Of a DNA stretch of 64,000 bases, positions 1 to 64,000 are shown one piece after another. The stretch lies in assembly GCA_965222315.1 (NCBI GenBank), contig OZ244951.1, positions 4,550,146 through 4,614,145 on the forward strand, in the 5' to 3' direction. A program made the translations under genes and the position numbers. The stretch is from Alphaproteobacteria bacterium (GTDB lineage: Bacteria > Pseudomonadota > Alphaproteobacteria > Bin95). The stretch's first letter is position 1. Each line of letters starts with the position of its first letter. Below the pieces are notes generated by a model. The model was not told the origin of the DNA. It searched no databases and was given only the letters and a program-made list of their open reading frames with translations.

Positions 1-1339
1 GGTCGTCGTTTGCCGGCGCCGCCGCCACCCGCGGTTCTCCCGTGGTGAGCGTGCCGGTCTTGTCGAAGACCACCATATCCACCTCGGCCAGGCGCTCCAA
101 CTCGGCCCCGTCTTTCAGGAAAATACCGCGCTTGAACAGGCGGGAACTCGCCACCGTGTGAACCGTCGGCACGGCCAGCGCCAGGGCGCACGGGCATGTA
201 ACAATCAGCACCGCGACCGCGACCTGCACGGCCAGATGAGCGTCACCCGCAACAAACAGCCATCCGGCAAACGCTGCCGCCGCGATGATATGGACGGCAG
301 GCGCATAGATCCTAGCGGCCCGGTCGGCGATCCGGTCGTACCGGCTGCGGCCACGCTCGGCGGCATCGACCATGCGGGCGATTTCCGCCAGCAGGGTGCC
401 GTCACCGGCTGCCGTCACCGTTACCTGCACCGCACCGGTCAGGTTCAGCATGCCGGCATGGACCGGCGCGCCTTCGGCGGCGGGCTCCGGCAGGCTTTCG
501 CCCGTGATCAGCGCGCGGTCCAATTCCGTTGCGCCTTCACGGACAACACCGTCGGCGGGAATGCGTTCGCCAGGCGCAATTTCGATCACCATCCCGACGG
601 TCAAGCCGGAGAGAGGCATGGGCTCGCGCCGCCCATCCGGCAGAACCCGCATGGCGCTCCGCCCGGTCATGGCCATCAATTCGGCGGCGGCGGAGCGGGC
701 GGTCGCCCTCGTACGGTGCTCCAGGTAACGGCCAATCAACAGGAAGAACAGCAGGGTAATCCCGGCATCGAAATAGGCATGCTCGCCGCCCTGCGCCGTT
801 TCCCAGACGGAAAAACCCGCCGCCAGCGTTACCGCCAGGCTGATAGGCACGTCCATGTTCATGCGCCGGACCTTCAGCGCGCTCCAGGCGCTGCGGAAGA
901 AGGGGATCCCGGCAAAGGCTATTGCGGGCAGTGCAATCAGGGCGGAAACCCAGTGCAACAGATCCCGTGTGGCGGCGTCCGCGCCGGACCAAACAGAGAT
1001 CGACAGCAGCATGACATTCATGGCCGCAAACCCGGCGACGCCCAACCGTAACAGCAGGTCACGGCCTTCTTTCTGGTTACCGCTGTTCCCGTGCAAGGCG
1101 GGGTCGAAGGGCCGCGCGGGATAGCCGATCCCGGTCAGCGCGGCGATCAAAGCGTCCGCGTCGGTCTCCAGCGGGTCGAACTCCGCCCGTGCTGTGTGCG
1201 CGGTAAGGTTGGCCCGCGCTGACAGCACGCCCGGCTGGGCCGCCAATTCCCGCTCAATCTTGTTCATGCAACCCGCACACTTCATGCCGGGGATCAGCAG
1301 GCTGACCTCAGCGGAGACGGGTGCGTGGTCGAACGGCAT
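1..1339 (-). CDS. fixI: Cu-translocating P1B-type ATPase FixI/CcoI (3' end outside the window)
   Basis: Manual translation from the ATG at 1339: MPFDHAPVSAEVSLLIPGMKCAGC (HMA motif), VLIVTCPCALALAVP (CPC motif), VVFDKTGTLT (phosphorylation motif). Follows fixH. Absent from the ORF track because it is open at the window edge. Confidence 0.93.
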   Translation of the reverse strand, partial: MPFDHAPVSAEVSLLIPGMKCAGCMNKIERELAAQPGVLSARANLTAHTARAEFDPLETDADALIAALTGIGYPARPFDPALHGNSGNQKEGRDLLLRLGVAGFAAMNVMLLSISVWSGADAATRDLLHWVSALIALPAIAFAGIPFFRSAWSALKVRRMNMDVPISLAVTLAAGFSVWETAQGGEHAYFDAGITLLFFLLIGRYLEHRTRATARSAAAELMAMTGRSAMRVLPDGRREPMPLSGLTVGMVIEIAPGERIPADGVVREGATELDRALITGESLPEPAAEGAPVHAGMLNLTGAVQVTVTAAGDGTLLAEIARMVDAAERGRSRYDRIADRAARIYAPAVHIIAAAAFAGWLFVAGDAHLAVQVAVAVLIVTCPCALALAVPTVHTVASSRLFKRGIFLKDGAELERLAEVDMVVFDKTGTLTTGEPRVAAAPANDD

Positions 1340-1341
1340 TG

Positions 1342-1797
1342 CTATTGCGCCCCTTGGACAAACAGTTCCGCCTGTTGAGAATAAGCCGGATAGTCGGGCG
1401 CGCTCAGGTCGATCCGCCAGACGCCGGGCGAGAGGGCAGCCTCGGCGCGATAACCATCGGGCGTGCCGGCCAGCGTGATTACCCGGTCCTCGGCGGCGCT
1501 CGACGGCCGTCCCAGGCGGGCCGACAGCGCGAGCCCCTGTACCGGCAACCCGTCCTTGCCGCGGATACGAACGAACAGTTGTTGCCCATTGTAGGACACG
1601 GCCGTTTTCCAGCCCAGCGCAGCCTGGGCTTCGCTCCGCTTGTTCCAACCCTGGCTGGCCACATAGGAGTTCTTGACCACCAATCCCGGAAAGCTGCCCA
1701 CCGCGGCCACCAGCATGGCGACGTTCGCGCCGACAATCACGGCAAACGCGCCGACAGCAATGGCCAGAACATGGCGTCCGTTCAGTTCCCTGGTCAT
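1342..1797 (-). CDS. fixH: FixH/CcoH cbb3 assembly protein
   Basis: MTRELNGRHVLAIAVGAFAVIVGANVAMLVAAVGSFPGLVVKNSYVASQ is FixH-like. The ATG at 1797 overlaps the fixG stop (ATGA). Confidence 0.9.
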   Translation of the reverse strand: MTRELNGRHVLAIAVGAFAVIVGANVAMLVAAVGSFPGLVVKNSYVASQGWNKRSEAQAALGWKTAVSYNGQQLFVRIRGKDGLPVQGLALSARLGRPSSAAEDRVITLAGTPDGYRAEAALSPGVWRIDLSAPDYPAYSQQAELFVQGAQ

Positions 1798-3221
1798 TCT
1801 GATGGTCCCTGGAAATGCGTGTCGTAGGGGCTGCGCTCCAATGTCATCAGATTCTCCACCCACAGCCTAACCGGCACGCGCTCCGGCAGATCGGAACCGG
1901 CCGGGGCCGTTAGGAAGACGCGCATCTTCTTCGTGTCGTCCGCTGGGACCAGTATAGCCGAGGCGTCCTCTCCCTGCACGTTCAACCGCAGGTAGGCATT
2001 TTCCGCGCTGGCCGACAGGCGGAACATGTTCGGTTCCGGGTTCCGGTTCTGGATGCGTACTTCATAGGTATTGCGGACCGAACCGTCGGACAGGGTCACA
2101 AACAATGGGTTGCGGTCATGTCGGACAGTCAGATCGATGGTATCGCGCAGGAACAGCGCCACCACCAAGCCAATGCCTACTGCACACCAAAGCGCAGTGT
2201 AGATGATAGTGCGGGGCCGGATCACGCGCTTCATAACCGGAAGCGGTGGCTGGCCTGCTATCTCCAGGTTCTCGTCCGCCAGGCTGCAATAGTCGATCAA
2301 TCCCCGCGGCTTGCCGACCTTTTCCATGATGTCGTCGCACGCGTCGATGCATAGCGCACAGGTGATGCAACCCAGCTGCTGGCCGTCCCGGATGTCAATG
2401 CCGGTCGGGCAGGCGGCGACACAGGCGTTGCAATCAATGCAATCGCCGAGCGCCTCCGCCCCTTCAGCCTTGCGGTGCCTGCCTCTGGGTTCGCCGCGCC
2501 AGTGCTTGTACGTCACGGTTAGCGAGTTCTCATCCAGCATGGCCGACTGGATACGCGGCCAGGGGCACATATAAAGGCAAACCTGCTCCCGCATGAATCC
2601 ACCCAGGATAAATGTCGTCGCCGTCAGCACCCCGATGGTGATGTAGGCAATGCTGCTTGCATTCCCGGTAAATATGTCGACGAACAGGGTCGGCGCGTCG
2701 GCGAAGTAGAACACCCAGGCGCCGCCGGTTGCCACTGAGATCAGCAGCCAAATGGTCCACTTCGTGCTGCGGCGGATGACCTTGTCCGCATTCCATGTGC
2801 GGTCCAGCAGACGGAACTGGGCGTTCCGGTCGCCGTCAATCCAGCGCTCGACTGCCTGGAACAGGTCCACCCAGACCGTCTGCGGGCAGGAATAACCGCA
2901 CCAGACCCGGCCCAAGACGGAAGTAAACAGGAACAGGCCGATACCTGCCATGATCAGCAGCCCGGCTATGTAGTAGAATTCCTGCGGCCAGATCTCGATC
3001 CAGAAGAAGAAGAACCGGCGGTTCTCGAGATCGATCAGCACTGCCTGGTCCGACACATGCGGTCCGCGGTCCCAGCGGATCCACGGCGTGATGTAGTAGA
3101 TCGCGAGCGTGACGCCCATGATCCACCACTTCAGCCGCCGGAAGGTGCCGTGGACCGCCTTCGGAAAGACGGCCTTGCGAGCGACGTAGAGTTGTTCGGG
3201 AAGTTCGTTTTGAGTCGACAC
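1794..3221 (-). CDS. fixG: CcoG/FixG cbb3 accessory protein (4Fe-4S, membrane)
   Basis: GRVWCGYSCPQTVW, EQVCLYMCPWPRIQ, CIDCNACVAACPTGIDIR, CITCALCIDAC. Start moved to the GTG at 3221 because the track's start at 3290 lies inside an FNR box. Confidence 0.93.
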   Translation of the reverse strand: MSTQNELPEQLYVARKAVFPKAVHGTFRRLKWWIMGVTLAIYYITPWIRWDRGPHVSDQAVLIDLENRRFFFFWIEIWPQEFYYIAGLLIMAGIGLFLFTSVLGRVWCGYSCPQTVWVDLFQAVERWIDGDRNAQFRLLDRTWNADKVIRRSTKWTIWLLISVATGGAWVFYFADAPTLFVDIFTGNASSIAYITIGVLTATTFILGGFMREQVCLYMCPWPRIQSAMLDENSLTVTYKHWRGEPRGRHRKAEGAEALGDCIDCNACVAACPTGIDIRDGQQLGCITCALCIDACDDIMEKVGKPRGLIDYCSLADENLEIAGQPPLPVMKRVIRPRTIIYTALWCAVGIGLVVALFLRDTIDLTVRHDRNPLFVTLSDGSVRNTYEVRIQNRNPEPNMFRLSASAENAYLRLNVQGEDASAILVPADDTKKMRVFLTAPAGSDLPERVPVRLWVENLMTLERSPYDTHFQGPSE

Positions 3222-3276
3222 GGCTGGCCCTATCGGATTGATGCCATGATAATCATTCGCATTGAGCTTGCGCGCC

Positions 3277-3290
3277 TTGACCTGCATCAA
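3277..3290. promoter_or_regulatory. FNR/FixK box upstream of fixGHI
   Basis: TTGAC-CTGC-ATCAA, one mismatch to TTGAT-N4-ATCAA, in the ccoP-fixG gap. Confidence 0.8.
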
Positions 3291-3355
3291 AACCGGGGGC
3301 CATGAGACCTTCGGTCTTAAGACTTGTTTCGCCGCAGGCGGACGCGTTTCCCGGT

Positions 3356-4225
3356 TTACTCTCCACCACCAAGGCTATGGACATAATGGGTGACCTGCTT
3401 GATCTCAGTCTCCGACAGCCGGTTCGACCAGGCCGGCATGACACCGAAGCGGGAATGGGTGATCGTGTGCACCACGTCCTCCCGGTCGCTGCCATAAAGC
3501 CAGATCGCATCGGCCAAGTTCGGTGCACCCTGCTCCCGGTCACCGAGGCCGGCATCGCCATGGCAGGCAGCGCAGTTCTCGGCGAAAAGGGTGGCGCCCT
3601 CCGGCGTTGCCTCGGCCATGCCAGACAGTGACAGAACGTAGTCCGCAACCACGGCGATCTGTTTGTGGGTCAGAATTTGCAAGTCGCCAAATGCGGGCAT
3701 CTCGCTATAACGGGTGTCGTCGTCGCCTTCCCAGCGGATGCCGTGTTTCAGCGTCTGGTAGATCGCGTCATGCGAGCCGCCCCAAAGCCAGTTATCGTCC
3801 TGGAGGTTCGGGTAGCCTTTCGCGCCGGCCGCGCCCGCACCATGACATTGAGAGCAATAGGTCCGGTAGATCGCCGCGCCGCCGGACTGCGCAAACGCAT
3901 TCAGGTCTGCGTCCGCCGCAATTTCCGTGAAATCGGCGGCAGCAACGCGGTCGGCAATGTCCGCATTTTTCGCGGCATGGACGTCTAAGGTCTCCGCCAG
4001 TTCCCCGCGGGAGGAATACCCCAGCACACCGGTCGTCGCCGACGAAATCAGTGGCCATGCGGGGTAGGCGATGGTGTAGCCGATGCCCCAGACGATGGTG
4101 ATATAGAAGGTCCAAAGCCACCAACGGGGCAGCGGCGTATCAAGCTCCGTGATTCCATCCCACTCGTGACGGGTCGTTTGAGTCCCGGTGATTTCGTCGC
4201 GCTCTGGCACCTGGTCATTCGCCAT
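3356..4225 (-). CDS. ccoP: cbb3-type cytochrome c oxidase subunit III
   Basis: HEWDGITELDTPLPRWW N-terminus and two CxxCH motifs (CSQCH, CAACH). Confidence 0.96.
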   Translation of the reverse strand: MANDQVPERDEITGTQTTRHEWDGITELDTPLPRWWLWTFYITIVWGIGYTIAYPAWPLISSATTGVLGYSSRGELAETLDVHAAKNADIADRVAAADFTEIAADADLNAFAQSGGAAIYRTYCSQCHGAGAAGAKGYPNLQDDNWLWGGSHDAIYQTLKHGIRWEGDDDTRYSEMPAFGDLQILTHKQIAVVADYVLSLSGMAEATPEGATLFAENCAACHGDAGLGDREQGAPNLADAIWLYGSDREDVVHTITHSRFGVMPAWSNRLSETEIKQVTHYVHSLGGGE

Positions 4226-4228
4226 GGC

Positions 4229-4393
4229 TCAGTCCTCCAACCGGTCGTTGCGCAGGGGGATTTGGGCAATATCGTCATGCTTGCGGCGCGAACCCGGCCG
4301 CCAGGTCCAAACCACCAAGCCCAAGAAAAACAGGAACATCGCGAGCAGCGCCCAGCTATCGGCGAATTCGCGGAGAGTTGAATAAGTGTCCAT
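4229..4393 (-). CDS. ccoQ: cbb3-type cytochrome c oxidase subunit IV (54 aa)
   Basis: Manual translation MDTYSTLREFADSWALLAMFLFFLGLVVWTWRPGSRRKHDDIAQIPLRNDRLED between ccoO and ccoP. Below the ORF-track length cutoff. Confidence 0.93.
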   Translation of the reverse strand: MDTYSTLREFADSWALLAMFLFFLGLVVWTWRPGSRRKHDDIAQIPLRNDRLED

Positions 4394-4404
4394 CCCTGCC
4401 TCCC

Positions 4405-5181
4405 TTACCGGTAGTTGGCCTCGGCCTCGTAGGCCGAGAAGTCCACGAGGGTGCCAAGCATCTGCATATAAGCAATTAGCGCATCCAGCTCGGAAATCCT
4501 GGCCTGGCCGTCGAAGTTCCGGACCTGTGCTTTCGGATAACGGGCGAGAAGGTCATCGGCGCCGTCATGGTCCGGATTGACCTGCGCATGGATGTCCGTG
4601 ACCGCGGCCTCGATCATCTCGGCAGTATAAGGCACGCCCAAGCTGCGGTTCGCCTCCAGATGACCAGCCACATGCTTGAAGTCCAGCCGCGTCTCCGCCA
4701 GCCAAGGGTAAGACGGCATGATGCTCTCCGGCACCAGTGCCCGCGGGTCCGTCATGTGATCCACGTGCCATTCATCCGAATATCGGCCGCCGACCCGCGC
4801 CAGATCCGGCCCCGTCCGCTTGGAGCCCCACTGGAACGGACGGTCGTACATGCTCTCCGCCGCCAGCGAGTAGTGGCCATAACGCTCGACCTCGTCCCGC
4901 ATCGGCCGAATCATCTGGCTGTGGCAGGTGTAGCAGCCTTCGCGGATATAGATCTGCCGCCCCAACAGTTCCAACGGCGAGTAAGGCCGCATCCCGGTGA
5001 CCTTCTCGATCGTGTTCTGCAGATAGAACAGCGGCACAATTTCGACGATCCCACCGATGGCGACGACGATCAGTGATAGCACCAGCAGCAGCGTCGCATG
5101 ACGCTCGATCTTGCCATGATGGCGGAGGATTTTTTGCGTCGTGGTTGTCGGCGTCGAGGTTGATTGATTTTGATCGGTCAT
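4405..5181 (-). CDS. ccoO: cbb3-type cytochrome c oxidase subunit II
   Basis: [34 protein letters not shown]. Confidence 0.97.
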
Positions 5182-5272
5182 TTTCCGGCCTCTTCGCCAA
5201 AGAAATCCCTAGAAATGGTCGCGCATGCCTTCGCTCCGCATGCACCGTTTTTCTTGATACCCGCCATGCCGC

Positions 5273-6883
5273 TTACTCCGCTGGCACCGCTGCAGGGCTG
5301 GTGTCGGGGCTCTCGCCCCGTACCCGCCGCCGGCCGGTCTGGTAAAGGTTCCAAACCATGATCAGCGCACCAACCAGGTACATGACCCCGCCCAAACCGC
5401 GCACGACGTACATGGGCATCTTGGCGGCGACGGTGTCGGCGAAGGAGTTCACCAGGAAGCCGTAGGCATCGGTCTCGCGCCACATCAGACCTTCCATGAT
5501 GCCTGTCACCCACATGGACGAGGCGTAGAGCACAATGCCGATGGTCGCGAGCCAGAAGTGCCAACTCACCATGCTGAGGGAGTAGAGCTGCTTGGCGCCC
5601 CACAACCGCGGCACGAGGAAGTACAATGCGCCAAAGGTGATCATGCCGTTCCAGCCAAGTGCGCCGGAATGCACGTGCCCGATCGTCCAGTCGGTGTAGT
5701 GCGAAAGCGAGTTCACCGCCTTGATCGACATCATCGGGCCTTCGAACGTCGCCATGCCGTAGAAACCGACGCTGACCACCAGCATCCGCAGGACCGGGTC
5801 GGTCCGCAGCTTGTCCCATGCGCCTTGCAGGGTCATCAGGCCGTTGATCATACCACCCCAGGACGGCATCCACAGAATGACCGAGAACACCATACCCAGC
5901 GTCTGCGCCCAGTCGGGCAGCGCCGTATAGTGCAGGTGGTGCGGCCCGGCCCAGATGTAGAGGAAGATCAGCGCCCAGAAGTGGATGATCGACAGCTTGT
6001 AGGAATAGATCGGCCGCTCAGCCTGCTTCGGAATGAAGTAGTACATCATGCCGAGGAAGCCGGCCGTCAGGAAAAACCCAACCGCGTTATGTCCGTACCA
6101 CCACTGGGTCAGCGCATCCTGCACCCCGGAAAACACGCTGTAGCTTGTCGAACCAAGGAAAGACGCCGGTATGCTCAGGTTGCGGACGACATGCAGCATC
6201 GCGACGGTGACGATAAAGGCCAGAAAGAACCAGTTCGCCACGTAGATGTGCGGTTCCTTGCGCTTGATCAGCGTGCCGAGGAACACCAGCAGGTAGGCGA
6301 CCCAGACGACCGTTAACAACAGGTCCACATGCCAGGGCAGTTCGGCATATTCCTTGCTCTCGGACCCACCGAAGACATAGGCCGTCGCCGCCAGCACGAT
6401 TACCAGCTGATAGCCCCAGAACACCCACCAGGCCGTCTCACCGCCCCAGAGCCGCGCGGCGCAGGTGCGCTGCACGATGTAGAACGACGTCGCGATCAGC
6501 GCGTTACCGCCGAACGCAAAGATCACCGCCGATGTATGCAGCGGACGCAACCGTCCGAACGAGGTGAACGGCAAGTCCAGGTTCAGGACCGGAAACGCCA
6601 GTTGGAACGCGATGTAAGTTCCGGCCAGGAACCCGACCACGCCCCAAAGCGTTGTCGCGATCACACCGGCTCTGACCACACCATCATTGTAGCCGGTATC
6701 CGGAAAGCGGTCGTCCGCCGGGGCGTCCGGCTCCTGCCGCATGGTCCAGATGAAGAATATGGAAGCAGCCGCGATCAGGACCAGCGAGTTGATGCGGAAG
6801 GCAAGATCATGCCCCTGGTCTGCGCCTATGGCGCCCAGCAGGATGACGATGCCAGCGAGGGTCAGTTTCACGGCAATAAGCAC
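5273..6883 (-). CDS. ccoN: cbb3-type cytochrome c oxidase subunit I
   Basis: [48 protein letters not shown]. Confidence 0.97.
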
Positions 6884-6959
6884 GGCGTCTCTCCGGACCG
6901 GTAATGACTGAAAGCTGGAGTTACAAGATTATGTCTCGCACGAATTATTACGTGCTTCT

Positions 6960-6973
6960 TTGATCTGCATCAA
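6960..6973. promoter_or_regulatory. FNR/FixK box upstream of ccoNOQP
   Basis: Perfect TTGAT-CTGC-ATCAA about 77 nt upstream of the ccoN start. Confidence 0.9.
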
Positions 6974-7046
6974 CTGCCCAGGATTCCTCGTGTTTTAGGC
7001 CGAAAGTACTGGTTTCGGACCGCTATAAACCACGGGCGGTTGCCCG

Positions 7047-8285
7047 CTATTCCGCTACGCGTGCCCTGCGCGGTTTGCCACTCGCGGCGAGCACCAGCAT
7101 GCCGAGCACCCCCAGTGCGGCGAACCCGGCCGTCACCGGCACCACAAGGTCATAACCACCCACCTCCCAGATCAGGGACCCGATATGCGGGGCGAAAGCG
7201 AAGCCGACCAGGTAGGGCAAAGCCAGCCAACCCGCGATTGCGCCAAAGCCGGTCCGCCCCAGAAAGTCCGCCGTAATCGCGGGCTTGATGATGCTGGTCA
7301 GACCATAAGAACCGCCCTGAAACACGGCGAAGCCAAACGCGAATATGGGAGAGACGCCAGCAAACATCAGCAAGAGCGCGGCAATCACCACGCCGCCGAA
7401 GGCGAACACCGCCACATTCATCGTGGCCACCCGATTACCGACCAGGGTCAGAATGATGCGGCCGGTCACCTGCATCGGCCCGATGGTGGAGGCAACCAGC
7501 ACCGCCGTCGTGAGCGCGATGCCCTTTTCCGTCAGTAGCGGCATAATGTGGTTTAGCAGGATGCCGTGATTGAGCGCCATGATTGGGAAGGCAAGAGCGA
7601 TAATCCAGAATTGCGGCTTCTTGAGTGCCGCCAGCAACGCTGCCTTGTTCTCGGATTTGGGCACGGGCTTGGCCGATTCGCCCGCAGCCTCCTCCAACAG
7701 CGCCGCGCCGATAAAGAGCGCCGGCGCCGCCACGAAAGCCGCGGCGGCAGCGAAGACCAGGGCCGTGGTGCGCCAGTCGGTGGCGTCGATGAGAGCTGCG
7801 GCTGACAGAAAACTCACGGTGGAGGCAAAGCCTGCCATCAAGGTGATCCTGGTAATGGCCGGGCGGGCATCCGCACCTTTCGCCCGCGTGACGACCGAAA
7901 AGCAGGGCTCGTAGAGGCAGAACGCCTGCGCCGCGCCCATCACGACCCAGGCCGCAATGTAAGCCTCGACGCTCTCCACTTGCGACAGCCAGGCAAGGCC
8001 GCCCGCCCCCACGAGCGCACCGAAGCCCAGCACCCTGCGCCCATGGCCCGCATCGATCAGCCTGCCGGCCAACGGCGAACACGCCGCCGCTGCCAGGATC
8101 GCCAGGGTCAGGCCCAGGGTCAGGTCTGTCTTGTCCCAACCTAGGTCCTGCTCCCAGGTCAGGAGCAGTGCGGCGAACACGTAGAATATACAGGCCCAAA
8201 TCGTCGTCTCCCCAATCCCGAGGAGCCAGACACCCAGAGAGGACGCGCGGGCGGGCCGGCCGGCGGCAAAAGCTGAAATGCTCAT
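7047..8285 (-). CDS. MFS transporter
   Basis: About 12 hydrophobic segments and MFS motif A (GRLIDAGHGRR). Confidence 0.88.
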   Translation of the reverse strand: MSISAFAAGRPARASSLGVWLLGIGETTIWACIFYVFAALLLTWEQDLGWDKTDLTLGLTLAILAAAACSPLAGRLIDAGHGRRVLGFGALVGAGGLAWLSQVESVEAYIAAWVVMGAAQAFCLYEPCFSVVTRAKGADARPAITRITLMAGFASTVSFLSAAALIDATDWRTTALVFAAAAAFVAAPALFIGAALLEEAAGESAKPVPKSENKAALLAALKKPQFWIIALAFPIMALNHGILLNHIMPLLTEKGIALTTAVLVASTIGPMQVTGRIILTLVGNRVATMNVAVFAFGGVVIAALLLMFAGVSPIFAFGFAVFQGGSYGLTSIIKPAITADFLGRTGFGAIAGWLALPYLVGFAFAPHIGSLIWEVGGYDLVVPVTAGFAALGVLGMLVLAASGKPRRARVAE

Positions 8286-8294
8286 CTGTGCAGT

Positions 8295-8708
8295 CTAGGC
8301 CGGTTCGAACATGGGCAGCGTGACCTCATCGGTAACGTCGTCATAGCAAACCTTGACCTTCATCCCGATTTTGACGCTCTCGGGGTCGCAATTGACGATA
8401 TTGGTCATCATGCGCGGCCCTTCGGCCAAATCCACAATGGCCAGCACGAACGGCGTTTTCGCCGCGAAGCCGGGATGGCCGGCGCGGTAATTGACGGAAC
8501 AGGAATACACGGTTGCCTCGCCGCTGGCCTCAATCCATTCAAGATCGCTGGAAAGGCAATGACTGCACACGCCACGCGGGTAGAACTGGGTTTGGCCACA
8601 TTCCTTGCATTTTTGGATGATGAAGCGATGTTCCTTCGCCGCTTTCCAGTACTCTTCCGTATCCTGGTAGGGGGTCGGTAATGGTATCTGGTTTGGGGTT
8701 TCGCTCAT
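8295..8708 (-). CDS. DUF35 Zn-ribbon/OB-fold protein
   Basis: QKCKECG...YPRGVCSHC, VDLAEGPRMMTNIV. ATG at 8708 immediately after the thiolase gene. Confidence 0.9.
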   Translation of the reverse strand: MSETPNQIPLPTPYQDTEEYWKAAKEHRFIIQKCKECGQTQFYPRGVCSHCLSSDLEWIEASGEATVYSCSVNYRAGHPGFAAKTPFVLAIVDLAEGPRMMTNIVNCDPESVKIGMKVKVCYDDVTDEVTLPMFEPA

Positions 8709-8712
8709 GGAC

Positions 8713-9882
8713 TTACTCCCGCCCGAGGATAATGGTGCCGGTGGACGACAGCACGCCGCCGGTACCGTTGGCGATGGCGACTTGCGCATCGTCCACCTGC
8801 CGCGGCCCGGACTCGCCGCGCAATTGGCGCACGGCCTCAATGACGGTGAAAATGCCGAACATGCCGGGATGAGTGTAGCTGAGCGCGCCGCCTTGGGTGT
8901 TCATCGGAAAATCGCCGCCGGGTGCGGTGCGCTGGCCGGAGACGAAGGCCCCGCCTTCCCCCTTCTTGCAAAAGCCGAGGCTCTCCAGCGTCAGTAGTAC
9001 GGTGATGGTGAAGCTGTCGTAGATCTCCGCCACGTCGATATCGGCATGGGTGACGCCGGCCCGCTCGAACGCCAGCTTGCCGCTGATCTTGGCCGCCGTC
9101 TCTGTCAGGTCGGGCATCTGGCTGATCATGCGGTGGGTGTGGGCCTCGCCGGTGCCGAGCACGCTGACCGGACGCTTTTTCAGGTCCTTGGCGCGTTCCA
9201 TGGAAGTGAGGACGACCGCGCCGCCCGCATCCGTCACCAGGCAGCAGTCCAGCAGGTGCAGCGGCGAGGCGATCATGCGGGAATTCATTACATCGTCGAT
9301 GGTGATCCGGTCTCGCATCCGCGCCAGCGGGTTCATGCTGGCCCAATGCCGGGTTGCAACCGCGATCTCCGCTAATTGCTCGCTGGTCGTGCCGTATTCG
9401 TGCATGTGGCGCGCGGCGGCGAGCGCATAGCTGCCGACGGTGGAGACGCCATAGGGCTCCTCGAACTGAGTCGGCCCGAAGATGTGGCTCGCGCCAGACA
9501 CCGGCCCGGCGCGCCCGCCCCGGTCGGAGATGTTGGTGGAGCCGTGGCAGATCAGGGCGACCTCGCACAGGCCCGTCGCAATCGCCATCGCCGCGTGCTC
9601 GACGTAAGCCACGAACGACGAGCCGCCGATGGAGGTCGAGTCGGTATAGCGGGGCGTGATCCCCATATATTCCGCCATCATCATGGAGGAAAACTGACCG
9701 CCGTCCGTAATGATGGTGGTGAAGACGCCGTCCACGTCGTCTTTGGTCAGGCCGGCCTCATCCAGCGCCTTTTTGCTTGCTTCGGCGGAGAGTTGGAATT
9801 TGCTTTTGTGCGGCACGCGGCCGATGTCGCTCTCCGCGACGCCGACAATCGCCACTTTGCGATGCAGGTCTTTGGGATCCAA
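8713..9882 (-). CDS. SCP2-like thiolase superfamily protein
   Basis: KVAIVGVAES, LHLLDCCLVTDAGGA, AEIYDSFT, NTQGGALSYTHPG. Paired with the DUF35 gene. Confidence 0.9.
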   Translation of the reverse strand: MDPKDLHRKVAIVGVAESDIGRVPHKSKFQLSAEASKKALDEAGLTKDDVDGVFTTIITDGGQFSSMMMAEYMGITPRYTDSTSIGGSSFVAYVEHAAMAIATGLCEVALICHGSTNISDRGGRAGPVSGASHIFGPTQFEEPYGVSTVGSYALAAARHMHEYGTTSEQLAEIAVATRHWASMNPLARMRDRITIDDVMNSRMIASPLHLLDCCLVTDAGGAVVLTSMERAKDLKKRPVSVLGTGEAHTHRMISQMPDLTETAAKISGKLAFERAGVTHADIDVAEIYDSFTITVLLTLESLGFCKKGEGGAFVSGQRTAPGGDFPMNTQGGALSYTHPGMFGIFTVIEAVRQLRGESGPRQVDDAQVAIANGTGGVLSSTGTIILGRE

Positions 9883-10014
9883 GGGGCGGTTCCTCCATTC
9901 CGGATTTGTTAGCAGTTTAGGCTATTGGCGCGAAAACGGTAGCGCCAAGCTGCCGGCGCGGCGAGCCGGACAGGACCGATAATCTAAAAACACGCTGTGG
10001 CACCGGGGCCTGAA

Positions 10015-10043
10015 CTTGAAAAAATCACCGTCAAATCCCATCT
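10015..10043 (+). promoter_or_regulatory. RpoH (sigma32)-type promoter of the sHsp gene
   Basis: CTTGAA-N16-CCCATCT upstream of a small heat-shock gene. Confidence 0.75.
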
Positions 10044-10161
10044 GATTACCTCGGCAGGCCGTACAATGTAGGCTGCCGAAGCAGTTGTGACGCCGCTAGA
10101 CGGGTCACGTGTTTTCCCGTGCCAGCGTTCGCTTGGCTAGACGCATTATGGAGGTGCGCAA

Positions 10162-10620
10162 GTGTCACGGGTTTCGTTATTTGACAGCCCCCTGCTGCTG
10201 GGCTTCGACCGAATCGAGCGGATGCTCGACAGCGTGTCGAAAGCTTCGGCCGAAGGCTATCCCCCCTACAACATCGAGCAGTTGAGCGCCAATTCGCTGC
10301 GAATCACACTTGCCGTCGCCGGTTTTACCGAGAATGACCTGGATGTTGCCGTTGAAGGCAACGAATTGGTCATTCGCGGCCGCCAGGCCGAAGACGAGCA
10401 GGAGCGGGTCTTTCTGCACCGCGGTATTGCCGCCCGGCAGTTTAAGAGGCGCTTTCTGGTCGCCGAAGGAATTGAAGTGCGAAGCGCAAGCCTGAAACAT
10501 GGCCTGCTGCTCATCGATCTTGTCCGCCCGGAGCCCGCCGTGCGCAGCCGCACCATCGAGATCCGCACCGGAGAAGACTCCAATACTGACCAATTCGCTA
10601 TCAACGCAGGGGAGAGCTAA
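10162..10620 (+). CDS. Hsp20/IbpA-family small heat shock protein
   Basis: LLGFDR...YPPYNIE...ITLAVAGF...FLHRGIAARQFKRRF. Confidence 0.95.
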   Translation: MSRVSLFDSPLLLGFDRIERMLDSVSKASAEGYPPYNIEQLSANSLRITLAVAGFTENDLDVAVEGNELVIRGRQAEDEQERVFLHRGIAARQFKRRFLVAEGIEVRSASLKHGLLLIDLVRPEPAVRSRTIEIRTGEDSNTDQFAINAGES

Positions 10621-10625
10621 TCACC

Positions 10626-10838
10626 ATGACCAGCATCAACAGCATTAATTTGACCGAACAGGACCTGGCGGGCCTCGGGATGCACCAGATGGCCTACCTC
10701 CGGGAAGCCAAGATGGATGGAATACAAGGTTTCGCCATCTGCGCCGCCGACGGCAGCGTTATCGGATTCGCCCCCAACCGGGTTAAGGCGATGGCTGCAG
10801 TTATGCAGCATGATATGGAACTGGTCTCCGTTCAGTAA
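10626..10838 (+). CDS. DUF1150 family protein
   Basis: LAGLGMHQMAYLR...AICAADGSVIG...ELVSVQ, in the usual position after an alphaproteobacterial sHsp. Confidence 0.8.
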   Translation: MTSINSINLTEQDLAGLGMHQMAYLREAKMDGIQGFAICAADGSVIGFAPNRVKAMAAVMQHDMELVSVQ

Positions 10839-10864
10839 CGCGAACCTGAATTCGCAGACCAGGC

Positions 10865-11332
10865 TCAGGCGGCGTTCCGCTCTTCCGCTTCGAAGGTGAG
10901 CGTCTGGCGCAGGGTCTCCGCATCCGGCGTAGCGCGCAGGGCTGCGCGCTGCCGCGGGTCACGCAGCATCCGCGACAGGCGCGCCAGCACCCGCAAGTGC
11001 TCCGCGCTGCCGGTATCCGGGGCCAGGAGCGCCACGACGATATCAACCGGCTCATCGTCAAATGCTTCGAAGTTGGCGGGTGTCTCCAGCCGCAGGACAC
11101 AGCCGGCCAGCCGTGTGAGGCCCGGCAGCTTGCCGTGCGGGATGGCAACCCCGCCGCCGATGGCGGTGGAGCCGAGCCGTTCCCGCTCGTTCAGAATGTC
11201 GAATACCTGCCTCTCGTCGAGTCCATGCGCGGATGCAAAGGCCTCGGCAACCGCGCCAAGCAGTTGACGCTTTGTGGCAGCTTCGACGCCGCCCGCTGGC
11301 TCGCACGGTAGAAAGATTTCATCCAACTTCAT
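10865..11332 (-). CDS. ptsN: PTS EIIA(Ntr)-like protein
   Basis: ERERLGSTAIGGGVAIPHGKL phospho-His motif; HLRVLARLSRMLRD. Confidence 0.9.
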   Translation of the reverse strand: MKLDEIFLPCEPAGGVEAATKRQLLGAVAEAFASAHGLDERQVFDILNERERLGSTAIGGGVAIPHGKLPGLTRLAGCVLRLETPANFEAFDDEPVDIVVALLAPDTGSAEHLRVLARLSRMLRDPRQRAALRATPDAETLRQTLTFEAEERNAA

Positions 11333-11514
11333 GCAACTGGCTCGTTCTGTTGAACCGGACTAGCTAGACGCCAACCGGCCTTGATAAAACACGATTCGCC
11401 CGTCGGTGCGGACACATTCTTTCGCGGCGGCATCAACTAGAGCCCCTTGATGGAAAGTGCAAGTCCTGTGGACGCGATCTGTTGACAGGGCCACAATACA
11501 CCCGGCCGTTGCTA

Positions 11515-12357
11515 CTATTTCTTTACCCGCGCCACACCGGCCGCCATGGCATCCAGCTTGGGCAGAACTTCGTCCCGGCTTTCGGAGGCCATGGATATCA
11601 CGATGCGCTCCATCCCCGCTTCCCGGTATTCCGGCCAGATGTCCGGGTCGTGCTCCGCGCCGAACGGTGTGACGGGGATGTCGCGCCCCGCCTCCTGCTT
11701 CATGTCTTCCCACAGGTCGAGCCGGTCGATCAGCCGGTATTCCGGGCGGACGGCATGGGGCAGCCAGCCGTCGCCATATTGCAGCGCCCGGCCCGCCCCC
11801 GCCGGAATATTGCCGCCCACCCAGATCGGCGGGTAGGGCTTCTGCACCGGTTTCGGCCAGGTCATCATGGGGTCGAAGTCGACATATTTGCCGTGATATT
11901 CGGCCTTCGTCTGGGTCCAGATCTGCTGCATCGCCTCGATCTTTTCCCGGCAGATGGTGATGCGCATTTTGAAGGAGGCGCCGTGATTCTCCATCTCGTC
12001 CTGGTTCCAGCCGATGCCGATACCGAACAGGAAGCGCCCGCCCGACAGTTGATCCACCGTCGCCACCGATTTCGCCATCTGAATGGCGTCTCGCTGCGGC
12101 ACCAGACAGATGCCGGTCGCAACCTTGAGCGTGGAAGTCGCCGCTGCTGCGGCAGCCGCCACCGGGAACGGGTCCATCACGTCATAGTATTTCTTGGGCA
12201 GGTCGCCGCCCTGGGGAAACGGCGACTTCCGCGTCAGGGGAATATGGCTGTGCTCCGGCAGCCAGAGGCTCTCGAAGCCACGCTCTTCCAGCGCCTGGGC
12301 CAATTCCGTGGGCGCAATCGAGTAGTCTGTGGCAAACATGGCGACGCCGACATGCAT
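11515..12357 (-). CDS. LLM-class oxidoreductase (Rv2161c-like, putatively F420-dependent)
   Basis: GFESLWLPEHSHIP, ATVDQLSGGRFLFGIGIGWN, WPKPVQKPYPPIWVGG. Confidence 0.85.
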   Translation of the reverse strand: MHVGVAMFATDYSIAPTELAQALEERGFESLWLPEHSHIPLTRKSPFPQGGDLPKKYYDVMDPFPVAAAAAAATSTLKVATGICLVPQRDAIQMAKSVATVDQLSGGRFLFGIGIGWNQDEMENHGASFKMRITICREKIEAMQQIWTQTKAEYHGKYVDFDPMMTWPKPVQKPYPPIWVGGNIPAGAGRALQYGDGWLPHAVRPEYRLIDRLDLWEDMKQEAGRDIPVTPFGAEHDPDIWPEYREAGMERIVISMASESRDEVLPKLDAMAAGVARVKK

Positions 12358-12454
12358 GGCGCAATCCTCCAGCGGTATCAGATAGGGTTGCCGCGACTAT
12401 ACTCCCTCGCCTGTCACCAAGGCGATAGCGTAGCGCAGAATGGTTTGCGGGCGG

Positions 12455-12859
12455 TTAACCCTGCTCTTTCGCCGGGATTTGAGGCCAGTCGCCGAGCCAG
12501 CCCATCGCCGAGCGCCGCCAGATCTGGCCCTTGGGGACAAGCTGCTGGCGTTCCTCGATCACGCCGGTGCGCAGCATTATGACCTCGCGCTCCCCATCCG
12601 CGTTGGTGGCGTAGATCTGGGAGCCGCAGTCGCCACAAAAGCCCTGGGCCCGCCGGCCGCCGCTGGAGCCGATTTTCACATATTCCTTGGGCGTGCCTTG
12701 CCGCAGCCGGAAATCCGCCGCCGCGCTCGGCACGTTCACCCGGAAGGCCGTGGCCGAAAGCGCCTGACAGTCGGCGCAATGGCACAACATGGTCTTCTCC
12801 GGATCGACTTCGGCCTCGAACTTGATCGCGCCGCAATGGCAACCGCCGTGCACTTTCAT
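12455..12859 (-). CDS. GFA/CENP-V family Zn protein
   Basis: MKVHGGCHCG, CHCADCQ, FCGDCGSQIY. Confidence 0.9.
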   Translation of the reverse strand: MKVHGGCHCGAIKFEAEVDPEKTMLCHCADCQALSATAFRVNVPSAAADFRLRQGTPKEYVKIGSSGGRRAQGFCGDCGSQIYATNADGEREVIMLRTGVIEERQQLVPKGQIWRRSAMGWLGDWPQIPAKEQG

Positions 12860-13037
12860 GGGATAATTCCTTCGATTTCCGAGGGATTGCCGGAACCCCG
12901 ATGGTGGGTGCCCGGTCACCAAATGGCAAGCCCGTGTGTTCTGGCGCGCCGGGGCCCGAACCGGGGAGCCTGGACCGACGAGCCTGAACCGCTGCCCCGG
13001 TCTCGTCCGGGGCAGCGGATCGTGCTACGCTGCCGGC

Positions 13038-13340
13038 ATGAAGAAGTTGCGTGCCTTGTGGTCGGGAGACTTGCCCTTGGGCGAGGCGTTCTGGACGTGG
13101 GTGGTCACCATCGGCGTTCCGCTGAACCTTACAACCAGCCTGGCTTTCCTCCTCCTGATCAGTGCCGACATGCCCTGGGCAGCGTTACTCGCCGGGTATG
13201 TGCTGTCTGTGCCTTACAATGTGCTCGTCCTGGTGGGCGTGTGGCGCTCCGCGGGGCGCTACGAGGGCGAGCAGCCGCGCAACGCGGACCTGGCCCGGCT
13301 TGCAACGGTGGCGCTGCTGCTGGTGCTGACGCTGACCTGA
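13038..13340 (+). CDS. Small hypothetical membrane protein
   Basis: MKKLRALWSGDLPLGEAFW followed by three hydrophobic helices and VGVWRSA. Confidence 0.7.
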   Translation: MKKLRALWSGDLPLGEAFWTWVVTIGVPLNLTTSLAFLLLISADMPWAALLAGYVLSVPYNVLVLVGVWRSAGRYEGEQPRNADLARLATVALLLVLTLT

Positions 13341-13525
13341 GGCGGAGGAAGACCACGGGCAACGCATCTCAGCGGAGCCTGCTGTAATTCCGCCTCGGTG
13401 TGTGAAGCACTTCATCGCAGCTAACATGCCTTCAGACAATACTCGCTCGCGTGTGGTTCGTTCTCTCCAGTCGAAAGGGTAGCGAACACTCGCACTAACC
13501 ACTTTTCAGCGAAAGGAGGATTGAA

Positions 13526-13930
13526 ATGGACCGGAAAACATTGATCGCACTGCTTGGCGCGACGGCGCTGGCCGCGTGCACGAACGCGCAAGGCGGAAAG
13601 GGCGGGGGTGGCGGCTCCTCCCTACTGAGCTATGAGGAGGCAACTGCCTGCATCAACGAGGCGACAGACCCTGATAGTCCGGTGATGGGCGGCTTCGACG
13701 TCAAGCGCCTGACCAACACCTGCGATGTAGAGTTGAACGTCGCCTATTGCGTCTCCGATGGTCAGCAGCCGGTGTGCCCTACCGTTGAGCAGCCCGCCCT
13801 ATCCCCGAACGAGTGGACGCGGGCCTTCGTTACCCAGAACTCGGGCGGAATAGTCTCCTATGGCGCCTGCCAGCCGCCCGAACGGGTGCAGACGGACGAA
13901 GACTCCTGGTATTGCGAAGAGATCAACTAG
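13526..13930 (+). CDS. Cys-rich predicted lipoprotein (paralog A)
   Basis: AGGAGG RBS, signal peptide with lipobox LAAC, Gly linker, six further Cys. Confidence 0.8.
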   Translation: MDRKTLIALLGATALAACTNAQGGKGGGGGSSLLSYEEATACINEATDPDSPVMGGFDVKRLTNTCDVELNVAYCVSDGQQPVCPTVEQPALSPNEWTRAFVTQNSGGIVSYGACQPPERVQTDEDSWYCEEIN

Positions 13931-14001
13931 GCAAGAGGCTGCCGGCGTCCGATCCGCAGACGCGGGCGCCGGCCTCTCCTGCGGGAGGAGGTTAGGGAAG
14001 G

Positions 14002-14406
14002 GTGCAATCGTGGCGGCGATGGGGATGGGGGCAATGCTTGCTGCCTGCAGGCATTCTGGTTCTGGCCGGGTGCGAACCGCTGAAGCCGGCGGACCCGCTG
14101 TACATGTTCGAGCAAGCGACGGCGTGCATCAGTGTGACCCTGGATGCGGAGACACCGGTGCTGGACGGCTATGAAGCCTGGCGCGTTACCAATACCTGTC
14201 CGGTGGTCCTTAATGTCGCCTACTGTGTCAGCCGCGGGCTGGACCCGGTCTGCCCGGCGGTTGAGCAGCCGATGCTCTCGCCGGACGAGTCCGTGCGGGC
14301 GCAGGTAGAGGCGGAGACGGACGGCATGGTCTCGGTCGGCGCCTGCCAACCACCGGAGCGCGTACAGACCGGCGACGGCACCTGGTATTGTGAGGAAATC
14401 AACTGA
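14002..14406 (+). CDS. Cys-rich predicted lipoprotein (paralog B)
   Basis: Lipobox LAGC. Same Cys pattern and C-terminus (GACQPPERVQT...WYCEEIN) as the upstream gene. Confidence 0.78.
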   Translation: MQSWRRWGWGQCLLPAGILVLAGCEPLKPADPLYMFEQATACISVTLDAETPVLDGYEAWRVTNTCPVVLNVAYCVSRGLDPVCPAVEQPMLSPDESVRAQVEAETDGMVSVGACQPPERVQTGDGTWYCEEIN

Positions 14407-14554
14407 GCCTATTGGCTTTCCTCCCGCCTGTTCTGGGCGATCCGGACCCGGACCGAGCAGGTTGGGTCCAACGCCTAGAGTATGCGGATCAACCGGTCGA
14501 GGGTTAAGCGCGCGAGGTTCGCCCGGCGCACGCGGGAGGGGGTGCGCACCCTAT

Positions 14555-14660
14555 TCCTTCACCTCGAGTAGCGCCGCCAGGTGCGTATCGAGAGGTCACT
14601 TATTGCCCTCTCCGCCCATCTCTCGATACAGCCGCTCCGCGGCCACTCGAGATGAAGGGA
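14555..14660. repeat. Palindromic REP/RPE-like element
   Basis: Nested stems TCCTTCACCTCGAGT...GTATCGAGAG / CTCTCGATAC...ACTCGAGATGAAGGGA. Same architecture as 46045-46144. Confidence 0.7.
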
Positions 14661-14719
14661 GCGGGTGAGATCACCGGCCCATTTGTGCGTACAAGCCTGC
14701 GCTATGCCCCATTAGCCAT

Positions 14720-14787
14720 CGTCATTGCGAGTCCGGCGCGAGCCGGGCGAAGCAATCAAGCTTAGCAGCTTTGCGTGACGTCTCATG
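14720..14787. repeat. Left half of a GTCATTGCGAG-type palindromic repeat split by IS481
   Basis: CGTCATTGCGAG...GAAGCAATC. The complementary half lies right of the IS. Confidence 0.75.
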
Positions 14788-15891
14788 TGTCTTCTTAAGC
14801 TTCTTCCCGTGCTATATGGCACAGAATGGAGGAAGCCATGTCAGTCTCAGCGAAGCCGTCAACACCGTCCAGGCGTGATGCTGCCAGCAAGCTTGCCGAG
14901 CAGCGGTTGAGCGTACTCGAGCTTGCCAAAGAGCTCGGCAATGCGGCGGAGGCCTGCCGCCGCCGGGGGATGGACCGCACCAGCTTCTACGAATGGAAAA
15001 GGCGCTTTCAGACCCATGGCTTCGATGGCCTGAAAGACCTGCCACCGGTCCATCAATCGCATCCGATGACCACTCCGCCGGAGACGGTTGCCCGCATCCA
15101 CGCCCTGGCGCTGGAGCATCCGGCGTATGGCTGCAACCGGCTGGAGGCGATGCTGGCGCTCGAAGGCGTGCGCGTCTCGGCGATCACCATCCAGAAGATC
15201 CTGAACGAAGCCGGCCTCGGCAGCCGGTATGACCGCTGGCTGAAGCTGGAAGAACAGTTGGCCGGCAAGGCTATCGAGATCACCGCCGAGCAGGCGGCCT
15301 TCATCGAAAAGCTCAATCCCGCCTTCCGCGAGCGGCATGTGGAAAGCGGCGCGCCAGGCGAACTGCTGTCCGCCGACACTTTCTTCGTCGGCAGCCTGAA
15401 GGGCGTGGGCAAGGTCTACCTGCATGCGGTCGTGGATACCTACGGTTCCTATGCCTTCGGCTTCCTGCACGTCTCCAAGCAGCCGGAGGCCGCGGTGGCG
15501 GTGCTGCACAACGACGTGCTGCCCTTCTACCGCAGGCTCGACCTGCCGGTCGGCGCGGTGCTGACCGACAATGGCCGCGAGTTCTGCGGAACCGAAACGC
15601 ATCCCTATGAGCTCTACCTGGCGCTGAATGGGATCGAGCATCGCCGCACCAAGGTGCGCTCGCCGAAGACGAACGGCTTTGTCGAGCGCTTCAACGGCAC
15701 CGTGCTGGACGAGTTCTTCCGCCTGAAAATGCGCGAGACGTTCTACGAGAGCGTCAAAGCCCTACAAACCGACCTGGACGCCTGGCTCGTGCACTACAAC
15801 ACCGAACGGCCCCATCTCGGATACCGCAACCAGGGCCGACGCCCCATCGAAACCGTCAACCTGTTCGTCAGTCAAGAAGCTTAAGAGGACA
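14788..15891 (+). mobile_element. Intact IS481-family insertion sequence
   Basis: IRL TGTCTTCTTAAGCTTCTT (14788-14805) and IRR AAGAAGCTTAAGAGGACA (15874-15891) match at 17/18, with TGT...ACA ends. 7-bp direct repeat TCTCATG at 14781-14787 and 15892-15898. Confidence 0.95.
14838..15884 (+). CDS. IS481-family DDE transposase
   Basis: N-terminal HTH (ACRRRGMDRTSFYEWKRRF), LSADTF, LTDNGREF, TNGFVERFN, YNTERPH. The stop codon lies inside IRR. Confidence 0.95.
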   Translation: MSVSAKPSTPSRRDAASKLAEQRLSVLELAKELGNAAEACRRRGMDRTSFYEWKRRFQTHGFDGLKDLPPVHQSHPMTTPPETVARIHALALEHPAYGCNRLEAMLALEGVRVSAITIQKILNEAGLGSRYDRWLKLEEQLAGKAIEITAEQAAFIEKLNPAFRERHVESGAPGELLSADTFFVGSLKGVGKVYLHAVVDTYGSYAFGFLHVSKQPEAAVAVLHNDVLPFYRRLDLPVGAVLTDNGREFCGTETHPYELYLALNGIEHRRTKVRSPKTNGFVERFNGTVLDEFFRLKMRETFYESVKALQTDLDAWLVHYNTERPHLGYRNQGRRPIETVNLFVSQEA

Positions 15892-15931
15892 TCTCATGGA
15901 TTGCCGCGTCGCTCCGCTCCTCGCAAGGACG
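15892..15931. repeat. Right half of the IS-interrupted palindromic repeat
   Basis: GATTGC...CTCGCAAGGACG is complementary to CGTCATTGCGAG...GCAATC on the left flank. Confidence 0.75.
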
Positions 15932-15951
15932 CCTCCCGACAGCAAAAAGCC

Positions 15952-16467
15952 TTAACGAGAAAGAATGCAATTTATGATAGAAAGCGCCCGGCCTTTTCGT
16001 TTCCATTTGTAGTCACTAAAGTTTATATAGGGCCCAAATAAATCTGGCATTTCATCATGCATTTCAAGGACTCTTGTTATTCGTCGGTGCCATTCATCAG
16101 CCGTTTCTGGGCCTTGCTGGTTAGAATATGCTGAAAACCAAGCGTAGTGGGACCGAAGTTCGCCGAAAAATTTCTCGATTTCCGAACCAAAGAGTGCCTT
16201 AGCTGATTGAAGCCCTATCCCAGCCAAGCTGCCTCGGATGTGATCCCGTAGTTTGTTTTGATCCTCGTCTACCGACGAATGGGTCCCCCTGGGAACTCCC
16301 CCGTACTTGAAAATCACCGAACAAAAAGCGTCGGCGCTCTCATATACCGCCCACCGTTTCTCGAATAGATCTAATCTAAATCTCTCCCTTGTTAACATGT
16401 AGGCTGCATAACTAATGCTGACAGTTATTGAGCCTAGAACCGTAGCAATAATAGCTGCTGCTGTCAT
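15952..16467 (-). CDS. Hypothetical protein with an N-terminal TM helix, AT-richer than neighbours
   Basis: MTAAAIIATVLGSITVSISYAAY then RLDLFEKRWAVY. GGAG upstream. Visibly lower GC than flanking genes. Confidence 0.7.
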   Translation of the reverse strand: MTAAAIIATVLGSITVSISYAAYMLTRERFRLDLFEKRWAVYESADAFCSVIFKYGGVPRGTHSSVDEDQNKLRDHIRGSLAGIGLQSAKALFGSEIEKFFGELRSHYAWFSAYSNQQGPETADEWHRRITRVLEMHDEMPDLFGPYINFSDYKWKRKGRALSIINCILSR

Positions 16468-16536
16468 CGTGCGTTCAGTCTCCAGTGAAAAAGTCGACCC
16501 CTGATGGCAATTCGCTATCAAGGGTCTACTAGTTCC

Positions 16537-19500
16537 TCAACTACACCCAGTCGTGCTCCCACAAGTATCGCACTTGAGGCACGTCCCGTTCCGCACCAGC
16601 GTGAAGTTTCCGCATTCCGGGCAGTTGTCGCCTTCGTAGCCCTTCATGCGGGCCTCCTGCACCTTGGCCGCCCGTTCGGACATGCCGGAGCCGCCGCCGG
16701 TCTCATAGGCCACGGCCACGCTCGACTGGCTGGCGATGACGCCGATGGCGCCCGCCGTCTCGAACGCTTCGACGGCAGCGGTGGCCATCTCCGCGTTGGC
16801 CCGCACCTTCGGCGCGGAGAGCACGTAGAGGTTGTCGCGCAGGTAGCCGGCGCTCGCCAGCCGGCGGGCCGCATCCTGGTCGCCCTCGCGGCGATGCTTC
16901 CACTCCTCGCCCTGGAGGGCGCTCTCATCCTCGCCCTCGCCGACGCTGTCCGGACGGATGTCCTCCGGCTCCACATGGGCCAGGTCGGCGCGGCCCAGAT
17001 AGCTGATCGCCAGTTCGCGGAAGACGTAGTCCACCACGCTGGTTGCCATCTTGATCGCGTCGTTGCCCTCGACCATGCCGGACGGCTCGAAGCGGGTGAA
17101 GGTGAACGCCTCCACGAACTCCTCCAGCGGCACGCCATATTGCAGGCCGATGGAAACAGCGATGGCGAAATTGTTCATCATCGCGCGGAAGGCGGCGCCC
17201 TCCTTGTGCATGTCGATGAAGATCTCGCCCAGCTTGCCGTCTTCCCACTCGCCGGTGCGCAGGTAGACTTTGTGCCCGCCGACGACCGCTTTCTGGGTGT
17301 AGCCCTTGCGGCGGTCGGGCAGCTTCTCGCGCTTGACGATGGCTTTCTCGACAATGCGCTCCACCACGCGGTTGACGGTCTCCGTCTGCGTGATCTCGGC
17401 CTCTTCCTCCACATCGTCCAGCAGGGAGGAGGAGAGCGGTTGGCTGAGCTTGGAGCCGTCGCGGTAGAGCGCGTTCGCCTTCAGCCCCAGCTTCCACGAG
17501 AGCAGGTAGGCATCGGCGCAATCCTGCACGGTCGCGGAATTGTGCATGTTGATGGTCTTGGAGATCGCACCGGAGATGAAGGGCTGCGCCGCCGCCAGCA
17601 TGCGGATATGCGCTTCCGCCGACAGGTAGCGGGTGCCTTCCCGGCCGCACTGGTTGGCCGTGTCAAAGACGGGCAGGTGCTCGTCTTTCAGTTCCGGCGC
17701 ACCCTCGACCGTCATCGCGCCGCAGCAATAGATGTTCGCCGCCCGGATTTCCGCCGGGGTAAAGCCCAGGGCCGCCAGCATGTCGAAGCCGAAATCGTTC
17801 AACTGCTCGTCCGTGAAGCCCAGAACCTCCCGGCAGAAATCCTCGCCGAGTGTGAACTTGTTGAACACGAACTTGATGTCGAAGGCGTTCGGCAGCGCTG
17901 CCTCGACCGCTTCCAGCGCCTCGCGGCTGAAGCCCTTGGCGAACAGCGTTTCATGGTTGATGCCGGGGCCGCCCTTCAGTGTGCCGTTGCCGGTGGCGTA
18001 GGCCTGGATCGCATCCATCTGGTCGCGGGTGTAGCCGAGCGCCTTCAACGCTTCCGGCACCATGCGGTTGATGATCTTGAAGTAGCCGCCGCCCGCCAGC
18101 TTTTTGAACTTCACCAGGGCGAAGTCGGGCTCGATGCCGGTGGTGTCGCAATCCATCACCAGGCCAATGGTGCCGGTCGGCGCGATCACGGTCGCCTGCG
18201 CATTGCGGTAGCCGTGCTGCTCACCCAGCGCCAGCGCCTGGTCCCAGGCTTGGGCGGCACGCTCCGCCAGTCCGGCATAGGGCACCTGCCCCGCTTCCAT
18301 CGGCACCGGCAGGACCGCCAGTTCCTCGTAGCCGCGCGTCTCGCCATGGGCAGCCCGGCGATGGTTCCGGATGACCCGCAGCATGTGGTCCGCGTTCTCT
18401 TCCCAGCGCGGGAAGGGGCCGAGTTCCTTCGCCATTTCGGCGGAGGTGGCGTAGCTCACGCCGGTCATCAGCGCTGTCAGGCCCGCCGCGGCGGCGCGGC
18501 CCTCGACGCTGTCATAGGCAATGCCGGAGGCCATCAGCAGGCCGCCAAGGTTCGCATAACCCAGACCCAGCGTGCGGAAATCGTAGGAGCGCTGGGCGAT
18601 CTCCTTGCTCGGGAACTGGGCCATCAGCACGCTGATTTCCAGTACGACCGTCCAGAGTCGCGTTGCGTGCACATAGGCATCCACGTCGAACTGGCCTTCA
18701 CGGAAGAACGCGCTGGAGGCCAGGTTCATGGAGGCCAGGTTGCAGGCCGTATCGTCCAGGAACATGTACTCGGAGCACGGGTTCGAGGCATTGATGCGGC
18801 CGGACGCCTTGCAGGTGTGCCACTCGTTGATGGTGCTGTCGAACTGCACGCCGGGGTCGGCGCTCGCCCACGCGGCAAAGCTGATCTGGTCCATCAGATC
18901 GCGGGCGCGGAGGGTCTTGGCCGTCTTGCCGTCGCGGCGGTTGGTCAGATTCCAGTCCTTGTCCTGCGACGCCGCTTCCAGGAAGTCGTTGGTTAGGCGG
19001 ACGGAGTTGTTGGAGTTCTGGCCTGCAACGGTCAGGTAGGCATCGGAGTCCCAATCAGTGTCATAGGTCTCGAATTCGAGATCCACATAGCCCTGACGCG
19101 CTAATTGGATCGTGCGCTGCACGTAATTTTCGCTGATCTCCGACTTGCGGGCCTCGCGGATGGCGTTGGCCAGCGTCTTGTTCTGCTTGGGATCGAAGCG
19201 GCCTTCGGGGTTGCCCTCAATGACCTCCGCCTGATCGTGGCAGGCATGCATGACGGCCTTCAGGTGGCGCTCGGCCAGTTTGGAGCCCGCAACCAATGAT
19301 AGAACTTTTTGCTCTTCCACCACCTTCCAGTTGACGAAAGCTTCGATGTCGGGATGGTCCACGTCCAGACACACCATCTTGGCCGCCCGCCTTGTGGTGC
19401 CGCCCGACTTGATGGAGCCCGCCGCCCGGTCGCCGACCCGCAGGAAGGACATCAGGCCGGAGGACTGGCCGCCGCCCGACAGCTTCTCGCCCTCGGCGCG

Positions 19501-20214
19501 CACGTTAGAGAAGTTGGTTCCGGTGCCGCTGCCATACTTGAACAGGCGGGCTTCCCGCACCCAAAGGTCCATGATGCCGCCGTCGTTCACCAGGTCGTCG
19601 CTGACGCCCTGGATGAAGCAGGCGTGCGGCTGCGGCCGCTCATAGGAAGAGTCGGAGCGTTTCAGCTCGCCCGTCTCCGGATCCACATAAAAGTGACCCT
19701 GGCTCGGTCCGTCGATGCCATAGGCCCAATGCAGGCCGGTGTTGAACCATTGCGGGCTGTTCGGCGCCGCCATCTGCATGGCCAGCATGTAGCGGTGCTC
19801 GTCGAAGAAAGCCTGCGCGTCCTCCTCCGTATCGAAATAGCCACCCTTCCAGCCCCAATAGGTCCAGGCGCCTGCCAGCCGGTCGAACACCTGGCGCGAG
19901 TCAGTCTCGCTACCGAACTGCTCGTCCGCCGCGACGCCTTCCAAGGCGGCTTCGTCCGGAACGCAGCGCTGGATGAAGCAGGGCATGCCCTCTTCCTCAA
20001 CGCGCTTCAGCGCTTTCGGCACACCCGCTTTTCTGAAATATTTCTGCGCAATAATATCGACAGCCACCTGGCTCCAATGCTTCGGCACGCGAATATCGTC
20101 GAGCCTGAACACCACCGAACCGTTCGGGTTGACGATCTCGCTTGTGGCGGAGCGGAACTCGATCCGGTCGTACGGGTTCTGACCGGAACGGGTGAAGCGG
20201 CGCTCGATATGCAT
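16537..20214 (-). CDS. nrdJ: Class II (adenosylcobalamin-dependent) ribonucleotide reductase
   Basis: [41 protein letters not shown]-like region and C-terminal CPECG...CDTCG. Confidence 0.97.
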
Positions 20215-20224
20215 AAGACGGTTA

Positions 20225-20312
20225 ACCCCTTATCTTGTGGTTCGCGGTGCCCAGACCACCAGGCGACGCTAATTGTTGTGTTGGTTTCAGGCTCTCAGCC
20301 CAGATGTGGTAG
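20225..20312. promoter_or_regulatory. Tandem NrdR-box-like sites upstream of nrdJ
   Basis: Degenerate 16-mers ACCCCTTATCTTGTGG (20225), ACGCTAATTGTTGTGT (20266) and AGCCCAGATGTGGTAG (20297) resemble acaCwAtATaTwGtgt. The last two are 31 bp apart, as expected for NrdR pairs. Confidence 0.6.
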
Positions 20313-20689
20313 TTTGCTGGACAGACGGGTGCCGGTTCAACATCTAATTCGTGACGGGCCGAACGTGCATCGCGGACCCGGCTCGGGGCTACAGCGGATT
20401 TCCGGGGATTCACAGGAAAGTTGCTGCGGCTATGCACACGGTGTGAAGAGTGTGGATGGTGCCGCCAGTAGGCCGGTTTCCGCCTCTGGCTCCCGAATCA
20501 ATTTGTTAACAAAATGTGGATGGTAGGGGAGAAGTCAGGGCAAACGCCGATTTTTGCTATCGACAGCGCCATGCGGAATGACCGCTTCCCTTTCCGCCGG
20601 TTCCCGCCCATCATTCGTCCGCTCCCAAAAGCCTGGCGCGGACCAGGGGAGGAGCCAATGTGCGGCTATGGAACCGCTGGAGGAAACGC

Positions 20690-21160
20690 ATGTCGAATAC
20701 CGGTATCCATGCCGGCAGGGCCGACTCGATTTACGGGCTGGTTTTCTTTGTGGCCGCCGCGGCATTGTTCGCGCACACCTATTCCGATCTCTACGATACC
20801 GGTCCGCTGTTCGGCGACGTCTCGACCGTCTTCGTGCCACGGATATTGCTGGGCTTGATCGCCGCCCTGTCGGTCGCGCTGATGGTGAAGGGCCTGCTTG
20901 ACCGGAGCGGTGAACGGCTAGCGCCGATCAACTGGCGGCGGCTGTTCCTCACCTTCGCCGCCGCCTGCCTGACCACGGCGGGCCTCTGGTATTTGGGCTT
21001 CTTGATCGCCATGCCGTTCGGCGTCTTCCTGACCGGTCTCGCCATCGGCTACCCGAACCGGCTGATCCTGGCCGCGGCCAGCATTGCCTCGACCGGCGTC
21101 GTCTGGCTGATGCTCGGCTATGTCGCCCGCGTTTCCCTGCCCGAATTCCACCTGTTCTGA
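20690..21160 (+). CDS. Tripartite tricarboxylate transporter small subunit TctB
   Basis: Four to five TM segments, FVPRILL motif, C-terminal VSLP. Upstream of tctA. Confidence 0.82.
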   Translation: MSNTGIHAGRADSIYGLVFFVAAAALFAHTYSDLYDTGPLFGDVSTVFVPRILLGLIAALSVALMVKGLLDRSGERLAPINWRRLFLTFAAACLTTAGLWYLGFLIAMPFGVFLTGLAIGYPNRLILAAASIASTGVVWLMLGYVARVSLPEFHLF

Positions 21161-21169
21161 GGCCGCCCC

Positions 21170-22678
21170 ATGTTGGAATACGTTCCGGGCGCGCTTGCCC
21201 TCTCGTTCACGATTCCGGTCCTGATCGCGCTCGCCATCGGGACGGTGCTGGGCATCATAATCGGTGCGTTGCCCGGCCTTGGCACGGTGCTCGGCCTGGT
21301 GATGGCGTTGCCCTTCACCTATTCGCTGGACCCTTCGGCGGCGATCGCGCTGCTGCTCTCGCTCTATGTCAGTTCGATCTATGGCGGCTCGATTTCCGCC
21401 ATCCTGATCAACGTGCCGGGCACGCCGCAGTCGGCGGCGACCGTGTTCGACGGCTATCCGATGGCGCGGCGGGGCGACGGCGCGCTGGCTCTCGGCTACG
21501 CCACCATCGCCTCGTTCGCCGGCGGCGTGTTTTCGCTGGTGGTGCTGGTCATCGCGGCCCCGCAGCTCGCCAAGATCGCACTGGAGTTCGGGCCGATCGA
21601 GACATTCGCGCTGGTCCTGTTCGCGCTGACCACGGTCGCCTGGGTCTCCAGCGGCCAGATGCTGAAGGGCTTGCTGTCGGCATCCATCGGCCTGTTCCTC
21701 GCGATGATCGGGGCGGACGAGATGACGGGCCAGATCCGCTTTCATTTCGACAACCTATTCCTGTCGGCCGGCCTGACGGTGATTCCGCTGCTGATCGGCT
21801 TCTTCGCGATTTCCGAGATTTTGTATCAGGCAGGGACGGTCACGGATGTGCGGGTGCCGTCGGTCAGCAAGGGCGGGTTCAAGGTGCCGCCCTGGTCCGA
21901 ATGGCGCGCCCGTTGGGTCGTGTTGCTGCGCAGTTGCGGCATCGGCAGTTTTATCGGCGTGCTGCCGGGTACTGGGGCGACAGCGGCGGTGTTTGTCAGC
22001 TACGCTGACGCCAAACGCCGCTCGCCGACGCCCGAGAATTTCGGCAAGGGCGAGCCAAGCGGCCTGATCGCGTCCGAAGCCTCCAACAATGCCGTCAGCG
22101 GCGGCGCGATGGTGCCGATGCTGGCGCTCGGCATCCCAGGCGACGGCGGCACGGTCGTCATGATGGGCGCGCTGACCATCCACAACGTCATTCCAGGCGT
22201 CCGCCTGTTCCAGAATCAGCTCGATATCGTCACGCTGATTTTCGTCCTGCTGCTGTTCGCGAACGTGTTCATGGTGATTTTCGGGGCGGCCGGCGCGAAC
22301 ATCTATTCGCGGATGCTGCGCCTGCCGGTCACGCTGCTGATGCCGCTGGTGCTGATGATGTGCCTGGTCGGCGCCTACGCCATCCGGTCCAACCCGGTCG
22401 ACCTGATCGTGGTGATGGTGTGCGGGATCGTCGGCTTCCTGCTGCGCCTGAACCAGTTCCCGCCCGCGCCGATTATCATCGGCTTTATCTTAGGTACGCC
22501 CCTGGAGCGGATGCTGCGCCAGGGCCTGATCCTCACCGACACGGATTTCCTGCAGTTCTTCAACAGCCCGATAGCGAGCATCCTTTTCGCGGCGACGGGC
22601 CTGATCCTGCTCAACCTGTTCGGCGCGGGGCGATTGATCGCCTGGCTGCGGCGACGGCGCAAGGCATCCGGCGCATAA
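21170..22678 (+). CDS. Tripartite tricarboxylate transporter permease TctA
   Basis: YGGSISAILINVPGTPQSAATVFDGYPMA, EASNNA, LALGIPG. Confidence 0.93.
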   Translation: MLEYVPGALALSFTIPVLIALAIGTVLGIIIGALPGLGTVLGLVMALPFTYSLDPSAAIALLLSLYVSSIYGGSISAILINVPGTPQSAATVFDGYPMARRGDGALALGYATIASFAGGVFSLVVLVIAAPQLAKIALEFGPIETFALVLFALTTVAWVSSGQMLKGLLSASIGLFLAMIGADEMTGQIRFHFDNLFLSAGLTVIPLLIGFFAISEILYQAGTVTDVRVPSVSKGGFKVPPWSEWRARWVVLLRSCGIGSFIGVLPGTGATAAVFVSYADAKRRSPTPENFGKGEPSGLIASEASNNAVSGGAMVPMLALGIPGDGGTVVMMGALTIHNVIPGVRLFQNQLDIVTLIFVLLLFANVFMVIFGAAGANIYSRMLRLPVTLLMPLVLMMCLVGAYAIRSNPVDLIVVMVCGIVGFLLRLNQFPPAPIIIGFILGTPLERMLRQGLILTDTDFLQFFNSPIASILFAATGLILLNLFGAGRLIAWLRRRRKASGA

Positions 22679-22747
22679 CCGGGTTCTTGCGTTTTCTGGA
22701 AACCAGCAATCATGCTGGGTGTTCAACGATTTTCCCGGGAGGAAAAC

Positions 22748-23701
22748 ATGAAATCGCCAATCAGAAAAATGTTGATAGGCATGGCGGTCGGCCTTGCCGC
22801 AACCATGTCGCAAGCCGCGGCGGATGAATACCCGGACGGACCGATCAGGGTCGTCATCAACTACGGGGCCGGCGGCAACTCCGATACTTCCGGCCGTATC
22901 TTTATCGAGGCGATGAAAAAGGCCATGGATGCCGAACTGGTGCCGGTCAATATCGTCGGCGCCGGCGGCACCGTCGGCACGGCTCAGTTCGCAATGGCGG
23001 ACCCGGACGGCTACACCCTGCTCTACACGCCGATTGCGCCGGTCACGGTGCAGCCGCATCTCCGCAAGCTGACCTATAAGAAAGACGACGTCGTGCCAAT
23101 CTGCGGGCTGACCCAGAATCAGCTCGCCGTCATGGTCGCGCCGGACAGCCCGTACAACTCCATGCAAGACTTGATCGACGCGGCCAAGGCCGGCGAGTCC
23201 ATCGTCGCGGTGGGCCCGGCGCCCGGCTCGATCCCCCACATCGCCCAGGCATCGCTCGCAAACGCCTATGACGTCAAGTTCAAGTATGTGCCGGTCGGCA
23301 ATGCCTCGAACCAGTCGAAGGCGGTCATGGGCGGTCAGGCGACCATCTCGACCGACATGACGTCGACAGCCTCGATCTTCGGCCTGAAAACGCTTGCCGT
23401 CATCGGCAACGAGCGGATCGAGGGTTTTGAGGACGTGCCGACAACCAAGGAACTGGGCATCGATCTGCCGCTGAAGATCTGGTTCGGCCTGTTCGCGCCC
23501 AAGGGCACCTCAGCTGAGATCATCGAGACGCTGTCGGAAGCCTGCGCCGTCGCGGCGAAAGACCCAAACCTCATCGAAAAAATGGGACGGCTGAACTTCG
23601 TCATCCGCTACCGGGACCGCGAAACCTTCACCCAGTTTTATGAGGACGAGTACGAGGGCAACAAGAAGCTCCTCAGCCTCATCGGCATCGAGGTGAAATA
23701 A
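22748..23701 (+). CDS. TTT substrate-binding protein (TctC/Bug)
   Basis: Signal peptide, YPDGPIRVVINYGAGGNSD, GAGGTVG...PDGYTLL, WFGLFAPKGT. Confidence 0.92.
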   Translation: MKSPIRKMLIGMAVGLAATMSQAAADEYPDGPIRVVINYGAGGNSDTSGRIFIEAMKKAMDAELVPVNIVGAGGTVGTAQFAMADPDGYTLLYTPIAPVTVQPHLRKLTYKKDDVVPICGLTQNQLAVMVAPDSPYNSMQDLIDAAKAGESIVAVGPAPGSIPHIAQASLANAYDVKFKYVPVGNASNQSKAVMGGQATISTDMTSTASIFGLKTLAVIGNERIEGFEDVPTTKELGIDLPLKIWFGLFAPKGTSAEIIETLSEACAVAAKDPNLIEKMGRLNFVIRYRDRETFTQFYEDEYEGNKKLLSLIGIEVK

Positions 23702-23728
23702 GCTCCGCAGTCACTAATCCGTTTTGGG

Positions 23729-23762
23729 AGGGAGGGGCCCGGCGGCCCCTCCCTTTTCTTTT
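23729..23762 (+). terminator. Intrinsic terminator after tctC
   Basis: AGGGAGGGGCC-CGGC-GGCCCCTCCCT followed by TTTCTTTT. Confidence 0.8.
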
Positions 23763-23767
23763 GTCAC

Positions 23768-25000
23768 TCAGTCAACCACTGCCTGATAGGTCAGCACCTT
23801 CAACTCGCGCCGCAGCGGGTAGCGGTTGGAGGGCATTAGCTGGGTCAGGAACACTACCGCCATGTCCTCGGCCGGGTCGCACCAGAACGCAGTGGAGGCA
23901 GCGCCACCCCAGTTGTACTCGCCCACGGTGCCGGCGATTTGGGCGCGGGCCGGGTCGAGCATCACCGCAAAGCCCAGACCAAAGCCGATGCCGGTCGCCG
24001 GGCTTTCGCTCCAGGTGGGCTGACCCATGGCGGCCATGTCGCCGTCCAGGTGGTTGCTGGTCATCAGCTCCACCGTCTTACGGCCGAGCAGGCGCACCCC
24101 ATCCAGCTCGCCCTTATTCAGCATGAACCGGCAGAAGCGGATATAGTCACCGGCAGTGCCGACCAGCCCTCCGCCACCGCTCGCCACGGGCGGCATAGAA
24201 TTATAGTTTGCACTTGCCTGCGGGTCGTCAATCAGTTGCAGGCCGCCTTCCGGTGATACCGCGTAGTTGCCTGCGAACCGGCCGGTTTTGTCAGACGGGA
24301 CGAAGAAGTCCGTGTCCACCATGCCGAGCGGCCCGATCACCTTGTCGCGCAGATAATCCTCGAACGGCTGACCGCTGAGGACCTGCACCATGTAGCCGAG
24401 CACATCGGTGGAGACGGAGTAATTCCACTCCGCGCCCGGCTGGGCAATCAGCGGGCATTGCACCAGCTTGGTCACCACGTCCTTCAGCGATGCTGCATTG
24501 CCGCCGTTGAACTCGACGCCTGTGCGCCGGTACATGCGGTCGACATTGTTCGACTCCATGAAGCCATAGGTGAAGCCAGAGGTGTGCGAGAGCAGGTCGC
24601 GGAAGCTCACGTCGCGCTCTGCCGGCACGGTTGAGACGGTGCCGCGGGCCGAGCCGGTCATGACATGCAGCCCGGCAAATTCCGGTGCGTAGCGGCTGAT
24701 CGGATCATCCAGTTGGAAGCGGCCTTCCTCGTACAGCATCATGATAGCGACGGAGGTCAGCGGCTTGGTCATGGAATAGATGCGCACGATGGTGTCGAGC
24801 GTCGCCGCCACGCCCCGCTCCACATCCGCCATGCCGGAAACGCCGGCGTGAACCACTTGTCCCCGGCGCAGCACTGCCGTAATGCCGAAGGGCAGCTTAC
24901 CTGAAGAAACCCACTTCTCCCGCCAGGCATCGACGCGGGCGAGGCGCTCCGGGCAGAGGCCGACGGATTCCGGGCTGGCGGTAACGGTGAGGGCGGTCAT
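23768..25000 (-). CDS. Serine hydrolase, beta-lactamase/class C-like esterase
   Basis: IYSMTKP (SxxK), LLSHTSG, QPGAEWNYS, SGGGGL, WGGAAST. Confidence 0.9.
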   Translation of the reverse strand: MTALTVTASPESVGLCPERLARVDAWREKWVSSGKLPFGITAVLRRGQVVHAGVSGMADVERGVAATLDTIVRIYSMTKPLTSVAIMMLYEEGRFQLDDPISRYAPEFAGLHVMTGSARGTVSTVPAERDVSFRDLLSHTSGFTYGFMESNNVDRMYRRTGVEFNGGNAASLKDVVTKLVQCPLIAQPGAEWNYSVSTDVLGYMVQVLSGQPFEDYLRDKVIGPLGMVDTDFFVPSDKTGRFAGNYAVSPEGGLQLIDDPQASANYNSMPPVASGGGGLVGTAGDYIRFCRFMLNKGELDGVRLLGRKTVELMTSNHLDGDMAAMGQPTWSESPATGIGFGLGFAVMLDPARAQIAGTVGEYNWGGAASTAFWCDPAEDMAVVFLTQLMPSNRYPLRRELKVLTYQAVVD

Positions 25001-25023
25001 GGGCGGATTTCCTTTGAAGGCAG

Positions 25024-25914
25024 TCAGGCTGCAATTTGCTTTTCAAGGTACTGTTCTAGCGGCCTGCGGAACACGGCGAAAGATTTGTACGTGTACATCT
25101 CAGGCGCCATCGTACAGATGGACTCCAGCAAGCGCCGGGCGCGGACCGGATCGCCCGCGACCTCCCCCAAAGTGTTCTGATAGATGCGGATGCCGAAGAC
25201 GATGGCGCCGGTCTCCGGCAGGCGCACCAGCGTTTGCCGTTCGGAGCGGAACCAGACGTTCTCGCCGATGGTCTCCGGCTGGAAGCGCGGGTCTTCCTCG
25301 ACCAGTCCGTGGCCGGTGGGCTGGAACAGGGACGGGTCGTCGATCAGGGACCAGTTGATACGCCAGACAGGCTTGTCTGCCTTCAGGTGCTGGAAGAAGC
25401 GGTCCACCTGCCGGCCCATCTTTTCCGCGTAGAGCGGAACGGGACCGTGGATCGCCTGCATCGGCTTGCCGATCTTGTCCGCCAAGCGCCAGCGGGTCGG
25501 AAAACACAGGCTCGCTGCGGTCAGCCGGTAGGGCTCCCCCTCCCCCGGCGACTGCATCAGGCAGAAATCCTCCTGCGTCAGGCGCCCGGCGGTTTCGATG
25601 GCGGGCAAGGCGTCGAGGGGTACCAAGCGCTGACTGCCGATGCGCATGACGCCGTCATCGCGGGCGTAGATGTCCGGGAAGCCCTCCGGCAGGTAGGTAA
25701 GGAGCTTTGCCAGCAGTTCTGCCTGCGCGGCCTCCGAGCCCGGCAATTCCGCCGTGACCTCATCCCTGCGCTCGGCGATCAGGCACTCTTTCTCCGCCAG
25801 TTGCTCTTCCAGCAGGTCATCAGGCTTTATCCACTCCGCCGGGTCGAGCGGACGCAGCGCCATGGCCATCCGCCACGGCCCATCCTCAATGGGGAAGAGC
25901 GGCTGAGACACCAA
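25024..25914 (-). CDS. DUF3445 / heme-dependent oxidative N-demethylase alpha-like protein
   Basis: QEDFCLM, ASLCFPTRWRLADKIGKPMQAIHGPVP, RSERQTLVRLPETGAIVFGIR. Confidence 0.88.
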   Translation of the reverse strand: MVSQPLFPIEDGPWRMAMALRPLDPAEWIKPDDLLEEQLAEKECLIAERRDEVTAELPGSEAAQAELLAKLLTYLPEGFPDIYARDDGVMRIGSQRLVPLDALPAIETAGRLTQEDFCLMQSPGEGEPYRLTAASLCFPTRWRLADKIGKPMQAIHGPVPLYAEKMGRQVDRFFQHLKADKPVWRINWSLIDDPSLFQPTGHGLVEEDPRFQPETIGENVWFRSERQTLVRLPETGAIVFGIRIYQNTLGEVAGDPVRARRLLESICTMAPEMYTYKSFAVFRRPLEQYLEKQIAA

Positions 25915-26077
25915 CTACGCCACCAGCCGCCATTTCCCGGAAGCGGAAAAACGGCATTCCGGGCCCAATCCAGAGCCGTTGAAAATGGAGCGCCCGGCGC
26001 TTCTTGACGGGTCTCTGGAATGGGTCCTGACTTTCGTCAGGAAGATGACGCTGCGGGATGGTTGACGCATTGTGCAC

Positions 26078-26575
26078 TCACGCTGGCTTTTCTGTCTGCC
26101 AGTTGTCCAGGTGTTGGCGCGCTTCTGTATAGTCTATCGCGCGTTCCCCATCCTTCTTGGCGGTCAGTTCGATGACATAGCCGTCAGGGTCGCGGAAATA
26201 GATCGAGTCGATGAAGCCATGGTCCGACACGCCGCGGGTGTGGATGCCCGCTGCTTTGCCCTTCTCGAACATTTCCATCATGTGCTCGTGGCTGACCTCC
26301 AGCGCGATATGCAGGTCGAAATCGTGCTGATCCTTGAACTCGAACGGCATGTCCGGCGCTTCGAAAAACGCCAGGAACGAGCCGTCACCCATTTCATAGA
26401 AGGAGTGCAACACGCCCGCGCCAGTACCGCGGCCGGTGCTGGTTGTCTCGATCTTGAAGGCATTGGCCAGCGGCAGGCCCAGGAAGTCCTCGTAGAATTG
26501 CCGGGTCTTTTCCGAATCGCTGCACCGGTAGGCGTTGTGGTGCAGGCCCCGGATTTTGATATTCTTAATGCTCAT
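26078..26575 (-). CDS. VOC/glyoxalase family protein
   Basis: GLHHNAYRC, FYEDFLGLPL, LHIALEV, DHGFIDSIYFRDPDGYVIEL. Confidence 0.9.
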   Translation of the reverse strand: MSIKNIKIRGLHHNAYRCSDSEKTRQFYEDFLGLPLANAFKIETTSTGRGTGAGVLHSFYEMGDGSFLAFFEAPDMPFEFKDQHDFDLHIALEVSHEHMMEMFEKGKAAGIHTRGVSDHGFIDSIYFRDPDGYVIELTAKKDGERAIDYTEARQHLDNWQTEKPA

Positions 26576-26634
26576 GCTGGTTTCCTTTGCGTGCCGGCAG
26601 CAAGCGGGCCAACCTTGCACTCCATAGCAAAAGG

Positions 26635-28059
26635 TCAGTCCCACCCCGGCGGGTGCAGTTTATGCCACTCCGTGGCTTGTTCGTAAGCCGCACCGGCCTG
26701 GACCAGTAGCGGCTCGCTCAAATGGTGGCCAGCGAGTTGGACCGACAGAGGCAGGCCCCCTTTGTCATGGGAACCGTCGGAAAGGCCACATGGCAGAGAG
26801 ATGGTGGGCTGGCCCGAGAAATCCATGGGCACAGTGAAACGGCTGGTCCAAGGATCGCGGTCGGGCGGTATCGGGCCGTAAGAAATCTCCTTTGGCACGG
26901 GGTAGGCAGCGCGCGGAGTCGAAGGGCAGACAAGGAAATCAATGCCCCGCATCATGCCCCGCATTTCGCCATTGCACTGGCCACGAAGGATCGTTGCATT
27001 CGCATAATCCATCGCGGAGTAGCGGTTGCCATGCTCCAACCAGCCCCGGAACCAGGGCCCGTACTCGTTCGCGCGGGCGGGGAAGAACGCGCGGTGCGCG
27101 TCGGCGGCCTCTGCCGAGCACAGCACCTGCCATGCTGCCAAGTATTCACGTAGCCGGGCCGGCATGGCAACGGGCACGATTTCCGCGCCGAGGCTCTCCA
27201 ATACCTCTACAGCCATCACGACGGCCTTGGCATAGTCGGGTGCCATCCCGGCGGAGGCATAGTCTGCGTCCCAACCAACCTTCAACCCCTTCAGATTCCG
27301 GCCCACGCCGCCCAGCATGTCCGGCACCGGGTTCGGCAGCGTGGTTGGGTCATCCGGGTCCAGGCCTGCAATCGCCTGTGTCACCAGTCCGGCATCGAAG
27401 GCGGAGCGGGTGAGCGGCCCCACATGATCCAGCGTCTGGCCCAGGTCCAGCACGCCGTGGCGGCTGACCCGGCCATAGGTCGGCTTTAGCCCGACTGTGC
27501 CGCAGACCGCCGCCGGATGACGGATCGATCCGCCGGTGTCACTGCCAAGCGTCGCATAAGCCAACCCCGCCGCCGTCGCCGCGCCGGAGCCGCTGGACGA
27601 TGCGCCGGACCAATGTCCCTTTGCCCACGGGTTTTCCGGTATGTCGAAGGCCGGATTGTAACCGGCCATTGCTCCCTCGGTCAGATTCAGCTTGCCGAGC
27701 AGCACCGCGCCTGCCGCCTGGAACCGCTGGACGACCGTCGCATCGAAGTCTGGCACGAAGTCCGCGAGCACCTTGCAGCCACCCATGGTTCGGATGCCGG
27801 TGGTGTAGCAAAGGTCTTTCACCGCAATGGGAACGCCATGCAGCTTGCCCCGGTAATTGCCTGCGCCGATTTCCGCCTCCGCCGCCTTCGCCTGGTCCAT
27901 CGCCAGGTCGCCGGTGACGGTCGCATAGGACTTAAGTCTGCCGTCCAGGCGTTCGATCCGGCGGAGCATGTGCTCGGTCACTTCGACAGGCGAGAGTTCG
28001 CGCCGCTCGATCATGCCGGAGAGGGTTTCAATGGTCAGATAGTGCAGGTCTTCGCTCAT
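26635..28059 (-). CDS. Amidase-signature family enzyme
   Basis: LHGVPIAVKD, GASSSGSG, GSDTGGSIRHPA. Confidence 0.93.
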   Translation of the reverse strand: MSEDLHYLTIETLSGMIERRELSPVEVTEHMLRRIERLDGRLKSYATVTGDLAMDQAKAAEAEIGAGNYRGKLHGVPIAVKDLCYTTGIRTMGGCKVLADFVPDFDATVVQRFQAAGAVLLGKLNLTEGAMAGYNPAFDIPENPWAKGHWSGASSSGSGAATAAGLAYATLGSDTGGSIRHPAAVCGTVGLKPTYGRVSRHGVLDLGQTLDHVGPLTRSAFDAGLVTQAIAGLDPDDPTTLPNPVPDMLGGVGRNLKGLKVGWDADYASAGMAPDYAKAVVMAVEVLESLGAEIVPVAMPARLREYLAAWQVLCSAEAADAHRAFFPARANEYGPWFRGWLEHGNRYSAMDYANATILRGQCNGEMRGMMRGIDFLVCPSTPRAAYPVPKEISYGPIPPDRDPWTSRFTVPMDFSGQPTISLPCGLSDGSHDKGGLPLSVQLAGHHLSEPLLVQAGAAYEQATEWHKLHPPGWD

Positions 28060-28151
28060 GCGCCACGCGCTCCGGCATTGCGGTTTTTCAATGGGGAGGT
28101 AGCTTAGCGTCTCCTGGCCGAGAGTCTGCCCGAAACTGAAGCCCTGCTTGA

Positions 28152-29417
28152 ATGTCCCAATCTGCCACCGGCCAATCCGGACCGTCCGGCCATCTGCGCC
28201 TCGTCATCGCGATGGCGGCGGTCTACTCCCTGCTTTTCGTCATGGCGCAGATGCACCGGATGGGCGGCGCCGTCATCGCGCCGGCGCTGTCGCTCGAACT
28301 GGGGCTCAGCGCCTCTAACCTCGGGCTGATCATCGGGGTGATGTTCCTGGCGTCGGCGTGCACCCAACCGGTTTCCGGCATCTTGCTGGACCGCGCTGGT
28401 CCGGTCCGGGCCGTGGCCTATCTGGCGCCCGTCGGCATCGCAGGAATGCTCATTTTCGCCTGGGCTGACGATGTCTGGCTGCTGACCCTGGCGCGGATGA
28501 TGATTGGCTCCGGCTTCGCCTGTGTCGTCAGCGGCATCTACGTGTTCCTGCTAGGCTGGGTCGACCGCAAGAATTTCACGACGGCGGCCGCCACCATCCA
28601 GGCCATTCCGGGCACCTTCGCCGTGCTGATCGCGACCACGCCGCTCGCCATTCTGCTGGACGATGTGGGCCGCGGACCGGTGTTTGTCGGATTGGCAGTG
28701 TTGACTGCCGTTACCGTCGGCCTCGTGACGCTGGCGGTAAAGGAGGGGCCGCGCTCAACCCGCAAGACGCGGGAGCCTGAGACCGTCACCCAAAGTTTCC
28801 GCGGCATCTTAATGATCGTCAGCCAGCGGCGCTTCCTCTGGCTCGCCGCTTTCAGCGTGACGGCAATCGGCCCAGCCATCTCCGTCATTGGCCTGCTATC
28901 CGGCGTCTACCTGCGGGAGCGGTTCGGGCTGGAGCCAAAGGCGCTCGGCACCACCGTGCTGGTGCTGCTGATCGCCCTAAACCTGGGCGGTGTTATCTAC
29001 GGGCCGCTCGACCGGTGGACCGGGCGGCGCAAGCTGGTGGTGGCGGGCGGCATTAGCACCCAAATTTCCTTGCTGATCCTGCTGGCAGCCTTAGGTGACG
29101 TTGGGTTCTGGCTCACAATGGGCCTGCTGGTCGGCTTCGCCGCCGTCTCTCAACTGCATGCCCTCGTCGTCGCCCATGCGCAGAGCCTGTTCGGGCCGGA
29201 ACTGGCCGGCAGGGTCATCACGACGACCAACATTTTCATGATCGGCGGGATCTTCCTGTTCCAGACTGCCTCCGGCTTTGCCTACGACCTCTATACCCAT
29301 GGTTTTGGCGTCAGTGCGGCCGACGGCTACCGCCTTACTTTCGTCACGTTGGCGGCCTGTCAGGTGATCGGCCTGGCGTTCTACGCGCAGACCACCGTGC
29401 CGAAATCCGAAGACTGA
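28152..29417 (+). CDS. MFS transporter
   Basis: About 12 TM segments, GILLDRAGP motif A, YGPLDRWTGRRK. Confidence 0.88.
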   Translation: MSQSATGQSGPSGHLRLVIAMAAVYSLLFVMAQMHRMGGAVIAPALSLELGLSASNLGLIIGVMFLASACTQPVSGILLDRAGPVRAVAYLAPVGIAGMLIFAWADDVWLLTLARMMIGSGFACVVSGIYVFLLGWVDRKNFTTAAATIQAIPGTFAVLIATTPLAILLDDVGRGPVFVGLAVLTAVTVGLVTLAVKEGPRSTRKTREPETVTQSFRGILMIVSQRRFLWLAAFSVTAIGPAISVIGLLSGVYLRERFGLEPKALGTTVLVLLIALNLGGVIYGPLDRWTGRRKLVVAGGISTQISLLILLAALGDVGFWLTMGLLVGFAAVSQLHALVVAHAQSLFGPELAGRVITTTNIFMIGGIFLFQTASGFAYDLYTHGFGVSAADGYRLTFVTLAACQVIGLAFYAQTTVPKSED

Positions 29418-29518
29418 CCCAGGCGTGGCTGCCTGGGGACTTCGACAAGCGCTGGCCCCTGGGCTAGTATTGGCCTGTCCGGACAGACGGTCGTCAATCA
29501 GACCCGGGAGGAGACCCT

Positions 29519-30472
29519 ATGAAACTTTCGAAATTTCTGGCAACCGCGGCAACCGCTGGCGCCATCGCCTTTGGCGCATTCGCAGCGGCGGCAGCCGACT
29601 ACCCGTCCAAGACAGTCAAGGCCATTGTTCCATTCGGTGCGGGCGGCGGCACCGACCGCTGGGCTCGCGTCATGTCGTCGGTCGCCTTCGACGTGATGGA
29701 CGTGGGCTGGCATATCCAGAACCGCGGCGGCGCGGGCGGCACGGTCGGCTGGAAATACATGCTGGACCAGGGCGGTGACGGCTATGCCATCCTGATGGCG
29801 AGCCCGACCCCGGTGATTGCCGCTCTGATGGAGAGCAAACCGCCCTTCAATCCGGATGAAGTCAAGATCGCTGCCTACTATTCCGTCATGAAGCCGACCA
29901 TGGTTGCCGCGAAAGGCAAAGAGTGGTCGACCTGGGACGGCTTGGTAAAATATGCCAAGGACGGCGGCAAGAAACTCACCGTCGGCGGCACTAATACCCA
30001 GCTTCTGGGGGCCGCCAACCTGTTCGACCAGGCGGGCATCGAGGCGATCTATGTGCCCTATTCCGGCACGGGCAAGGCGGTGAATGACTTCCTTGGCGGG
30101 CACATCAACCTGGTGATGGTCACGACTTCCACCGCGGTTACCCTGGTGGACCGTGGTTCAATCGTCGTAAACACCTCGTCCAGCCCCTATGACGAGAAGT
30201 CGGCGGACGCGCTCAGCAATCCGCCCCGTGCCGATGAACTGGGCTACAAGGGTTTCAACCCGCCGCGGTTCATCGCCATGCATCCGGATACCACCGACGA
30301 GCAGGTGCAGATCATGGGCGCAAAGATCGGCCAGATGCTGGAGACCAAATCGGTGAAGCGCCTGATCGGGAAGCTGGGTGAGGAAATCACCTTTGTCGGC
30401 TACCCCGAAGCGCAGAAGCTCTACGCTGAAACCATGGCCCAATCCAAAGCGGCGATGAAACTGCTGCAATAG
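29519..30472 (+). CDS. Orphan TctC/Bug substrate-binding protein
   Basis: Signal peptide, DYPSKTVKAIVPFGAGGGTDRWAR, YVPYSG. Confidence 0.88.
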   Translation: MKLSKFLATAATAGAIAFGAFAAAAADYPSKTVKAIVPFGAGGGTDRWARVMSSVAFDVMDVGWHIQNRGGAGGTVGWKYMLDQGGDGYAILMASPTPVIAALMESKPPFNPDEVKIAAYYSVMKPTMVAAKGKEWSTWDGLVKYAKDGGKKLTVGGTNTQLLGAANLFDQAGIEAIYVPYSGTGKAVNDFLGGHINLVMVTTSTAVTLVDRGSIVVNTSSSPYDEKSADALSNPPRADELGYKGFNPPRFIAMHPDTTDEQVQIMGAKIGQMLETKSVKRLIGKLGEEITFVGYPEAQKLYAETMAQSKAAMKLLQ

Positions 30473-30501
30473 CCGACCAAGAACCGCATGAGCTCCACGA
30501 C

Positions 30502-30542
30502 GAAAGGCCGCCGGGATGCCCTGGCGGCCTTTCTTTTTCTTT
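30502..30542 (+). terminator. Intrinsic terminator between convergent tctC and rpmB
   Basis: GAAAGGCCGCCGGG-ATG-CCCTGGCGGCCTTTC followed by TTTTTCTTT. Confidence 0.8.
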
Positions 30543-30590
30543 GGTCTGGCCTCTTCAGATAGGCAGACCGGCAATGCGCTAACCGCAGGG

Positions 30591-30905
30591 TTAGGCGGAA
30601 GCGCTTTCGCCGCCGTCGGCTTTCTTGGCCGTCGCACGCTCGATCCGGCGCTTAACGCGGCGGGCTTCCACCGGAAGCTTACGGTTCGGGGTGCTCAGCA
30701 GAAAAGCGTCCAAGCCGCCATTGTGCTCGATCGTACGCAGGCCATGCATGGAGACCTTCATCCGGACGTTTTCGCCCAGGACATCGCTCATCACATTCGT
30801 GGTCTGGATGTTCGGCAAGAACCGACGGCGGGTCTTGTTCATAGCGTGACTGACATTGTTGCCGGTCATCACGCCTTTACCTGTAATTTCACAGCGCCGC
30901 GCCAT
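30591..30905 (-). CDS. rpmB: 50S ribosomal protein L28
   Basis: [34 protein letters not shown]. Confidence 0.97.
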
Positions 30906-31018
30906 AGCTGGCCTGTTCCTCTTGCTGTTGGACGAATTCGGAAGCGCGGTTTGTAGACAGGCTGGCGCGCGCCGTCAACTGACAGGGCGCGCCACACGCC
31001 AATTTCCCGCGCCCGGTG

Positions 31019-31882
31019 TTAGCCGGCGAGCGGCCGCGCGTTCTTTTCCAGATGCAGCGCACTGATCAGCACGCGCGTCACCTCGGCGCCATCGTCGGAT
31101 ACTGGCAGCATCAGACGCTTGTAGCCATTGCGCTCACCGCCGATCTGTACATCCACAACCTGGTAGATCGGTTCGGCGTGGGTTTCCACCGCCAGCATGT
31201 CTTGCTGGAAGGTCGCGCGGATCAGCGGGTGCGGGCGATGCCCGGCACCGGAGCCGCTCCATACCATAACGGGATCCTGATGCGGTTGGGCAATGCTGCC
31301 ACCGGCCGCGAGATCGACGACGTTCATCAGGGATTCTTTGCCGGCCCGGCGCAGCAGGCGCGCGCTCAGTTCCGTGATGCGGGGCAAGCGCTCCAGCTGC
31401 TCACGGCGGCGGCGCCATTCGCGGTACAGTTCTGAGAGCAGGGCGTTGCTGTCTTGCTCAAGAACCGACAGGCTGATCGCCACCTTCGTAACCAGATCTT
31501 CGCCACGCTCGATACGAATGCGCAGCATTTCTGCTTTGGCGTAGGCGGGGTCGAGCTTGCTCAGAACATCATCGTCAAGGTTGACCTTGCCGCGGGGGTC
31601 GCTAAACGACGGCGCGCGCTGAAGGTAGGAGACGATGTAGGACCGAACGGCGGCTGTCATCGACAGATCGCCTCGTGATGTATCGATCTGCGAGCACAAC
31701 TGGTTGACGGTTACGCTATTATCCGCCGCGATACGCTGCAATGCATTCCACATGCTCGGCTCGAGCCGCATGGTGGTACGCCTGCCGTTAATCGTAACGC
31801 TGCGCATCGCCAGATGGCTGGCAAGGTCGAGACCATCCACCAGTTCAGACTGACCGCCTGTTTTCCGCAAAGCTACATTCAT
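31019..31882 (-). CDS. Ribbon-helix-helix protein with a C-terminal PAS-like domain
   Basis: RSVTINGRRTTMRLEPSMWNALQRIA...MTAAVRSYIV (RHH_4-like). The C-terminus (LYREWRRR...LPRITEL...YKRLMLPVSDDG..VTRVL) resembles PAS_5/DUF1457. Confidence 0.75.
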   Translation of the reverse strand: MNVALRKTGGQSELVDGLDLASHLAMRSVTINGRRTTMRLEPSMWNALQRIAADNSVTVNQLCSQIDTSRGDLSMTAAVRSYIVSYLQRAPSFSDPRGKVNLDDDVLSKLDPAYAKAEMLRIRIERGEDLVTKVAISLSVLEQDSNALLSELYREWRRRREQLERLPRITELSARLLRRAGKESLMNVVDLAAGGSIAQPHQDPVMVWSGSGAGHRPHPLIRATFQQDMLAVETHAEPIYQVVDVQIGGERNGYKRLMLPVSDDGAEVTRVLISALHLEKNARPLAG

Positions 31883-32002
31883 ACCCGTCTACCCTTCAAA
31901 GCTTTTCTTTAAGCGAGGTTTTTTTGGTACCGCATTCTCCAACCCTAGGTTGAATAGTGTCGATGCCAGGATGTTGAATGCCTCACTAACCTTTTTCATA
32001 CA

Positions 32003-32020
32003 CAACTTAACGTTAAGTTG
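32003..32020. promoter_or_regulatory. Perfect 18-bp palindrome upstream of the RHH gene
   Basis: CAACTTAACGTTAAGTTG is its own reverse complement and lies in an AT-rich intergenic region. Confidence 0.5.
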
Positions 32021-32076
32021 CTACCTCAATCCTTTATGTCGCATTAACGCGAACAAGGAAAGTCATCGTTTCCAAC

Positions 32077-33657
32077 TTAGGGATGCAATCCCTTCGAAAA
32101 CCGCCGCAAGCCCATTATCAAAGCGAAGGCGACCATCAAGCCGAATATCATGCTGAATGTTATCGTAGTCTTATTCGCCGGCAGAGCAACCGGCAAATCC
32201 ACGTCCAGGAACCCATGCACGCCAATACCAAGCCGTTCCTGTATTCGTCCGTATGCATCGATGACGACGGTAATGCCGGTGCTGGCCACACGGACAAGCG
32301 GCAGCCCCTCCTCGATACTCCTTAGCCTCGCCGCGGCCAGATGCTGGTGCGGACCGGCGCTTGTTCCAAACCATGCATCATTCGTCAGGTTGAGCAACCA
32401 GTCCGGCCGCAGGTTCGAATCAACGATTTCGCCCGAAAAAATCGCTTCATAACAAATCATTGGGCTAAACGGCGGGGCACCGGGAACGGGGATTGTCCGG
32501 GGCCCAGCTCCTTCGCTGAAGCTCCCATGACCAGGCGCAAGCCGCTCGAGCGGCAGCCAGTCCCGGAGGGGGACATACTCGCCAAACGGCACCAAATGAT
32601 GCTTGTCGTAGGCTGAAACGACCTGCCCGGCACCAGAAACGACAACCACTGAGTTAGTATATTGATAGTTGTTGGCGCCGCCGTTTTGACCAAGATGCCG
32701 CCGCGGAGTGCCCAGAATGACCGCGCCGCCCGGCGGCACAACGCCCGCGATCTGCTCCAGCGCACCGGGGGACTCTGCGGCAAGAAATGCGGTGGCGGCT
32801 TCCGGCCAGATAATATGGGTGACGCCAGCCGCGGCGGCGTCCCGGCTCAATTTCAGGTGCTTCTGGAAGTGCGCGGTCTGCAGATCCGGCTGCCATTTTT
32901 CACGCTGCGGAATGCTTGGCTGCACCAAACGCAGCTTGACCCCCTCTACTACCGGCATCTCTGTAGGTGCTGCGGCGAGGCGTAAACCGCCTGCCGCCGC
33001 CGCCACCGCCAGCGGCAGGATCAGGGCTACCGCACCAGCAATCTTGCGCAGGGGTCTGCCCGGCGCCAGCACGGGCAGCAGCGCACCGCCAGCCAGCACT
33101 ACCAGCAAAGAGACTCCATAGGGGCCGAGCCAGGCAGCAGCTTGGAGCACGGGCAGAACGCGGTCCCATCCATGGACCGGCAGGTTCCAGGGAAATCCGG
33201 TCAGGATGTTCCCGCGCAGCCACTCGGTGGCCATGAACAGCGCCGCAAACAACAGCGCGTCACGGATAGGAGAACCTGGACACCAGCGGCGCAGCCAGAC
33301 AAATGCCACGCCCGTCAACCCGGTCAGGATCGCCAGCCCCGCCGGCAACCCGATAATGGCGAAAGGCTGCATCCAACCGAACCGGTCCACATCTACCAGA
33401 AAAGCCTCCCCGATCCAGGAGAGGCCGAACAGGTGATAGCCGAAAGCGAAGGCCCAGCAGACTCCGAACCCGCCCCATCTGGTCCGGGCACGGCCGAGAG
33501 CAATGATCAGGATTGTGTAAGCCGGCAGTTGGGCGAAAAACAGGCCGAATGGCGGCAGCGCCAGCGAGGCGATCCAGCCCGCCCAGAGCGCGAGGGCGAA
33601 ACGGACAACAACGGCAGCCTCTGGCCTGCGTTGCTCTAGTCGGGCCAGGCTTAGCAT
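32077..33657 (-). CDS. lnt: Apolipoprotein N-acyltransferase
   Basis: EWLRG..LTGFPWN, IIWPEAA, YDKHHLVPFGEYVP, ICYEAIF, NLTNDAWFG. Confidence 0.95.
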   Translation of the reverse strand: MLSLARLEQRRPEAAVVVRFALALWAGWIASLALPPFGLFFAQLPAYTILIIALGRARTRWGGFGVCWAFAFGYHLFGLSWIGEAFLVDVDRFGWMQPFAIIGLPAGLAILTGLTGVAFVWLRRWCPGSPIRDALLFAALFMATEWLRGNILTGFPWNLPVHGWDRVLPVLQAAAWLGPYGVSLLVVLAGGALLPVLAPGRPLRKIAGAVALILPLAVAAAAGGLRLAAAPTEMPVVEGVKLRLVQPSIPQREKWQPDLQTAHFQKHLKLSRDAAAAGVTHIIWPEAATAFLAAESPGALEQIAGVVPPGGAVILGTPRRHLGQNGGANNYQYTNSVVVVSGAGQVVSAYDKHHLVPFGEYVPLRDWLPLERLAPGHGSFSEGAGPRTIPVPGAPPFSPMICYEAIFSGEIVDSNLRPDWLLNLTNDAWFGTSAGPHQHLAAARLRSIEEGLPLVRVASTGITVVIDAYGRIQERLGIGVHGFLDVDLPVALPANKTTITFSMIFGLMVAFALIMGLRRFSKGLHP

Positions 33658-33667
33658 CGGGCTCGGG

Positions 33668-34708
33668 CTAGGCTACGGCTTGAACCGGCAATTGCTGACG
33701 CATATTCCGGATGCGCAAACGCTTCAGACGGCGAGGGTCGCCCTCCAGGATTTCGAACTCGATGCCTGACGGATGGGATACGATCTCGCCACGGCCCGGC
33801 ACGCGGCCAACCAGGTTGAAGACCATGCCGCCAAGCGTGTCGATATTGTCCCGTTCCTCGTCGGAGAAAACATCGCCCACCTCGGCCTCGAAGTCTTCCA
33901 GGAGCACGCGTGCATCGGCGATCAGGCTGCCATCCGGCCGGTGGTCCATGGTCAGATCTTCTTCCCGCTCGTGCTCGTCGTCGATATCGCCGACGATCTG
34001 CTCGACCAGATCCTCAATCGTGACCAGTCCGTCGATGCCGCCAAACTCATCGACCACCAACGCCATGTGGTTCCGTTCCAACTGCATTTGCAGCAGCAGG
34101 TCGAGCACGCGCATGGACGGGGCAACCACGATCACCGACCGGAGCAAGGTCCGCAACGGCGGCGGGTCTGAAACGGCGGCTAGCGGCAGCACATCTTTGA
34201 CGTGGATCAAGCCCAGAATATGGTCCAGGTCGCCTTCAAAGACCGGCAGCCGGGAATGGTGTGTTTCGCCGATGCGGGCGATCACATCCGGCAGCGCCGT
34301 ATGAACGTCGACCGCCGCCACATCGATGCGCGGCACCATAACGTCTTCGACTGTCTGGCTGCGCAGGCGCAAGGTGTTCTCAAGGATCAGACGCTCGGTC
34401 GGATCAATCGGTTCATCGTCGGTGTCGTGCTGCTCGGCCAGTTCTTCCAGCGTGTCGCGGACAGAGGCCGCGCCGTTGCGCGGCCGCCGCAGTAGCCGCC
34501 ACATATCGCGCAGCATGGAGCGCCGGTGGCCGCCTTTGCCGCTAGTGCCATTTGCACCGTTCGCGCCATTGCTGTGAGTGCCGTTACCGTTGTGGTTAAC
34601 GGTTGAGGGGGTGGTGTTTTCCGCCGCAGCGGACTCCGCCGGTGCGGTGTCGCCCGGCGGAGTGGTCCTAGGTGAAGGGTCGTCGTTCATTGCCGTGCTG
34701 GCGCTCAT
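33668..34708 (-). CDS. corC: CorC/YbeX-like CBS-domain protein
   Basis: VEDVMVPR, HSRLPVF, ALVVDEFGGIDGLVTIEDLVEQIVGDIDDEH, CorC_HlyC-like tail. Confidence 0.9.
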   Translation of the reverse strand: MSASTAMNDDPSPRTTPPGDTAPAESAAAENTTPSTVNHNGNGTHSNGANGANGTSGKGGHRRSMLRDMWRLLRRPRNGAASVRDTLEELAEQHDTDDEPIDPTERLILENTLRLRSQTVEDVMVPRIDVAAVDVHTALPDVIARIGETHHSRLPVFEGDLDHILGLIHVKDVLPLAAVSDPPPLRTLLRSVIVVAPSMRVLDLLLQMQLERNHMALVVDEFGGIDGLVTIEDLVEQIVGDIDDEHEREEDLTMDHRPDGSLIADARVLLEDFEAEVGDVFSDEERDNIDTLGGMVFNLVGRVPGRGEIVSHPSGIEFEILEGDPRRLKRLRIRNMRQQLPVQAVA

Positions 34709-36201
34709 CCCGGATTGGCTGGCGACGGGTCGGCCGGATCGTAGGGATCGGGCACACCCAACTGGGCCAAAATGGTGCGCTCTATGCTCTCCATTTGTTG
34801 CCTGTCGGCATCGTGTTGATGATCATACCCCAAAAGGTGCAGGACGCCATGAACAATCATGTGCGATAGATGCTCCTTGAGGGTCTTGTCCTGTTCCCGC
34901 GCCTCACGCGCCACAGTTTCATATGCGACGGCGATGTCACCCAGATGACGGCCCGGTGTTTCCGCAGGTATATCTAGGTCACCGCCTTCGAAAGCCAAGA
35001 CGTTTGTTGGTTTTTCGATGCCGCGGAACTGGGCATTCAGACCGGCCAGGGTCTCGTCATCGCTCAACATAATGGCAATGGTCCCAGCCTCAACGCCAGA
35101 TGCCGCATTAGAGGCAAGCGCTGCTTCCGCCGCGATGCGGACAATGTTTTCCGGGTCGGCGAGACTGCCCTCCCAATCGGGAGCGTCAACCGTAACGTCG
35201 ATACCCACCGCGCGGATCGCAGCCTGGCGGACGATCGGCGGTGCAGTAGCCGAGCGGTTCGCGTAGGCTTTTACAATGCGGCCGACCAGCGGGTCCCGCA
35301 CCACATCGTCGGCGGAGAAATAGGTAAAGCCGACTTCCGCTACACCATCCAGCCGGACCGCCGCATCCGCCAGACCGGAGGTCGTATGGGGCGGCAGGTC
35401 CACCTGGTCGGGGTCGCCGCACACCACCATGCGCGCGCCCTCCCCGAAACGGGTGAGAAACATCATCATCTGCTGTGGCGAGGTATTCTGCGCTTCGTCC
35501 AGAATGACGAAGGCATGAGCCAGCGTGCGGCCGCGCATGAAGGCCAGCGGCGCGATCTCGATCACGCCCGACTCGATCTGCTTGGCCACCAGGTCGCCCG
35601 GCAGCATGTCGTGCAGCGCGTCGTAGAGCGGACGGAGATAGGGATCGACCTTTTCCTTCATGTCGCCCGGCAGAAACCCGATGCGCTCGCCTGCCTCCAC
35701 GGCGGGGCGGGAGAGCACCAGCCGTTCCACCTCGCCCGCCGACATGGCGGCGACGGCCGCGGCGACCGCCAGATAGGTCTTGCCGGTGCCCGCCGGGCCG
35801 AGGGCAAAGGTCAACTTGTTGTCGCGGATGGCCCGCAGGTAAGCCGCCTGGGCCGGCGTACGTGGCTGCACTGTGCGGCGGCGGGTGCGGATGGAAAGGT
35901 CGCTGGTGTCGCCCTGAACGCGCGCGTCGTTCTGCTCAGCCAGCCGGAGTGCGCCACGCACCGAGCCCTTGTCGAGAGCTTCGCCTTCTTCCAGCTTCTG
36001 GTAGAGCACTTCGAGCACGTCAGCCGCTCTTGCCACCGCGCCTTCTCCACCGGCCAATTCAACCCGGTTGCCGCGGGAGCCGATGCGCAGGCCGAGTTCT
36101 TTCTCGATCAGGGCGAGGTTCTGGTCGTAGTCACCATACAATAGCTGGGCGAGGCGGTTGTCCGCGAACGTCAGTCCGCGCCGGACGAGGGTGTCGTTCA
36201 A
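34705..36201 (-). CDS. PhoH(YbeZ)-YbeY fusion protein
   Basis: One 498-aa ORF. PhoH motifs [37 protein letters not shown], then YbeY motifs [25 protein letters not shown]. Confidence 0.93.
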
Positions 36202-37583
36202 GCCGCCTCCCGCGCGCCGCCGGTCAGGCCGTGAGGCCCGGCCGCTGCAATGGCGACGTCAACAATCTGGTTGTGCCAGGACATCGGCCCTTCGGCATGC
36301 ACCGCGTGCAGCCATGGAGAACGCCCGGCAAGCTGGCCCTCGCTGCGGCCAGGGCGGTCGAACAGTACCGGCATGGTGCGGCCGAGGAATTGCTGATTGA
36401 AGGCTGCCTGCTGCGCGCCGATCAGCGCCTGCAGTTCCGCTAGCCGGGCCGCCTTCACGTCCTCCGGCACCTGGTCCTCCGACGTGGCGGCAGGCGTACC
36501 TGGCCGCGGGCTGTATTTGAACGAATAGGCCTGAGCGTAGTTGACATCCCGGACCAGTTGCATCGTGGCCTCGAAATCGGCATCGGTTTCGCCCGGGAAG
36601 CCGACGATGAAGTCACTCGCCAACGCCAAGTCAGGGCGCGCCGCGCGCAGCTTGTCAATAATCCGGCGGTAGTCATCGCCCGTGTGCTTGCGGTTCATCG
36701 CCTTCAGGGTGCGGTCGGAGCCCGCCTGTACTGGCAGATGCAAGTACGGCATCAGCTTTTCGACGGAGCCATGCACACGAATCAGGTCATCGTCCATGTC
36801 GCGCGGATGAGAGGTGGTGTAGCGCAGCCGCGCCAGGCCGTCGATTTCCGCCAGGCCCTCAATCAGACGGGCAAGGCCCCACTCGCGGCCATCCGAGCCT
36901 TCGCCATGGTAAGCATTGACGTTCTGGCCGAGCAGCATGATCTCCTTTGCGCCGCCGGCAACCAGCCGCCTGGCCTCCGCCAGCACGTCGGCCGCGGGCC
37001 GGGAATACTCCGCGCCGCGGGTATAGGGCACCACACAGAAGGTGCAGAACTTGTCGCAGCCTTCCTGCACGGTCAGGAAGGCGCTGGCGCCTGTCTTAGA
37101 CGTTTCTTCGGGCAGGTGGTCGAACTTGGACTCCGCCGGAAAGTCGGTGGCGACAATGCCCGCCCGCCCCCGCGGCGTCGCCCGCGCCGCTTCGGCCTGG
37201 GCCACCAGTTTCGGCAGGTGGTGGTAGGCTTGTGGGCCGATTACCAGATCGACGACCGGCGCGCGGCGGACCATTTCCTCGCCCTCGGCCTGAGCGACGC
37301 AGCCCGCAACAGCGACCAGGGTATCTTTGCCTTGCTCCCGGCGGGTGGCCTGCAGCGCGCGCACGCGGCCGAGTTCCGAATACACCTTCTCCGCCGCTTT
37401 CTCGCGGATATGGCAGGTATTCAGGATAATACAGTCGGCGTCTTCCGGATTGTCTGTCGCCTGATAACCGGCCTGTGCCAGAGCATCGGCCATGCGGCGC
37501 GAGTCATAGACGTTCATTTGGCAACCATATGTGCGGATGAACAATTTGCGGGCGTCGCCCCGGGACGTTGCCTCAACAGTCAT
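36198..37583 (-). CDS. miaB: tRNA-i6A37 methylthiotransferase
   Basis: [31 protein letters not shown] radical-SAM motif, TRAM-like tail. Confidence 0.96.
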
Positions 37584-37646
37584 GCGCGCGTTTGATACTC
37601 CAGTTGCCGAAAATTAGCGGAAATGCAGCGGCCATTCTTCACTCTA

Positions 37647-38498
37647 TCAGGCTGCTTTTTCGGACCCTAGCGGGACGCCTTGCGCTGTCAAGCTTAACGG
37701 ACGGCCCGTAAGCGCTGCCGCCACCCCCGCCGACACCTCCGCATACATGTGCTGCGCCAGCGCGCGCCGGCTCGGCCACTCATGCGCGTGGGTCGGCTCA
37801 TGCAGGGTAATGACGATATGGGTGCGGCCAAGCCCGGCAAACGTCCATAGATGCCCGCCCAAACCCATGTCACCATACCAGGCATAAAAGGGCCGCAGGC
37901 CCCGCCCGATGGGCATACCGTTTAGCGCGGTGTAGGCGATAGAGACCGATTGCAGGGCAAGCGGGCGCCCCTCTTCCGCCCGCTCCGCCACACTGAACAG
38001 CGCGCTCTTGAACGGTAGAACCCGGTTGCCGTCATTGCTGGTGCCTTCTGCAAACAGCACCAGCCGGTCGCCCGCGGCCAGCCGCTCCCCGATAGCGTCC
38101 CGCTGCTTGGCAGCGCTGGCTCGGCGGCGATCGACAAAAACGGTGCGCTGCAATTTTGCCAGCAGGCCGAAGAATGGCCAGGAGGCGACCTCGCTCTTCG
38201 CGACAAAGCTAAGGGCACCCAGGTTGGAGAGCACCGGGATGTCCAAGTAGGAGACGTGGTTGGAGACCAGCAGGGTTGGCCTTTCGCTCGCCAATTCGCC
38301 CCGGACCTCTATCGTCATGCCCCAAAGCTTGCAGCAGGTGCGGTGATAGAAAACGGGCAGCGACTCGCGCAGGCCCCAGCCAAAGGTCACGGCCAGAGCC
38401 TGCACCGGGATCAGGCAGAGGGTGAAAACCAGATAAACGGACAGTCGGACGGCCGCCCGGGTGTTCCGCACCCAGCCTGGGCCGATTAAGTCTTTCAC
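37647..38498 (-). CDS. olsA: Lyso-ornithine lipid O-acyltransferase (PlsC-like)
   Basis: NHVSYLD, FVAKSEV, FAEGTSNDG. Directly downstream of olsB. Start codon uncertain. Confidence 0.8.
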   Translation of the reverse strand: MKDLIGPGWVRNTRAAVRLSVYLVFTLCLIPVQALAVTFGWGLRESLPVFYHRTCCKLWGMTIEVRGELASERPTLLVSNHVSYLDIPVLSNLGALSFVAKSEVASWPFFGLLAKLQRTVFVDRRRASAAKQRDAIGERLAAGDRLVLFAEGTSNDGNRVLPFKSALFSVAERAEEGRPLALQSVSIAYTALNGMPIGRGLRPFYAWYGDMGLGGHLWTFAGLGRTHIVITLHEPTHAHEWPSRRALAQHMYAEVSAGVAAALTGRPLSLTAQGVPLGSEKAA

Positions 38499-38511
38499 GG
38501 GCGTATATCCA

Positions 38512-39453
38512 TCAGGGCGAGCGCAGCGGCCGGTCCTGGGCCAACACGTCCATCTGACGGGCAAAGGCCCGGGTCAGCCGGTCCGGACGCACCACGACAC
38601 AGACATCGATGGTGTTAAACTGTTCATCGATCACAGCCCCGTCGCCGATCATGCCGCCCATCCTCAGGTAACCCTTGATCAAGGGCGGCAACGCGGCGCG
38701 CGCGGCTTTCGGATCATAGCTGCCTGGCGGCACCCAGTTCATGCTGACATAGCGTTTGCGCCGCGCCTTGGGCCGCATGCGGAGCGGCGCCATGTGATAG
38801 TGGCGAAGGTAACTGAGTTCAACGCCAATCGCCTCCGGATCGATCCCGTGGAAGCTGGCGCAACCGAACATCAGGTTGACGTTGTTTGTGTGGGCATAGA
38901 GACCGATGCCCCGCCACAGCAGGTTCATGGTCATTGCCTTGCGGTATTCGATCGCCACGCAGGACCGGCCCAATTCCAATACCTGGTGACCACCTTTCAG
39001 CAAGCGGCGGATCGAGAATTCGTCCTGGGTATAAAACCGGCCGAGTTTGGCAGCCATATCACGGCGCAGCAGGCGGTAAGTGCCGACGATGGGTGGATTC
39101 TCGGGGTCGGCCTCGTGATCCAGTACAACCAGATGATCGCAGCCCGGATCGAAGCGGTCGATGTCGCGCTCGAGCTTCTGCATCTCCGGCGTGGGTCTAG
39201 CGCCCCGTTCCTTATAGAAGACGTCGTAGCGCAGACGCTGTGCTGCCTCCAGCTCCTCCGGCCCTTGGATGAGCCGCAACTCCAGCTGGCCCGCGGTCAG
39301 ACGGATCTCGCGGTCATGAGGCGCCAGCAGCCGCCCCGTACTAATACGGCGGTTGATGAAGGGAAGGGCAACCTTGGGCGCCCCGCCCCGCTGCGCCCGA
39401 AGGCGGCGGTAAGCGCGTCCGCGTTGCAAAGCGCGCCTGAGCGCTAAAGCCAT
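38512..39453 (-). CDS. olsB: Ornithine N-acyltransferase (GNAT)
   Basis: AQRLRYDVF, DRFDPGCDHL, VGTYRLL, LELGRSCV, MFGCASF, LPPLIKGYLRMG. Start codon uncertain. Confidence 0.88.
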   Translation of the reverse strand: MALALRRALQRGRAYRRLRAQRGGAPKVALPFINRRISTGRLLAPHDREIRLTAGQLELRLIQGPEELEAAQRLRYDVFYKERGARPTPEMQKLERDIDRFDPGCDHLVVLDHEADPENPPIVGTYRLLRRDMAAKLGRFYTQDEFSIRRLLKGGHQVLELGRSCVAIEYRKAMTMNLLWRGIGLYAHTNNVNLMFGCASFHGIDPEAIGVELSYLRHYHMAPLRMRPKARRKRYVSMNWVPPGSYDPKAARAALPPLIKGYLRMGGMIGDGAVIDEQFNTIDVCVVVRPDRLTRAFARQMDVLAQDRPLRSP

Positions 39454-39635
39454 TGGCCCAATACTCCCACCTGTACGTGCCGGATCAAACCGCCAAGTCA
39501 GTGGCTGATTGCAGTGCCGCGGCCAAGCCGCAATATCTATCCGACGCCCGGTTACTAGAAAATGGCTACGGCCGCAACCAAGTGGCTGCGGCCGTTCCAC
39601 ATATTAGACTTGGCCGGACGCCCCGGAATGCGGCG

Positions 39636-40055
39636 TCAGCCGCCCCGGCGTGCGCGTGTGCCAAGGCCAATCTTCTTCGCCAGATCAGACCGCTGCGCCG
39701 CATAGCTGGGCGCAACCATCGGATAATCGGACGGCAGGCCCCAGCGATCGCGGTACTCGTCCGGAGTCATGTTGTAAGCGGTCTTCAGGTGACGCTTCAG
39801 CATTTTCAACTTCTTGCCATCTTCCAGGCAAACGATGTAATCGTTGGTCACCGACTTCTTGATTGCCACGGCCGGCTCCGGCCGCTCCTGCACGGCGGAG
39901 GTCGATGCTTCAACGGACGACAAGGTCCGGTATACTTGGTTGATCAGGTCGGACAGGTCCGGAACAGCAACCGTGTTGTTGGAAACATGAGCCGCCACGA
40001 TCTCCGTGGTGTACTCGAGCAGTTCTTTGTTGGACTGGGTGTCGCTTTCAGACAT
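39636..40055 (-). CDS. mucR: MucR/Ros zinc-finger regulator
   Basis: IVAAHVSNN, IVCLEDGKKLKMLKRHL, YPMVAPSYA. Confidence 0.96.
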   Translation of the reverse strand: MSESDTQSNKELLEYTTEIVAAHVSNNTVAVPDLSDLINQVYRTLSSVEASTSAVQERPEPAVAIKKSVTNDYIVCLEDGKKLKMLKRHLKTAYNMTPDEYRDRWGLPSDYPMVAPSYAAQRSDLAKKIGLGTRARRGG

Positions 40056-40179
40056 GTATGGTCTTCTCCGGGTGCCATGTTTGGGTGGATTTCTGACTGG
40101 GGGCATAGTGCTGATTTCGGACTTTGGCAATATAGATAATGCTGTTTTGGTTTAATTTTCCTGAACGGGAGCTGCGGTG

Positions 40180-40413
40180 ATGCCAGAGTACTTTCTCGAT
40201 ATAACGGATAAAGTGTGTCCGATGACGTTTGTAAAGACCAAGCTGCTGCTGGAGAAAATGGCACCCGGCGAATCGGCGGAAGTCCGGCTCCGGAGCGGGG
40301 AGCCTCTGGAAAATGTGCCGCGGTCCCTCGCTGAATTGGGGCAAGAAATACTCGGAAAGAGACAAGAATCGGAAGGCGTGTGGCGCATAGTATTCCGGAA
40401 ATCGCCCGTATAA
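40180..40413 (+). CDS. TusA-family sulfur carrier
   Basis: LDITDKVCPMTFVKTKL, GEPLENVPRS. Confidence 0.88.
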   Translation: MPEYFLDITDKVCPMTFVKTKLLLEKMAPGESAEVRLRSGEPLENVPRSLAELGQEILGKRQESEGVWRIVFRKSPV

Positions 40414-40446
40414 CGGCCCATGTAATGGTGCATATACACTGTTAAG

Positions 40447-40455
40447 TTATCCACA
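40447..40455 (+). promoter_or_regulatory. Single perfect DnaA box
   Basis: TTATCCACA in the tusA-tauE intergenic region. Confidence 0.4.
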
Positions 40456-40760
40456 TAGGTTCGGTCGACTTGTTCTACCAGGGTGCGACTAGCGGGTTTC
40501 TTATCGGATCGGGCGGAGCGTTATTGACATCCGCCCCATGCTTCCTTCGCCGGCCCCCGGGTTTCTACCGACGCCACACACAAGTAATAGGCAAACTGCC
40601 GCGCATACAATTGTGATGCGGCTGAAAGTCGCTTTGGCTAATTGGCGATTCGCCAGAGTATTCGGCCCTTGCCAGAACATAGGGGGAAGCGCATAGACTA
40701 GTTTGCATCCCGAGCGGCCCCGCCGCTGCCATTTTCGCCCAACGGACGCGCCTGCCAATT

Positions 40761-41687
40761 ATGCAGATCTACCTCCCCATCGCTGAATTGTCGGTGAACG
40801 TGTTCGTGCTGCTGGGACTTGGGGGTGGGATCGGTTTTCTGTCTGGACTGTTCGGTGTCGGTGGCGGCTTCCTGATGACGCCCGCCCTGATTTTCATCGG
40901 CGTGCCGCCTGCCGTCGCCGTGGCGAGCGAGGCCAACCAGCTTGTCGCCACGTCCATTACCGGCGTGATTGCCCATTGGCGGCGCAAGAGCGTCGATTTC
41001 AAAATGGGTCTGGTATTGCTGTGCGGTGGTGTCGTCGGCTCCACGATCGGCGTTTATATCTTCAAGCTGCTGCGGGAACTGGGCCAGGTCGATCTGATGA
41101 TCTCCCTGCTCTACGTCGTGTTCCTCGGCGCCATCGGCACGCTGATGTTCATCGAGAGCTTGCGCAGCATGTTGCGCACAAGGCGCGGCATGGCGCGCCG
41201 GGGCAAGCTGCACACTCACACCTGGTGGCATGGCCTGCCGTTCAAAATCCGATTCCGGCGGTCGCGGCTCTATATCAGTGCGCTGATGCCGTTCACGATC
41301 GGTTTGTTCGTTGGCATTCTGGCGGCGTTGATGGGGGTCGGCGGTGGCTTCATAATGGTGCCGGCGATGATCTACCTGCTAGGCATGCCCACCGCGGTCG
41401 TGGCCGGCACCTCGCTCTTTCAGATCCTTTTCGTCGTCACCAACGTGACATTCCTTCAGGCCTACACCAACCAGACAGTCGATCTGGTTCTGGCCCTCAT
41501 ACTGCTGGCGGGCTCGGTGATCGGCGTTCAGTTGGGCACGATCATCGGCGCGAGGGTGTCGGGCGCGCAGTTCCGCGTTCTGCTGGCGGTGCTGGTACTG
41601 GCCACCTGCGGAAAGCTGCTGCTCGACCTGCTGATTCAGCCCACCGATCTCTTTTCGCTGCAGATCGGCGGGGGAGGCGGGCATTGA
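40761..41687 (+). CDS. TauE/SafE family permease
   Basis: MQIYLPIAE, GLFGVGGGFLMTP, MGVGGGFIMVP. Confidence 0.92.
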   Translation: MQIYLPIAELSVNVFVLLGLGGGIGFLSGLFGVGGGFLMTPALIFIGVPPAVAVASEANQLVATSITGVIAHWRRKSVDFKMGLVLLCGGVVGSTIGVYIFKLLRELGQVDLMISLLYVVFLGAIGTLMFIESLRSMLRTRRGMARRGKLHTHTWWHGLPFKIRFRRSRLYISALMPFTIGLFVGILAALMGVGGGFIMVPAMIYLLGMPTAVVAGTSLFQILFVVTNVTFLQAYTNQTVDLVLALILLAGSVIGVQLGTIIGARVSGAQFRVLLAVLVLATCGKLLLDLLIQPTDLFSLQIGGGGGH

Positions 41688-42424
41688 GACAGGTCACCAT
41701 TACGTTCTGCCTGCTGTGGGCATGGCTCGCAGCCACGGCGGCGCACGCCACCGAGTTGGTCGCCGACCTTTCCCAGCACGAGATTAAGATATCCACCGGA
41801 TTCAGCGGCACCGACCTGCTGTTGTTCGGTGCTGCCGATCCGTCCGGCGATGTCGTGGTGGTGGTCAGTGGCCCGGATGCTCAGGCAATTGTCCGCAAGA
41901 AGGAGCGGATCAGCGGCCTTTGGATCAATGCCGACAGCGTGGCTTTCGACACGGTCCCTGGCTTCTACCACGTTTCCGCGACCGGCGGGCTTGCTGGCGA
42001 GAAGCTGGGAGAGGTCCTGAGCGAGACTGGCGTCGGCCTGCGTTACCAGAACCTGTCACCGACGACGGCGATGGCGCCCAACCGGGCCAACGAGTTCAGC
42101 GAGGCCCTACTGCGCCGCAAAGAAGCCCGTGGTCTCTATGTCTCCGAGCCCGGCAAGATTGAATTCGTCGGTGGCACCCTGTTCCGTGCCAGGGTTAGTT
42201 TCCCCGCAACCGTGCCGACGGGGGAATACCGCGTCGACGTGTATCATGTTAAGAATGAATGGGTGCAGTCGGTCACCACGATCCCGCTCAAAGTGGGCAA
42301 GGTCGGGATGGAGGAAGCGATCTTCCGCTTCGCTCACGACCAACCGGCGCTGTACGGATTGGTTGCCATCCTTGTTGCCGCCCTGTCAGGATATGGCGCT
42401 GGTATGCTGTTTGGACGACGATAG
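41684..42424 (+). CDS. TIGR02186-family conserved membrane protein
   Basis: LVADLSQHEIKISTGFSGTDLLLFGA, VRKKERISGLWIN, LFRA..FPA. The TTG start overlaps the tauE stop. Confidence 0.88.
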   Translation: MRQVTITFCLLWAWLAATAAHATELVADLSQHEIKISTGFSGTDLLLFGAADPSGDVVVVVSGPDAQAIVRKKERISGLWINADSVAFDTVPGFYHVSATGGLAGEKLGEVLSETGVGLRYQNLSPTTAMAPNRANEFSEALLRRKEARGLYVSEPGKIEFVGGTLFRARVSFPATVPTGEYRVDVYHVKNEWVQSVTTIPLKVGKVGMEEAIFRFAHDQPALYGLVAILVAALSGYGAGMLFGRR

Positions 42425-42937
42425 ATGAATGCCGACAAGACACCTCAATCCGGCGAGAGCCCGCGCATTGCGGCCGGCCGGACCTTGCTTTGCGTCCTCG
42501 ACGACACGCCCGAACTGTCGGTCGCCCTCCAGTTCGCGGCGCGCCGCGCCCACCGGACCGGCGCTCATGTGGGCATGCTGTATGTCATTGAGGATTCAAC
42601 GGATTTTCAGCACTGGTCCGCTATCGGCGACCTGATGCGGGCGGAGGCGAACGCCAAGGCGGAACAGGTGCTGACCCGCGGTGCGGAAGAGGTGGCCAAG
42701 TGGAATGACGAGCCGCCGATCTTCTATATCCGTGAAGGCAACCGCCGGGACCAGGTGATCGATCAGATCCAGGAAGACCCCAGCATTTCCTTCCTGATCC
42801 TGGGCGCAGCCACCGGCCGGGACGGACCCGGCCCGCTGGTCACGGGCCTGACCGGCCGCGCGGTCGGGCAATTGCACGTGCCCATCGTCATCGTGCCCGG
42901 CAACATGAAAGAGGAAGAGATCGCCTCGTTCGCGTGA
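42425..42937 (+). CDS. Universal stress protein
   Basis: LCVLDDTPE...ALQFAARRA, LILGAA...GPGPLV, PIVIVPG. Confidence 0.9.
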   Translation: MNADKTPQSGESPRIAAGRTLLCVLDDTPELSVALQFAARRAHRTGAHVGMLYVIEDSTDFQHWSAIGDLMRAEANAKAEQVLTRGAEEVAKWNDEPPIFYIREGNRRDQVIDQIQEDPSISFLILGAATGRDGPGPLVTGLTGRAVGQLHVPIVIVPGNMKEEEIASFA

Positions 42938-43143
42938 GTTCGGTGCGCGAGGCGCGCGTTTCCGGCACTATATTGCTCCATCCAACTACATACTCCATCC
43001 CTCCGGTTAAAGATCTTTCCGCGGCGCGATGGGTAGGCGTGCGTGTCTACCACGGCAAGCGCCACTCCGCGCCTTGCCCTCTGCGCGCCAGACGGTAGGA
43101 TGGAAATTCTTCCCTAGCCCGCCCGCTCACCGGACCATCCTTC

Positions 43144-46008
43144 ATGCTCGAATCCCTCGCCGGCCCGCCCGAGAAGGTGAACCTGTCGCCGACCGTCTCG
43201 GACGAGGTGAAGACGACCACCTGCTACATGTGCGCCTGCCGTTGCGGCATCAAAGTCCACCTGAAGGACGGCGGCATCCGCTTTATCGAGGGCAACAAGA
43301 AGCACCCGGTGAACAAGGGCGTGCTGTGTGCCAAGGGCTCGGCGGGCATCATGCAGCATTTCTCGCCCGCGCGCCTGACCAAGCCGTTGCGCCGGGTCGG
43401 CCCGCGCGGCGCCGGCGAGTTCGAGGAAATTTCCTGGGACGAGGCGCTGAAGACCGCCACCGGCTGGCTCTCGAAGATTCGGAACGAGGACCCGAAGAAG
43501 CTCGCCTTCTTCACCGGCCGCGACCAGAGCCAGTCGCTCACCGGCTTCTGGGCGCAACAGTTCGGCACGCCGAACTTCGCGGCGCATGGCGGCTTCTGCT
43601 CGGTCAACATGGCGGCGGGCGGCATCTACACCGTCGGCGGCTCGTTCTGGGAATTCGGCGAGCCCGACTGGGATCATACCAAGTACCTGATGATGTTCGG
43701 CGTTGCGGAGGATCACGATTCGAACCCGATCAAGGCGGGCCTCGGCAAGCTGAAGACCCGTGGCGCGAAGGTGGTGGCGGTCAATCCGGTTCGCACCGGC
43801 TATGCCGCCATCGCTGACGAATGGATCGGCATCCGGCCCGGCACGGACGGGCTGTTCGTGCTGGCCCTGGTGCATGAGTTGCTGAAGGCCGACAAGGTCG
43901 ATCTGGAATACCTGGCCCGCTACACCAACGCCACCTGGCTGGTCCGCGTCGCGCCGGGCGAGGCTGACGACGGCCTGTTCGTGCGGGATGAGGACGGCGC
44001 GCCGCTCGCCTGGGACCGCGCCGCGGAAGCGACCGTCAAGGCACAGAGCGCCGGCACCCAGCCCGCCATGGTGGGCGAGGTCATGCTGCCGGACGGGCGC
44101 AAGGCCGTGCCCAGCTTCCACCTGATGGCGGAGCGCTACCTGGCCGACGAATATTCCCCGGATGCGGTGGCGGAGCGTTGCGGCATCCCGGCGGACCAGA
44201 TCCGCTCCATCGCCGCCGAACTGGCCGATGTGGCGTTCGAGCAGACCGTGACGCTCGACATACCCTGGACCGATTGGACCGGCCGCCAGCATGACAAAAT
44301 GGTGGGCCGCCCGGTCGCCGTCCACGCCATGCGGGGCATCAGCGCCCACACCAATGGCTTCCACACCTGCCGCACGCTGCACCTGTTGCAGATGGTGCTG
44401 GGCGCCGTCGATACGCCCGGCAGCTTCCGCTACAAGCCGCCATTCCCGCGGCCCGCGCCGCCCGGCCCGAAGCCGGCCGGCAAGCCGGAGCATCTGGGGC
44501 CGAACCAGCCGATGCCGGGCCCGCCGCTGGGATTCACCGCCGGACCGGAAGACCTGCTGCTGGACGAGAATGGCGGGCCCATGCGCATCGACCATGCCTA
44601 TAGCTGGGAAGCACCGCTTTCCGCGCATGGCATGATGCACTCGGTCATCCGCAACGCCTGGGCGGGCAATCCGTACAAGATCGACACGCTGTTCATGTAC
44701 ATGGCGAACATGGGCTGGAACTCGTCGATGAATACGGACGAGACCATCAACATGCTGACCGACGTGGATGAAGCGACCGGCGAGTACAAGATCCCGCGCA
44801 TCATCTATTCCGACGCCTTCTGGTCGGAGACTATCGCCTATGCCGATCTGGTGCTGCCGGACACGACCTACCTGGAGCGCTGGGACGCCGTCTCCATCCT
44901 CGACCGGCCGATCTCCAGTGCCCACGGGCCGGCCGACGCGATCCGCCAGCCGGTAGTCAAGCCGGACCGCGACGTGCGGCCGTTCCAGGAAGTGGTGATC
45001 GACCTGGGCTACCGGCTCGGCCTGCCGGCGTTTACGAACGAGGATGGCACGGCCAAGTTCCCAGGCGGCTACCCCGACTACCTGACCAACCACACGCGCG
45101 GCGCGCCGGACATCGGGCCGTTGGCCGGCTTCCGCGGGCTCGACGGCAACGAGTATGGCCGCGGTGCGCCGAACCCGAATCAGTTGCAGGCCTATATCGA
45201 CAATGGCTGCTTTTGGAGCCACGAGCTGGACGAGAACCAGCTCTACTTCAAGCACGCGAACAAGGACTATCTGGAATGGTCGGCTGGCCTGGGATTCATC
45301 CCGAACGCCAACCCGATCGTCCTGCAAATCTATAGCGAGGCCTTGCAAAAGTTCCGGCTGGCAGGCCAGGGCCATGGCGAAATCGTGCCGCCCGAAGACC
45401 AGCGGGCCCGGATTGTGGAGTATTTCGATCCGCTGCCGGTCTGGTATGCGCCGTTCGAGGAAGCGGCGGTCCAGACCGACGAGTTCCCGCTGCACGCCAT
45501 CACCCAGCGTCCAGCGGCCATGTATCACTCCTGGGGCAGCCAGAACGCCTGGCTCCGCCAGATTCATGGCTCCAACCCGCTGTTCATCCCGCGCGCGCTC
45601 GGCGAGAAGCACGGCATTGCGGATGGCGATTGGGTGAGGCTGACCTCGCACAACGGCTCTATCGTCGCGACCGCCAAACTGATGGAAGGCGTTAACGCCA
45701 ACACGGTCTGGACCTGGAATGCCATCGGCAAGCGCAAGGGCGCCTGGAACCTGGAAGAAGACGCGCCGGAAGCGACTAAGGGCTTCCTGCTGAACCCGCT
45801 CATCAGCGATCTGCTGCCCGACCAAAAGACCGCCAACGCCGACCCGGTGACCGGCCAGGCCGCCTGGTACGACCTGCGCGTCCGGCTGGAGAAAGTCAGC
45901 GCGGCGGAGGCCGAAAACATGACCACCAGCCGCCACAGCGCGCTCAAACCGCCAAAAAGCGTGACGCCCCGGCCGGAGATCCTGCGCTACGGCAAGAAAC
46001 GGGCTTAG
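43144..46008 (+). CDS. soeA: Sulfite dehydrogenase molybdopterin subunit SoeA
   Basis: TTCYMCACRCGI, FFTGRDQSQSLTG, AAHGGFCSVNMA, HAMRGISAH, DPVTGQAAWYDLRV. No Tat signal. Confidence 0.9.
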   Translation: MLESLAGPPEKVNLSPTVSDEVKTTTCYMCACRCGIKVHLKDGGIRFIEGNKKHPVNKGVLCAKGSAGIMQHFSPARLTKPLRRVGPRGAGEFEEISWDEALKTATGWLSKIRNEDPKKLAFFTGRDQSQSLTGFWAQQFGTPNFAAHGGFCSVNMAAGGIYTVGGSFWEFGEPDWDHTKYLMMFGVAEDHDSNPIKAGLGKLKTRGAKVVAVNPVRTGYAAIADEWIGIRPGTDGLFVLALVHELLKADKVDLEYLARYTNATWLVRVAPGEADDGLFVRDEDGAPLAWDRAAEATVKAQSAGTQPAMVGEVMLPDGRKAVPSFHLMAERYLADEYSPDAVAERCGIPADQIRSIAAELADVAFEQTVTLDIPWTDWTGRQHDKMVGRPVAVHAMRGISAHTNGFHTCRTLHLLQMVLGAVDTPGSFRYKPPFPRPAPPGPKPAGKPEHLGPNQPMPGPPLGFTAGPEDLLLDENGGPMRIDHAYSWEAPLSAHGMMHSVIRNAWAGNPYKIDTLFMYMANMGWNSSMNTDETINMLTDVDEATGEYKIPRIIYSDAFWSETIAYADLVLPDTTYLERWDAVSILDRPISSAHGPADAIRQPVVKPDRDVRPFQEVVIDLGYRLGLPAFTNEDGTAKFPGGYPDYLTNHTRGAPDIGPLAGFRGLDGNEYGRGAPNPNQLQAYIDNGCFWSHELDENQLYFKHANKDYLEWSAGLGFIPNANPIVLQIYSEALQKFRLAGQGHGEIVPPEDQRARIVEYFDPLPVWYAPFEEAAVQTDEFPLHAITQRPAAMYHSWGSQNAWLRQIHGSNPLFIPRALGEKHGIADGDWVRLTSHNGSIVATAKLMEGVNANTVWTWNAIGKRKGAWNLEEDAPEATKGFLLNPLISDLLPDQKTANADPVTGQAAWYDLRVRLEKVSAAEAENMTTSRHSALKPPKSVTPRPEILRYGKKRA

Positions 46009-46044
46009 CAGCTTCAGCCATGCTGCTAACCACCAAGCACCATC

Positions 46045-46144
46045 TCATCCTGAGTAGCCGGCAACGCCGGCGTATCGAAGGGCACGCTATCGTGAATAGC
46101 CCCTTCGATACGTCCCGGAGTGCCTCCGGGCCTACTCAGGATGA
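46045..46144. repeat. Palindromic REP/RPE-like element between soeA and soeB
   Basis: TCATCCTGAGTAG...CGTATCGAAGGG / CCCTTCGATACG...CTACTCAGGATGA nested inverted repeats. Confidence 0.8.
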
Positions 46145-46176
46145 AACAGATTTTTGAGTTGGAAGATTAAGAAGCC

Positions 46177-46899
46177 ATGACCGCTCTCCCCACCTCCACC
46201 GGCACGAAACTCGGCCTGGTTATCGACCTGGACATTTGCGTCGGCTGCCACGCCTGCGCGGTGAACTGCAAGGAATGGAACACCGGCGGCCACTCCGCGC
46301 CATTGACGGACCAGGACCCCTACGGCGCCGCGCCGGACGGCGTCTGGTTCAACCGTGTCCACTCCTACGAAGCAGGCGAAGGTGCGAACGGGCGTACGGT
46401 GCACTTCCCCAAAAGCTGCCTGCATTGCGAGGACGCCGCCTGCGTCACTGTCTGCCCGACCGGCGCCAGCTACAAGCGCGAGGAAGACGGCATCGTGCTG
46501 GTGAATGCGGAGACCTGCATCGGCTGCAAGCTCTGCTCCTGGGCCTGCCCCTACGGTGCGCGTGAGTTCGATGTGGACGAGGGTGTCATGAAGAAATGTA
46601 CCCTCTGCGTCGACCGCATCTACAACGAGAACCTGGAAGAGGAAGAGCGGGTTCCCGCCTGCGTATCCACCTGCCCGGCGGGTGCGCGCCACTATGGCGA
46701 TCTGGGCGACCCGAACTCCGCGGTCTCCAAGTTGGTGGTCGAGCGCCTTGGCTACGACCTGATGCCGGAGCTTGGCTACAAGCCCACCAACAAATATCTG
46801 CCGCCGCGTGAGGCTTCCAGCCGCCACGCCGCCCTGCCGGAAGACAAGAGCAAGCCAACGGGTGTGCTCAAGTGGTTGGACCGGGTGTTGTCGGTCTAA
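46177..46899 (+). CDS. soeB: Sulfite dehydrogenase Fe-S subunit SoeB
   Basis: LVIDLDICVGCHACAVNCKEWN, CLHCEDAACVTVCP, CIGCKLCSWACPYG, KKCTLC. Confidence 0.9.
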   Translation: MTALPTSTGTKLGLVIDLDICVGCHACAVNCKEWNTGGHSAPLTDQDPYGAAPDGVWFNRVHSYEAGEGANGRTVHFPKSCLHCEDAACVTVCPTGASYKREEDGIVLVNAETCIGCKLCSWACPYGAREFDVDEGVMKKCTLCVDRIYNENLEEEERVPACVSTCPAGARHYGDLGDPNSAVSKLVVERLGYDLMPELGYKPTNKYLPPREASSRHAALPEDKSKPTGVLKWLDRVLSV

Positions 46900-46942
46900 A
46901 AAAGGCATCGCTGGGCAATTACCGGTTTGAGCGCAGCCTGAT

Positions 46943-46958
46943 CGGCATCATTTTTGCT
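46943..46958 (+). promoter_or_regulatory. Sigma54 (-24/-12) promoter of rutB
   Basis: CGGCAT-CATTT-TTGCT with GG-N10-GC spacing, about 50 nt upstream of rutB. Confidence 0.65.
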
Positions 46959-47009
46959 GGCTTCTTCGAGACATGCCCATGAGGCATCATCATCGAAGGA
47001 CACCGCGCC

Positions 47010-47744
47010 ATGACAGCCAAGCCAATCGCTCGCTCGGGCTATATGCCGGAGAAAAACCTGGGGCCCGCCGCTACCCTGCCCGCGCGGCCAGAGGGGCTGC
47101 TGCTTCGCCCCGCCGAAACCGCGCTCGTCATCGTCGATATGCAGAACGCCTATGCCTCCAAGGGCGGGTATATCGATCTTGCAGGCTTCGACGTATCCGG
47201 CGCACCAGCGGTCGTCGAACAGATCAAGCTGGCCAAGGCAGCGGCAAAGGCTGCTGGAATTCCAGTCATCTACTTCCAGAATGGCTGGGACGCCGACTAT
47301 GTGGAAGCCGGCGGCGAGGGTTCGCCAAATTGGTACAAGTCCAATGCCCTGAAAACCATGCGCGAGCGGCCGGAACTCTGGGGTAGTCTGCTAGCGAAAG
47401 GCGGTTGGGACTATGCGGTGATCGACGATCTGGTCCCGGGACCCGGCGACTTGGTCGTCCCAAAACCGCGCTACAGCGGCTTTTTCAACACCAATTTCGA
47501 TAGCTTGCTGCGAACAAAGGGTATCCGGAACCTGGTGTTTACAGGGGTTGCCACCAATGTCTGTGTCGAGTCATCGATCCGCGACGCCTTTTTTCTGGAG
47601 TATTTTTCCGTCGTGCTCGAAGACGCCGTCCTGCATGCCGGGCCCGACTTCGTGCGCCAAGCCTCCCTATTCAACATAGAGACGTTTTTTGGCTGGGTTT
47701 CGAGCGTCGCCGATTTCGCCGGGACGATTGCACAGGTCGAGTAA
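47010..47744 (+). CDS. rutB: RutB-like ureidoacrylate amidohydrolase (isochorismatase family)
   Basis: [54 protein letters not shown]. Confidence 0.9.
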
Positions 47745-47828
47745 CCCGTCTGGCTGATTCCGGGCGAAATACCCGTCAGCTAAAAAAACCGCGTGACACC
47801 GCCGCGCCGCGCCGCTAGCGTTCGGCCC

Positions 47829-47918
47829 ATGATCACCTTCCCCGCCTCCTCGGCCACCTATTTTTGGTACTTTAGCTATCCGGGCCACCAGGCGGACGGA
47901 GAGGGTCGTATGCGCTAA
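47829..47918 (+). CDS. Putative aromatic-amino-acid attenuator leader peptide (29 aa)
   Basis: MITFPASSATYFWYFSYPGHQADGEGRMR*. Six of seven consecutive codons are Tyr/Phe/Trp. Lies upstream of a terminator and the DAHP synthase. Confidence 0.8.
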   Translation: MITFPASSATYFWYFSYPGHQADGEGRMR

Positions 47919-47945
47919 AACCAGCAGCACAATCGAAACCGAACC

Positions 47946-47977
47946 AAACCGCCAGCTTTCTGGCGGTTTTGCTTTTT
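47946..47977 (+). terminator. Attenuator terminator upstream of the DAHP synthase
   Basis: AAACCGCCAG-CTTT-CTGGCGGTTT followed by TGCTTTTT, about 40 nt before the start codon. Confidence 0.82.
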
Positions 47978-48015
47978 CGGGCAGGTCGCCGGGAGCCTTA
48001 CAAAGGACCCAGACA

Positions 48016-49086
48016 ATGACTTTGCCTGCAAACGATACCGAAACTCCAAGCCTGACACCGCTTCGCTCACCCGGCGAACTTCGGGAGGCCGTGCCGGCGT
48101 CGCCATCCGCTCAAGCGACCGTCCAGACCGCACGGGCCGCCGCACGCGCCATCCTGTCCGGCCAGGATGACCGGCTTTTGGTGGTCGTCGGCCCCTGCTC
48201 GATCCACGACCCGGAAGCGGCGCTGGAATACGCTGCACTGATCCGAACGGCGCGGCACGAATTGGGCAGCCATCTTGAAATCGTCATGCGGACCTATTTC
48301 TCCAAGCCGCGCACGACAGTCGGGTGGAAAGGCCTGATCCATGATCCACTGCTCGACGGAGCCGGCGACATCAACCTGGGCCTGCGCAAGGCGCGGAAAC
48401 TGCTCGCAGAGATCCACGGCATGGGCGTCCCGGCCGGGACCGAGTACTTGGATACCATCGCGCCGGCCTACCTGGATGACCTAATCAGTTGGGCGGCAAT
48501 CGGCGCGCGAACGACAGAGAGCCAGGTTCACCGCGAACTGGCCTCGGGCGCGGCCTGTCCGATCGGGTTCAAGAACGGTACCAACGGCGACGTGCAGGTC
48601 GCCCTGCACGGGATCGAAGCGGCGGCGAGCCGACATCGCATAGTGTCGATTGGCGACGATGGCCGTGCCGTCATCATCGAGACGCCCGGCAATCCGGATT
48701 GTCACCTGATCCTGCGCGGCGGCGTCGAGCCGAACTACGCTGCCGCGTCGGTGGATGCTGCGTGCATTGCTGCCGCCCACAGCGGCCAGCGCGGCGCGGT
48801 CATGATCGATACGAGCCATGGCAATAGCCGCAAAAAGCCCGAAAACCAGCCCATCGTCTCGTCGGCGGTCGCGGATCAAGTCGCGGCTGGCGACCAGCGC
48901 ATTATCGGCTTGATGATCGAAAGCAATCTGGTTGCCGGTCAGCAAAGCATCGACGCCCGGCCGCTGCGCTATGGGCAAAGCGTGACCGACGGCTGTGTCG
49001 ATTGGCAAACGACAGAGGAGATGCTGCTCGATCTGGCAAATGCGGTGTCGCTCCGCCGTCAGGCAACGCAGCGGCTGGCTGGGTAG
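48016..49086 (+). CDS. Class I(alpha) DAHP synthase (AroF/G/H type)
   Basis: DDRLLVVVGPCSIHD, YFSKPRTTVGWKGLI, AIGARTTESQVHRELASG, SHGNSRK, YGQSVTDGC. Confidence 0.95.
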   Translation: MTLPANDTETPSLTPLRSPGELREAVPASPSAQATVQTARAAARAILSGQDDRLLVVVGPCSIHDPEAALEYAALIRTARHELGSHLEIVMRTYFSKPRTTVGWKGLIHDPLLDGAGDINLGLRKARKLLAEIHGMGVPAGTEYLDTIAPAYLDDLISWAAIGARTTESQVHRELASGAACPIGFKNGTNGDVQVALHGIEAAASRHRIVSIGDDGRAVIIETPGNPDCHLILRGGVEPNYAAASVDAACIAAAHSGQRGAVMIDTSHGNSRKKPENQPIVSSAVADQVAAGDQRIIGLMIESNLVAGQQSIDARPLRYGQSVTDGCVDWQTTEEMLLDLANAVSLRRQATQRLAG

Positions 49087-49177
49087 GCCCGGCACCCAAT
49101 AGCGGGCTGCCGTTTCGATACTTCCTAAGATCATCCATACCGGACAGAATGGTCGCCAACTGCTACGGAGACACTTC

Positions 49178-50281
49178 ATGACTTCCCTCAAGACCCCGCT
49201 CTGCGATCTGCTGGAAATCGAATATCCCATTGTCCTCGCGGGCATGGGCTCCTGGGGGATGGGTACGCCGCCGGCGCTGGTGGCGGCGGTTTCCAATGCG
49301 GGCGGGCTGGGGGTGCTCGGTTGCTCTAACCTCTCAGCCAAGGAAGTGGAGGAACGCATCCGTGAGGTCCGGCGGCTCACGGACAAGCCGTTCGGTGTCG
49401 ATCTCCTGCTCCCCGCCTCCCTGAAGCAGGCTCCCGGCTCCCGTGCTGCCGTGCGCCAGGAAATCCGCGACAACCACCCGGAACATTGGGCCTTCCTGGA
49501 AGAGCTGCACCGCCGTTTCGGCCTCCCCGAAAGGCCCTTCCAGCACGACCATGTCATTTCCGCCGAACTGATCGCCCAGCAAATCGAGGTGACCCTAAAC
49601 GAGCGCGTGCCGGTGTTCGCGGCGGGGTTGGGCGATCCTGCCATCGTCGTGCCGCGCGCCCGCGAGATCGGCATGAAGGTGATGGGCGTATGCGGCTCGC
49701 CGCGCAACGCAGTCCGGCAGGTCAAGGCGGGCGTCGACGCCATCATCGCTCAGGGTACGGAGGGCGGCGGCCATACCGGCCAGATCGCCAGCTTTGCTCT
49801 GCTACCCCAAGTGGTGGACGCAGCAGGCGATATCCCGGTGCTGGGCGCGGGCGGTATCAGTGATGGCCGGGGCGTGGCGGCGGCGCTGGCGCTGGGCGCG
49901 CAGGGGGTCTGGGTCGGAACGGCCTTTCTGGTCGCGGACGAGGGCGGCTTGCCCGATGCGTTGAAGGATCAGATTGTCGAGGCGTCGACCAGCGACATGC
50001 GCATTTCGCCCTACTGGACCGGCAAGACGGTGCGCGCGGTCCAGAACGATGTCGCCAAAGCCTGGGAAGAAAGCGGCCTGCCCTCGCTGCCAACCCCGCA
50101 CCAGCGTGTGCTGATGGAAGACTTCAAGGAAGCCGCCATGGCTGCCGGACGCTTTGAAATAACCATGAATGCGGGCGGGCAGGGAGCCGGAATGATCACC
50201 AGACGCCGGCCCGCCGCAGACATATTCAATGGTTTGATTGACACGACCCGCGAAACATTGGACCGTCTCGGACGCATATAA
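49178..50281 (+). CDS. Nitronate monooxygenase/FabK-like FMN enzyme
   Basis: YPIVLAGMG, AVSNAGGLG, AQGTEGGGHTG, AGGISDGRG. Confidence 0.88.
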   Translation: MTSLKTPLCDLLEIEYPIVLAGMGSWGMGTPPALVAAVSNAGGLGVLGCSNLSAKEVEERIREVRRLTDKPFGVDLLLPASLKQAPGSRAAVRQEIRDNHPEHWAFLEELHRRFGLPERPFQHDHVISAELIAQQIEVTLNERVPVFAAGLGDPAIVVPRAREIGMKVMGVCGSPRNAVRQVKAGVDAIIAQGTEGGGHTGQIASFALLPQVVDAAGDIPVLGAGGISDGRGVAAALALGAQGVWVGTAFLVADEGGLPDALKDQIVEASTSDMRISPYWTGKTVRAVQNDVAKAWEESGLPSLPTPHQRVLMEDFKEAAMAAGRFEITMNAGGQGAGMITRRRPAADIFNGLIDTTRETLDRLGRI

Positions 50282-50324
50282 AATCGGCGGACGAAGATTG
50301 TCATGCCGAACGGAGGTCAGAGCG

Positions 50325-51806
50325 ATGAAGCTCAATTGGTTGCTGATCATCGCCCTGCTTTGTACCGGTGCAATCGCTGTCTGGGGAATCGTGGACAATC
50401 AGGGGCTGGCTGAAAAGGCGGCCGAGGTTGTCTCCATCCAATTTGCAGCCCGTGGCTGGTTCATCATGATTAACGCCACATTCATGCTGCTTGTTAGCCT
50501 TTATCTGGTCTTTTCCAAATATGGGAAAATCAAGCTGGGCGGCGAATTCGACCAGCCGGAATTCTCCACGATATCCTGGCTGACGATGCTGTTCGCCGCG
50601 GGTATGGGGGTCGGGCTGCTGTTCTATGCAGCGGCCGAACCGCTGACCCATTACCGGTTCTTCGAAGACAAGGCAGCCCGGCAATCAGCCGGCGACGCTC
50701 TGTTCGTCACCAATTTCCACTGGGGCCTGCATGCCTGGGCCATCTATGCGTTAACGGGCCTCGTGATCGCCTATTTCAGCTTCCGGAAAAATTTACCTAC
50801 CCTGATCGGCGCAGCGATTCCGGCGGTGCTGGGGGACAACACGCTCACAAGGTCGGTTGCCTGGCTCTGCAACCTGCTCGCCATCGTCGCCATCGCCATC
50901 GGGCTTGCCGGGTCGGTGGCGCTAGGCGTGTTCCAGGTACAGCAGGGCGTAAACCAGATTGCTGGCTGGGAGACTTCCGGCATGGAAGTTTCTATCGCCA
51001 TCTTCGCTGCGCTCTGCGTGTCCTTCACGCTGCCGCTGCTGGTGGATCTCGGCAAGGGCATGGCCCTCCTCTCCAACATCGCGATGGGAATTGCGGTGGT
51101 GCTGATGCTGTTCGTGCTGCTGACCGGCCCAACCAGCTACCTGATGGGCGTCACGTTCCAGTCCGTCGGCGAATATTTCGCCGGCGTGGTGCCACACGGC
51201 TTCCGCACCTTCACGTTTTTGGATGAGTCGGTGAACAACTGGTTCCAGGACTGGACCCTCAACTACATGGTCTGGTGGCTGGCCTGGGCACCCTTCGTCG
51301 GCGTGTTCATCGCCCGGATTTCCCGGGGCCGGACGATCCGGGAATACCTGATCGGCGTCATTCTGGTGCCAACGCTGTTTTCGATCTTTTGGTTCGGCAT
51401 CTTTGGCGGCATCGGCTTTTTCACGGTGCTGCGAACCGATATCCCGCTGTTGGAGTTGGTAGGGACGAACGTTGATGCCGTGACGTTTTTCGTGCTCCAG
51501 CAGCTTCCGTTGACGACCCTCTCGACCGCTCTGGTGGTGATCGCCGCGTTTCTTTTCGTCGTCACCAGCGTGGTCAGCGCTGCCTTCGTCCTGGCCATGT
51601 TCTCGACCAACGGCAACCTGGAGCCGGCGGTCAAGGTCAAGCTGAGTTGGGGGGCGGTGCTGGCTGCCCTCGGCCTGGTGATGATCCTCTCCGGCAGCGT
51701 CTCATCGGTCCGCTCAATCATCGCGGTCGGCGCACTGCCATTCGTCTTCATCACCTTGCTGTTGGTGGTCTGTCTCCTGAAATCGCTGAAGCAGGAGGAT
51801 CTATAG
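50325..51806 (+). CDS. BCCT family transporter
   Basis: SWLTMLFAAGMGVGLLF, FHWGLHAWAIY, WWLAWAPFVGVFIARISRGRTIRE. Confidence 0.94.
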   Translation: MKLNWLLIIALLCTGAIAVWGIVDNQGLAEKAAEVVSIQFAARGWFIMINATFMLLVSLYLVFSKYGKIKLGGEFDQPEFSTISWLTMLFAAGMGVGLLFYAAAEPLTHYRFFEDKAARQSAGDALFVTNFHWGLHAWAIYALTGLVIAYFSFRKNLPTLIGAAIPAVLGDNTLTRSVAWLCNLLAIVAIAIGLAGSVALGVFQVQQGVNQIAGWETSGMEVSIAIFAALCVSFTLPLLVDLGKGMALLSNIAMGIAVVLMLFVLLTGPTSYLMGVTFQSVGEYFAGVVPHGFRTFTFLDESVNNWFQDWTLNYMVWWLAWAPFVGVFIARISRGRTIREYLIGVILVPTLFSIFWFGIFGGIGFFTVLRTDIPLLELVGTNVDAVTFFVLQQLPLTTLSTALVVIAAFLFVVTSVVSAAFVLAMFSTNGNLEPAVKVKLSWGAVLAALGLVMILSGSVSSVRSIIAVGALPFVFITLLLVVCLLKSLKQEDL

Positions 51807-52042
51807 ATGGAAAGCTCGCCCGGCGAAGTGCTGATGAACCTGGAGATGCTGGGATTCATAGGCCTGTTGATCTGGCTCTACCTAAAATGAGGTAGTGCGC
51901 CTGACGATGGAGGGAAGGAAACCGGCGATGCCAGCTTTGGACAACAATTTCCCTTTGTCACCGGTGCCGCCATGCCAGCCGACCGTGATTATGCGGCGCG
52001 ATGAAGCTACTATGGTGAATCAATTGAAGGCCGAAGCACAGC

Positions 52043-52181
52043 CTCGCCCGGCATCACGGCGTGGGCGTGGAAAATGCCTTCTACGGCTGGAGCGATTCCT
52101 GGCTGGCAGAGGGCTTCCGCCCATGGGACTATCGATGCGCTTCGCCACATCCGCGTGCCCTTGCTGATGCTGCGGGGCCTG
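52043..52181 (+). pseudogene. Frameshifted remnant of an alpha/beta-hydrolase gene
   Basis: LARHHGVGVENAFYGWSDSWLAEGFRPW in one frame continues as IDALRHIRVPLLMLRG in another, resembling the cap/beta7 region of a common alpha/beta hydrolase. No intact ORF. Confidence 0.55.
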
Positions 52182-52281
52182 GCGGCCCCCAACACGTCAA
52201 GCCAAGGCAGTTCGAAGACACGCCGCCGCAGGATGAAGGCAGAGCCCGGAGTGCTTCCAACAAGCCGGGCCTAATAGTCGC

Positions 52282-53448
52282 CTAGCTTAATATCCGCTGC
52301 ACGCGTTCACAGGCGCTCTCGATTTCTTCGACGCTGGCAGCATAGCTGAAGCGGATGAAGCCTTCGCCCATGGCGCCGAAACTGGTGCCGGCAACGGTGG
52401 CGACACCGGCTTCGTCCAGCATCTTGTTCTGAAGTTCTTTCGCGCTCATGCCCGTGCCCTCGATGTTCGGGAAAGCGTAAAAGGCGCCGCCCGGCTCGAC
52501 ACAACGGAATCCGGGAATCTGGTTCAGGGCGCGGACGATGACGCGGCGGCGGTTGTCGAAAGCGGCGCACATCTCGTCCACCGCGTCCTGCGGGCCCTGC
52601 AGCGCGGCGATGCCGGCGAACTGGGTCGGGGCGTTAACGCAGGAGTGGTTGTTCACCGCCAGGCGCTCGGCATAGTAGAACAGGTCCTTCGGCCAGACGC
52701 TGTAGCCGAGCCGCCAGCCGGTCATGGCGTAGGTCTTGGACCAGCCATCCAGCAGGATCACCCGGTCGCGGATTTCCGGGTAGCTGAGCAGGGTCACGTG
52801 CTCGCGGCCGTCGTAGAGGATGCGGGCGTAGATCTCGTCCGCCAGGATGACCACGTCCGGCCATTTCTCCAGGCCTGCCACCAGCTTGTCGAACTCCGCC
52901 TTGGGGACGACGCCCCCGGTGGGATTGGCGGGCGAGTTCAGGATCATCAGGCGCGTCGCCGGCGTAATCTGGTCCAGCACCTCGTCGGCGGAGAAGGCGA
53001 AGCCGTTCTCTTCCGCCAGGCGCATGGGCACCGGTTTCGCGCCGGTATAGCGGATCATGGACTCGTAGATCGGGAAGCCCGGGTTCGGATAGATGATCTC
53101 CGCCCCCGGTTCGCCGAACATCATGATGGCGAAGAACATGGTGGGCTTGCCGCCCGGCATGATCATGACCTGGCCAGGATCGATTTCCACGTTCCGGTAT
53201 TTGGCAATGTCGGCGGCAACCGCCTCCCGCAGGGCCGAGATGCCGTTGGCGGGCGTGTAGCCGTGGTGGCCGTCGCGCATGGCCTTGATCGCGGCCTCGA
53301 CAATGTGCGGCGGAGTTTTGAAGTCCGGCTGGCCGATGCCGAGATTGATGATATCCTTGCCCTGGGCTGCCAGTTGTCCGGCGCGGGCGAGGACCTCAAA
53401 GGCGGTTTCGGTGCCGAGGACGGAAAGGTTGGCGGCGAGCTTGGCCAC
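52282..53448 (-). CDS. PLP-dependent class I/II aminotransferase
   Basis: NLGIGQPDF, LNSPANPTG, ADEIY, DGWSKTYAMTGWRLG. Confidence 0.95.
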   Translation of the reverse strand: MAKLAANLSVLGTETAFEVLARAGQLAAQGKDIINLGIGQPDFKTPPHIVEAAIKAMRDGHHGYTPANGISALREAVAADIAKYRNVEIDPGQVMIMPGGKPTMFFAIMMFGEPGAEIIYPNPGFPIYESMIRYTGAKPVPMRLAEENGFAFSADEVLDQITPATRLMILNSPANPTGGVVPKAEFDKLVAGLEKWPDVVILADEIYARILYDGREHVTLLSYPEIRDRVILLDGWSKTYAMTGWRLGYSVWPKDLFYYAERLAVNNHSCVNAPTQFAGIAALQGPQDAVDEMCAAFDNRRRVIVRALNQIPGFRCVEPGGAFYAFPNIEGTGMSAKELQNKMLDEAGVATVAGTSFGAMGEGFIRFSYAASVEEIESACERVQRILS

Positions 53449-53569
53449 GGGCGGTGTTCCTTAACAATGTTCGATTGGCTGTTGGGCGCACGATCCATAG
53501 GGCGGCGGCCAAGTCAAGTGCTGGCGCGAACATATCGTCCGCCCTATCCGCGAAGGCGCGGGGACAGCG

Positions 53570-54640
53570 CTAGCTGGTGCCATCACGGGCAACCGCCTTT
53601 TCCTTACCCTCGGCGCGGGTCTGGCGGGCTTCTTCCCTGTCGCCGTTTTCGGGATCGAGACTGTCCTGGCGTTCCGGCCCGGTTTCTTCCCGGCAAAGCT
53701 CCACCAGCACAGGGAAATGATCGGAGCCGATATCCTGGCAAACCTTGAGACGGCGGATCGTAAAGTGGGCCGTATGAAATATATGGTCGAGCGGCCACCG
53801 GAGGCCCGGCGTCTGGACCGGAAACGTTGCAAAGACGCCGCGGCCCCGGCGCGGGTCAAGGAGGCCGGTCGTGCGCATCAGCAGCCCCGTCGTCGGCGAC
53901 CAGGCAACATCGTTGAGGTCACCGGCCACTACCGCCGGCAGCCCGCTATCGCTCGCCTCGCGCCCGGCTAGGAGCAGCTCGGCATCGCGTGGCGCCGTAT
54001 GCTTGAAATTGGGCACGGGCGGTTGCGGGTGAATGCCCAGGAACAGAAAGGGTTCGCCATCGGCAAGCCGCAGACGGGCATAGATCGATGGAACCTCCGG
54101 CTCCAACAGAAAGCGCAGTTTCGCCTCTTCGACGGCCAGGTTCGTGAAGAAATGAAGGCCGTAGCCGTTTTCCTGCGGATAGCGCAGTTCGGTCGTGTAT
54201 TTGTCAGCCAGGCACTGAAGCGCCTCGTCCCACCATGCGTCGGTCTCGACTAGCAGCAAAATATCGGGCTCGACCGCATTCGCCAGCTGCACGAGAGGCT
54301 CCGCATCGCGCGTGCCGATGCGCACATTCGCAACCAGCAGACGGAGCGGCGTAACATCCCCCCGCGCATCCGCTACATGCCGCGACGCGAACGGCATAAA
54401 CGGCCAGATCCAAGTCGCCTGATAGACCAACGCGGCGAAGGTTGCGCCAGTCAGTCCCCAGAGAAGGGGGCCGAACGGCTGCGCAAATGCCAGCAGACAA
54501 ACGAGACTTATCAGCAGCCCGCCGGCGACTTGCAGGCGCGGATAGTCGAGCACGCGCACCCACCACCAGCCTACCGGCAGCAACGGCAATGTCGTCGCCA
54601 GCAAGAACAGGATAGTGAAACCGATGAGAACCACGATCAA
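53570..54640 (-). CDS. Endonuclease/exonuclease/phosphatase family membrane protein
   Basis: N-terminal TMs with WWVRVLDYPRLQ, ANV, VAGDLNDVAWS, DPRRGRG..TF, PLDHIF, GSDHFP. Confidence 0.9.
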   Translation of the reverse strand: MIVVLIGFTILFLLATTLPLLPVGWWWVRVLDYPRLQVAGGLLISLVCLLAFAQPFGPLLWGLTGATFAALVYQATWIWPFMPFASRHVADARGDVTPLRLLVANVRIGTRDAEPLVQLANAVEPDILLLVETDAWWDEALQCLADKYTTELRYPQENGYGLHFFTNLAVEEAKLRFLLEPEVPSIYARLRLADGEPFLFLGIHPQPPVPNFKHTAPRDAELLLAGREASDSGLPAVVAGDLNDVAWSPTTGLLMRTTGLLDPRRGRGVFATFPVQTPGLRWPLDHIFHTAHFTIRRLKVCQDIGSDHFPVLVELCREETGPERQDSLDPENGDREEARQTRAEGKEKAVARDGTS

Positions 54641-55205
54641 CGGGTGCTCTCCAGCGGGGGTGTCATGCTGCCGATCACACCACTCCCAGATCAGCAAAGG
54701 CTGCTGCGAATGCCTTCATTTGCGGGTTATGGCGGACGCCCGTAACGACATTGATCTGTTTCACTACTGCATCGCCCTGATCGCAACCTCGATTATGGGT
54801 GTTCCGGTTTCGAGATGCGACTGGCCAAAGCCGAGAATGCAAGTGTCCTTGCGCTGGACTGCCAGCTTGCCGGGTACGGGCAGGTGGACGGCAAACTTGA
54901 CCACGGGCGGCATTCCTCAAGAAACGGGAACTCCTGTTCTGGCCGCACACGCCACACGGACGGCGGAGTGTCAAGGAGCAACCCTCCGCAAGCCGTATGC
55001 CGGAGACAAAATGGGTGCGAGATTATGCCTAAAGCGCTGTGGCTCGAAGAGTGCCGCGTACCGGGTCAGTGGGATAGCGAGCGAGCCTGTGGTCTGCGGG
55101 GTACTTGAGGTGTGTCCGCAATGGCTCCGCCGCCACTTCCCCCGTCTTCAAGGCCCCAATCCTTACTGAATTGTCCGCGCTGGGCTTGCCGGCACCGGCG
55201 GCCCC

Positions 55206-55928
55206 CTACGCCGCCGCTTGTTCGCGGGCGTCCGGCGCGGCGGCTTGTTCCGGCGCAGGATCGCGCAGCACATAGCCCCGGCCCCACACGGTTTCGATGT
55301 AGTTGCTGCCGCCGGTCGCGTTGTTCAGCTTCTTGCGGAGCTTGCAGATGAAAACATCGATGATCTTCACTTCCGGCTCGTCGATGCCGCCATAGAGATG
55401 GTTCAGGAACATTTCCTTGGTCAGGGTCGTTCCCTTGCGGATCGAGAGCAGCTCCAGGATCTGGTACTCCTTACCGGTCAGATGGAGCATCTGCTCATCA
55501 ACTTCCGCCGTACGGCTGTCGAGGTTGACCGCCAGGCGACCGGTACGGATCACCGACTCGGCGTGGCCCCGGGCCCGGCGGATAATGGCATGCACGCGCG
55601 CCACCAGTTCGCGCCGGTCGAACGGCTTGGTCAGGTAGTCGTCCGCGCCGATGCCGAAGCCTTTGATCTTGCTATCGGGTTCTGCCAGCCCGGAGAGGAT
55701 CAGGGTCGGCGTCTCCACCTTGGCACCCCGCAGACGCCGCAAGACCTCGTAGCCGTCGATATCGGGCAGGAGAATGTCGAGAACGATTAAATCGTAGTCG
55801 TAAAGTTTCCCGATTTCCAAGCCGTCTTCGCCCAGATCGGTTGTATCGCAAATAAAGCCTTCGGCTTTCAGGATCGCTTCGACCGTGCGGGCCGTTGCGC
55901 TATCGTCTTCAACAATCAGTACTCTCAT
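55206..55928 (-). CDS. ctrA: Cell-cycle response regulator CtrA
   Basis: [73 protein letters not shown]. Confidence 0.96.
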
Positions 55929-55992
55929 GGTCTGAACCTCGATCTAAGTCGGGTAGTGGCTTGGTTTCAATTCTCACCTTATGGTCCAAAAG

Positions 55993-56014
55993 TTAACAAC
56001 TATTAAATTTTTAA
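55993..56014. promoter_or_regulatory. CtrA-box-like TTAA cluster in the ctrA promoter
   Basis: TTAA-CAACTA-TTAA (6-nt spacer, consensus is 7) plus a third TTAA in the AT-rich upstream region. Confidence 0.45.
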
Positions 56015-56081
56015 TCGTATTTGTTCCGATTTTGTACTATTTTTTTCTTCTTGTGATTCGCGTTCCTGCAAAAATCGCCTG

Positions 56082-56375
56082 CTATGCCTCCGAGTTGCTC
56101 CTGTATTGGTTAACACGGGTGGTGCGCAGTCCCAGCATCCCATGGGTTTCCACGAGCCGCTTCCAGGACGTAACTTCTTCCTCGCTCAGGCCGTAACGGG
56201 CACAGGCATCCTCCAGGCTCAGCAGGCCGCCACGGATCGCGGCCACGACCTCCGCCTTCCGCCGAATGACCCACCGCCGGGTGTCCGGCGGCGGCAGTGT
56301 TTCGAGGGTCAGTTCTTCACCGCTTGGCCCGATAACGCGTTTGGCAGGGCGGTTCTCTGGAACGGTATTGGTCAT
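56082..56375 (-). CDS. sciP: CtrA inhibitor SciP (DUF1153)
   Basis: LPPPDTRRWVIRRKAEVVAAIRGGLLSLEDACARYGLS.EE..SW, GLRTTR. Confidence 0.93.
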   Translation of the reverse strand: MTNTVPENRPAKRVIGPSGEELTLETLPPPDTRRWVIRRKAEVVAAIRGGLLSLEDACARYGLSEEEVTSWKRLVETHGMLGLRTTRVNQYRSNSEA

Positions 56376-56641
56376 TGCGGTCCTATCATGGCCAAGTTGC
56401 GGCGCTTCGTACGCATAGGTGGCGCGACCCTAGCCCACAAACCTTTCCGATCGCCTAATCCTCCGGGCATTTTTCGCCCTGTTTCCAGTCTGTTGCATCC
56501 GCAAACAGGCAATACCACCAGCCCGTAGCCCAAGAAAAAATCGGGCGGCCCATGCGTCTAAAGTTGCAAACGGGAATTGACCAGCGGTCCCAAAAAATGT
56601 ATCAGCACGCCAAATCGCTCTGGTCGGCTTGTGGAGGCCAC

Positions 56642-57058
56642 ATGAAAGTCGTCTTGCCGCCGGACTACCGTCCGTCCGAGACAGAAGAGTTCATGAACCC
56701 GCTCCAGTTGGAGTATTTTCGGCAAAAGCTACTCGACTGGCGTGCTCAGCTCATTGATGAGTCGGAAGGCACGCTGAATCACCTGCAAGAAGAAAGCCTG
56801 GTCGAAGCCGACTGGACCGACCGGGCATCCGCGGAAACCGATGTCGCATTGGAGTTGCGGACACGCGACCGCGCGCGCAAACTCATCGTTAAGATCGAAG
56901 AAGCGCTGGTCCGGGTGGAGGACGGCTCCTATGGCTATTGCGAGGATACGGAAGAGCCTATCAGCCTGCGCCGTCTCGAAGCCCGCCCAATCGCAACCCT
57001 GAGCCTCGAAGCACAGGAACGGCACGAACGCATGGAACGCAGCCACCGCAACGATTAG
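56642..57058 (+). CDS. dksA: RNA polymerase-binding factor DksA
   Basis: YRPSETEEFMNPLQLEYFRQKL, DWTDRAS, LELRTRDR, YGYCEDTEEPISLRRLEARP. Confidence 0.95.
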   Translation: MKVVLPPDYRPSETEEFMNPLQLEYFRQKLLDWRAQLIDESEGTLNHLQEESLVEADWTDRASAETDVALELRTRDRARKLIVKIEEALVRVEDGSYGYCEDTEEPISLRRLEARPIATLSLEAQERHERMERSHRND

Positions 57059-57167
57059 CGGCGGCTCAGCCCCTCAGCGGCACAAAAGAATGCCGCGGCG
57101 TTAACGAAATATCAGCTTGGCGTCAGCAACCAAGACGTGCACCCTGCACGTTAAGAGGGAGAGCCCT

Positions 57168-58871
57168 ATGGGTTTGCTGGTTGACAAGTGGAACCGGCCG
57201 CTGTGGCCGGAGAATGGCCCCAGACTGCCAGGCCTGAGCCAAGCCTTTACCGTCATGGCAGCCAGCATGCTGTCGCTTTGGCGCAAGGACCGCGGGGACG
57301 GCAGCGCCCCTGGCGAGCCTGCCGCCAGCGTTTCCCAGCCGCCGCCCGGACCGATGCCACCGGAAGAAGCGCCGCCCGATAGCGGAGACTGGCGGCGCCG
57401 GGTTTTCGACGACGGCCCCATCGGCATTGCCATCCTGGACCCGGCCGACCGGCTGCTGGAGAGCAACGCAGCATTCCATGCGCTGGTCGGGAAAACGCGC
57501 GCTGCGCCGGGCCAGGCGCTGGAATCCCTTCTGAAACCCGCTGGCGATGAAAGTCTGGATGCGTTGCTGGCAACCGACAACGCGACGCTAATCGATGTGC
57601 TGATCCCGCCGCCGGACGGACAGGCGGAGGAGCGGAGCGGCAACCTCTACGCCGCACCGCTCACCGGCGGCACCAGGGTGATCCATCTGATCGACACGAC
57701 CCAGCAGAAAAAGCTGGAGATCCAGTTCACCCAATCGCAGAAGATGCTGGCGGTGGGCACGCTGGCAGGTGGGATTGCCCATGATTTCAACAATCTGCTG
57801 ACGGCGATGAACGGCTTTTGCGACCTGCTCCTGCAGCGTCACCAGCCGGGCGACCCGTCATTCGCGGACATCATGCAGGTCAAGCAGAATGCCAACCGCG
57901 CCGCCAATCTGGTCCGCCAGCTATTGGCCTTCTCGCGCCAGCAGACCCTGCAACCGCAGGTGCTCAACCTGGCCGATGTCATCTCCGACCTGTCGAACCT
58001 GTTGCGTCGGCTGCTGGGCGCCGGGATCGAATTGGAGGTGGAGCACAGCCGCGAGACCGGCCTTATCCGGGTGGACCCTGGGCAATTGGAACAGGTGCTG
58101 ATCAACCTGGCGGTCAACGCCCGGGACGCGATGATAGGCGAGGGCGTACTGACCATCCGCACGCGCACGATCGGCCCGGACCTGGCCGGCGAGCCGGTGC
58201 GGCGGCCGCCGCTTCCCGCCGCCGACTGGGTGGTGATCGAAGTGACGGACACCGGTGGCGGCATCCCCGCGAACCTGATCGACCGTATCTTTGAGCCCTT
58301 CTTCACAACCAAGCCTATCGGCGAAGGCACGGGCCTGGGCCTCTCCACCGTCTATGGCATCGTCAAGCAGACCGGCGGCTACATCTTCGCCGACAATGTG
58401 CCGGGCCAGGGCGCGCGCTTCAGCGTCTACCTGCCGGTGCACCAGGGCGATGCGAAGGCGGAGGGCGCGGACGGCACAACCGCGCTCGCCACAGACCTAA
58501 CCGGGGCGGGCACCATCCTTCTGGTGGAGGACGAAGATCCTGTGCGCCTATTCGCTTCCCGCGCCCTCCGCAGCAAGGGCTACCGCGTGCTGGAGGCGCG
58601 CACCGGCCTTGCCGCACTCTCCCTGCTGGACGATGCGGAAGAGCAGGTGGACCTGATCGTTACCGATGTTGTCATGCCGGAGATGGACGGACCCGCCTTG
58701 ATCGAGCGGGTGAGAGCAGACCGGCCGGGCATGCGGATTATCTGTATCAGCGGTTACGCCGAGGGGTCCTTCCGGGAGAAGCTCGGGTCGTTCCGCAACA
58801 TCCACTTCCTGCCCAAGCCCTTTACCCTCAGCCAGTTGGCGGAGCGGGTGAAGGAGGTGTTGGGGGAGTGA
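57168..58871 (+). CDS. cckA: CckA-like hybrid histidine kinase (PAS-HisKA-HATPase-REC)
   Basis: [74 protein letters not shown]. Start codon uncertain. Confidence 0.85.
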
Positions 58872-58982
58872 TCCTATTTTCGGGGGCGGAGGTGGAGCGG
58901 TTTGCCCAGGCAATGTCGTCTCAACGCAAGCGCCGTTCACGGGAACAGCGCGGCACTTAAATACGGCAGCAGTTCGATATAG

Positions 58983-59744
58983 CTAGGCGGCCATGGTGGC
59001 AGTTGCGCCGGGCGGGCGGTCGTGTGCGCCGGTGACGGGTTGCGCGGCTGCGGTTTCGCCGCCGCTCATCACCGTAGCCAGGAAACGGTCGACCCAGACG
59101 TCGATGATAGGGTCGAGGAGCGGATATTCGGCCAGCTGGTCTTCCCGCTGTTGGGCGCCGGGCATGTGCAGCATGTGCCCGCCGCCGACGCTCCAGCGCT
59201 GCATGATTTCCGGGGTTACTTCCGGGTGGAATTGTACCCCGTAAGCCTTGCCGAACCGGAATGCCTGCTGCGGGAAATGCTCGTTGGTAGCCAGCAGTTC
59301 AGCCCCGCGCGGCAGGTCGAAGCCGTCCCGGTGCCACTGGAACATTTTCATCGGGCCGTCGAACAGATCGCGCCCGGCCTCCGTCGGGAAGATGGGTGTG
59401 TAACCGATTTCAACCCGGCCTTCCGGGTGCGGCCAGACCCGCGCGCCCAGAAACCGGGCCAGCATCTGCGCGCCGAGGCAGATACCCGCGAACGGCTTGT
59501 CGGCCTCAAAGATCCTGGGCATCCAATCCAATTCCCGGCGGATGGCCGGTATATGGCAGTCCAGCGCGCACATAGGCCCGCCGAACATGAAGACGGCGGC
59601 GTAATTCTCTAGGTTCTCCGGCAGCGCCTGTCCGATGTTCGGGCACCGGATGTCGAGCGGATAGCCCTGGGCCATCAGCTTCTGCGCCACGCGGCCCGGA
59701 TAGGAGCCGCGCTGGTGAACCACCATGAGGATGGGAGCCTGCAT
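58983..59744 (-). CDS. Class I glutamine amidotransferase-like protein
   Basis: FGGPM, GICLGAQML, FQWHRDGF, GVQFHPE. Confidence 0.9.
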   Translation of the reverse strand: MQAPILMVVHQRGSYPGRVAQKLMAQGYPLDIRCPNIGQALPENLENYAAVFMFGGPMCALDCHIPAIRRELDWMPRIFEADKPFAGICLGAQMLARFLGARVWPHPEGRVEIGYTPIFPTEAGRDLFDGPMKMFQWHRDGFDLPRGAELLATNEHFPQQAFRFGKAYGVQFHPEVTPEIMQRWSVGGGHMLHMPGAQQREDQLAEYPLLDPIIDVWVDRFLATVMSGGETAAAQPVTGAHDRPPGATATMAA

Positions 59745-59828
59745 AGCTACAGCATATGATGCGAACCGCTAGCAAATCAATGCCATGTTGCGCTGCACCT
59801 AACAAACCAGTTGCCGCAGCCCGGTTTG

Positions 59829-60164
59829 TCAGAAGCGGAAAAGCGGTACCGGGTCAACGGCGCCCGGGCTAACACCGCCCTGCTCGCGGTCACGCTCCCG
59901 CGTCCGCCATTTTGCCGGGTCGTCATAATCGTAGGGTTTGAAGCGCGGATCGAATAGCGGGTCGGCAGCGGATTTGCGCCGGAAATCGTTCCCGCTCGGC
60001 GGTGGCGGTGGGCGGAACTGTTGCTGGTCCTTGTAGACTTCGCTCTGCATCGTGTCGTTGTACTTCGGCTCGAACAGGCCCGCGCCGCCACTGACCTGGG
60101 CCGCCGCCGCGACCGCCAAGCCCCATGCCAGCAGGGCGGCCAGCGTAAATCTGGGAACGACCAT
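59829..60164 (-). CDS. Hypothetical secreted Pro-rich protein
   Basis: Signal-like MVVPRFTLAALLAWGLAVAAAAQ followed by a hydrophilic, low-complexity mature part. Confidence 0.55.
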   Translation of the reverse strand: MVVPRFTLAALLAWGLAVAAAAQVSGGAGLFEPKYNDTMQSEVYKDQQQFRPPPPPSGNDFRRKSAADPLFDPRFKPYDYDDPAKWRTRERDREQGGVSPGAVDPVPLFRF

Positions 60165-60187
60165 CCCGAACGGTAGAGCCGCGGCTG

Positions 60188-60985
60188 TCATTTTCCGGCC
60201 TCTTCCTGCCAGGAAAGCGTGCCGAACCAGTACTCGTGGGTAGAGCTCAGCCATTTGTCGGCCTGACGCGCGGTAACCCAGGCGTTCAGAAAATTCAGCC
60301 AGTTTTGCTCGCCGATTTTCACGGCGAAACCGGCCGACGACGAAATCAGCGGCTTCCCGAGGGGCAAATCCACCGCCTCCGGGTGGATCAAGGACAGAAA
60401 CCGCGCCTCCGGCACGCTAGCGACAAAGGCAACAGCCGTGCCGTCAACAACGGCCTCTTCAGCCTCGGTAGCGCTGGCTACGACCATCAAGTCGGACTCG
60501 CCGAACACCCGGGAGGCAACATCATGGGCCAATGTGCCAGATACGGTGACGATGGTCATTCCGGGCTGGTTCAGCGCCTCCAGAGAGTCGATGTCCTTGG
60601 TTGCCTCGATATTCGCTGCCAGCGTCACGCCTGACTCGAAATAGGGATTGGAGAATGCCACCTGCAGCGCGCGTTGGGGCGTGATCGCCATCCCGGCGGC
60701 GATCATATCGATCTCGCCCTTTTGCAAGGCAGCGATGATCTTGTCCCATTCGTAGACGCGGAATTCGGCTTTGACGCCCATATCGGAAGCGATCTTCTCA
60801 CCGACGTCCACCTCAAAACCCAGCAGTTCGCCATCCGGTTTGACCACCGTCCATGGGACAAAAGCCGATACGCCGATCTTGACGCTGCCGCGCGCCATGA
60901 TGTCGGACAACACGTCCGCGAGCGCGCTGGCGGGCACCAGCCAGGCTGTCAGGCATAGCGCGAACAAGAATTTGGTGGCCGGCAT
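60188..60985 (-). CDS. Amino-acid ABC transporter substrate-binding protein (family 3)
   Basis: Signal peptide, GFEVDVG, GEIDMIAAGMAITPQRA..VAFSNPY. Confidence 0.9.
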   Translation of the reverse strand: MPATKFLFALCLTAWLVPASALADVLSDIMARGSVKIGVSAFVPWTVVKPDGELLGFEVDVGEKIASDMGVKAEFRVYEWDKIIAALQKGEIDMIAAGMAITPQRALQVAFSNPYFESGVTLAANIEATKDIDSLEALNQPGMTIVTVSGTLAHDVASRVFGESDLMVVASATEAEEAVVDGTAVAFVASVPEARFLSLIHPEAVDLPLGKPLISSSAGFAVKIGEQNWLNFLNAWVTARQADKWLSSTHEYWFGTLSWQEEAGK

Positions 60986-61093
60986 CGAATTGTTTCCAGC
61001 ATTGACACACGATAAGGGTAGTCCTGATTAACGACCGCCCGTCCGAAAGGTCAACCGGCAGTCCAAAACCGGCTGGCAAGGAATGAAAGATCG

Positions 61094-61609
61094 TTGCCGC
61101 CGCTATCGCTCAAAACCGCTGCCACTGGCCCTTGCCGCCTTACCGGCTGGGCATTGCTGGTATCGCTCGCCATGCTGATCCCCGGCCTGCTCCTGCCCAG
61201 CCTGCACCTGGTCAGCCTGGGGCTGTTTCAGCAGGAATATTCCCTGCTCGCCGCGATCCTGGCATTTTGGGAAAAGCAGCATTACAGCCTGTTTGCGCTG
61301 CTGCTCTGCTTCACGGTGGTCTTTCCGCTCGCCAAGATCGCGGCCGGGCTGTGGCTGTTCTATCTGGCCACGCCGAACCCGGCGAAGCTCAAAGGCTGGG
61401 TAGGCCTGCTCTCCGGCCTTTCCAAATGGTCGATGCTGGACGTTTTCATCATCGCCGTGCTGGTGCTGGCGCTGGAGGGTTCGCTGATAACCGCGGCTAG
61501 CCTTGGCGCCGGGATCGCGCTATTTGCTGGGTCAGTCCTGTTGTCGGGCTGGGCCTATAGCCAGCTCCTGCACCTGCTGGTCCGCCGCATCGAAGAAGAA
61601 AGCCGATAG
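61094..61609 (+). CDS. PqiA-family membrane protein
   Basis: FTVVFPLAKI, LSKWSMLDVFIIA. Confidence 0.85.
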   Translation: MPPLSLKTAATGPCRLTGWALLVSLAMLIPGLLLPSLHLVSLGLFQQEYSLLAAILAFWEKQHYSLFALLLCFTVVFPLAKIAAGLWLFYLATPNPAKLKGWVGLLSGLSKWSMLDVFIIAVLVLALEGSLITAASLGAGIALFAGSVLLSGWAYSQLLHLLVRRIEEESR

Positions 61610-61611
61610 GA

Positions 61612-62739
61612 ATGCATGATCTTGTACTGAAGGGCGGCCGAGTCATTGACCCGGCCCAGAATATTGACCGCATCACCGATGTCGCTTTTGCGGACGGCAA
61701 GGTTGCCGCGATCGGTGAGGGATTACAGGGCCGGGACACGCGCGACGTGTCGGGCAAAATGGTAACGCCCGGCCTGATCGACCTGCACACCCACATTTAC
61801 GCCCGGCACACCTCCATCGGCATCGAGCCCGATCCCTACGCCCTGAAGACCGCCTGCACCACGCTGGTGGATGCAGGGACGGCAGGCCCAGCCAATTTCG
61901 ACGGCTACCGCGCGGACATCGTCGACAAGGCCGACGTGAACATCGTCAGCTACATCAACATCTCGTTCGCGGGCATTTTCGCCTTCTCCAACATGGTAAT
62001 GGTGGGCGAATGCGACGATTTCCGCCTGCTCCACTCCGAAGCCTGTCTGAAGGCCATCGAAAAACACCGCGACATGATTTGCGGCGTGAAAGTGCGCATC
62101 GGCATGACCGCATCGGGCGGCAAGGGCGCAGCACCCCTCGACATCGCGCTGGAAGTGGCGGACGCCGCGGGCCTGCCGGTCATGTGCCACCTGGACTACC
62201 CGCCGCCCGGCCGGGCCGAGACGCTGGCCCGCCTGCGCAAGGGCGACGTGCTCACCCACTGCTTCCGCCCGTTCCCCGGCGCGCCGGCCCACTATGACGG
62301 CCGTGTGCGGGAGGAAGTGCTGGACGCCCGCGCCCGCGGCATCATCTTCGACATTGGCCACGGCGGCGGCTCGTTCGGTTGGAAAACGGCGGAGGACATG
62401 GTGAACGCCGGCTTCCTGCCGGACTGCATTTCCTCCGACGTGCACACGATCAGCGAGGTCGGTCCGGCCTTCGATCAGTTGGTAACCATGGCGAAATTCC
62501 TGCATCTCGGCATGAGCGAGACGGAAATCATCCGCGCCTCCACCGAAGGCCCGGCCAACGCCATCAGCCGCCCCGAACTGGGATCGCTCGCCATCGGTAC
62601 GCCGGGCGATGCGTCGGTCCTCTCCATCGAGGATGGCGAATACACCCTGACGGATGCCAAGGCCCAGGACCGCACCGGCAAGCGCATGTTCCGCGCCCAC
62701 GGCATGGTCATGCGCGGTTCCTGGCGGTCCACTACTTAG
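61612..62739 (+). CDS. Amidohydrolase/deacetylase (dihydroorotase-like)
   Basis: PGLIDLHTH, VDAGTAG, VMCH, LTHCF, DIGHGGGSF, ISSDVH. Confidence 0.9.
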   Translation: MHDLVLKGGRVIDPAQNIDRITDVAFADGKVAAIGEGLQGRDTRDVSGKMVTPGLIDLHTHIYARHTSIGIEPDPYALKTACTTLVDAGTAGPANFDGYRADIVDKADVNIVSYINISFAGIFAFSNMVMVGECDDFRLLHSEACLKAIEKHRDMICGVKVRIGMTASGGKGAAPLDIALEVADAAGLPVMCHLDYPPPGRAETLARLRKGDVLTHCFRPFPGAPAHYDGRVREEVLDARARGIIFDIGHGGGSFGWKTAEDMVNAGFLPDCISSDVHTISEVGPAFDQLVTMAKFLHLGMSETEIIRASTEGPANAISRPELGSLAIGTPGDASVLSIEDGEYTLTDAKAQDRTGKRMFRAHGMVMRGSWRSTT

Positions 62740-62846
62740 CCGAGCCCCCATGAGGCTGGAGCCCTGGCCTCTCATTTGGCGCTTGGGGTTTTTCCCGATA
62801 GTTGTGCTACGGTCCTCTCCGACAATTGAATCGGAGGGGACCCGGT

Positions 62847-64000
62847 ATGCCGAGCGGCGCACAGCAAGCCACAAACATGGAACCGGCCCAGTTCGCCACC
62901 CCGGACCGCCGCCCTTCGCAGGCAAGAGGCGCAACGCCTGACGCATCGATTGCGGACGGGGCTCTGGCAGGCTTGGCACCGCTGAGCGGGCTCGCCTCCC
63001 TGCAGGCGGCGGCCGATTCCAGCAATGCCACCGCGCAACTCCGCTCGCTCCAGAACGCTGCCAACGCGGGCCCGTCCGCGCAAAACCTGAGCGCCCTGCA
63101 GCGCCGGCAAGACCTTGGCGACGAATTGGGCGAACAGCCGGTGGCGGGCGAAACCGCCGGACCGCAAAGCCGGTTTGACAGCATGACGGCCATCGACAAT
63201 GGCGGGCCGTCCAGCGATACGCGGCAGAACTACCGGAACAGCACGATCCTGCAACGCCGGGTCTCGCCGAACCATGTACCGAACCAGCCGGCGCTGGTTG
63301 GACCGGCCAGCACGCCCGTCGCCTCCCCGGTGCTGGATCACGCCGGTATCCGCGCTGTCTCGATGCCCGATGCCGACTATGCCGGTTGGAAGGGCACGGC
63401 GCAGGCCAAGATGAAGATGCATGGCGCGGCTTCCCATGGCGGCCGCACCTATGTCACCCAGTTGAAATCGTCCGGCGAACTGCTGCAGATGATCGAATGG
63501 GGCGATGTCTTCTCACGGAAGAACCTCCGCGCCGTCCTGGTCATCGCCGAAGGGGCGCTGGCAGTCGCCGCAGGCAGCCTCGCCATTGCCGCCGCCACTG
63601 GTGGGGCGTTTATCGCCCTGTTGCCGGGCATCGCAATTGCCGTCTCCGGCGTTATCAAGATATTCCGCGGCCTCTACATGATGTTCGGCAAGGATGGGAC
63701 CGAAGAGGAGAAGGCGCACAAGGCCCGCCTGGTCAATATCATGCGGGCGATCGAGAGCGCCGCCACGTTGGTCGCCGCCATCTCCCTGGGCTTCGCGAGC
63801 AAGGAATTCGTCGCAACTCTCGTCTTCGGTTTGGCGAAGGCCATCCGCTCCGGCCTCGCCTTCGCCAAGGAGAAGTGGCCCCAATATGCCACGAAATTCG
63901 AGGTCGCCATGCACTTCTGCCACCTTATTGAGGTTGGAGCTATTGCAGCAGGCGCGATTGGCGCAATCGGCAGCGGCGATGCCGTGTCGACGGGGCTGGG
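62847..64000 (+). CDS. Large hypothetical protein, open at the window end; disordered N-terminus plus Gly/Ala-rich hydrophobic helices
   Basis: GGAGGGG RBS, ATG at 62847 and no stop in 384 codons. MPSGAQQATNMEPAQ...LASLQAAADSSNATAQLRSLQNAANAGP...VLVIAEGALAVAAGSLAIAAATGGAFIALLPGIAIAVSG. Confidence 0.8.
   Translation, partial: MPSGAQQATNMEPAQFATPDRRPSQARGATPDASIADGALAGLAPLSGLASLQAAADSSNATAQLRSLQNAANAGPSAQNLSALQRRQDLGDELGEQPVAGETAGPQSRFDSMTAIDNGGPSSDTRQNYRNSTILQRRVSPNHVPNQPALVGPASTPVASPVLDHAGIRAVSMPDADYAGWKGTAQAKMKMHGAASHGGRTYVTQLKSSGELLQMIEWGDVFSRKNLRAVLVIAEGALAVAAGSLAIAAATGGAFIALLPGIAIAVSGVIKIFRGLYMMFGKDGTEEEKAHKARLVNIMRAIESAATLVAAISLGFASKEFVATLVFGLAKAIRSGLAFAKEKWPQYATKFEVAMHFCHLIEVGAIAAGAIGAIGSGDAVSTGL

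Follow-up and report, generated by a model that had tools for sequence, protein, structure and literature searches.

A leader region upstream of a class I (AroF/G/H-type) DAHP synthase gene is very probably a ribosome-mediated transcription attenuator controlling that gene, whose product catalyzes the entry step of aromatic amino acid synthesis. The region lies in a window of 64,000 nucleotides, the whole stretch of DNA that we analyzed, and combines a short upstream ORF (uORF) rich in aromatic codons with an intrinsic terminator and with strands able to form alternative pairings. A ribosome-coupled attenuator before DAHP synthase was the core of an earlier proposal made from the letters of the window (the original prediction), and it is supported by our comparative evidence, in which 44 of 83 class I DAHP synthase loci and 17 covariance-model matches carry such a leader; these 44 and 17 loci are mutually related and not independent. 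Judged from sequence comparison, the leader would represent a genuine attenuator family of textbook mechanism, conserved widely and apparently not yet curated. It is modestly unusual in its mixed aromatic control codons, in a probably leaderless uORF, in the extension of this uORF through the antiterminator strand, and in a fifth conserved segment past the T tract.

Anatomy of the leader and its downstream gene

To characterize the architecture of the locus, we combined ORF analysis, a terminator scan, RNA folding, and profile searches, and collected the resulting features in Table 1. The original prediction had described a 29-codon uORF with six aromatic codons in seven, a 10-bp hairpin with a T tail ahead of the DAHP synthase start, and complementary words placed so that they could form competing stems. 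All of these were confirmed: the control-codon stretch is aromatic in 6 of 7 positions, the hairpin precedes the start codon at 48016, and the words CCGCCT (47842-47847), AGGCGG (47890-47895), and CCGCC (47949-47953) lie where they had been placed. The terminator scan resolved the hairpin into 10 pairs, 6 of them G-C, closing a loop of 4 and followed by TGCTTTTT. Three terminator-like sites were found in 47000-49500 (mean of 2.3 in shuffled sequences), and only this one is on the + strand; the two on the - strand are the mirror of the same hairpin and a 7-pair site at 48010-48028.

Table 1 Features of the candidate attenuator and its surroundings (positions in the window).
Feature	Position	Strand	Details
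Isochorismatase-family gene, upstream	47010-47744	+	
Promoter-like element	47792-47820	+	-35 cGTGAC 47792-47797; -10 CTAGCG 47815-47820; ATG 8 nt past the -10
Leader peptide uORF	47829-47918	+	29 codons and stop; ATG 47829, TAA 47916-47918; translation MITFPASSATYFWYFSYPGHQADGEGRMR*; kept in related loci
Putative anti-antiterminator, 5' strand	47829-47847	+	AUGAUC 47829-47834, CUUC 47837-47840, CCGCCU 47842-47847; from the minimum-energy fold
Candidate control codons	47859-47879	+	Codons 11-17, TAT TTT TGG TAC TTT AGC TAT = Y F W Y F S Y
Predicted antiterminator strand and 3' strand of the outer helix	47888-47909	+	Within the uORF, predicted by folding; core AGGCGG 47890-47895; outer-helix GGAG 47898-47901 and GGUCGU 47904-47909
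Intrinsic terminator	47946-47977	+	5' arm 47946-47955, 3' arm 47960-47969, T-rich tail to 47977
CCGCC-like segment after the T tract	47978-47994	+	GCCGCCGG-like letters conserved in the alignment; placement in the window approximate
Shine-Dalgarno-like AAGGA of the DAHP synthase gene	48003-48007	+	
Class I (AroF/G/H-type) DAHP synthase ORF	48016-49086	+	Pfam and NCBIfam profile matches

The product of the downstream ORF matched Pfam PF00793 (E 3e-80) and NCBIfam TIGR00034 (453 bits), and it scored under the NCBIfam cut-offs for the AroG equivalog (443.5 versus 568) and the AroH subfamily (420.8 versus 463), which leaves it without an assigned feedback specificity. That it is the single DAHP synthase of the organism, as had been supposed, turned out to be wrong: a class II DAHP synthase (712.8 bits) is encoded in this genome too, and we found no aromatic leader upstream of the class II gene in this genome. 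Because this second enzyme coexists without such a leader, the attenuator would tune one of two enzymes.

We then estimated how often such a layout is expected by chance. In this genome, which has a G+C content of 62%, aromatic codons account for 7.7% of those in a set of 1762 long ORFs, and a binomial estimate from this background gives about 1e-6 per seven-codon window for at least six aromatic codons. Across the entire 5.16 Mb genome, scanned in six frames, 201 seven-codon windows contained five or more aromatic codons. We kept those in a short frame that had, no more than 130 nt downstream, a T run and a hairpin at least as stable as -15 kcal/mol, and 3 of the 201 remained: the present leader, a site at 2104162 of the same genome (G000), and a site at 3709806 on the - strand. 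The site at 2104162 was considered as a second leader and rejected; 20 open-frame codons without a start precede its cluster (the frame opens at a stop), and the gene downstream is antitoxin-like. Its recurrence at homologous DAHP synthase loci (next section) shows that the combination of aromatic uORF and hairpin is not a chance layout.

The leader accompanies DAHP synthase across proteobacteria

The class I enzyme is patchy among relatives, being present in 4 of 41 genomes (the window's own and 40 relatives), and the three relatives that encode it all carry the uORF, the aromatic core, and the hairpin upstream. We extended the comparison by a homologue scan with one genome per species, which added 80 loci whose enzymes are 50-76% identical. 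A locus was scored positive if it had a uORF of at most 40 codons with at least 3 aromatic residues in 7, followed at most 110 nt from the uORF stop by a hairpin of -13 kcal/mol or better and then at least 6 T in 8. On these fixed criteria the leader was scored as present at 44 of 83 class I loci, with three of the negatives (L028, L040, and L069) having less than 200 nt of upstream sequence and not being truly judgeable. The carriers include Bradyrhizobium, Rhizobium, Mesorhizobium, Kaistia, Devosia, Caulobacter, Phenylobacterium, two Alcaligenaceae genera, and a gammaproteobacterial MAG.

On a quick maximum-likelihood tree of the 83 enzymes, the positive label requires only 4 changes versus a mean of 27.9 after shuffling, and 0 of 500 shuffles were as low. 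It covers almost all alphaproteobacterial sequences together with some Alcaligenaceae and the gammaproteobacterial MAG; it is missing from a clade of a further 36 sequences from beta- and gammaproteobacteria, one of which carries the label Bacteroidota.

As a search free of any ORF selection, we built a covariance model (R1) from 29 representatives, spanning the ATG to the T tract and holding the terminator as its sole structure. In the window's genome it gave one full-length match, at 95.9 bits, and all other matches were terminator-sized or reached 16 bits. In a sample of 151 genomes of the class, six matches scored at least 60 bits, four of them new; in a sample of 151 genomes of the phylum, 15 matches fell at E <= 1e-5, 13 of them new. 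Each of the 4 + 13 new strong matches opens an aromatic-rich ORF in frame and is followed immediately by a gene for a class I DAHP synthase homolog. The ATG stands at the first model position in twelve of the 13 new phylum matches, and the remaining one has an in-frame GTG six bases upstream. Conservation of the uORF and its aromatic cluster upstream of homologous DAHP synthases, which the original prediction had named as a check, was thereby found both in the locus survey and among the model matches.

Four weaker full-length R1 matches were examined. One of them, L098, has a 15-codon uORF with Y-F-W-Y-F, the same type of promoter spacing, and a terminator, and the gene downstream encodes a class II DAHP synthase. 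The other three (L099, L102, and L107) have neither an aromatic uORF nor a downstream DAHP synthase and were discarded as false positives. A blastn search of the plasmid collection with 47784-48100 gave no match.

These distributions bear on the simplest alternative, namely that the hairpin is a mere terminator of the upstream isochorismatase-family gene and the aromatic ORF an accident. That gene is on the same strand, with no other terminator-like site before 47946, and the hairpin may well also block read-through from it. As the whole explanation, this reading is extremely improbable and largely refuted by sequence conservation: uORF and hairpin travel as a unit with DAHP synthase in the 44 of 83 loci and the 17 model matches, the upstream neighbours differ at the loci read in the three relatives (G003, G002, and G033), a promoter-like element stands between the isochorismatase-family gene and the ATG, and the aromatic cluster has the chance of about 1e-6 per window given above.

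Leader peptides keep aromatic codons and favour U-ending ones

To characterize the leader peptides we compared 60 loci, leaving out L121 and L098, which yielded 53 distinct leaders of 20-30 residues. Phe and Tyr codons occur in the cluster of all 53 leaders, and a single Trp codon, never more than one, in 34 of 53; by this sequence census, Trp is dispensable in a third of the leaders. Aromatic identity is kept across the 53 leaders and the nucleotides vary. Distinct types follow the clades: R-F-Y-S-Y-R-C in Rhizobium, F-Y-F-Y-F-F-G-F in Alcaligenaceae, and runs of F in one non-alphaproteobacterial genome (G220). The surroundings of the cluster differ strongly by clade, and selection therefore appears to act on aromatic codon content and not on one peptide. 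Other conserved positions are the residues S, Y, and P and an L-A-x-G-G stretch, of which RNA pairing accounts only for L-A-x-G-G.

Codon choice within the cluster is skewed as well. TTT makes up 109 of 128 Phe codons inside the cluster versus 7 of 21 elsewhere in the same uORFs, and TAT makes up 90 of 142 Tyr codons versus 2 of 16; in the genes of the window's own genome, TTT accounts for 21% of Phe codons. A preference for U-ending codons, which are wobble-read and rarer, would be expected if sensitivity to tRNA charging is selected. The same enrichment could alternatively come from a need for an A+U-rich unpaired stretch.

Another reading of the peptide is that F-W-Y-F-S-Y-P acts as a nascent-chain or arrest sensor of free aromatics, as TnaC does, or as a functional small protein, and that no meter of tRNA charging is involved. 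In TnaC-type systems a conserved arrest peptide senses the free amino acid, and termination is Rho-dependent rather than intrinsic. Ser and Pro beside the cluster are indeed conserved in many clades, and databases list the Caulobacter versions as proteins. When ten leader peptides were looked up in a collection of 15 billion proteins, 7 were absent and the remaining 3 were listed as 'hypothetical protein'. Beyond the aromatic cluster, however, the peptide differs greatly between clades, and what is kept is the aromatic codon content and the RNA strands. The leader also has a canonical intrinsic terminator and an antiterminator, both of them required for a meter of charging but not for an arrest peptide. 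With an intrinsic terminator, an antiterminator, and a peptide unconserved between clades outside its aromatic codons, the leader does not fit the TnaC type, and we regard a peptide-based sensor or small protein as very improbable.

Alternative RNA pairings are conserved

An attenuator would depend on stems that exclude each other, and we therefore folded the leader and examined its pairings in an alignment of the 29 representatives. In minimum-energy folds of the window's RNA, 47842-47847 pairs with 47890-47895 inside a longer helix, which also joins the first six bases of the uORF (47829-34) to 47904-09; the minimum-energy fold of the nascent leader reaches -34.4 kcal/mol. In the alignment, the 8-bp conserved stem of the terminator has standard pairs in 97% of cells, and three proteobacterial classes share its letters, CCGCCAG/CTGGCGG, with almost no variation. 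The antiterminator consists of seven pairs between a CTGGCGG-like strand of the uORF (columns 131-137) and the terminator 5' arm, and is paired in 87.7% of cells. For both the terminator and the antiterminator, sliding the partner by 1 to 3 columns lowers pairing to 17-59%. RNAalifold returned the antiterminator core when the terminator 3' arm was withheld and the terminator when it was included. Moreover, folding predicts for all 29 representatives that the antiterminator strand pairs with a partner on its 5' side before the terminator 5' arm appears (P 0.47-1.0). This partner lies in the first uORF codons in the window's clade and in Bradyrhizobium, versus a stretch just past the aromatic codons in Rhizobium and Caulobacter.

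The mutually exclusive stems of the original prediction thus gain support from the paired fractions of both structures and from a compensatory change: in 6 Rhizobium rows, G-C is replaced by A-U on both sides of the antiterminator, a change that the terminator tolerates as G-U. The 5-bp antiterminator GGCGG:CCGCC that it had named stands as a conserved core, and in relatives it is only part of a longer pairing; in the window itself the core is only these 5 bp with weak extensions. As for covarying stems, which it had asked for, the stems are conserved and show this one compensatory change in the antiterminator, with most stem positions invariant; as sequence evidence, covariation amounts to one lineage event and is supportive, not decisive. 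The near-invariance of the stem letters, unusual for a terminator, fits a strand with two obligatory partners. Horizontal transfer of the gene together with its leader could contribute to it, because the gene is patchy among relatives, as noted above.

Past the T tract, the CCGCC-like segment is able to pair with the terminator 3' arm in 81.5% of alignment cells, with covariation not beyond that of shuffles, and could form this pairing in read-through RNA. This fifth segment raises the question of whether control is mainly translational or by RNA stability, with the pairings gating the ribosome-binding site of DAHP synthase or mRNA decay and with weak termination. The segment and its pairing with the 3' arm are what such a mode of control could use, and the T tail in the window is interrupted (TGCTTTTT). 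Against it, the hairpin and T run fit the usual terminator pattern in 44 of 44 positive loci (the hairpin being a selection criterion of these loci), no conserved pairing was seen with the AAGGA at 48003-48007, and the pairing of the CCGCC-like segment is the one that lacks covariation beyond shuffles. We consider it very unlikely that control is mainly of this kind, and keep transcription attenuation as the preferred reading.

Ribosome position and the antiterminator

The effect of a translating ribosome was modelled by masking 28-30 nt around each A-site codon and folding the nascent RNA up to the terminator loop at equilibrium. With a ribosome at Y11, the window's terminator 5' arm is paired with a probability P of 0.66; without a ribosome, or with one at the stop codon, P is 0.03. 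The outcome at later codons depends on whether RNA may pair across the ribosome: when it may, stalls at W13, Y14, and F15 give P 0.03-0.10, and when it may not, P stays near 0.5 through Tyr17 and then falls. In this equilibrium model, stalls at Y11 and F12 favour the antiterminator under both mask models, and stalls at all aromatic codons do so only without pairing across the ribosome. Control by W13 to F15 rests on this steric assumption, because across-ribosome pairing leaves P so low at these codons.

In relatives, with pairing across the ribosome disallowed, 15 of 17 representatives hold P at 0.5 or more up to and including the last aromatic codon, and 16 of 17 show a lower P once the ribosome is at the stop codon, Brackiella having no computable stop-codon figure. 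P falls only some codons past the cluster in G033, Devosia, and the gammaproteobacterial MAG21. Several relatives, among them Bradyrhizobium and Caulobacter, favour the antiterminator at equilibrium even without a ribosome (P about 0.8), so timing (kinetics) must matter there.

The uORF is probably leaderless

For the start of the transcript, we defined an alphaproteobacterial-style promoter pattern of our own (nnGACn, 16-18 nt, nTAnnn, 6-9 nt, ATG) and searched for it immediately before the uORF. The pattern precedes the ATG in 38 of 44 leader-bearing loci versus 142 of 50,000 random ATGs of the window's genome, and a Shine-Dalgarno-like tetramer was found upstream of the uORF in 4 of 44 loci. 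A scan for E. coli-type promoters found none. Given the promoter spacing, the transcript probably starts at or within a few bases of the ATG at 47829, and the uORF would be leaderless. The RNA of the trpL attenuator of Sinorhizobium, which is leaderless, offers a precedent, as described in the relevant passages of PMC10117765 and PMC6614838.

A contig from a public run that we guessed to be RNA covers 47825-48154, crossing the hairpin, and was considered as a marker of the RNA 5' end. Its start at 47825 is more likely an assembly break, because a run of unknown kind also breaks at 47827-47842. All eight public runs listed consist of assembled contigs, a form in which RNA ends do not show.

A model of attenuation at the entry step

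We observe the anatomy of the sequence, how it is conserved, the alternative pairings kept across relatives, and the thermodynamics in silico; from these we infer a transcript start, actual termination, and a response to each amino acid as follows. Transcription would start at or near 47829 and give a leaderless RNA, from which the leader peptide is translated. With ample charged tRNA-Phe, tRNA-Tyr, and perhaps tRNA-Trp, the ribosome would pass the cluster to the stop codon at 47916, where the GGCGG strand (47890-47895) would be covered or re-paired with the 5' part of the uORF (47829-47847). The CCGCCAG arm would then be free to form the hairpin 47946-47969, and polymerase would halt in the T tract, leaving an RNA of about 147 nt. 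When the ribosome instead stalls at 47859-47879, it would cover or wedge apart the 5' partner, and the freed GGCGG would pair with the terminator 5' arm; no hairpin would form, and transcription would read through into the DAHP synthase gene.

The original prediction had gone further and proposed that starvation for any one of Tyr, Phe, or Trp relieves termination. Such a three-amino-acid OR gate is a plausible prediction, since the earliest codons for Tyr, Phe, and Trp occupy the three sites that favour antitermination most. A Trp codon is missing from a third of the leaders, however, and the comparable aroR leader of Corynebacterium reportedly answers to Phe and not to Tyr (PMC11802643).

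A bolder extension, which we judge unlikely as a whole, would see here an undescribed phylum-wide family with two to three tRNA-charging inputs and a leaderless uORF, in which sequestration of the AUG limits translation to a single round and in which RNA or peptide acts in trans. As part of this same unlikely extension, and by analogy with rnTrpL and peTrpL of Sinorhizobium, the RNA of about 147 nt and/or the F-W-Y-F-S-Y-P peptide might act on other aromatic-pathway genes.

Relation to known attenuators

The leader-peptide attenuators trpL, pheL, and hisL of enterobacteria are the closest reference in mechanism. Like them, the present leader has end-product codons in a short uORF, 1:2, 2:3, and 3:4 pairings, and an intrinsic terminator, and would read out charged tRNA. 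Unlike them, it has codons of two or three amino acids, would regulate the entry enzyme of a common pathway, and has a probably leaderless uORF; the loop that separates the antiterminator strand from its 5' partner holds the control codons, and the uORF spans the antiterminator strand.

Neshat et al. reportedly described in 2014 the aroR leader before aroF of Corynebacterium glutamicum. That leader resembles ours in its mixed aromatic codons, through which it attenuates an operon with a DAHP synthase gene; compared by description only, it differs in belonging to another phylum and in having three control codons, none of them Trp. According to the passages of PMC11802643 that treat it, this Phe-Tyr-Phe leader responds to Phe, not Tyr, and a prediction of the aroF leader had come earlier (PMC4046766, in the part concerned). 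The same passages of PMC11802643 describe DAHP synthase of E. coli as controlled by the TyrR and TrpR repressors.

Among alphaproteobacterial systems, the trpL/rnTrpL attenuator of Sinorhizobium meliloti has an RNA that begins leaderless at the uORF AUG, as the RNA of the present leader probably does to within a few bases; unlike the present leader, it senses Trp only and controls trpE(G). Its RNA forms three stem-loops and is released as a small RNA, and roles in trans have been demonstrated for both RNA and peptide (PMC6614838 and PMC10117765, in the sections on rnTrpL). A further candidate is the uORFC-13-1 motif upstream of aroF, with 24 representatives from Acholeplasma and environmental sequences only (PMC8632094, in its description of the motif). 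Like our leader, it is a candidate uORF with Phe codons beside a terminator, upstream of a DAHP synthase; unlike ours, its control region is a U run coding for Phe, and the sequence is unrelated, judging by description only.

A cmscan of 47000-49000 against Rfam 15 (E <= 10) gave no matching family. Its two sub-threshold matches were a terminator-shaped partial hit to rnk_pseudo (19.1 bits versus a gathering threshold of 55) and an unrelated 14-bit hit on the - strand in a coding region. We found no full-text report of this leader in Proteobacteria, and older papers and supplements, such as that of PMC8632094, could hold one. In PMC2965389 the words aroF, aroG, aroH, aromatic, and DAHP do not occur, in PMC1262725 'aromatic' appears among the references alone, and PMC4833913 and PMC4117421 contain nothing relevant.

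Implications

At the entry step of the pathway, tRNA charging appears to be metered in a large group of Alpha-, Beta-, and Gammaproteobacteria, with the codons of several end products within one leader, in contrast to E. coli, which uses repressors and isozyme feedback. The element is unannotated, and its recognition would better the annotation of many genomes, including those of rhizobia and Caulobacter. As a natural multi-input attenuator, it would lend itself to probing how the order and choice of codons set the sensitivity to each amino acid. Those who engineer these hosts to produce aromatic compounds would have a known brake to remove.

Codon choice and predicted RNA pairing in the leader

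Within the aromatic cluster (window 47859-47879, together with 59 distinct related uORFs), we found a strong preference for U-ending Phe and Tyr codons; no such preference was seen outside the cluster in the same uORFs. In the predicted fold, bases 47829-47834, the six that open the putative leaderless RNA and include its AUG, pair with 47904-47909 near the uORF end, and outer helices resembling this one also appear in the predicted folds from Bradyrhizobium and Caulobacter. On this structural model, the AUG-containing helix could limit each leader to one round of translation. At the other end of the leader, the conserved GCCGCCGG-like segment (see the table below) could pair with the terminator 3' arm (47960-47969) in read-through RNA: the two are 81.5% paired in the leader alignment A1, and a search of that alignment for clear covariation between them yielded none.

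Features around the leader and at compared loci
Feature	Position	Context
GCCGCCGG-like conserved segment	window 47978-47994; columns 232-239 of alignment A1	adjoins the 3' end of the T tract
Nitronate monooxygenase-family gene (Pfam PF03060)	window 49178-50281	same strand as DAHP synthase
Aromatic-rich open frame in the window's own genome	G000:C1:2104162-2104290	upstream of a Phd/YefM-like antitoxin gene
L098 uORF, 15 codons, Y-F-W-Y-F core	L098:1501-1700 (genome G140)	upstream of class II DAHP synthase

Genomic context and distribution of the leader

The DAHP synthase gene in the window is followed, after a gap of 91 nt, by the nitronate monooxygenase-family gene. In the metagenome-assembled genome G002, the DAHP synthase homolog is recovered as two overlapping matches (L004 and L005, residues 1-256 and 250-356), pointing to either a frameshift or faulty assembly; the leader there is intact. 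Of the betaproteobacterial loci without the leader (among L034-L073), many have in common a GGTAATATATTGTTTT-like sequence some 100 nt 5' of the DAHP synthase gene; it may be a different control element. Separately, in three betaproteobacterial loci closely related to one another (L046, L049 and L056), a short frame that starts M-A-G-G-F/L-R-F and contains several aromatic residues lies roughly 270-335 nt ahead of the DAHP synthase gene; no good terminator was found 3' of this frame in the three loci.

The second aromatic-rich frame in the window's own genome is followed by a hairpin of -17 kcal/mol. We judged its resemblance to a leader to be due to chance, since the open frame has no start codon ahead of the aromatic cluster and the gene downstream is antitoxin-like.

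The covariance-model match L098 combines its uORF with promoter spacing of the leaderless type and a terminator, and the gene downstream is a partial class II DAHP synthase (Pfam PF01474, E 5.5e-31). It follows that aromatic leaders of this kind are not restricted to class I DAHP synthase.
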